DNA of 33,179 nucleotides from a virus. Its lineage: Duplodnaviria > Caudoviricetes. This document shows positions 1-33,179 of the stretch, piece after piece. Where the stretch lies: IMG/VR virus record IMGVR_UViG_3300011339_000873, positions 1 through 33,179 of that record. The stretch is one strand, 5' to 3'. The position numbers and the translations under genes were made by a program. The notes under the pieces were generated by a model. The model saw nothing but the letters and a program-made list of their open reading frames with translations. It had not been told where the DNA came from and did not search any database. Position 1 is the first letter of the stretch; every line of letters begins with the position of its first letter.

Positions 1-194
1 TTGCTGTTATCATAATGTTTTGGTGCTTCCATATTTCAATGATTTGTTCGTTTGTAAAGTAATGACCGTGATATAAAAAACCATCCTGAACTTGTTCCAG
101 TCTTGGTTCAATTCTTATAAATTCTAATAATTTGCAAATATCTTCTATTTTCATTTTAATATTTTTTTTACTAATCCTTCAATGCTTTTAGGAT
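1..194. repeat. Terminal direct repeat / circular assembly overlap (left copy)
   Basis: 1-194 matches 32986-33179 except at 127/33112, 182/33167 and 193/33178. Confidence 0.95.
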
Positions 195-492
195 CTTTGT
201 TATACGCTTCTAAAATTTTGCTCACGTTTTGCATTTCCCAAATTGGGACTGATGCAATTGTTTTTATAAAGTTGTCGTATGTTTCGTAAACAATTACACT
301 GGCTTCTTCTTCACTTTTAAACATTTTATCAAAATATTTCCATTCAACCGTTTTAAGTTGATCAATAAAATTATTGGTAAATTTTAATAAAACTTTCTTG
401 AAATAGTTATCAGATTTCATTTCGGTAATATAGTAACTTAAAACCTGTGAACTTATAACAATGTGATTAATTCTATTTGATTCTGGGATCAT
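151..492 (-). CDS. Hypothetical phage protein (113 aa)
   Basis: Intact ORF in operon; ATGA overlap with the next ORF, which starts at 154. Confidence 0.75.
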   Translation of the reverse strand: MIPESNRINHIVISSQVLSYYITEMKSDNYFKKVLLKFTNNFIDQLKTVEWKYFDKMFKSEEEASVIVYETYDNFIKTIASVPIWEMQNVSKILEAYNKDPKSIEGLVKKILK

Positions 493-510
493 AGCTTGTT
501 ATTTTAATTA

Positions 511-530
511 CCCCCTAAATTAATAGGGGG
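511..530. terminator. GC-rich hairpin after SSB gene (possible weak terminator or stability element)
   Basis: CCCCCTA-AATTAA-TAGGGGG, 7-bp stem; poor U-tract on the minus strand. Confidence 0.45.
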
Positions 531-542
531 ATTTTGTTAATA

Positions 543-863
543 CTAAAATGGTAAATCTGAATCTTCAGCATCAACTGGAGTTGCTTTAGCCTCAGAAAGT
601 TTTTTGATTTTCCAACCTGATATTGTATTGAAATACTTATCAACTCCTTCATTATTAGTCCATTTACGGCCCCTTAAATTGATATCGATTTCTACTTCTT
701 GACCTACTGCAAAATCTTTTACCAATTCGCTTTTATTACCGCCGAATTCTACTAAAATTGACTGCGGATATTGTTCCGCTGTTTCAATTACTAATTCACT
801 CTTTTGAAATCTTTCATTTCCAACATTTTCATTTTTTACTGAAATTCTTCCTGTTACTTGCAT
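543..863 (-). CDS. DUF3127-family OB-fold single-stranded DNA-binding protein
   Basis: EQYPQSI..EF, GQEVEI.INLRGRKW and KYFNTISGWKI motifs; acidic SSB-type tail DSDLPF; next to ERF. Confidence 0.85.
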   Translation of the reverse strand: MQVTGRISVKNENVGNERFQKSELVIETAEQYPQSILVEFGGNKSELVKDFAVGQEVEIDINLRGRKWTNNEGVDKYFNTISGWKIKKLSEAKATPVDAEDSDLPF

Positions 864-882
864 TTGTTTATTTATTTAGTTA

Positions 883-1368
883 TTAATAATTCTTTTCTTG
901 TTCTGTTGTTACGCTGTATTTAGTCTTAATTTGAGCCATTGTCGCCCCTGTTGCCTTCGCTTTGGCTAATATTTCAGCTGTTGCCATTGGTTTGGATTGT
1001 ACTGCCTTTTGTGCATCATCATCCTCAGAACCGATTCCACAAATAGAACTTAATGAATATCTTCTGGCATAAGTTACTCCAGATCCATAGGCCTGTGCAT
1101 CATTTATGTTTTTACAGAATATTTCAGCCAAAGATTCGAACATTTCGCCTGATTCGTGCATTAAAACTGTTTTTACAAAGTTTTTACCGTCAATATTAAT
1201 CAAAGGTTGTAATAATACAATTCCATTATTGTTTAAAGCTGGTACAACTGCTTGTAAAACATCGTTTAAATCTGCGTATTTGTTTTTAAAGAATGGATTA
1301 ACGCTCCCCTTCTTTGGTGTAATCATTTCTAATTGCGCTTTTACTAATGCTTTGGCTAAATTTTCCAT
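883..1368 (-). CDS. erf: ERF-family ssDNA annealing recombinase
   Basis: NPFFKNKYADL, TVLMHESGE and QAYGSGVTYARRYSL...EDDD signatures. Confidence 0.9.
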   Translation of the reverse strand: MENLAKALVKAQLEMITPKKGSVNPFFKNKYADLNDVLQAVVPALNNNGIVLLQPLINIDGKNFVKTVLMHESGEMFESLAEIFCKNINDAQAYGSGVTYARRYSLSSICGIGSEDDDAQKAVQSKPMATAEILAKAKATGATMAQIKTKYSVTTEQEKNY

Positions 1369-1371
1369 AAT

Positions 1372-1818
1372 TTAAAATTTTATTGTTATACTTGATTTTC
1401 TTGGTGTAGTGCTTACCACTGGTACGTCATTACCGTACATGTCAATAACATTTTGTTTTTGCGCTAATTTTAGCAATTCCGCCCTTGCATCCAGATCAGC
1501 TTTTAATTGTTGGTAAATTGGATCATCTGAATAGTTCAAAGTATTTCCGCCATTGACTGGCGTAAATTCAACACCCATAACCGTTTGTTTTTCTTCATTG
1601 ATATGTTTACGTGCTTCAATCATTGCAGTGCTTATAACCTCATTTAAACGTGCTAAATTTGCAATAAATTCCATTTTGTCAACATTACCGTTATCCAGTA
1701 AATCAGTAACCAATTTAACACCTACTTTTTGCGCTTCTTTTTTTGTGAAATTTGAATCGTACATTGTTACGAAATCTTGCGCTCTTAATTCCAAAAATGT
1801 TTCTGAATTTGCTCCCAT
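1372..1818 (-). CDS. Hypothetical protein in recombination module (148 aa)
   Basis: Intact ORF tightly packed with its neighbours. Confidence 0.8.
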   Translation of the reverse strand: MGANSETFLELRAQDFVTMYDSNFTKKEAQKVGVKLVTDLLDNGNVDKMEFIANLARLNEVISTAMIEARKHINEEKQTVMGVEFTPVNGGNTLNYSDDPIYQQLKADLDARAELLKLAQKQNVIDMYGNDVPVVSTTPRKSSITIKF

Positions 1819-1819
1819 T

Positions 1820-2065
1820 TTATTTTACTTTATCAATTAAACTTAATACTCTGTTTTTCATTCCGTGATCACTTGCTTTCAATACTTGGTAAATTATATC
1901 CAATTCATTAATTATTTCAGCTTGTAAATTGGTAAATACTTCTGTATGGCCACTTTCATAGGCTTCTGTTAAATTGGCCCACAATGGTGATGTTTCTACT
2001 TCTATTCTGTTTATTGGTGAATTAGGATTAAACCTACCTTCCTTCCATGCTTCGTAACTGTTCAT
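1820..2065 (-). CDS. Hypothetical protein (81 aa)
   Basis: Intact ORF, tightly packed. Confidence 0.7.
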   Translation of the reverse strand: MNSYEAWKEGRFNPNSPINRIEVETSPLWANLTEAYESGHTEVFTNLQAEIINELDIIYQVLKASDHGMKNRVLSLIDKVK

Positions 2066-2150
2066 AAGCTTTTGTCATTTGATTGTTATCTGAATAATAA
2101 ATGTTTCGGATTTTTAGCATCCATTCGTTGAATTTTTCTGCTTTTGTCAT
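2034..2150 (-). CDS. Small hypothetical protein (38 aa, MTKAEKFNEWMLKIRN...), not in ORF track
   Basis: Manual translation; TAATG coupling with the upstream ORF; fills the gap. Confidence 0.6.
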   Translation of the reverse strand: MTKAEKFNEWMLKIRNIYYSDNNQMTKAYEQLRSMEGR

Positions 2151-2254
2151 TAGTATCTGAATATGAAATTAAGAATAAAAATAATTGCTAAATAGTAAGC
2201 GAATTTAATCTGATAGTTTTTTTTTAGAAAGAAAGTTTTTATGATATTTTTCAT
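2150..2254 (-). CDS. Small membrane peptide (34 aa, MKNIIKTFFLKKNYQIKFAYYLAIIFILNFIFRY), not in ORF track
   Basis: Manual translation; hydrophobic C-terminal half; paralogous to 25242-25331. Confidence 0.65.
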   Translation of the reverse strand: MKNIIKTFFLKKNYQIKFAYYLAIIFILNFIFRY

Positions 2255-2387
2255 AAGTTGCTGGTTTTAATATAAATTTTGAATCTAATAATTTGTTTAA
2301 ATTTTGTTTTTGAATTCCAATTTTTTTGGAAAATTCCGCTTTGGTTAAGTTGCTTTTTTCAAATAGTTTAATTAGTTTATAGTTCAT
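2205..2387 (-). CDS. Cro/XRE-like helix-turn-helix regulator (60 aa)
   Basis: NLTKAEFSKKIGIQKQNLNKLL fits the XRE HTH pattern; basic; first gene after promoter P1. Confidence 0.75.
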   Translation of the reverse strand: MNYKLIKLFEKSNLTKAEFSKKIGIQKQNLNKLLDSKFILKPATYEKYHKNFLSKKKLSD

Positions 2388-2406
2388 AAATTATTTATTA
2401 AATTAG

Positions 2407-2453
2407 TAGTTAGGTTGAGAGTCGAACCCAATTAAGTACCACTACCCTAACTA
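2407..2453 (-). ncRNA. tRNA-like mini-element (acceptor-like stem plus T-arm, no anticodon arm)
   Basis: Minus strand: TAGTTAGG-GTAGTGGTACTTAA-TTGGG-TTCGACT-CTCAA-CCTAACTA. Confidence 0.6.
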
Positions 2454-2459
2454 TTTTTC

Positions 2460-2475
2460 CAGTATGTCAATGAAC
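2460..2475 (-). promoter_or_regulatory. boxA-like antitermination motif
   Basis: GTTCATTGACATACTG, 7 nt downstream of the -7 box; resembles rrn/nut boxA. Confidence 0.55.
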
Positions 2476-2482
2476 TATGATG

Positions 2483-2515
2483 CAAATATAATATAATATT
2501 TTAATATTACGCAAG
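2483..2515 (-). promoter_or_regulatory. Bacteroidota sigma70-type promoter P1 with operator at 2493-2510
   Basis: -7 box TATATTTG (2483-2490); TTG about 21 nt upstream. Confidence 0.8.
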
Positions 2516-2734
2516 TATTAAATCAGAAAATTTTTTATTTACTTCAAATATCTTTCCTAAAATACCTGAAAATACTATAATTTCTTCATCTGTAATTTTA
2601 AGTATTGACGCCTCAAATCTGTATTGACCATTTGCCAATTTACACATAAGTAACCCGTAATAATACTTATAAGTGAATGTAGAACCTAAATCCGTTTTAA
2701 ATTCTTTCTCGTCTAAAAAATCTTGCTTTGTCAT
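2507..2734 (-). CDS. Hypothetical early protein (75 aa)
   Basis: Intact ORF directly behind promoter P2; A-rich leader AAAACAAAACAAAATG. Confidence 0.75.
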   Translation of the reverse strand: MTKQDFLDEKEFKTDLGSTFTYKYYYGLLMCKLANGQYRFEASILKITDEEIIVFSGILGKIFEVNKKFSDLILA

Positions 2735-2765
2735 TTTGTTTTGTTTTAATGTTTCTAACTGGGTA

Positions 2766-2796
2766 CAAATATAAAATAATATTTTAATATTACAAA
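2766..2796 (-). promoter_or_regulatory. Bacteroidota sigma70-type promoter P2 with operator at 2776-2793
   Basis: -33 TTTG (2793-2796), 19-nt spacer, -7 TATATTTG (2766-2773). Confidence 0.85.
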
Positions 2797-2805
2797 TAAA
2801 AACAT

Positions 2806-2833
2806 AAAAAAACCGAAAAATTAATTTCGGCTT
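2806..2833 (-). terminator. Intrinsic terminator ending the late/lysis operon
   Basis: Minus strand AAGCCGAAATTAATTTTTCGGTTTTTTT. Confidence 0.8.
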
Positions 2834-2862
2834 TAATCGACCAAGGACACCTCAATCCGTTT

Positions 2863-2892
2863 TTTAAAGTGGTCGAATTTGACCACTTTAAA
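2863..2892. repeat. Perfect 12-bp inverted repeat after lysis genes
   Basis: TTTAAAGTGGTC-GAATTT-GACCACTTTAAA. Confidence 0.85.
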
Positions 2893-3054
2893 TTATCTGC
2901 TTAATTTATGTGCAAATGCTTTTATTATTAATTCAGTTGGAATATACTTTACAATTAACCTTAACCACCTTCCAGCATTGGTTGTATATGCACTTTCACT
3001 ATATTTGATCGCAATATCTTTTAGCGCCAAATCAATTAATTCTTTTTTATCCAT
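2893..3054 (-). CDS. Small basic amphipathic protein after endolysin (53 aa), not in ORF track
   Basis: MDKKELIDLALKDIAIKYSESAYTTNAGRWLRLIVKYIPTELIIKAFAHKLSR; starts 4 nt after the endolysin stop. Confidence 0.7.
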   Translation of the reverse strand: MDKKELIDLALKDIAIKYSESAYTTNAGRWLRLIVKYIPTELIIKAFAHKLSR

Positions 3055-3058
3055 TATT

Positions 3059-3535
3059 TTATATTTTTACATAAACGATACCGTTATCGTTTAAAGTTAT
3101 TCCTTTTTCAAATCTTGATCGCAATACTTGCCAATTAAAACCAAAGTTTTTCTCAAAGTGTGGTTTATCTTTAAAGGTTTTCCAATCACCGCCCCATTGA
3201 TAACCTTTACTCTTAAAATACGTTATTACTCGTTCCCAGTGTTCATCTATTTCCCAGCTTGCTGTTTCAAAATTGCCATCACCATTTTTATCATATAAAA
3301 GGACCACATCAAAAGCCAAACCGTAATTGTGCATACTTTGAAATGCATCTGCGTTGCTTACTTTTGGTCTTTTCATAAACAATTCGTGTTGCTCTGCTGG
3401 TGATCTATAAACGTGTGAAAATCTCAACCGAACGTGTTTTGGCAATTTATTGTTGCATTCTCGATAAAATACACCCAGTTCCTCTCTAATCTTTGGATGC
3501 GCTTTTTCAATTCTGTTTAATGAAATTTTATCCAT
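3059..3535 (-). CDS. Endolysin, peptidase M15 family (L-Ala-D-Glu type)
   Basis: YRSPAEQ, SMHNYGLAFD, WGGDW and DKPHFE zinc-peptidase motifs; likely start MDKISL at 3535. Confidence 0.9.
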   Translation of the reverse strand: MDKISLNRIEKAHPKIREELGVFYRECNNKLPKHVRLRFSHVYRSPAEQHELFMKRPKVSNADAFQSMHNYGLAFDVVLLYDKNGDGNFETASWEIDEHWERVITYFKSKGYQWGGDWKTFKDKPHFEKNFGFNWQVLRSRFEKGITLNDNGIVYVKI

Positions 3536-3788
3536 TCTTATTTGTTTTAAAGTTAATACAACTAAAAGCGTGCATTCTAACATCATCAATCTTACGATCC
3601 ATTTCTTCCAATTTCTTAAATAGAATATTGTTCAATTTTTCGGCATTTACTTGAATTTCATTTATTTTAGCTTCTAAATGTTCAATCTTCATATCCTGTC
3701 GGATTATAACATTGTTCATTTTAACGTAAATACCTATAATTGTACCTATCATTGGCAATGATCCGATAATGATGTTGATATAATCCAT
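3528..3788 (-). CDS. Lysis-cassette membrane protein (1 TM plus coiled coil; holin/antiholin-like)
   Basis: N-terminal hydrophobic segment, heptad-like C-terminus, directly upstream of endolysin. Confidence 0.6.
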   Translation of the reverse strand: MDYINIIIGSLPMIGTIIGIYVKMNNVIIRQDMKIEHLEAKINEIQVNAEKLNNILFKKLEEMDRKIDDVRMHAFSCINFKTNKNG

Positions 3789-3790
3789 TA

Positions 3791-3976
3791 TTATAATTTT
3801 GTTTTTACAAAGTTAATTAATTTATTAGGATCTTTCAACAATAATAACGCAATGATGGTAAGAATTACCTCATTAAAGGATAATTCCAAAGTATGTTCAT
3901 AGTATTTCCAGACTTGCAGAAACAAAATGCAAATCCCGATAATTGTAGTAACTACATTTAAAATTTTATTTTTCAT
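3791..3976 (-). CDS. Putative holin (2 TM segments)
   Basis: Two hydrophobic stretches, basic ends, position in lysis cassette. Confidence 0.6.
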   Translation of the reverse strand: MKNKILNVVTTIIGICILFLQVWKYYEHTLELSFNEVILTIIALLLLKDPNKLINFVKTKL

Positions 3977-4172
3977 TTATTATAGGATTATATTCTATTA
4001 ACGGCAAAGTTTTAACCCATTGAAATGATTCGTTTGTACAATTATTTACTTCCTCAATTGAAATAAACCAATTATTTTCAGCATCTAAAACTGGATTGAA
4101 ATACTGTAAATTGTCATAAGTTTGACTTGTTATAGCGTTTTTTTGTTCTGTTGTTAGTTTGTATACATTCAT
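3966..4172 (-). CDS. Small protein following the putative RBP (possible fibre chaperone)
   Basis: Intact ORF coupled to 4175-5023; function inferred from position only. Confidence 0.6.
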   Translation of the reverse strand: MNVYKLTTEQKNAITSQTYDNLQYFNPVLDAENNWFISIEEVNNCTNESFQWVKTLPLIEYNPIINEK

Positions 4173-4174
4173 AA

Positions 4175-5023
4175 TTAAATTATTTGACGAGATAAAGTTG
4201 TTTGATATGCCTGAACGGCTGTGTAAGAATTAGTCATTTCAGTATCAGTTAATCCAGTACCTATTGAGGAAAATGCACATTCTCTATCCGTATATCTTGC
4301 AATTGTGCCATTTTCATTAAATGCACAAAGTAATAAGTTTCTTGTTGGCATTGTTGTTTGGTCATTAGCCGTTGTTGTGCTTCCTATTAAACTATTATTT
4401 CTTAAAAATTTATGGCTTGTTGATGATGACCTTGTATTAACAAAAAACCCTGTCGAATCGTAAGTTACAGGAACATTTATTGCTTGTCCTGTATTGTATG
4501 ACCACATATGAGAAACCCCTCTATTGTTTACCCCACCCTCAATAGATTTAATTCTCATATGTAGCAATGGTAATGCACTTCCACTACTATATACTCCAAG
4601 TTCTGTTTTTGTTGTTGTAGTTCCTACTGTATTAGTTCTTGAGTAATAAGACATATGAACAGAATTTAAAGACAAATCAACTGAAGGAGTTATATAAGTA
4701 TTTGCATAGCTTGTACTTCCATTAGGTAAATAACCTGTTGAACTATGCGTTCCTCCTCCAAAAAATGTTAATCTATAAGCCGCATCTAAATCACGAGGAT
4801 CTTTTAAATTAAATTTATGTGTTGTAGCAGTACCTCCAACCATAGGATAAATGGCTTTCATTTTAGACCATATACCATAAGATTTAAAGTCTAAAACTAA
4901 AGTATTAATTGCTATTTGTTGCGTAGTATTTGTTATTCCTGTTGCAGTTATAAAAGCAGTAGCATCTGGATCAAATACAATAGCAGATGCCTTTTTCATT
5001 GAACTAATTAAACTATAATACAT
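4175..5023 (-). CDS. Putative receptor-binding protein with ConA/LamG-like beta-sandwich
   Basis: Ser/Thr/Gly-rich beta-strand pattern; end of tail module; fold assignment is recognition by eye. Confidence 0.55.
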   Translation of the reverse strand: MYYSLISSMKKASAIVFDPDATAFITATGITNTTQQIAINTLVLDFKSYGIWSKMKAIYPMVGGTATTHKFNLKDPRDLDAAYRLTFFGGGTHSSTGYLPNGSTSYANTYITPSVDLSLNSVHMSYYSRTNTVGTTTTKTELGVYSSGSALPLLHMRIKSIEGGVNNRGVSHMWSYNTGQAINVPVTYDSTGFFVNTRSSSTSHKFLRNNSLIGSTTTANDQTTMPTRNLLLCAFNENGTIARYTDRECAFSSIGTGLTDTEMTNSYTAVQAYQTTLSRQII

Positions 5024-5379
5024 TATGCTTCCTGATTTAATCCAACAATATCAAATTTAGTATCCGTATCATTCCATATACAACCTAAATACAAAGTTTT
5101 ACTTATTACGGTAGTAGTTGGCAAAGTTATACCTATTGCTCTATAATTAGTACCAAATGCAATACTTCTAGCCGTTCCGTTATCTTTAATTCTAATCATT
5201 AAAGCCTGACCTTGTACCATTGTGCCAGTTGGATTAGCAATTGTCAATCCAACCGCTTGAGCAGTAATAACTACCAAATCATTTGCGCTGGTAGGTGTAA
5301 CCGTTGCTGAACTTGTTACAGTTTGAACTACTGGATTAATTTCCAATTGCCCTCTCGATATTAGTTTTGTTCCTTGCAT
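5023..5379 (-). CDS. Tail fibre-associated beta-sandwich protein
   Basis: LTIANPTGT..QGQ.LMIRIKDNGTARSI motif typical of phage fibre distal domains. Confidence 0.6.
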   Translation of the reverse strand: MQGTKLISRGQLEINPVVQTVTSSATVTPTSANDLVVITAQAVGLTIANPTGTMVQGQALMIRIKDNGTARSIAFGTNYRAIGITLPTTTVISKTLYLGCIWNDTDTKFDIVGLNQEA

Positions 5380-5603
5380 TATAAATAATAATTAGATTTT
5401 GTTTCAGGATTTAAATTCTCGTACAATATAGGTGTCATTTCAGCAATAAAACTACTTAAATCAGCAGTTGCATCCGCTAAATTATTGTAGGTTCTATGTG
5501 TATCAATTATGTTTATCAATTCCAAATTTGTTGGAAATAATCTAACATTTACCTTTGAATCATCCAAAGTAATGTTTTGGCTTTGTAGTGTAAATTGTTC
5601 CAT
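5379..5603 (-). CDS. Hypothetical protein in tail fibre cassette (74 aa)
   Basis: Intact ORF; TAATG coupling. Confidence 0.65.
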   Translation of the reverse strand: MEQFTLQSQNITLDDSKVNVRLFPTNLELINIIDTHRTYNNLADATADLSSFIAEMTPILYENLNPETKSNYYL

Positions 5604-5604
5604 A

Positions 5605-8600
5605 TTATAAAGAATAAACTCCTAATGTTAATAAATCAAATTGACCTGTATTTGTAACTCCAGCACCCATACAACGTGAGGCTGTAAAATTCAACCCTTG
5701 AGTTGCTAATGGTAAATTTGTTGTAATTGTACCCATTGCAATATCACCTGTTTCTTTATTTCTTACGCAATATTTTACTTCACTTGCATTGTTTTCGCTG
5801 TAAATTTCAATTGAGTAAACTGTTGTTAATGCGCTTCCTGCTGTTCGATTTGCTGGGAAATTTGCGCCTAAATTTACTTTTGTACAAACACCAGATCCAT
5901 CATTATGGAATACTTGTAAGTTTGTATCCAAAGCATCTGAACCAATACCGATAACATTTAGCATTGTTTCAACCAAAACAGAATCAGAATAGGTAAGATC
6001 AGAAGTTTGACCAATCATTCCGTAAAATTGACGGCATCCACTACCAAATGCAGTATCTGAAATATAAACATCACAAACATATTTAAATCCACCACCTAAA
6101 TACCAAAGCAATGCAGATCCTCTTGTTCCTGTATAACGACCAGCAGAAACAACTGAACCATAAAAACCTTTTCTTACTTGCTTACTTGCGTAATTTGTCG
6201 ATGCAACAGATCTTGCAATTGTTGAGCCTGTTGTGGCTATTGTTATACCTCCGCTTGTTACTTCAGTAGTTGAGTTGTTTGAATAAGCTACACCTCTATA
6301 TGTTTCGTTCCCCCTTAATTTTGGTATAAATCCTTCATAATTTGGTATATTTAAAGTTCCGCCAGTAAAAGTTGCAACACCACTAAAATTGTTAGTTGTT
6401 AGCGTTATTGCATTTTGTTTGTTGTTAAATGTAGTCCAGTCTGTTGAAGCTAAATAACCACTATTAGAACCTGAAGCCTGACCTATAATTGATTCAATAT
6501 TTGAATTTGTCAAAAAACCATCAATTTGTGATTTTGTATAATACTCTAAAACTCCAACACTTGTAGGTGTATAAAGAATGTTTATTTTATCACCAGTTTG
6601 TAAAGTATCTGATATTGTTAATGTTGTAGTTACAAAAAAATACTGACTACTATTAAGTTCCTGACCATTAACAAAAACCGCATAAATATCTGAAGGAGTG
6701 CCAGACAATGTGAAAGTTTGAGCACCTGAAAAACTAAACTCTTGCCTTGTTAATGGTACACCTAACAATAAATTTCCTGAACCTAAAACACTATTTCCAT
6801 TTATAGTTTTAATGTTTGTTCCTGAAACTAAAGCATCCTGTTTTCCGTTAAATGTACTCCAATTTGCCGAACTTAAAGCTCCTCTATTTGTTGCAGATGC
6901 AGTTGGTAAGTTGAAAGTGTGCGTATCAGTAGCCGAACTAATAGCAAAATCAGTCCCGCTTGTACCCGTTGCAAAATATTGAGATTGTTCTGTTAACCCA
7001 TTTAAAGCATTTAAACCCGTAGAAAATGTAGTTATAATTTGCGATAAATGGCTGTTTTCGGTGTGCATTGTAATCGTTCGACCACTATGCAATACATAAA
7101 ATCTTACGGCTAATCTATCTGTCGCAAGTAATGTAGTAGGAGGTACTGCTAAAGTTGTTAAATACAAATCAATATTTGTACCGCCTGTTATATTTTCAGG
7201 TTGTGCAGAATTTGAAGATATTAAAGTAAAAGTTGTTCCGTTATATTTATATAATTCCATATAAAATTGAGGACTACCACCACCTGAAGAAGCGCTAAAA
7301 TACGTTTCAAAATTCCAATTACCCGCTGGAATTAATAATTTATTTGGATTGCCTGAATCAGTAATGAATTGAGCAATATAACCGTCTGCATTTATAGTAA
7401 AATCCGTTCCCGCACCAATTACTGGTGTTCCATCCATTTCTTTGTAAGCAACACCGCCAATTGTACCCTGTGAAACACTACCATTCAAATAGTAAGAAAC
7501 AGAAGCCCCACCACCGCCTGTAGTTGGGAAATTTGCTAAAGTTCCATCACCACGAACGTATTGAGAAGCAACCCCAGCACCTGTTACCGCAATATCTCCA
7601 CTTGATGTTATTGGACTATTTGTAACACTAAATGCGCTCGGCATTGTCAATCCTACGCTTGTTACTGTGCCACCAGTTAAATCATCGGTTGTAGCAATTG
7701 TATAACTACCAACTGCTTTCTGTGGAAATTCTAAATTGACATTATTTGCCGTTAAATTATTAGCTTGAATTGTTCCTTCAAAATCTCCGCTATTTATTCC
7801 AAGTTTTCCAGTATTTTCAATAAATGCATAAGCGCCTGTAGCATCGCTTTCAGTTGTTACATTTGTTCTATTTACAATACTATAATCATCACCAAGTTGT
7901 ACATTTAAAGCATTTGTTGTGGTGTTACCCAAATCAGTAACATTTTGCAAATTTTCTGTTCCAATTACTTGCAATTCCCAAACGGCTGCATCATCTGTCG
8001 CATCTGTGCAAACATATAAAGTACCATTATCTAAAAGCCATCTGCTACCAATTACAAAACCTTTGGTTATATCGTCATAAATAGTTGGTGTAGTTGTGAA
8101 ATTATGGCTTACTTCTCTAATTGTAACACCGCCATCACCCATCACATAAAGCCTTCCAGCTTCCCATTTCAATTCATAACCAACAGCGCAAATCTGGGCC
8201 ACACCTTTTGAGCCACCATAACCAGCATCAATAGTTCCCTCTTTTAATTTAGATCCATTATCTAATACAACACCGCCACCAGTTCCAAATATAGCATTGG
8301 CATCATTTATTAAAATAATATCATTTGTAGTTGTATTTCCGTTATCCGTTACACCTTGCAAATCTTGTGAACCACCGCCACCAGTACTTGATATAATTGG
8401 ATTTAAAGGATCAGTGTCATCAATTGTTACATTTGTTCCAGCAACAACACTTTCAATGTACGATGTTGGGATGTCCCCATCCCTATTAAAACCCGTATAT
8501 TTGAGCGCTTCCAATCTTAACATTAAAGCCTGTGCGCTTGCAAATGTTTCTGGAGTACCCATATCAGTATCATCATAAACTGTGATATCAGTATATGAAT

Positions 8601-8751
8601 ATTCCCTTCTATTACTTCCGCTTTCTTCTACTATTTTAAATGTGCCAGCATCGGTTTTGCAATAAAATTTAGATAAAATAAAATTATCTGCATCGCTTGG
8701 AACGTGAAGCCACGTTTTAAGACTTTTTTTTCTTATATCTAATGTAGCCAT
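5605..8751 (-). CDS. Long mosaic tail fibre protein (1048 aa)
   Basis: Thr/Gly/Ser-rich; fibre motifs (GTVTSVGL, SQYVRGDGT, KQDALVSGTNIKTING); internal repeats. Confidence 0.8.
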   Translation of the reverse strand: MATLDIRKKSLKTWLHVPSDADNFILSKFYCKTDAGTFKIVEESGSNRREYSYTDITVYDDTDMGTPETFASAQALMLRLEALKYTGFNRDGDIPTSYIESVVAGTNVTIDDTDPLNPIISSTGGGGSQDLQGVTDNGNTTTNDIILINDANAIFGTGGGVVLDNGSKLKEGTIDAGYGGSKGVAQICAVGYELKWEAGRLYVMGDGGVTIREVSHNFTTTPTIYDDITKGFVIGSRWLLDNGTLYVCTDATDDAAVWELQVIGTENLQNVTDLGNTTTNALNVQLGDDYSIVNRTNVTTESDATGAYAFIENTGKLGINSGDFEGTIQANNLTANNVNLEFPQKAVGSYTIATTDDLTGGTVTSVGLTMPSAFSVTNSPITSSGDIAVTGAGVASQYVRGDGTLANFPTTGGGGASVSYYLNGSVSQGTIGGVAYKEMDGTPVIGAGTDFTINADGYIAQFITDSGNPNKLLIPAGNWNFETYFSASSGGGSPQFYMELYKYNGTTFTLISSNSAQPENITGGTNIDLYLTTLAVPPTTLLATDRLAVRFYVLHSGRTITMHTENSHLSQIITTFSTGLNALNGLTEQSQYFATGTSGTDFAISSATDTHTFNLPTASATNRGALSSANWSTFNGKQDALVSGTNIKTINGNSVLGSGNLLLGVPLTRQEFSFSGAQTFTLSGTPSDIYAVFVNGQELNSSQYFFVTTTLTISDTLQTGDKINILYTPTSVGVLEYYTKSQIDGFLTNSNIESIIGQASGSNSGYLASTDWTTFNNKQNAITLTTNNFSGVATFTGGTLNIPNYEGFIPKLRGNETYRGVAYSNNSTTEVTSGGITIATTGSTIARSVASTNYASKQVRKGFYGSVVSAGRYTGTRGSALLWYLGGGFKYVCDVYISDTAFGSGCRQFYGMIGQTSDLTYSDSVLVETMLNVIGIGSDALDTNLQVFHNDGSGVCTKVNLGANFPANRTAGSALTTVYSIEIYSENNASEVKYCVRNKETGDIAMGTITTNLPLATQGLNFTASRCMGAGVTNTGQFDLLTLGVYSL

Positions 8752-8753
8752 AA

Positions 8754-9284
8754 TTAGTAAGTTGTATTATTATAAACTTTTAAATGCAAATCAATTAAAT
8801 CACTTCCAGAACTTGTAACATCATCCAATGAAAATTGGAAAGTTGTTGTTGTCAAAGGTTTAAATACTACGCTCAAAGCATTGTTATCAACTAACATATC
8901 ACCGCTTTTTGATTCCAAAGTAAAAAATACGCTATAACTTGTTGTAGGCATTGCGTTTGTTAGTGTAACGGTGTAAGTATTTCCATTTGATCCAACAGCA
9001 TTCAAAATACAACTTGAAATGTTACCTTGTGTTGCACTACTTGCACCAACTGTCCCAGATCCTATATTTATACTTTTAACAACTCCACTATTAAGCGCCA
9101 ATACAGCTTGAATATCTATAATTGTATCGTTTAAAGCGCCTATTACAGCTGTTAATGTATTTACATTATCAAACAAAGTGTCTGTTATTTCCTGTTCAAC
9201 ATCAGCGTGTTCAGTCTTTATAACCTTTGGTGTTTTATTTCTAATTTTAGCATCTATAAATGCCGTTAATTCTGTTTGTGTCAT
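8754..9284 (-). CDS. Tail/baseplate structural protein (coiled coil plus beta domain)
   Basis: Position between tail hub genes and fibre; composition. Confidence 0.6.
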   Translation of the reverse strand: MTQTELTAFIDAKIRNKTPKVIKTEHADVEQEITDTLFDNVNTLTAVIGALNDTIIDIQAVLALNSGVVKSINIGSGTVGASSATQGNISSCILNAVGSNGNTYTVTLTNAMPTTSYSVFFTLESKSGDMLVDNNALSVVFKPLTTTTFQFSLDDVTSSGSDLIDLHLKVYNNTTY

Positions 9285-9288
9285 ATCT

Positions 9289-10434
9289 TTATATTAAATA
9301 GTCTGTTGAGTAATCTGAATCTGAATAATCACCTACAACAATATTGAAACTCCATGAATAAAAATCTGTTGTTTGAAGTGTTGAAGAAAATAAGCCTTTT
9401 GGAATTTCAACTGTATAACTTCCAATTGCTGGTGTAAATGCGCTTGTGTCTATATTATAATAAACACCATCAAAAGTTAAATCTAAATAATCATAAGAAA
9501 ATAAAATATTTCCATCACCATCTTTTAAATTAATTAATGATGCTATTGGATTTAAAGTAACTGGTTTATTCAAAGAAAATGAAATTTCATTAAAAAACTC
9601 GTATAAACTTATCTGGCCAACTGGATTATTTTCTATAATTTTTAACCCTTCATAAATTTGATAATCAAAAGTAAAAAGGTCGTTATTGTTTATGTATGCA
9701 GAAAATTCAGCTTCTGATAAATTAGAATAGCCTAATCGCTCCGACCCTTTTACGTTTGTTTTGTTTGTCATTCTTAACCCATCAATATAAATAATATCGT
9801 GGATTAATAAAACATTTATTCTTTTAAATACAAATGGATCAATATTTACAAATTTATAATTTGTTACTTGCTTTAATAAGGCCCTTGTACTTATTGTATT
9901 TCCTTTGCTTATCTGGTAATAATCTTTAACTTCCGTTTCATTATCCAAACGATCAAAAAAACATCTTAACCTAATTGACTGATAAAAATCAACTATATTA
10001 TAAGATATTCCATGAAAATAATCATTTGATTTATAGTCAAAACGTGTGGTTTGTTCTTCAGCTTCTTCAGTTATTAATATTTCATTTGAAAACCAAACAT
10101 CAGATCCTGTTGTTTTAACAAATTTTAACCTTACAGGCTGAAATCCAAAATCAACATTTAAAAAATTAATTTCAAATGCAATCTGGTGAACTCCATTAAT
10201 ATCAGTAAATTCAAATATTGATACATTTGTAGTAATATCGGCCAATGATGTATTATCACAGTCAACAACAAAGACGGCAAAGTCATTGTCAAATGCGATG
10301 CCATCAGCGTTGTTACTTATTTGCAGATAACTTTCAGAAGGTAATAATTGCACACAATCTGAATAGTTAATTTGTGAAATTTTTGGATTTTCACTATCTG
10401 TGTTTTTCGATAATTTTATAAAACTATAATCCAT
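9289..10434 (-). CDS. Tail structural protein with C-terminal Ig-like domain
   Basis: FSLNKPV...GSYTVEIPKGLF...WSFNI Ig-like pattern; likely start MDYSFIK at 10434. Confidence 0.6.
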   Translation of the reverse strand: MDYSFIKLSKNTDSENPKISQINYSDCVQLLPSESYLQISNNADGIAFDNDFAVFVVDCDNTSLADITTNVSIFEFTDINGVHQIAFEINFLNVDFGFQPVRLKFVKTTGSDVWFSNEILITEEAEEQTTRFDYKSNDYFHGISYNIVDFYQSIRLRCFFDRLDNETEVKDYYQISKGNTISTRALLKQVTNYKFVNIDPFVFKRINVLLIHDIIYIDGLRMTNKTNVKGSERLGYSNLSEAEFSAYINNNDLFTFDYQIYEGLKIIENNPVGQISLYEFFNEISFSLNKPVTLNPIASLINLKDGDGNILFSYDYLDLTFDGVYYNIDTSAFTPAIGSYTVEIPKGLFSSTLQTTDFYSWSFNIVVGDYSDSDYSTDYLI

Positions 10435-13042
10435 TGAGCGCATCACTTAAATTAACTGCATTTGTATAAGATACTCCATTAACCTTTACTTTCTCTATCC
10501 TTGTGGGATTAATTAACGGTATATTATTGAAGTCGTACAAAGTTACAAAAAAACCATCAATTTTAAACCAGTTACGTTTTAATATTATAGAATCATAACC
10601 AACCTCATTAATATTGATTAATTCCGTGCCAATTATGTCAATTGTTACAAAGTCGCTTTCGTTTCTTTGCTCTCCTTCAATTGTTAATAAATTACTCATC
10701 CATTCATAATCTAACTTTGTAGGATGTATTTTTAAAACTCGGTTATTTGTATCAACAACCCGAATAAATCCTTTTTGAGTGGCTAAATTATCCAGCAATG
10801 TTTTAACCGTTTCAAATTCTGCAATTACTTTGGTTTTAAATACCATCGGCGACAAAATAGCATCATTTAAATCAGTTACATTAATATTGCCACCCTCAAC
10901 AGTTGCAACCGTTTCTGATCCGTATTTTGTGGAAAGTAAACCGTTATTTTTAAAGAATGTATTTTGTATTATTCCGCTTGGTTTGTATTTGGATGCTGTT
11001 TTTAAATAACTGCTCCAATATTTCATATTTCTTTTTATAGAATATCTTAAATTACTATAATTGTCGCCACTTGACAAATTAAGTATTTCAGTAAATCCCT
11101 GACTTGTTCTATTTACATAAGATACATTATTAAGTGGAAATTCTGTTTTAATAAATCCATCACCTTCAAAACTTGGTGTAAATCCACTCGGTGTTAATAC
11201 TATTTTTTCACGCTCTAATGAATATACTGTGTAAGATCCTATATTTTCACCATCAATAATTTTAAAGTCAGAACCAACAACAAAACCTAACAAAGTCCAA
11301 TCGAATGAAGCTCCTTCACCATTTAAAGTGTTGTTAAGTATTTCAAGCCTTCCGCTATTCATTCGCATTAATAAAACATTCACAAATCCATCAATTGTTC
11401 CGTCTGCTAATGGAAAAACATCAATTAAAAATACTTTATCATCATTATCCAAAGAAGTGCTTTCTTTTGTGCTTATTCCTTGCCTTCTGGATGCCTCAAT
11501 ACTAAACGGATCACGAATATAATTTACCTCTACTTTTTTAACATTTTCAACCAGTTTATTAGGTAACAAAAATTGAGCATCTGTATGGATACTATCAATT
11601 GTGTTGCTTTCATCTTTGTTTTGTTCAAAAGTTTTATAAGAATAATTAAAAGCGTTAATACTATATCTATCATTAAAATTTGTATTAAATTCAGAATCTG
11701 GAGCCTGTAAAAATCCACCCAAATCAACATTATTATAAAAGTCATTATACTGCCCTATAAACACGTTATTTTGGTTTATCTGATAGTCTGCATTTAACTC
11801 TTGTAAACCATCCGTTAAATCCTTAAAATTAACGTAAAACGGCTTGTCAACATATTGTCTGATTAATTTACCGTTAAATGCAAATTGTTCATAAAATTCA
11901 CCGTCAACATCAAATTTTGGAGCGTCAATTGTTAGTCCTGAAATTGATTTTATATTTTGTTTTAATAAATCAATGTACCGAATTCCTTTTATAACGCTAT
12001 TCATTGCAGTTGAAGTGGCTGTAATATTTACACTTTCGCAATTATAAGATAAATTAATTGTTCCTACTGGTGTTCCCGCTGGTGTGGTTAATGAATTTTG
12101 CCCTATTATACTGATCCATATTTTACCGCCTGTTGGTAAAAAAGGAATTAAAACTTCATAATCTTTGTTACTTACTGCAAAATTATCATTTGTTGAGCTT
12201 TCTAATGTTACAAAATCAAAATCACCAGAAACATAAGAAGTTCCATAATAAACTCTAAATGTAAAGCTATTGAAAAACCCGCCAGAACTATAAACAAAAT
12301 TAAAATTATTTATATTTATTCTTATATCTGAAAGGCTGTTTACTGCTCTTATTATAGTTGATTCATCCCTTGCAGATTCTATTTGTGGTTGAGTAAATAA
12401 TGAAGGTAAATAAGTATTTTGGAAAAATGTACTAAATGAATTCTCAATATTAAACGTATTTAAACTGCCTGTAATATTACATATTAAAGCATCTTGACCA
12501 TACATTGGTTGATAAATATCTTCTTGTTCAAAACCGCTCCATTTACTGTTTTGCAATACTGGCTTTGCTTTTAACAGTATGTTTTCAGTTGCCAAAGGTG
12601 TAATTGTGTTTAAATCCAGATCCTTATCACTAAAAACATCAACATTAATATCTTTGCGCCTGTTTATTATTGCCCTGTTGTTTTCCTGAATAATTTTACA
12701 CTCAAAATAAGTAAGTAAATCAGTTTTGGCCATTTGGAAATCAAGTAATCCAATCGTAAAATTAACACCGTTTTTTTTAAGTATAAATTCAACCTCACTT
12801 TCAAATCCGTATGTTTTGTAATAATCTAATAATTGAAACAATCCCATTGTTAAACCATTATCAAAAGTTCCATCATAAAACTCCAAACTAACTTCCTCAT
12901 TGCCATAGCTTATGTCCCTTCCATAACGGGTTTTATCTTGTTCAACTGTAAAGCTGGCACCATCGAATTTAACAGGCTCGGTTATCTCAATCAAGCCTGT
13001 AGCATCATTTTTAAAGTTTAAATAAAATGTAAAGTTTTCCAT
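10424..13042 (-). CDS. Large tail tip/hub protein (872 aa)
   Basis: Immediately downstream of tape measure; size and composition. Confidence 0.7.
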   Translation of the reverse strand: MENFTFYLNFKNDATGLIEITEPVKFDGASFTVEQDKTRYGRDISYGNEEVSLEFYDGTFDNGLTMGLFQLLDYYKTYGFESEVEFILKKNGVNFTIGLLDFQMAKTDLLTYFECKIIQENNRAIINRRKDINVDVFSDKDLDLNTITPLATENILLKAKPVLQNSKWSGFEQEDIYQPMYGQDALICNITGSLNTFNIENSFSTFFQNTYLPSLFTQPQIESARDESTIIRAVNSLSDIRININNFNFVYSSGGFFNSFTFRVYYGTSYVSGDFDFVTLESSTNDNFAVSNKDYEVLIPFLPTGGKIWISIIGQNSLTTPAGTPVGTINLSYNCESVNITATSTAMNSVIKGIRYIDLLKQNIKSISGLTIDAPKFDVDGEFYEQFAFNGKLIRQYVDKPFYVNFKDLTDGLQELNADYQINQNNVFIGQYNDFYNNVDLGGFLQAPDSEFNTNFNDRYSINAFNYSYKTFEQNKDESNTIDSIHTDAQFLLPNKLVENVKKVEVNYIRDPFSIEASRRQGISTKESTSLDNDDKVFLIDVFPLADGTIDGFVNVLLMRMNSGRLEILNNTLNGEGASFDWTLLGFVVGSDFKIIDGENIGSYTVYSLEREKIVLTPSGFTPSFEGDGFIKTEFPLNNVSYVNRTSQGFTEILNLSSGDNYSNLRYSIKRNMKYWSSYLKTASKYKPSGIIQNTFFKNNGLLSTKYGSETVATVEGGNINVTDLNDAILSPMVFKTKVIAEFETVKTLLDNLATQKGFIRVVDTNNRVLKIHPTKLDYEWMSNLLTIEGEQRNESDFVTIDIIGTELININEVGYDSIILKRNWFKIDGFFVTLYDFNNIPLINPTRIEKVKVNGVSYTNAVNLSDALNGL

Positions 13043-15676
13043 TTATACGATCCTTCCTTTAGTTGTTAATCTGCTGTTTAATATTTCACGAGTGCGACCA
13101 TTTGAACTTATCATTTTCTTAAATCCGTTTTCGTTAATGTCAATTGCCACCTCATTTGATCCACTATATTTTCTAAAAACACTTTCCAAATCATCTTTAT
13201 TAATTCCGTTGGTTTGGTTTGTTTGTAACGGTGAAATATTGTTTTTCAAAAGTAAGTTATTAATTTGTTTGCTCCATTGATCTGGTGTGAAAATTTGCGT
13301 TCCTTTTGGAGCATCAACTACTTTATTTCTGCCTTTAAACTGTCTGATTTTTCCATCTGGTGTTACAACTGTTTCCTGATATTTTGAACCTTTTGCATCA
13401 TTGATTAACATTTTCCCACCTTCGTGAACCCCACCTTCTGCAAATGCAGGAATTTCTTGAGCGGCAACCATTGCCAACTGTGCAGCACCCAATGCTCCAA
13501 CAATCAAAGATAACGGAATACCAGCAAATCCAGTCTTACCAAGTGTTGCAACAATAGCTTGTGCAGTATTAACCGCAATATTAAACAAGGCCTGTCTTTT
13601 TTCGGCTTCGGCTTGTCTTCTTTGTATTACTTTGCGTTTTTCTTCGTATTGTTTTTCTATTTCAGCTCTGGCCGTTGCACTACTTCCAGCAAATGCAATA
13701 GAAACATTCTTTTGTTGTTCTAAACGTGCATATTCAGCATTAAAACGTGCCTCACTTTGTTTTGTTAATGTATTTGTCAATTCCTGACCTATTTCCATCA
13801 TTGCAACGGCTGTTGTTTTCCAATCATCACCAAAACCTTCAATCTCTTTATTTAACACTTTGAACAAAGTTGGCATTCCTGATTCACTTCCAAATTGATC
13901 ATAAAAACTTTGTAAATATTGACTTGTTTTTTCTAAACTTTCTTTTGTTGCTATTGGTAATTGTTCAAGTTCAGTTGTTGCGCCAGTTACTAATCCAGCC
14001 ATTTGCAATCTTTCGCCACCTCTTAAATATAATAAACTGGCATTTAAAAACTCTAATTGTGCGTTATATGATTCATATTCTTTTGTAGTTGTTGCAACCG
14101 ATGCCCTTAATTTTTCCAAGCGTGAAATTTCAGCCAAGAAATAATCCTCTGTGCCTCTGTTTATTTCTTTATCTACTTTTAATTTATCTTTTGCTAATTT
14201 GGTTTTTTCTTTTGTATTTGCAATTTCTTTTTTGTCTTTAATTTCTAACGGCTTGGCCTGAACAAGCATTTCTTGCATTGTTTTTATAAGCAATGCATTT
14301 TCTTCTCTTTCTTGTGCTTTTAAATTGTTTTTATCCTTATTTAATATTATTAATTTTCTTTCTTGTGCTAAAATTAACTCACTATTAGATATTCTAACTG
14401 TTTGAGTTTTTTCTTCTCTTGATCCAGGAATAATTAAATCCTTTCCGCTTTGTCTTAATTTTAAAATTTCGGCTTCTGTTTCTTGTATTTTTTCTTGAAT
14501 ACTTAAATAATCCTCTAAACTATCTTTTGCATTTTCAGCTAATTTATCGCCAATTGCTTGTGCCATATATTTTGCCATTATTGCATCACGAAGTTTATAA
14601 TATTGACTTTCAGCTTTACCATTTAAAATGTTTTCATCTGATATATTAGCTAAAAAATTAGGATAAAGTTCCTGTAATTTATTAACGGCCTCACGCCTTT
14701 GGTCAATAGATATTGAAACATCCTGACTTACTTTGTAAAGTGTGTCCAATTCAGATATTTCAGTCGATGCGCTTTCAGATGCTTTTTTTCTTGCATCTGT
14801 TATTTGATTCATTTGATCTGATATCGTTTGCATTTGTTTACCACCATCAAGTAATTTACCTATAAAAGTTACAATATCCTTACCATATAATGTAAGCAAA
14901 GTAACACCAACGCTTAAGGCTGTTCCTAAACTAAAAACAGAAGATGCAAGTTGTTTAAATACTGATTGAGTTGGTTGACCTTGTGCCTGTAGTTCCTTAT
15001 TTTGATTAATGATACCACCAACTGCATCAAAAAAGATAGGTAAGTTGTTCGAAATTGCCATAAATCCAGTTTGTACAGAATTGGCAAAGGCTGGCATCTC
15101 ACGGCTTAATTGATTAATACTATTTGATAATGGATTAAATGCTCCAGCATAATTACCAACATTTCGCTGGTATTTACCCATTTGACCATCAACAGCTTTT
15201 AAGGCTTTGTCATAGTCTTGAATCCTTTTACCTAATCTTTCTAAACTTTGCTCCTCTTTTAGTGTTAATTGGCTTCCTAATTCCTTCCTAATAGCTAAAT
15301 CTTTATAAGTTTTCTGCAATAAATTCATACTGTTTTGAATTTTATTGTAAACTGATTCGGATGCTTTTAATCTGGCTTCTTCCTTTTGTAATTGTGCATT
15401 ATATTTGTCAAAGGCTTTTTCCCTAACTTGTTGAAGTCTTATTTCTGCAAGTCTGTTTCTTTCAACTTGTTTTTCTAATTGCGCCTGTATTTTTGCCTGA
15501 TCCTTTATTTTCTCGTTTAAATCAGTAACATTTTTAGGGGATTGACCACCATTAAAAGAAAGTTGCAGTTTTGAAATTGCTACTACTTCCTCGTGTGTTT
15601 TGGTTAATGATTTATAAAGGTCATCAAGTTGTTTTTGTGCCTCTTTACTTACTATTAAGTCAATACTATTTGCCAT
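13043..15676 (-). CDS. Tail tape measure protein (877 aa)
   Basis: Long helical/coiled-coil protein, YQRNVGNY motif, hydrophobic Ala/Gly segments, C-terminal PAFAEGG. Confidence 0.88.
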   Translation of the reverse strand: MANSIDLIVSKEAQKQLDDLYKSLTKTHEEVVAISKLQLSFNGGQSPKNVTDLNEKIKDQAKIQAQLEKQVERNRLAEIRLQQVREKAFDKYNAQLQKEEARLKASESVYNKIQNSMNLLQKTYKDLAIRKELGSQLTLKEEQSLERLGKRIQDYDKALKAVDGQMGKYQRNVGNYAGAFNPLSNSINQLSREMPAFANSVQTGFMAISNNLPIFFDAVGGIINQNKELQAQGQPTQSVFKQLASSVFSLGTALSVGVTLLTLYGKDIVTFIGKLLDGGKQMQTISDQMNQITDARKKASESASTEISELDTLYKVSQDVSISIDQRREAVNKLQELYPNFLANISDENILNGKAESQYYKLRDAIMAKYMAQAIGDKLAENAKDSLEDYLSIQEKIQETEAEILKLRQSGKDLIIPGSREEKTQTVRISNSELILAQERKLIILNKDKNNLKAQEREENALLIKTMQEMLVQAKPLEIKDKKEIANTKEKTKLAKDKLKVDKEINRGTEDYFLAEISRLEKLRASVATTTKEYESYNAQLEFLNASLLYLRGGERLQMAGLVTGATTELEQLPIATKESLEKTSQYLQSFYDQFGSESGMPTLFKVLNKEIEGFGDDWKTTAVAMMEIGQELTNTLTKQSEARFNAEYARLEQQKNVSIAFAGSSATARAEIEKQYEEKRKVIQRRQAEAEKRQALFNIAVNTAQAIVATLGKTGFAGIPLSLIVGALGAAQLAMVAAQEIPAFAEGGVHEGGKMLINDAKGSKYQETVVTPDGKIRQFKGRNKVVDAPKGTQIFTPDQWSKQINNLLLKNNISPLQTNQTNGINKDDLESVFRKYSGSNEVAIDINENGFKKMISSNGRTREILNSRLTTKGRIV

Positions 15677-16295
15677 TCTTTTGTGATTTTATTGTTTTTT
15701 CAGCTTGTTTTTGGAATTCAATCCATTCTTTTACTGTGATTTCTTTTGCATCCAGTTTATATTTTAATTCTAAAATACGACTAACAGATATTAATTGTGA
15801 TTCAATACTTTGGCTTTCCTGTTGGTCATCTTTTTTTAGTTCTAATTGTAATACTTCGATTTGAGTCTTAACATTCTGCAATCTTTGGTTAATGCTTTCA
15901 ATTTGTGAAAATATATCTTTTGCCCTGTCAATTTTATAATGCCATTTTTCAAGTTCCCAAGTCAAAGCGTGGAACATATCAATATTTAAACCTTTGTCAT
16001 AATTGTATAATGATTTAAGTATTAATGTAACGCAATTATATTTCCCCTCTAATTTTAACAGTTTATAAATCTTTGAAAATCTTTGATATACTGTATTATT
16101 TTGAGTAAGTTCTAAATATTCAACAAAGAAATCATTCATTACCAAATGCAGATCCTTAACCTCTTTTAATTCCTTTGTAAAGTATTTTAAATCATTTGTT
16201 TCAAGATACTTTTGAAAGTTCCAAAGTGGCATTTCATCGCACTTTCTATAAATATTGACGGATGTACTTATCCAATTCAGATTTAATAATTTCAT
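15666..16295 (-). CDS. Putative tail assembly chaperone (start uncertain)
   Basis: Helical protein directly upstream of tape measure. Confidence 0.55.
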   Translation of the reverse strand: MKLLNLNWISTSVNIYRKCDEMPLWNFQKYLETNDLKYFTKELKEVKDLHLVMNDFFVEYLELTQNNTVYQRFSKIYKLLKLEGKYNCVTLILKSLYNYDKGLNIDMFHALTWELEKWHYKIDRAKDIFSQIESINQRLQNVKTQIEVLQLELKKDDQQESQSIESQLISVSRILELKYKLDAKEITVKEWIEFQKQAEKTIKSQKNGK

Positions 16296-16686
16296 AATTA
16301 AGTTTTTGTTGATTGTCGTAATTCAATCCAAAAATATTTTTACCATATTTTCCAATCAAATCAGGTGTTTTTCTATCGTTTGAATTAAAAGTTAAGATTA
16401 AATTGTCTTTGTCTACTGTTAAATAAAACCCATCATAAAACGCTCCAGAATAGTTCAAAGTTGTTCTGTCATAAGGTTGGCCTAAAAGTTGTTTTATCTG
16501 GACCGTAAAAAATGCATAAGGTTTTAAGTCTAATCCTAAACTATCCTCACCTTTTTCATACAATTGCACCTGTCTGTTTAAATCAATTATCTCGGCCTTT
16601 TTTCTGTTGATTATACCTTCTGTTTGTTGCGGAATATTATCCCGAACATTTTTCACAAAATCCATATAATCTTTTACAGTTCTCAT
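16246..16686 (-). CDS. Putative neck/tail morphogenesis protein (146 aa)
   Basis: DRTTLNYSGAFY...KYG.NIFGL pattern; likely start MRTVKD at 16686 because the track's longer start lies inside the terminator. Confidence 0.6.
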   Translation of the reverse strand: MRTVKDYMDFVKNVRDNIPQQTEGIINRKKAEIIDLNRQVQLYEKGEDSLGLDLKPYAFFTVQIKQLLGQPYDRTTLNYSGAFYDGFYLTVDKDNLILTFNSNDRKTPDLIGKYGKNIFGLNYDNQQKLNYEIIKSELDKYIRQYL

Positions 16687-16690
16687 AATA

Positions 16691-16698
16691 CAAAAGTA
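16691..16698 (-). promoter_or_regulatory. Isolated -7 box (possible late promoter)
   Basis: TACTTTTG between terminator U-tract and ATG; no clear -33. Confidence 0.45.
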
Positions 16699-16699
16699 C

Positions 16700-16729
16700 A
16701 AAAAAAAGCGCACCTATTAAGATGCGCTT
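16700..16729 (-). terminator. Intrinsic terminator after major tail gene
   Basis: Minus strand AAGCGCATCTTAATAGGTGCGCTTTTTTTT. Confidence 0.85.
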
Positions 16730-16750
16730 AATTCATTAACTTAAAACAAA

Positions 16751-17686
16751 TTATATAGCTGTTGTAGTTGCTACATTTGATTTATAAAGTACACCATCAA
16801 GGTTTATAATAGTTTTTAATAGTGTAGTATCCCAAGTTTTTAGCGTTAATACTTTACCCGCTGTGAATGCTGGCACAGTTAACGTGTATTTTCCAGCCTC
16901 TGTTGTGCTTTCTGTTAAAGTTGTGATTGTTGTAGTAACACCATCAACAGTATAAAGCAAATCAGTCTTAAGCAATCCGCTTAAAGATACTTGATGATTA
17001 TCTGCTAATGTTTTAACAGTGAAAACAATTGATGTTCCAGCAGTTGGAGCAGTCATTGCAAATACTGCATCATTAACACCATCAAGGTCTTCCTGTGCGT
17101 TGTAATCCAAGTTGTCAGCAGTAATCCAGCTTACACGCTCGTCAAATTCTAAACGGTTAACCATTTGGAAAGTTACTGTTTGAGCAGAAGCATCCGTTCC
17201 ATTACTCATAGTGTATTTTCCATTTTCAAACATTCCAAGCGTAAAACCTTTAAATTCACCTGCTTTGGTTTGTGTGAAGATAGCATCACCTTTAGAATCA
17301 AACATGATCAAGTCATATTGTCTGTTACTTGATAATGAAGTCAATGCTTTGTGAAAGCTCAAACCGTTATCAAACATCACAACATATTCGTAAGGATTTT
17401 TACCCGCTACGATTTTTTCACCTGATCCAGCACGTGTGATAATTGTGTCTTCTGCTGTGTTGTCTGTTAATTCAACAACACCTTGCAAAATGATTAATTG
17501 CCCCTTTTGTTGCAATTCTTGAATGTAAGCCAATTCCAGAGAACGTGCCTCATCAAATTTTAGGCCTCTTTCAAGTAGACCTAATGTTGTTACTCTTTTG
17601 ATATCCTGTTTGCAGTTTTTCAGACCAGTTCCTAAAACTTCTGATGCGCTACAGTTTACCGAATTTACGATGTTAGTTAATGCCAT
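16751..17686 (-). CDS. Major tail tube protein
   Basis: Position after neck genes, followed by a terminator; 311 aa with Thr-rich Ig-like C-terminus. Confidence 0.75.
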   Translation of the reverse strand: MALTNIVNSVNCSASEVLGTGLKNCKQDIKRVTTLGLLERGLKFDEARSLELAYIQELQQKGQLIILQGVVELTDNTAEDTIITRAGSGEKIVAGKNPYEYVVMFDNGLSFHKALTSLSSNRQYDLIMFDSKGDAIFTQTKAGEFKGFTLGMFENGKYTMSNGTDASAQTVTFQMVNRLEFDERVSWITADNLDYNAQEDLDGVNDAVFAMTAPTAGTSIVFTVKTLADNHQVSLSGLLKTDLLYTVDGVTTTITTLTESTTEAGKYTLTVPAFTAGKVLTLKTWDTTLLKTIINLDGVLYKSNVATTTAI

Positions 17687-17688
17687 TT

Positions 17689-18183
17689 TTAATTAAAATT
17701 TATAGTTTTTAAACAATTATCTTTGAAGTAAATATCCAATTCTAAAACAATCACATTCCAGTTATCAATAGTTTTTGCATTTTTACCATTGTCTTCAGAA
17801 TAGTTTGATCGTCTTTGTAATTTATATTTTCCTTCCTTTATTTCTGTAGTTGTACTTCGATCCAATGCCTTTAGTATATTTTCTGCAAGTGGATTTAATA
17901 CATCATTAAATTCTGTTTCCCAAATTATTGGGTTTGTGTTTGTTTGGTGTACGGATTGCTTTGCAATAATTAGTTTAACAGATTTTTCAACTCCTTTTTT
18001 TGAGAAGTTACCATTTTCTTCATTTTCAACTAACCAAATCAACGGATACTTATTTGTTTGCTTTAATTGTGCTAAATACAAATTTAATGAATCCTGTGAA
18101 CCCCAGTTAAATTTTGGTTGAAAACCTTGAATAGTTGGTAACTGTGCGAATAAATCTCTTAAATAATGCTCTACTACAATCAT
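17689..18183 (-). CDS. Putative tail terminator/neck protein
   Basis: KYPLIWL motif; position before tail tube. Confidence 0.6.
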   Translation of the reverse strand: MIVVEHYLRDLFAQLPTIQGFQPKFNWGSQDSLNLYLAQLKQTNKYPLIWLVENEENGNFSKKGVEKSVKLIIAKQSVHQTNTNPIIWETEFNDVLNPLAENILKALDRSTTTEIKEGKYKLQRRSNYSEDNGKNAKTIDNWNVIVLELDIYFKDNCLKTINFN

Positions 18184-18818
18184 AACCCAAACTGATTTTG
18201 ATTTCTAAATAAAGTCATATTTGCATCTGGATAATCTGTTTCATGATCAGCTAAAAACTGAATCAAACTAACATATCCTAACTGCTCACCGCTTCCAAAC
18301 CAATCCACAACTTTTGTTGTCCCTTTATACCATACAGTTGGAAAGTAAGTATTTGTTCCCTGATATTCAGAAACAAAGTCATTCCAAACTGTTACCAATC
18401 TTTGATTTGAATTAACATTTTGAGTGTTTTGTGAATTAATCATCTTCTCGCCTGTTCCAGTAACAACAGAAATGGAATCTTTTAACCAAGAGTAAAAAGT
18501 ATATTTGGCCAGCAATGATGACTTATAAAGTCCTTCAGTGTATTTTAAGCCTTTCCACTTGTATAATTTACCCTCTTTGGTATATTCTGTTCCGTTTACA
18601 AAATTAAGCCATTTTTGAGGCGCTAATGTATCCAGAACTCCATTTGTTATTTTACTATCCAAATCTTTAAATAAAACGTATCCTAATGCATTTTGTAATA
18701 ATTCACGACATTTTTCATCAATATATTGATTTAATACTGTAAGATTATCGGAATCCATCTCGTTAAGATTTGGAATACTCAATTCTTTGATAAAATATGT
18801 TTGGTCAATTAAATACAT
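18180..18818 (-). CDS. Putative head-tail adaptor
   Basis: Position after capsid; helical N-terminus (ELLQNALGYVLF). Confidence 0.6.
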   Translation of the reverse strand: MYLIDQTYFIKELSIPNLNEMDSDNLTVLNQYIDEKCRELLQNALGYVLFKDLDSKITNGVLDTLAPQKWLNFVNGTEYTKEGKLYKWKGLKYTEGLYKSSLLAKYTFYSWLKDSISVVTGTGEKMINSQNTQNVNSNQRLVTVWNDFVSEYQGTNTYFPTVWYKGTTKVVDWFGSGEQLGYVSLIQFLADHETDYPDANMTLFRNQNQFGL

Positions 18819-18955
18819 TATTTTTTTGCTTTAGGTTCGTAATATTTAGCCACTTTATCAATGTTCACTAAGTGAGAGGCAAGCTGGGAATCACATTCCC
18901 AGACATCGCCTTTCAATTTAGTTGCAAAGTCTTTTATAAACTCTACTTTACGCAT
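18818..18955 (-). CDS. Small post-capsid protein (45 aa, MRKVEFIKDFATKLKGDVWEC...), not in ORF track
   Basis: Manual translation; exactly fills the capsid-adaptor gap with TAATG coupling. Confidence 0.75.
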   Translation of the reverse strand: MRKVEFIKDFATKLKGDVWECDSQLASHLVNIDKVAKYYEPKAKK

Positions 18956-18957
18956 TG

Positions 18958-20115
18958 TTAAGATGCTAATGTAGTTAATGCAGCAGAAATAGAAGCCACT
19001 TTTCTAAATCCAGTTTTGTCAGCCTCACGGATTAAGAAAGCTAATCTTTTACGTGCTTTCAAAGTCAACATATCTTCTGCGAAATCAGTTCCATTGTAAC
19101 CTTTAGAAACAACAACACCACCCATTTCATAGATACGTGCAAATCTTGAATCACCTAAATAAAGTGTGTTAGCTGGTACGTTGTTATCTTCTACGATATT
19201 CAATGCTCCAATTCTTGGATCGTTAAAATTAAATACATAGTTATATGTACTATCTTTTTTCAATTTCAATTTATTAATATCTGCAATGTTCATTGCTACG
19301 AAATCTGGTTGATATTTAGCACCACCTACAGAAGTAATATCTTCAGAAACTTTTGCAATCAAATCATAAATGTTTGCATCAGCAATTCCAGAAGCTACAG
19401 CCGTGTAAGCTGGTGATGAAGTAATCAAACCTTTTAAGTTTGTTCCTGTGTTATCACCTACTACGATTTGAGAAGCAACCTTATCAAGTACGTTTGCATC
19501 CAAAAATACTTCTAATTCAGCGGCAGCCATAACCTCATCGTTGAAAAACTCCTCAGATACTGGAAGTGAATCACCGATTTTTTGTAATGCCAAAGTATAA
19601 CCTTTAAATTTAGCAGTTGATTCAGCGAATGCAACACCTTCAGCAACAGAAGCGGCAGCTTTTACGGTAGTAGCTTCATCCCAGTCAACATAAGCAACAG
19701 TACCGTTATGGTTACCAGCACCAACAGGAATTTTACGAAATAACTCATAAAGACTTCTTTTTTTACGTTGTAATTGACCAATTCCATCAACTAATGCAAC
19801 ATGTGGATTTGTAGCAATAGAAGATCTCAAAGTGTCAGCTTTCAAAACTACTTCAGCGTTACCACCTTTTGCAATAGCTTTTAAAGTTTCTTTGTTTTCT
19901 TTGATTTCGTCAACAATTGTCTTAACAGTTGTACTTACTTTCATTTCTTTTAATTGATTTACTTGTTCTTGTAGGTTTTCGAATACTGATTTCTCAATAG
20001 TTTCTTTACCTTTCAAAGCCTCTAATTCAGCTTTTAATGTAGATACTTCAACATCCTGTGCTTTGTATCCTTCAACTTTTGCGCTCAAAGCGTCTAATTG
20101 TTCTTGTGTAATCAT
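18958..20115 (-). CDS. Major capsid protein, HK97 fold, with N-terminal coiled-coil scaffold region
   Basis: VAEGVAFAES, IVVGDNTGTNLKG and LYLGDS motifs; follows protease. Confidence 0.92.
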   Translation of the reverse strand: MITQEQLDALSAKVEGYKAQDVEVSTLKAELEALKGKETIEKSVFENLQEQVNQLKEMKVSTTVKTIVDEIKENKETLKAIAKGGNAEVVLKADTLRSSIATNPHVALVDGIGQLQRKKRSLYELFRKIPVGAGNHNGTVAYVDWDEATTVKAAASVAEGVAFAESTAKFKGYTLALQKIGDSLPVSEEFFNDEVMAAAELEVFLDANVLDKVASQIVVGDNTGTNLKGLITSSPAYTAVASGIADANIYDLIAKVSEDITSVGGAKYQPDFVAMNIADINKLKLKKDSTYNYVFNFNDPRIGALNIVEDNNVPANTLYLGDSRFARIYEMGGVVVSKGYNGTDFAEDMLTLKARKRLAFLIREADKTGFRKVASISAALTTLAS

Positions 20116-20116
20116 T

Positions 20117-20923
20117 TTAAAATTTGTTTAATAATTGGTTAAATTGTTCGTTAGTTAGTTTTTGAGTAATTTCTTCAATTGGCTCATTTTCTGAAAGTGT
20201 GTTAACGGCTTTCATATTATTTTCAAGTGTCGGTGTAACTGGATTAGATCCAATAACAACGGCAGATCCTTCAATTAATTTTGCTTCTAAAACTGCCCAG
20301 AAATATCCCTTTTCAATTGCTGTATCTTGATTTGCCACTTCTGGTAAGTATTTATTCCAATTCTCATATTCCTGTGTACTTGATGGATTATTAGCACAAA
20401 GCACTAATTTAACATAAGACATTCCAACGCTGTGATTTTTAACAAATCCTTTGGAATATTGCTCGTACATAAACTCGTTTCGGTCCTCTTTTACTTTACT
20501 TTCAAATATCAAGCATTCTGTTTTACCTTCATAGTCAAACCCAAGCTGTTTAAAAGTAAATTGTTGAGTAAATACGTTTAAGTCTGCACCATCTGCTATA
20601 ATCTTGTCAAATGCCATTTCGTGCTCTTGCAAATGTACAATATTTTTATTTTCATTTATTGACTTATTCCATAATCCTTTAATATGAACATCACCGTGAG
20701 AATCTAAAAAGTTAGTTGAATTAATTACCACTTTTACTTTTAGTTCTTCTTCAGCTTCCTCAATAGGTGTATTATTTACAATTGCCTTTGTTGTTTCAAT
20801 TGGACTGAATGAAAATGTATCGGCTTTTTTAAATGATGCCTTTTTAAATGCGATCAGTTTGTTTTGATTTTTAATAATAAAATCAATTTCCTGTTCCTTA
20901 TTTTCGAATGATGGGATTTTCAT
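20117..20923 (-). CDS. Prohead maturation protease (HK97-like)
   Basis: DSHGDVH, HLQEH, NHSVGM and LIEGSAVVIGSNPVT motifs. Confidence 0.85.
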   Translation of the reverse strand: MKIPSFENKEQEIDFIIKNQNKLIAFKKASFKKADTFSFSPIETTKAIVNNTPIEEAEEELKVKVVINSTNFLDSHGDVHIKGLWNKSINENKNIVHLQEHEMAFDKIIADGADLNVFTQQFTFKQLGFDYEGKTECLIFESKVKEDRNEFMYEQYSKGFVKNHSVGMSYVKLVLCANNPSSTQEYENWNKYLPEVANQDTAIEKGYFWAVLEAKLIEGSAVVIGSNPVTPTLENNMKAVNTLSENEPIEEITQKLTNEQFNQLLNKF

Positions 20924-20969
20924 TTTGTTTATCTTTTTTTAGTTGCTCAATTTCTTCTTTTGTTATCAT
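20898..20969 (-). CDS. Micro-ORF between portal and protease (23 aa, MITKEEIEQLKKDKQNENPIIRK)
   Basis: ATGA overlap with portal stop; overlaps protease start. Confidence 0.5.
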   Translation of the reverse strand: MITKEEIEQLKKDKQNENPIIRK

Positions 20970-22120
20970 AATTCATCCAGATTTATGTTATTTGCATCGG
21001 CTAAAATTTTATTGTCTAATTTCAATTTAATTACCTCTTGCCTTTCTTTTTCAAATACTTGGTTAAATGCTAAATGTTCCCAAGTCATAAACAATTCAGT
21101 ATAATTAAATTTTTCCTCTAATGAATCAGTCAATAATTGACCTTTTGGCTTCAATACATATTCAACGTGTCTATTTGTTGCCTTCTCTTGATTTTCGTAT
21201 GTACTGCTTTTTAAATTAGCCTCAAGGATATCTCTTGGTATTCCATACATTGAACCAATCATAAAGAAGTCATTGTAATAACATTCATCCAGCTTTAAAC
21301 GTGCAATATCATCAACAAAGCGTTTAATATCAATAGGCTTCTTAATTGCGTGTACGCTTTTATTACTTCTAACTACATTCTCAATATTTCGTTTTTCATC
21401 ATTCGACATATTAACACCCTCAAGGCTTTCACTTTTAGCGGATGCAATAAATTTTTGACTAAACTCTAAATTGATATTTTTAGCATTAAGCGCATTTTCT
21501 GAATTGGCTATAATTTTATATAAAGCATCAATTCTGGATATACCTTTTAAATGATTATCACTAACAGAATTTGTAAGATCATAAAACGGTGTTATTTCTG
21601 AAATAGGAATAATTCTGGATGTATTACCAATATTATACTTAATAGTGCCTTTTACAATATCTGAATAAGTAATTTTAGATAAAATAAGACTGTTTAATTT
21701 ATCAACTATATTACTATCGAATTCAATATTAGCTGGATTTAACCATTGTATTGGTGATGTTTCATTCAACTGATTGTTTGGAGTCCAAAGGTAGGCTGTT
21801 CCCAACTGCATAAAAAACATATAATCCCACAGGAATTGAGTCCAGTTCTGTTTAAAGTTTGGCTTTTTTCTTTGAGAATATAAAAAGTCTGTTTCTGTTG
21901 GTGTGTTAATCTTACCTAAACTAAACAAATCACAGTTTAATGCAAATACTTTTAAAACTGCTGGATTAGATAAAATTACATTTAATTTTTCTTTATCGTT
22001 TTTAAACTTTGATACGTTTGCATTTTGATTAATTAGTTCATAGAAAAAATTACCAGACAAATCACGCTCTACAATTTGAGGCGCATTATTACCAAAAGAA
22101 AAATTTAGATTGAATCCCAT
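20966..22120 (-). CDS. Portal protein
   Basis: GISRIDAL, MYGIPRDIL and STYENQEKA motifs; between TerL and protease. Confidence 0.9.
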   Translation of the reverse strand: MGFNLNFSFGNNAPQIVERDLSGNFFYELINQNANVSKFKNDKEKLNVILSNPAVLKVFALNCDLFSLGKINTPTETDFLYSQRKKPNFKQNWTQFLWDYMFFMQLGTAYLWTPNNQLNETSPIQWLNPANIEFDSNIVDKLNSLILSKITYSDIVKGTIKYNIGNTSRIIPISEITPFYDLTNSVSDNHLKGISRIDALYKIIANSENALNAKNINLEFSQKFIASAKSESLEGVNMSNDEKRNIENVVRSNKSVHAIKKPIDIKRFVDDIARLKLDECYYNDFFMIGSMYGIPRDILEANLKSSTYENQEKATNRHVEYVLKPKGQLLTDSLEEKFNYTELFMTWEHLAFNQVFEKERQEVIKLKLDNKILADANNINLDEL

Positions 22121-22133
22121 AATAAAATTTTCA

Positions 22134-22141
22134 CAAAGTTA
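22134..22141 (-). promoter_or_regulatory. Isolated -7 box upstream of portal (possible late promoter)
   Basis: TAACTTTG in the 21-nt TerL-portal gap; no -33 at canonical spacing. Confidence 0.45.
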
Positions 22142-23374
22142 CTAAATATTTTTGATTATATTCATTTCAAACAGTTTTTGTGCAATATATTCAATTGCAT
22201 TAATTAAGTGATCATTACCATCCTCTGGATTTTCTAATGTTACACCGAATCTATCTTTTTGATAACTGTAATTTTCCTGCTCAAATTCAATGTTTTTTGA
22301 AGTGGAAGTATAATAAACATTTAGGCCCTGCATTGTTCCAATTCTGTCTAATAGTCTGGTTTTACCACCAACAGATACGGCATACTCCCAACCTGAACGC
22401 CTTAATGCTATTATCTTTGTAGGTCTATTGGAATCACAAACAATTATTTTATCTTTAGGTATGTTTAACTTTGTAAACATCCAACTGACTAATCCTTCAT
22501 CCTGATTTGCGTTAATCTGGTGCAGTTCTGTTGTGGTTAAGTTTCTGCGGAGTTCATTCTCTGATTTATAGTTTAACTCGTGAACATATAAATTACCATC
22601 ATGATATTTTACCTCAACAATTCCCCATGGATCAACCAAACCCCAATCACAGCCATAGTAAGTCTGTTTTTCAATATTTATATAATCATAATAATTGATT
22701 TGCTTCCAGTTGTATATTCTGCCTTGTTTTTCAGCTTTTAAGCCTAACCCAAATACTTGCCAGTTATAGTCATTTGCTGTGCCTTGTTTAATATTGTATT
22801 CAGTAGGCTCATAAGATAGTATTTTCTTTTTTTGCTCAATAGGTATAAATGGATTGTCTTTGAATGTTGAATGGATCACAAATGCATTATCTCGTTTCAT
22901 AACATTATCGGCCCAGTGCGTTCCTACTGGATTATAATCCATAAAGATAGTATTCGAACACCTCATATCAAGTTGATCAAATGTTTCTTTTGATAGTTTA
23001 TAAAATTCATTAAACCAAAGATAATCTGAATGATACCCCATTACTTTCAATTCATCATCTGTTCCTTCAATGTATATCTGTGATCCATTAGGGAAGGTAA
23101 AATATGATTCTGATTTGTTAAATATAACTTTATCCCAATTTGGTAATGTTGGGTAATATTTCAACATATCTTGCAAAATAGTATCCTTACAATCTTTTTT
23201 AGTAATACGAAAAGCGGAACATTTAATCCGCTCTTTTGACCAGCATAAAACCCAAAACAATTGTAATATACTAAATGTTTTGCTTGATCTGGATGAACCA
23301 GAATTGATAATATATTTATATTTACCAGTTTTTAAAGCGTTATAATTTTTCTCAAATACCGGAGTCGCTTTCAT
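22142..23374 (-). CDS. terL: Terminase large subunit, PBSX/SPP1-like
   Basis: Walker A-like GSSRSSKT, LWFNE, MDYNP, HSTFKDNPF, nuclease GCDWG and NDHLINAIEY. Confidence 0.93.
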   Translation of the reverse strand: MKATPVFEKNYNALKTGKYKYIINSGSSRSSKTFSILQLFWVLCWSKERIKCSAFRITKKDCKDTILQDMLKYYPTLPNWDKVIFNKSESYFTFPNGSQIYIEGTDDELKVMGYHSDYLWFNEFYKLSKETFDQLDMRCSNTIFMDYNPVGTHWADNVMKRDNAFVIHSTFKDNPFIPIEQKKKILSYEPTEYNIKQGTANDYNWQVFGLGLKAEKQGRIYNWKQINYYDYINIEKQTYYGCDWGLVDPWGIVEVKYHDGNLYVHELNYKSENELRRNLTTTELHQINANQDEGLVSWMFTKLNIPKDKIIVCDSNRPTKIIALRRSGWEYAVSVGGKTRLLDRIGTMQGLNVYYTSTSKNIEFEQENYSYQKDRFGVTLENPEDGNDHLINAIEYIAQKLFEMNIIKNI

Positions 23375-23807
23375 CTTTTGGCTTTATTACTTCTATTTTT
23401 AAAACATTGTTTAAACTTTCACCATTTGTTTTTATATCAGTTTCAACATTTTCCCTTAAATGATTTAATCTTTGAGTAATTGAAGGATTGTAAAAACCAA
23501 GCAATCCACCTGTAATTTGATCCTCTCTTATTTCTTCTTTAATACGTGAACAGATATCACAAAACTCATCATAATAATTTAAAGTATTTTCAAAATAATG
23601 CTGTACTTCTCCGTAATTATTTCGGCAATATCTTTTAAAACCCTCATAAGTATAAGGTAATTTTGGATAATCAATTACTCGATTTCCATCTCTACCGATA
23701 TATTGCACTTTTTCCCATTTAGTTCTTTCAATTTCTAAATGTTGTTTATATTCTTCAAATGCTTTTAATATTTCTTTTGGTTCTTTAAATATTCTTTTTG
23801 GATGCAT
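23352..23807 (-). CDS. terS: Terminase small subunit (DNA-packaging gp3-like)
   Basis: PYTYEGF...IREDQITGGLLGFYNPSITQRL; overlaps terL start. Confidence 0.8.
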   Translation of the reverse strand: MHPKRIFKEPKEILKAFEEYKQHLEIERTKWEKVQYIGRDGNRVIDYPKLPYTYEGFKRYCRNNYGEVQHYFENTLNYYDEFCDICSRIKEEIREDQITGGLLGFYNPSITQRLNHLRENVETDIKTNGESLNNVLKIEVIKPKDESDSGI

Positions 23808-23916
23808 TTTCTTTAATCTTTTTTAGTGTTTCTTTTGCCTCTTGTTTTAGTCTGTATTCCTGTTCAAAAATAGACTCACGCAATGTAAGCGGTTTAATTT
23901 TCTTTTTATTAGCCAT
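23785..23916 (-). CDS. Small basic protein (43 aa, MANKKKIKPLTLRES...), not in ORF track
   Basis: Manual translation; fills the gap before terS. Confidence 0.55.
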   Translation of the reverse strand: MANKKKIKPLTLRESIFEQEYRLKQEAKETLKKIKENASKKNI

Positions 23917-23920
23917 TTTA

Positions 23921-24121
23921 TTAGTCAATGATACAAAGATATACTTTTTTATTATTAATGTATTGTACCCTCATTAGATCGCCTTCTGACGGTTGTAAAT
24001 CGTCATTTTGCAAAGTTAATACAATAGTTTTGTTTAAATGCTTTGGTTGGCTATTTTTACCCAATTGAAACATTATTATTCCGACTGATGCTATTAAAAG
24101 CATAATAAATATTATTCGCAT
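23921..24121 (-). CDS. Small protein with N-terminal TM/signal segment (66 aa)
   Basis: MRIIFIMLLIASVGIIMF hydrophobic N-terminus. Confidence 0.65.
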   Translation of the reverse strand: MRIIFIMLLIASVGIIMFQLGKNSQPKHLNKTIVLTLQNDDLQPSEGDLMRVQYINNKKVYLCIID

Positions 24122-24288
24122 TCTATATTTTGTTTAAGTTGATTTAATCCATTTAAAATAACTGAATCGCTATAAGTTAATGATTTTAATGAATTGTATA
24201 TTATATCCATTAATTCGTGAATATCCAGATCATCATCTGGAGTTATTGTTGTTGATTTTCTTGTTTTTGTTTTAAATATTATTTTCAT
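24112..24288 (-). CDS. Hypothetical protein (58 aa, MKIIFKTKTRKSTTITPDDD...), not in ORF track
   Basis: Manual translation; overlaps both neighbours by a few codons. Confidence 0.6.
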   Translation of the reverse strand: MKIIFKTKTRKSTTITPDDDLDIHELMDIIYNSLKSLTYSDSVILNGLNQLKQNIECE

Positions 24289-24499
24289 ATTTTCTTTTAA
24301 TTTCGTTTAATTTTTCTTTGTTTACACCTCTATCGTAATAGTATTTAATAACTGTTTTAATTCTTTCTAAATTTGTAGTTATTTTACATTTATTGGAACA
24401 ATATAATGTATCTGTAAATCCTGTGTTTATTATTTTTCTGCATTGGTGGCAAAGTGTTGCTCCATTTCCGTTATTAAATTTATGAATTGGTTTTTTCAT
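24272..24499 (-). CDS. Small zinc-finger protein
   Basis: CHQC...CSNKC cysteine pattern. Confidence 0.7.
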   Translation of the reverse strand: MKKPIHKFNNGNGATLCHQCRKIINTGFTDTLYCSNKCKITTNLERIKTVIKYYYDRGVNKEKLNEIKRKYENNI

Positions 24500-24550
24500 T
24501 ATTTTATTTAAATTTTTAAGTTATAACGGTGTTAATCGCCGTTAAAACAA

Positions 24551-25042
24551 TTATTTATTTTCCAAAGTTTCCAAAACTTTATAATCATTTAAATTAAATT
24601 CCTTCATTAATTTATTCCAAAGATACGAATCATTATCAAATCTCAAAGCGTTGATAATTCTTAAATACGGCCATCGTGTTTCTGGCATTTTTTCACGTTT
24701 TTTATGTTGTCTGCGTTTTGTTTTAAATTCTTTTGGGACTGGAGGATAATTTTTATTTTTTATGATGTAACAGGCTTTATCGTATAATTCAGGATCTTTT
24801 GTATTGTATGCCAATTTAATCATTTGATAATTTTCATTATCCTCATATTCTGGTGTTTTTGCAATTGAATTATAAAGGCTTTCACGGATCATTTGTAACT
24901 CGTGCGCTATATTTGCAATTGTGCGTTTTTTAATATTGTACTCCTGATTAATATACAAATTGCGTATAAAAATAACGTGATGCTTTCTGTTTTTAGTTTT
25001 CAAGTCAATATTGAAAATTTCTTTAATTTCTGTTAGTGTCAT
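24551..25042 (-). CDS. Hypothetical basic protein, possible HTH
   Basis: TIANIAHELQMIRESLYNSI resembles an HTH. Confidence 0.65.
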   Translation of the reverse strand: MTLTEIKEIFNIDLKTKNRKHHVIFIRNLYINQEYNIKKRTIANIAHELQMIRESLYNSIAKTPEYEDNENYQMIKLAYNTKDPELYDKACYIIKNKNYPPVPKEFKTKRRQHKKREKMPETRWPYLRIINALRFDNDSYLWNKLMKEFNLNDYKVLETLENK

Positions 25043-25046
25043 AGTG

Positions 25047-25235
25047 TTATAATTTATTTATTTCGTTTCTTACTTCGTACCAATAATCGATTCTGTAATG
25101 TTCTAATGAATCGAACTCGTTTATCATTTCATCAACTACACTCAAAGCGCTTTTAATTCCTTCTCTTTCGGCTTCTGATGTATTCCAGTAAGTAAATTTA
25201 TCAATTAACTGTAATGCTTTTTCTTTTGGTGTCAT
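25047..25235 (-). CDS. Hypothetical phage protein (MTPKEKA...YWYEV type)
   Basis: Intact ORF, tightly packed. Confidence 0.75.
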   Translation of the reverse strand: MTPKEKALQLIDKFTYWNTSEAEREGIKSALSVVDEMINEFDSLEHYRIDYWYEVRNEINKL

Positions 25236-25241
25236 AATATA

Positions 25242-25331
25242 TTATCTTAAAAATTGAGTTAAAAACCATACTGCTACTACTACGCAAAAGTAATACTGAT
25301 ACTTTTTTTGCTGAAAAAATTTTGCTATCAT
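25242..25331 (-). CDS. Small membrane peptide (29 aa, MIAKFFQQKKYQYYFCVVVAVWFLTQFLR)
   Basis: ATG at 25331 with A-rich leader; paralogous to 2150-2254. Confidence 0.65.
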   Translation of the reverse strand: MIAKFFQQKKYQYYFCVVVAVWFLTQFLR

Positions 25332-25357
25332 AATTGTTTTGTTGTTAAAAGCGGATA

Positions 25358-25594
25358 TTACACCGCTTGTTTTGCTATTTTTAAAAGTGATTCTGCTTTC
25401 AAGATTGCTCTCTCTTTTGTGTATTCGCATCCTTTAGGATTCATTAACTTCATTGAAACTCCTTTTTCTTCTCTCCATACAGTATAATTATTTTTACCGA
25501 TTTCTCCAGTTATTGAGATTGTAAAGTTTTTTGTTTCTGCTTTTGAATTTTCTCTATTTGTTCCGTTTTTGTATGCGTTGAATATGAAGTTCAT
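25358..25594 (-). CDS. Hypothetical early protein (78 aa)
   Basis: First gene after promoter P3. Confidence 0.75.
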   Translation of the reverse strand: MNFIFNAYKNGTNRENSKAETKNFTISITGEIGKNNYTVWREEKGVSMKLMNPKGCEYTKERAILKAESLLKIAKQAV

Positions 25595-25626
25595 AATATT
25601 TGTGTTTTGTTGTTGTTATCTGAGTA

Positions 25627-25656
25627 CAAATATAGTAATACTTTATTATTACGCAA
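25627..25656 (-). promoter_or_regulatory. Bacteroidota sigma70-type promoter P3 with operator at 25635-25652
   Basis: -7 TATATTTG (25627-25634), 19-nt spacer, TTG (25654-25656). Confidence 0.8.
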
Positions 25657-25855
25657 TGCATTTTTCAAGAAATTTTGCTAAAAAATTAGTTTTATTTTTA
25701 ATATACTCATTTTCAGCATCTTTATAAATCTTATCAAGCCAATAGTATAGTCTATATTCCCCAGATCCTTTAAATTTCATTCCGTTTTTAAATGTATGTT
25801 CCAATTTATTTGGATTATTTTCTTTAAATATCTGTACTCTGTCTTTCAATTTCAT
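25649..25855 (-). CDS. Hypothetical protein (68 aa)
   Basis: Intact ORF overlapping VRR-NUC end. Confidence 0.65.
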   Translation of the reverse strand: MKLKDRVQIFKENNPNKLEHTFKNGMKFKGSGEYRLYYWLDKIYKDAENEYIKNKTNFLAKFLEKCIA

Positions 25856-26156
25856 TTTTAAATTGTTCTAATGATCTTATTAAATAATATTCTTGATTCA
25901 ATTGCTTTACTTTTTTTTCAAACTCCTTTTGTTTTTCGCTTTGGATTCCTGTTTCTGTTTTTAGTTCGACAAAAATAGTTTTTCCATTTAAAACAACTAT
26001 CAAATCTGATACTCCTGCCATCGTTCCAGTATTTTTAAAATTTTTGTTTTTGTAGGTTGATTCGTTTGCTACTGAAAAAATCAATCCTTTGCCGTGCATT
26101 TGGTAATTATTTCTAAAAAAAATAATAATGCTTTGTTGTAGTTGTTGTTCTGTCAT
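25824..26156 (-). CDS. VRR-NUC domain nuclease (PD-(D/E)XK)
   Basis: TEQQLQ, GVSDLIV, IFVELK and QSEKQKEF motifs. Confidence 0.9.
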   Translation of the reverse strand: MTEQQLQQSIIIFFRNNYQMHGKGLIFSVANESTYKNKNFKNTGTMAGVSDLIVVLNGKTIFVELKTETGIQSEKQKEFEKKVKQLNQEYYLIRSLEQFKNEIERQSTDI

Positions 26157-26159
26157 AAA

Positions 26160-26417
26160 AAAAGGTAACCGTTAATTTGTTTATTTTCAATGTTTTACTT
26201 AAAAAGTTACCAGTTACCTTTATAAAAAAACTTAGTACTATATAAAATTAAAAAAACACTAATATGTAAATATATATATTTTTATATGTCTATGTAGTTT
26301 ATATATATATATTTAGGTAACTTAGGTAACTATCTTTGTAAAGCCTTACTATCATTGAGTTTTTGAGGTTACCTTTTATTAAAAAAAAAGGTAACTTTTA
26401 GGTAACTTAGGTAACCT
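26160..26417. other. Putative replication origin (iterons around an AT-rich core)
   Basis: Nine GGTAAC/GTTACC copies in both orientations flanking a very AT-rich tract, directly downstream of the primase-helicase gene. Confidence 0.75.
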
Positions 26418-28601
26418 TTAAAAAGGCACTTCGTCATCATTTGGAGTATCAATATCAGGTTTTATCCATAATTCAACCCCTTTTTTAAGAACTCCGCTTA
26501 ATTTATAAGGCTTGTATTCAATTTTATTTTTTACAAAAATATCTCTAATATCAAACTTTGTAACATTTATCGATGTGTTAAGATTTAACGAGTTTAAAAT
26601 ATCGCCTTGATTTAAAATGCGCCTTTCCGTAAAGTAATCTGTTCTTTCAAGTGAAAACCTTGTAAAAAATATCTCCTCTACTGGCATAACTTCAATATTA
26701 GTATTTGTGTTTTTGGCTAAATAATCAATATCCTCGCTCGAATATATCTTCCAATCAAAATTTTCACGCCATAATTGAAAGGCTTCACGCCAAAGTGAAT
26801 CAGTATCTATTTTAATCATACTTTCATAATCAATAGACACCACGTTTAAGGGCAAAATACGCCTATTTCCCGTAACATCTTTTAAAACTGATATATCGTT
26901 ACTTGTTCCGCATAATGAAGCCTTACGTTTCATTTTTGAATAAAATGCAGAATAAGGCAAACGTATATCAATTTGATTTGCATCGGCTATCTTTTTAAAA
27001 TCTTTTACGTCTTTTGTAGCTAATCCACCAAACTCATCATCCAAAACAATCAAACCCTTTACAAGGTTGTATATTGAATCTTTATCCTTGCTGTCTATCT
27101 TATGCTCAATCATATATTTTGATAGCTCTTTTGGTAGTAAGTTTCTAAAAAAAGAGGTTTTTCCTGTGCCTTGTTGCTGACCACATAAAACCAAAGTAAG
27201 CGGAGAAACTTTTGTTTCTTGAATAGGACTAATCCAATTATGAACGCATCCAACAATCCACTTTTTAAATGCCCATCTATTATAATCGCTTTGTGGTTGT
27301 ATGCAATCAACATATTTATCAATTAATCCACTTTCAAATTCTTTAATTTTAAAAAATTCGTTTAAAGCGTTATGCGTTGGTGTAGCTTCGGAATTTATCA
27401 TATCCCTAACATCCGATTTATTTACATTAATTGAAAGCGTATTTTTTGTAGCAAAATAAATGGTATTCAATTTAATATCATCGAGAAGGACTCCATTAAT
27501 AAAAATTTCGTTTGTTATTGAATCTCTAATAGGATTAAAATTATCAGCTATAAAATTTTTAATTTGGTTTACATCTGTTTCATCATCTTCAACCTCATAT
27601 TTTACATTGCTTTCAATAAGTTGTTTTATTAAATCTTCATCAGGATTATCAAGTTTTAAAACTTCAATAATATGTTTCTTAACACTTTCTATTGTTGGAG
27701 TGCCTTGCGCCTTTTGCGCAGCTACTGTCTTAATAGTTTTCTTTGTTTTATCGCTATAAATATCAATGCCCTCTTGTTTTACAAAATGGTAAAAAGTTGC
27801 AATTGTAATTGTACCTTTTTTGCAAAAGTTTTTATAATGTTTTTCAATATTCTTTACATCATATTTAGAACCGTTTTGGCAAATAGCTTTGAAATAATTA
27901 AGGCCTGATTCGCCAAAGTGAGAACCTATTGCAAATCCAATCTGGCAGTATCTAGCATAGTCATCCTGACAAAGGTCAATGTTTGCTATTTTATCGAGTG
28001 CATCGGTAAAATCATCTTTTACAAAAATAAAGTTTTCTTTTGCCTTTGGCTTGTCAATTTTAGCTTTAGATATAAATTTCTTTGCTTTATCATTATGGAA
28101 TAAATACGGATCATAAGAATAGTAACGTAATCTGTTTTCATTTTTACAACTTGGATCAATTGTTAAATTAAAATTATCCCAGTAGTATTGCCCCAACTCA
28201 AAAAAAGATTCTAAAAACTTATTTTGATTTATTTTAACAAAAATACAAACACCATCGCCACCAAAAGAGCGATGCGAAATAAAGGTATATTTATCAGCAT
28301 TTATTTTATTAATTGTATCTATGTCAACCTCATCATCAATATCAATAACAATAAGGCCGTTTAGCTCCTGAATATTGCTTTTTATTTTAGATCCTTGATT
28401 CATTATTGCTGATCCAGTTATACAAGGCATAATGTCTTTTAATGCTTTGTACTTTTGTTTATCTGATTTAACAGAACGTGCCTGCAATACCATATCTTGA
28501 TACTTTCCATTTTTTACGCTATCAATATAGTATTGTAAATCAATATCAATTTTGTTTGTATCTGTTACAGTTTTATAACTGCTAAATTTAATTGTTTCCA
28601 T
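26418..28601 (-). CDS. Primase-helicase: BT4734-like/VirE N-terminal AEP domain, PriCT-2 region, VapE-like ATPase
   Basis: GLIVIDID, SFGGDG, IDPSCKN..RLRY; Walker A GQQQGTGKT; LDDE; DVTGNRR. Confidence 0.88.
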   Translation of the reverse strand: METIKFSSYKTVTDTNKIDIDLQYYIDSVKNGKYQDMVLQARSVKSDKQKYKALKDIMPCITGSAIMNQGSKIKSNIQELNGLIVIDIDDEVDIDTINKINADKYTFISHRSFGGDGVCIFVKINQNKFLESFFELGQYYWDNFNLTIDPSCKNENRLRYYSYDPYLFHNDKAKKFISKAKIDKPKAKENFIFVKDDFTDALDKIANIDLCQDDYARYCQIGFAIGSHFGESGLNYFKAICQNGSKYDVKNIEKHYKNFCKKGTITIATFYHFVKQEGIDIYSDKTKKTIKTVAAQKAQGTPTIESVKKHIIEVLKLDNPDEDLIKQLIESNVKYEVEDDETDVNQIKNFIADNFNPIRDSITNEIFINGVLLDDIKLNTIYFATKNTLSINVNKSDVRDMINSEATPTHNALNEFFKIKEFESGLIDKYVDCIQPQSDYNRWAFKKWIVGCVHNWISPIQETKVSPLTLVLCGQQQGTGKTSFFRNLLPKELSKYMIEHKIDSKDKDSIYNLVKGLIVLDDEFGGLATKDVKDFKKIADANQIDIRLPYSAFYSKMKRKASLCGTSNDISVLKDVTGNRRILPLNVVSIDYESMIKIDTDSLWREAFQLWRENFDWKIYSSEDIDYLAKNTNTNIEVMPVEEIFFTRFSLERTDYFTERRILNQGDILNSLNLNTSINVTKFDIRDIFVKNKIEYKPYKLSGVLKKGVELWIKPDIDTPNDDEVPF

Positions 28602-30123
28602 ATTTTGCCTTAAATGATTCGTTATATATTTGACTAATAAATGTTTCGTATTTTACGTGCTTTCCATCTTTTAAAATTGATCCTAAAATTTTAAAATAAA
28701 TAGGTCTTAAATGTATTATAAATTTATCTTTAAATTGTCTTTTTTTATGATAAATAAAGGTTTCTTTAGGTATATTTTTTGATTTTAAAAAGTGAATCCA
28801 GCCATCTTTTACACTTTGCAATGCTTGATATTTAGTGCTTCCTTTATTTATGTGAAAATCTAAATTAAATCGTGGAATTGGTAATTCTGAATTAAAACTT
28901 TTTAATTCAACTTCTTTTATTTGTCGTTCTTCTCCTTCTGGTTTTTCTGGAACTTCTTCGCCACAGTTAGGGCAAATTTTTTCATTTTCTAAAAAAGTAA
29001 ATCCGCAAAAATTGCACTCTTGAATATTTTCGACTATATCTTTTATCTTTTTATCAAAAAATATTCTATTCCAATCCCTATCAAAACTAAAAATTTGATG
29101 TTCTTCGTTATTGTTACCGCCATCAACTAACAAAAAATAAGGTTTATCCGTTTTTAGCGTTGGTCTTGCACCTCTACCAGCTATCTGAATCCATAAAGAA
29201 AGGCTTTTTGTAGCTCGTGCCATTATAATACATTCTACATCACATACATCAAAACCTTTTGTGAAACACCCAGTATTTATTAAAATTGCATCAGGTGTGT
29301 TTTTAAACCATTCAACTATATCTTCTCTATTTTCTCCATCTGTTTTTGAATCATAAACCTTTGTATTTTTATCTTTAAAAAGTTCCTGATAAACTAAATT
29401 AGTCGAACAACTTGAAGTAAAAATCATTGTTTTTTTATTCTCACAATATTTGTTGTAAGTAAGTTTTAAAGATTTTTGATAATTTTCAGCTTGAAAAGTG
29501 GTTTCCATTGACTTTGCAGTATATTCTCCGCTTGAATCTGTTTTAAGTGTTGATCCATCAAATTCAAAAAATACATTTTGTTCATTAATCAAATAGCCGT
29601 TTTTCATTAACCAAGAAATTGGTTTACCACATACAATGTCATCATAAACATCTGAAAGCGTTTTTTGTGCAGTTTGATTGTCATTTATTTTATAACGACC
29701 TAAACGAACTGGCGTTGCAGTAAATCCAATTATTCTAGCTTCTTTTAAATAAGGTATCATTTTATCAAAGATAGCCACGTGGCACTCATCAATGATGCAT
29801 AATTCAAAATCAGGTAATTTGTTTTTTCGATTCCATAAACTTTGAACCATTGCAACAATGATTTTATTTTGTGGTATTTCTTTTGCACCAGCTAAAACGC
29901 ACCCAGTATCTAATCCTTGTTTTTTAAAAGTATCAACAGTTTGATTTACTAAATCAATACTATCAACTAAAATAAGTGTTTTTTTATTTAGTTGTGAAAT
30001 TAGTTCCGTAAAAATTACTGTTTTTCCACCTCCTGTGCTTAATTGTACGCAAAGTTTTTGCGCTTTGTTTTGCAGAATTTCATCGAGTAACTCCTGCTGA
30101 TAAGGTCTTAATGTTTTTTTCAT
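28588..30123 (-). CDS. Superfamily 2 DExH helicase with C-terminal zinc ribbon
   Basis: LRPYQ, TGGGKT, DECH, TATP, QIAGRGAR, CNFC...CPNC; likely start MKKTLRPYQ at 30123. Confidence 0.92.
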   Translation of the reverse strand: MKKTLRPYQQELLDEILQNKAQKLCVQLSTGGGKTVIFTELISQLNKKTLILVDSIDLVNQTVDTFKKQGLDTGCVLAGAKEIPQNKIIVAMVQSLWNRKNKLPDFELCIIDECHVAIFDKMIPYLKEARIIGFTATPVRLGRYKINDNQTAQKTLSDVYDDIVCGKPISWLMKNGYLINEQNVFFEFDGSTLKTDSSGEYTAKSMETTFQAENYQKSLKLTYNKYCENKKTMIFTSSCSTNLVYQELFKDKNTKVYDSKTDGENREDIVEWFKNTPDAILINTGCFTKGFDVCDVECIIMARATKSLSLWIQIAGRGARPTLKTDKPYFLLVDGGNNNEEHQIFSFDRDWNRIFFDKKIKDIVENIQECNFCGFTFLENEKICPNCGEEVPEKPEGEERQIKEVELKSFNSELPIPRFNLDFHINKGSTKYQALQSVKDGWIHFLKSKNIPKETFIYHKKRQFKDKFIIHLRPIYFKILGSILKDGKHVKYETFISQIYNESFKAKYGNN

Positions 30124-30130
30124 AAAATAC

Positions 30131-30210
30131 AAAAACCCGCAAATCAAAAGGTGGAAGACTTTATCATTGCGGGAATTTAATAATATTGTTAATTAGGCTT
30201 CCACTCCTAT
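30131..30210 (-). ncRNA. Structured 5' leader of helicase: two hairpins with complementary loops, the second terminator-like
   Basis: Loops AGTGGAAG and TCTTCCAC; CCCGCAA/TTGCGGG stem followed by TTTTT. Confidence 0.65.
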
Positions 30211-30214
30211 GGCA

Positions 30215-30222
30215 CAAATATA
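30215..30222 (-). promoter_or_regulatory. -7 promoter box P4 upstream of helicase leader
   Basis: TATATTTG; no clear -33. Confidence 0.65.
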
Positions 30223-30236
30223 ATACTTTTTTTTAT

Positions 30237-31400
30237 TTAAAATATAAAATCATTTATACTTTTTTGACCGTTTTTGTAATAGTTGAAATGTACAAAACCA
30301 CTTATGCTATTACTGAAATTCATCTGGACCCAATTAGACGGTGGTGAAAAAGACGGGAAGTTTTGATATGTAAAATGTTTGGAAGTTGAATTGTCAAATA
30401 TGTACTGGTGTGAATCACCTTTGCTAAATTCTATTTTTTGACTGTGCAATTTATGTTCGTCAATATAGTTTTTTATTTTTTCAATTTGCTTTGCATCTAA
30501 AATCGGTTTGAATCCAAATTTAAGGTTTTTATCATCCTTTCCGTGTGTAAGTATAAAAGTTATATTATCTTGGCTGTAATGGTCTATAAATCGCCTCTGG
30601 TTAATTATTTCTATTCTTTCTGTATATTTTAAATCAATGTAAGTTTTAAAAGCTGAATTTACAATATATCCAAATGATCCAGCGTGATTGTCATTGCAAA
30701 TATTAATACATTTTATTTTGTCGTAGTGATTAATTAAAGAGTCAATTAATTGTATTTTAAAAGTCAATGCAGTATCGAATGCCTTTTGATTGTCCATATT
30801 TTGAGGAAGTGAATGACCGCCTCTTGTTGTGTAACCATCCCAACCATCCAGAAAATCACCTAATTCGTGAATTATCAAAGTATTTGATTTTTTATTGTTT
30901 AAAGTGTGTTTTACCATCACTTTTAATCGTTTTGTCAATTCTTCTTCATTCCAAAGGCCACCATAAATAGAATAACCATCTGGATTTACATTCATTCCAA
31001 TATGAACATCTGTATAAACTAATCTATCAAATAAGCAAATTTCGTCACAAATTTTATCTTTTTTTGTTACAATTATAGGCTTAATTTTATTTTTAAAAAT
31101 ATTTAGAAAGTCAATATCTTTAATGTTTTTTTCCTCATCACTTAATTTTTCGAATAGTGGATTAGTTACTCTTACTGATTCATTTTTATTTTTTAGCCAT
31201 AACATCGGCACCGTTTTTGGATCAACTCCAACATTTTCACAAGCGTTAATGACTCCTAAATTATTTCTTAATCTATTGATATGTTTACGGAAGGAATCTG
31301 TGTAATTATCTTTTAAAATTTCTTGACCTATTTTACTATCATTTAATCCTTTTTGCAATAATTCTATAATCTTATCATTGTGGTGTGAAAATATGCCCAT
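30237..31400 (-). CDS. Calcineurin-like metallophosphoesterase with N-terminal HTH-like region
   Basis: DVHIG, LGDFLDG, NDNH, THG and GDSH motifs in the expected order. Confidence 0.75.
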   Translation of the reverse strand: MGIFSHHNDKIIELLQKGLNDSKIGQEILKDNYTDSFRKHINRLRNNLGVINACENVGVDPKTVPMLWLKNKNESVRVTNPLFEKLSDEEKNIKDIDFLNIFKNKIKPIIVTKKDKICDEICLFDRLVYTDVHIGMNVNPDGYSIYGGLWNEEELTKRLKVMVKHTLNNKKSNTLIIHELGDFLDGWDGYTTRGGHSLPQNMDNQKAFDTALTFKIQLIDSLINHYDKIKCINICNDNHAGSFGYIVNSAFKTYIDLKYTERIEIINQRRFIDHYSQDNITFILTHGKDDKNLKFGFKPILDAKQIEKIKNYIDEHKLHSQKIEFSKGDSHQYIFDNSTSKHFTYQNFPSFSPPSNWVQMNFSNSISGFVHFNYYKNGQKSINDFIF

Positions 31401-31419
31401 ATTTTGATTTTATGTTAAT

Positions 31420-31447
31420 AAAAAAATGCGCCCGATTAAAGGCGCAT
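31420..31447 (-). terminator. Intrinsic terminator after methyltransferase
   Basis: Minus strand ATGCGCCTTTAATCGGGCGCATTTTTTT. Confidence 0.8.
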
Positions 31448-31457
31448 AAAGATAGTA

Positions 31458-32474
31458 TTATTTTTTTATAAATTTAAAGATGTGTTCAATTACAGGTAAA
31501 GTCCAACCATCGCCTAATAAACAAGCGGCTTGATTTCGTGTCAAAATACTTGTGTATCCATCTTCAAAACCTTGTAATCTTTCAAGTTCTGTTTGAGTAA
31601 AGTATCTAATATCTTTATCTTGAAAAACAAAATATTCATTATTACGAAGTAAACAGTTTGATTTATCTTTCATTAATCTACCTCGTCTTGTTTTTGAAGT
31701 TGGATAGCTTAAATCTACTCCTTCATTTTCTGCAATATCTACAAAACCTATTGTTGTTGCTTCTTTAACTCTAAAAAAAGTTTTTTCATCTTTAAATATA
31801 AGATTAGCCATACCTATTTCAAAGTATCTACGTGCCATTTTTGATGGTGTTTTTAAAGGTCTTGAATTGCTTTCAAGCAAACACATTGATTTTGTTTTTT
31901 CACTATAACCATTTTCAAGTATATCTTTTAAAAATATTTTTTTATCTTTTGGTTCTGGAATATCTACAATAGTATCAAACATTGTTTGTTTTGTTTTTAT
32001 ATTAGTCCAATAATAACGATCACGCAACTGAACTGTTACCAACTTTGAATTAATTCTACAAGGGTAAACACCTAATGCTCTACTCATAATACCAACATCC
32101 AACTTTGAAGCTGAACCAACATTTTCCTGAAGGAATAAAACATTTGGATTTAGTGATTTTACAAATTCTAATATTTCAACAAATACAAAGAATAAACTTG
32201 ACTTTTTGCCATTTATTCCTGCTCGTTTACCGGCTGCACTTAAATCCTGACAGGGTGATCCGCTTAAAATTAAATCAATACTACTCCAATCAATATCCCA
32301 TTCCTTCCATTTAGTAACATCACCAACCTGAATAGTATCAGGAAAGTGATGTTGTGTTAATTCAATCGCATAAGGTTTTATTTCACTTGAATAGTATTGA
32401 TTTACTTTGATTCCTACATTTTCAAGCGCTTGTCTTCCTGTATTCATTCCGTTGAATAAACTAACTACATTCAT
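31458..32474 (-). CDS. DNA cytosine-C5 methyltransferase (orphan)
   Basis: SLFNG, GSPCQ, ENV, RDRYYW, ERLQGF and LGDGW motifs. Confidence 0.92.
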   Translation of the reverse strand: MNVVSLFNGMNTGRQALENVGIKVNQYYSSEIKPYAIELTQHHFPDTIQVGDVTKWKEWDIDWSSIDLILSGSPCQDLSAAGKRAGINGKKSSLFFVFVEILEFVKSLNPNVLFLQENVGSASKLDVGIMSRALGVYPCRINSKLVTVQLRDRYYWTNIKTKQTMFDTIVDIPEPKDKKIFLKDILENGYSEKTKSMCLLESNSRPLKTPSKMARRYFEIGMANLIFKDEKTFFRVKEATTIGFVDIAENEGVDLSYPTSKTRRGRLMKDKSNCLLRNNEYFVFQDKDIRYFTQTELERLQGFEDGYTSILTRNQAACLLGDGWTLPVIEHIFKFIKK

Positions 32475-32836
32475 AATAAATCAGTTAAATCAACAGATTT
32501 GAAGCCTTCAGGTTTTAGGATTTTCCCATCAGGATTTCTCAATACTTTGCCGTTTGGAAATTTTGTAAGATTGTTTTCGTGTACCCTGTTAAATGCTTCC
32601 TCAAAAATATCTTGCATTCCGTGAAAATTAATAGTTCCAAGTAGTACATACATTTGATCTACTAACGCATCTAAAATCTCAACTTTATTGCCATCATAAC
32701 AGGCCGAAATATATTCCATATTTTCTTCTCGTGCCAGTTCAAAACGTAAACTGCAATCTTTAAAATCATTAACTGTTGGTTTGTCGTTTACCTTTTGCAA
32801 TCCTATTTTCTGAAATTCTCTAACTTTATTTATCAT
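32471..32836 (-). CDS. MazG-like / PRA-PH all-alpha NTP pyrophosphohydrolase
   Basis: REENMEY, EILDALVDQMYV, RVHENNLTK and DGKILKP motifs. Confidence 0.85.
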   Translation of the reverse strand: MINKVREFQKIGLQKVNDKPTVNDFKDCSLRFELAREENMEYISACYDGNKVEILDALVDQMYVLLGTINFHGMQDIFEEAFNRVHENNLTKFPNGKVLRNPDGKILKPEGFKSVDLTDLL

Positions 32837-33017
32837 TTTCTTTTAACCAAAGATTAATTACTAATATACTTTTTTCTAAATCTGTTTGAAACTCTCCTTT
32901 TTTTTCTGCTCTTTCAAGTCTTTTGACAATGTCAAATAAATAAGGATTCCAGTTTCTTTCGGATGCTACTTTGTAAAGCGTTCCTTTGCTGTTATCATAA
33001 TGTTTTGGTGCTTCCAT
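32826..33017 (-). CDS. DUF3310-like protein
   Basis: PKHY...KRLERAEKKG...DLEK pattern. Confidence 0.6.
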   Translation of the reverse strand: MEAPKHYDNSKGTLYKVASERNWNPYLFDIVKRLERAEKKGEFQTDLEKSILVINLWLKENDK

Positions 33018-33139
33018 ATTTCAATGATTTGTTCGTTTGTAAAGTAATGACCGTGATATAAAAAACCATCCTGAACTTGTTCCAGTCTTGGTTCAATTCT
33101 TATAAATTCTACTAATTTGCAAATATCTTCTATTTTCAT
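32966..33139 (-). CDS. Hypothetical protein (57 aa, MKIEDICK...), spanning the circular junction
   Basis: Manual translation; the same ORF starts at 154 in the left repeat copy with ATGA coupling. Confidence 0.55.
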   Translation of the reverse strand: MKIEDICKLVEFIRIEPRLEQVQDGFLYHGHYFTNEQIIEIWKHQNIMITAKERFTK

Positions 33140-33179
33140 TTTAATATTTTTTTTACTAATCCTTCATTGCTTTTAGGTT
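32986..33179. repeat. Terminal direct repeat / circular assembly overlap (right copy)
   Basis: Offset of 32985 from the left copy; the repeat cuts through coding sequence. Confidence 0.95.

Follow-up and report, generated by a model that had tools for sequence, protein, structure and literature searches.

The window, meaning the whole stretch of 33,179 bases that was analysed, is the record of a small freshwater-type phage (94% complete) whose minus strand carries recognisable genes for terminase, capsid, portal, endolysin, primase, helicase, ERF and SSB. ARAGORN detected no tRNA genes in it, and no integrase was found among the 45 window proteins scanned in Pfam. TAnnTTTG promoters and a boxA match suggest a Flavobacterium-type host. 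The locus described here lies on the minus strand and contains, in this order, a promoter, a boxA-like motif, a 46-nt tRNA-like element (a 'tRNA shell', as explained below), a 19-nt trailer and the start codon of an HTH gene (2205..2387, minus strand), which encodes 60 aa and is the first gene behind the cassette. A sequence-only reading of the window had placed the element in the leader of a cro-like operon. While an HTH gene does lie behind the element, its protein gave only sub-threshold matches to PF13443 (E 5.6e-4, 20.5 bits against a cut-off of 22) and PF01381, and 'cro' is thus a loose label. The downstream early genes (543..2065, minus strand), comprising two unknown ORFs, an ERF ssDNA-annealing protein (883-1368) and DUF3127/SSB (543-863), are probably co-transcribed with the cassette. 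At the ends of the record the same ORF start occurs twice (1-154 and 32966-33179), so that the contig probably overlaps circularly though it is classed linear. A 30-nt near-perfect palindrome (2863-2892; 15-bp arms, zero loop gap) lies directly after a 53-aa ORF; it is matched by reads in many unrelated contigs and is missing or replaced in relatives, and may therefore be a mobile repeat.

Positions 2483..2510 (minus strand) form a promoter region of the Bacteroidota sigma-A type. It includes an operator-like stretch that is AT-rich and palindromic, and its -7 box, of the form TAnnTTTG, lies at 2490-2483. In PMC9723704 this box sits at -12 to -5, which predicts a transcription start at about 2478. 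A second promoter copy (2766..2793, minus strand), a 28-nt repeat 96% identical to 2483-2510, stands ahead of a 75-aa ORF (2734..2507, minus strand) and has neither the boxA-like motif nor a shell behind it. In this promoter pair the palindromic AT-rich stretch extends over the spacer, and a copy with two mismatches is found at 25651; the HTH protein may use the stretch as its operator. A sigma-70 promoter scan, which is not suited to this host, stayed at chance level.

The boxA-like motif (17 nt; 2460..2476, minus strand) was overlooked in the sequence-only reading, and the element comes as a cassette with it. It is the only copy in the window, lies between the predicted start site and the shell, and is 16/17 identical to a motif of the Flavobacterium 16S-23S spacer. 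The folded element begins 7 nt behind it, and the boxA-to-stem spacing is tight and conserved in all carriers. In seven of eight Flavobacterium loci the host motif follows the spacer tRNAs about 95-140 nt before the 23S rRNA (the eighth had no RNA match), which is the place given to boxA in rrn operons in PMC13753749. The same paper describes loading of NusB:S10 by boxA in E. coli and binding of NusB in B. subtilis. Of 61 genomes from the genus to which L419 belongs (titled Flavobacterium), 35 contained a degenerate version of the motif, at most nine times each, with 0 control matches. Candidate boxA-like 12-mers in four incomplete or distant genomes fell outside rRNA loci and were discarded; such a 12-mer, taken by itself, turns up frequently by chance across whole genomes. 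A literature search returned no paper testing boxA in Bacteroidota. In a local Rfam scan the DUF2693 RNA (RF02956) aligned to 2475-2460 at 18.5 bits, the gathering score being 81.3. The consensus of this model starts with a boxA-like stretch (window 2460-2475), so that the DUF2693 motif may also be boxA-led, while the rest of the model does not fit the locus. Tandem degenerate tRNA-like copies were seen in the 16S-23S spacers of Flavobacterium genome G035 (L436:1597-1831).

The element itself occupies 2453..2407 on the minus strand, and every feature named earlier is present there, namely the two stems, the 7-nt loop and the 14-nt linker with GG. The closing stem pairs 2453-2446 with 2414-2407 and had been read as 8 bp; a better parse is a 7-bp acceptor (2452-2446/2414-2408) with a discriminator A at 2407, which is also able to pair with T 2453. 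Position 1 of the acceptor-like 5' strand (2446..2452, minus strand), whose pairing is conserved in relatives, is then 2452, and an RNase P site is predicted between 2453 and 2452. The linker (2432..2445, minus strand) stands in place of the D, anticodon and variable arms, and with its 14 nt both the anticodon arm and the full cloverleaf are absent. Its GG lies at 2440-2439 (positions 13-14), and it could form a 3-bp mini D-hairpin whose three pairs are invariant across four short elements and so give no covariation. The T-arm (2415..2431, minus strand) consists of a 5-bp stem with one G-U (2431-2427/2419-2415) and a TTCGACT loop of 7 nt (2426-2420), and 100% of its stem cells are paired in relatives. 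The 3' side (2404..2414, minus strand) holds the acceptor 3' strand (2414-2408), A73 (2407) and C74 (2406), followed by TA, and an A/T-rich trailer (2388..2406, minus strand) forms the translation leader of the HTH gene, which measures 19-22 nt in all seven carriers examined.

A descriptor written after the element was seen (7-bp stem, linker of 6-20 nt with GG, 5-bp stem, TTCRANY loop) matched the window once and matched in 2 of 1000 dinucleotide shuffles. The element is real. In agreement with the earlier view that it belongs to no named family, a whole-window Rfam scan gave no match at its locus and no RF00005 match, and ARAGORN called 0 genes. The predicted minimum-energy fold retains the closing stem and loses the T-stem (z -1.69, equalled by 12 of 200 shuffles). 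For all four short elements compared below, the T-stem has a pairing probability of 0.00-0.09 in folding models, which in the window favour a rival hairpin by about 3-4 kcal/mol. This hairpin is likewise fully paired in the four short elements, and no two-sided change was counted for it. Every folding model predicts a stable closing stem. Since, under the same folding model, 7 of 20 real tRNAs from Flavobacterium also lack the T-stem, as against 11 of 137 long shells, the folding result weakens the acceptor/T reading without refuting it. A 12-bp coaxial acceptor/T helix with its T-loop can be drawn and is backed by comparison, and it differs from the predicted minimum-energy fold.

As the sequence-only reading had stated, no full CCA is encoded at the element, where ACTA follows. 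However, this is the norm for Flavobacterium tRNA genes: among the 27 distinct tRNA gene ends of genome G035 (30 fetched loci), C74 is found in 27 and CCA in one.

To recover relatives of the locus, a neighbouring gene was used as query and returned 21 loci, 17 of them with the HTH gene; the HTH protein search alone gave two loci, one a true relative and the other, L002, unrelated. Within 213 nt upstream of the HTH gene, the short form (mini) was present in L125, L126 and L139 and a 108-nt form in L127, whereas the remaining 13 relatives had none; five of these 13 have another gene directly upstream of the HTH gene. A short MAG contig (L423) carries an identical mini. On this comparison the cassette is accessory, as it is missing in 13 of the 17 relatives that share the HTH gene. 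Among these relatives the boxA-like motif and the shell are either jointly present (4 of 17) or jointly absent. Searched over whole records, the motif was detected in 4/4 carriers and 0/6 non-carriers, of which only two are at least 90% complete. Over its 17 places the host motif is mismatched once in the window, three to five times in the other carriers (five in L125) and six to eight times in the leaders of non-carriers.

The prediction of an anticodon-less acceptor/T-arm tRNA mimic is supported by conservation in the five orthologs (window, L125, L126, L139 and L127). In these, 59 of 60 stem cells pair and two-sided change is seen in six pairs, a combination reached by 0 of 500 shuffles. 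Five of the seven two-sided cells stem from the single long form L127, and the four minis alone show two two-sided changes with 74 of 500 shuffles doing as well, so that their covariation is not significant. Once the long form is counted, four of the five T-stem pairs show two-sided change. L126 has a mismatch at pair 1:72 and a two-sided change in the T-stem, L139 has a two-sided change at 1:72, and the T-loop and GG are intact in the orthologs. The sequence-only reading had further offered a switch acting on the early mRNA. In the window, pairing of the first 9 nt with the AUG region is possible. Access to the AUG improves on trimming there and, to a slight degree, in L139, and the five other carriers show no gain. 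Start-codon masking is therefore not conserved, and a translational switch finds no support.

The HTH gene of L127 is 88% identical in DNA, and the same slot in front of it is filled by the 108-nt shell, which indicates that long and short shell forms are interchangeable at one locus. As L127 falls among the minis in the HTH gene tree (modest support) and a mini also precedes the L139 HTH gene, which is only 61-64% alike, the cassette seems to have been swapped and moved. A scan for motif plus acceptor returned six stretches, comprising the four known carriers, one chance match and L496, a different 34-kb phage (99% complete) with one promoter-boxA-89-nt shell cassette before another gene. There the cassette heads an early recombination operon, the ERF likeness being judged by eye. 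A first loose pattern had returned 120 loci, mostly ordinary tRNA ends or chance matches, and was abandoned. The linker pattern matched 21 viral sequences, four of them mini elements, and 52 metagenome sequences, of which seven had both stems. BLAST searches of GenBank phages yielded nothing beyond short matches that were due to chance or to the T-arm. Three RNA runs contained 6-8% of the sampled words, as contigs only; in run X3 one contig spans 2331-2526 of a relative, such contigs showing no ends, strand or level.

Beyond this locus, the 3' half of the element and L127 matches about 1800 IMG/VR stretches by estimate, often several per contig. From 140 loci returned by the 3'-half search, a family sample of 165 matches (152 distinct) was obtained, and 155 family matches with a locatable 5' strand range from 53 to 190 nt. 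Members share the acceptor, a mostly Leu-type D-arm and the T-arm, and the middle is arbitrary. The family pattern was found in only 28 stretches of 185,579 species genomes, mostly short MAG contigs, which marks it as a phage family. Based on these comparisons, the element belongs, in minimal form, to a large family of phage 'tRNA shells' that have no anticodon. It shares with the family the acceptor AGTYAGG/CCTRACT followed by A73 and C74, as well as a 5-bp T-stem with a TTCGANT loop, in which the loop and the closing G-C are identical and the four outer pairs are replaced yet paired. The Leu-type D-arm and the variable insert are missing and reduced to 14 nt, as they are missing in other short members of 50-59 nt, and with 46 nt the window's element is among the shortest shells with both stems intact. 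The sequence-only reading of the element as a mimic is supported, but the element does not stand alone: it is the short form of a large family and swaps with a long form. Among 44 'short shell' matches, many were inner look-alikes within longer shells, and this linker was seen in the L125 contig alone.

What the family retains (acceptor, D-loop GG, T-arm, A73 and C74) are only the parts that tRNA-processing enzymes read. C74 is present in 39/39 distinct shell ends where the pattern left the position free, and position 75 varies. An ORF start lies at most 60 nt behind the shell in 80 of 189 cases compared with 16 of 93 for ordinary tRNAs of the same loci (Fisher p 3e-5, copies not being independent), and another tRNA is present in 57 of 184 shell loci. 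ARAGORN labelled shells 39 times, with 26 different anticodon labels, and many shells exceed the Rfam tRNA threshold; shells thus hide as odd tRNAs. Neither the family nor the cassette was found described in literature searches. Six supplementary files of the viral RNA candidate catalogue PMC10690425 gave no match, and the family may be listed unnamed elsewhere in that catalogue. Independent minis of 45-48 nt with the same GTA-loop-TAC linker and unrelated 6-bp acceptors were also encountered (L148:1490-1545, L166, L401/L367/L386/L393 and L357). The L148 mini ends in ACCA and the L166 mini in GCCA, and each is placed between a TATAAT/TATACT-type box, immediately upstream, and one and the same small gene. 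Another family of acceptor plus T-arm minihelices (7+6 bp, 9-nt linker) was seen at L014:590-640 and about 17 similar loci, and also at L107, L074 and L059; it is strongly folded and lies about 20 nt ahead of a gene start.

Comparison with known systems places the element near several of them. T5 RNA1 and RNA2 (NC_005859 misc_RNA T5s03 and T5s06), annotated as 'tRNA-like stable RNA with unknown functions', are likewise phage-encoded tRNA frames in which a normal anticodon arm is missing. In RNA2 the T-arm sequence is identical to that of many long shells and a full CCA is lacking, and RNA1 has a Leu-type D-arm. However, the T5 RNAs measure 125-144 nt, lie within a tRNA array and have other acceptor sequences, whereas the element is a single 46-nt copy in an mRNA leader of a phage without tRNA genes. 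Plant mitochondrial t-elements and mascRNA/menRNA (PMC4919922) also embed a non-decoding tRNA-like fold with acceptor and T-arm in a longer transcript. The element may work like a t-element, although those RNAs are eukaryotic or organellar with cleavage shown, and the element lies in a boxA-coupled phage 5' leader, where cleavage is a prediction. Like the tRNA-like domain of tmRNA, it combines acceptor and T-arm with a short GG-bearing D region and lacks an anticodon arm. It differs in having U3-A70 instead of G3-U70 and an AGTT instead of a GGGG start, with no tag ORF and no pseudoknots. An exact tmRNA register for the GG was not borne out by three Flavobacterium tmRNAs, in which it lies at 11-12 or 12-13 compared with 13-14 in the element. 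The P1 C4 and P4 CI antisense RNAs and the Y RNA YrlA are small RNAs associated with phages and either are cut by RNase P or mimic tRNAs. Unlike these, as their features are generally described, the element has no Rfam match, no room for antisense loops and no Ro60 stem, and its D and T regions follow in tRNA order and are not permuted. By the tests run, the element is not a tRNA, tmRNA, C4, YrlA or DUF2693 RNA, the last three having Rfam scores below the gathering threshold. The boxA/boxB antitermination site nut of phage lambda is a further comparison for a boxA-led leader. The motif resembles rrn boxA (PMC13753749) in matching the Flavobacterium spacer boxA position and in being placed at the transcript start, but it heads a protein-coding phage operon and is followed by a tRNA shell, not by boxB or rRNA.

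Comparison across carriers shows that the shell stems are conserved, that the middle is dispensable and that the cassette is gained and lost as a unit. Our preferred explanation, which we consider about as likely as not, is that the element and the boxA-like motif form a mobile leader cassette, one that would make the host treat the early transcript like an operon for stable RNA. BoxA would serve for the loading of Nus factors, NusB/S10 binding the motif as at rrn boxA and guarding the untranslated leader and the operon against Rho. RNase P would cut the 7+5 bp acceptor/T helix at 2453/2452, and the host tRNA 3' pathway would cut after A73/C74, the conservation of which points to tRNA processing, and add CCA. 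An RNA of roughly 49 nt would be released, and the HTH-ERF-SSB message would be left with a short new 5' leader of 19 nt; the benefit could be either the trimmed message or the released RNA. The U(-1)-A73 pair and the missing CCA could weaken RNase P cleavage. According to PMC4919922, RNase P processes phage RNAs, t-elements and mascRNA and accepts acceptor/T hairpins, with more miscleavage. A long-range processing stalk behind boxA was also considered and rejected, as no clean complement exists in the minus-strand transcript.

Several other explanations have to be weighed against this proposal. If the released small RNA itself matters, it would act in trans as a stable tRNA-shaped decoy or uncharged-tRNA mimic, and the HTH-gene slot would merely supply a strong early promoter. 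The multiple copies of shells, often among tRNA genes, the T5 annotation of comparable RNAs as stable, the role of boxA in stable-RNA transcripts and the movement of the cassette between different downstream genes are all in line with such an RNA. We nevertheless regard it as unlikely, in view of the enrichment of shells directly before ORF starts, the single copy per small genome, the deletable middle and the lack of an identified target or partner protein. The occupation of the same slot by 89-nt and 108-nt shells with unrelated middles is difficult to reconcile with an uncut lambda-nut-like antitermination site, at which boxA and the folded element would bind a factor, of host or phage origin, that sits on RNA polymerase during elongation. 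Most shells also have no boxA directly ahead (12 distinct motifs in 184 loci, 12/12 on the shell strand and 0 opposite, some of them related), the A73/C74 conservation indicates tRNA processing, a terminator scan gave one weak minus-strand candidate downstream (779-764), and no N-like protein was identified. Even though the tight boxA-to-stem spacing, the stability of the closing stem in every model and the location at the start of an operon for early recombination, in L496 too, would suit a nut-like site, this reading is more doubtful still.

It is slightly less probable again that the shell is a slowly decaying passenger of promoter-boxA-shell blocks that recombine at their constant ends, with boxA or nothing at all being useful. 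Patchy presence (4 of 17 relatives), G-C pairs that have drifted to A-U and G-U with respect to the family consensus, the L126 mismatch and the swap of long and short forms inside one clade could all be read as decay. Against this stand the fully paired T-stem of the five orthologs, the two-sided changes in the L126 T-stem and at 1:72 of L139, the intact T-loop and GG, and the persistence of the mini before HTH genes of only 61-64% likeness. An attP/attR remnant or decayed host tRNA was the case named earlier as refuting the element, and it is very improbable. T-arm and acceptor 3' strand do form the usual att core, and in a Hymenobacter isolate a tRNA-Arg(CCT)-like gene (L416:1450-1525) ends in a shell-type 3' half that mismatches its own acceptor, with no integrase-like ORF obvious nearby by eye. 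However, the 3' half has no match with fewer than three mismatches in the five Flavobacterium genomes tested and is confined to the few species-genome stretches mentioned above, and on these grounds the att reading fails. In addition, both acceptor strands are present and covary, and the nearly complete record encodes no integrase among the proteins scanned.

New here are the minimal single-copy cassette and its long/short swap. Extending the leader-cassette proposal to small Bacteroidota phages in general is speculative but possible: a portable 'stable-RNA leader' of promoter, host rrn boxA and tRNA shell would make an early protein-coding operon Nus-protected and tRNA-punctuated, and the 46-nt form would be a minimal elbow found in nature, marking the irreducible core of the family and showing the inserts to be cargo that a processing scaffold carries. 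No job is known for the thousands of tRNA look-alikes in phages that combine a fixed frame with a free middle. Near-identical genes with a long or a minimal form in one slot, together with relatives that have neither, provide a natural test of whether the frame, as a processing signal, or the insert, as cargo, matters. If the proposal is true, it would give the first boxA test in Bacteroidota among the papers found, and a phage without any tRNA gene would be applying the host's rRNA antitermination and its tRNA maturation to a protein-coding operon.
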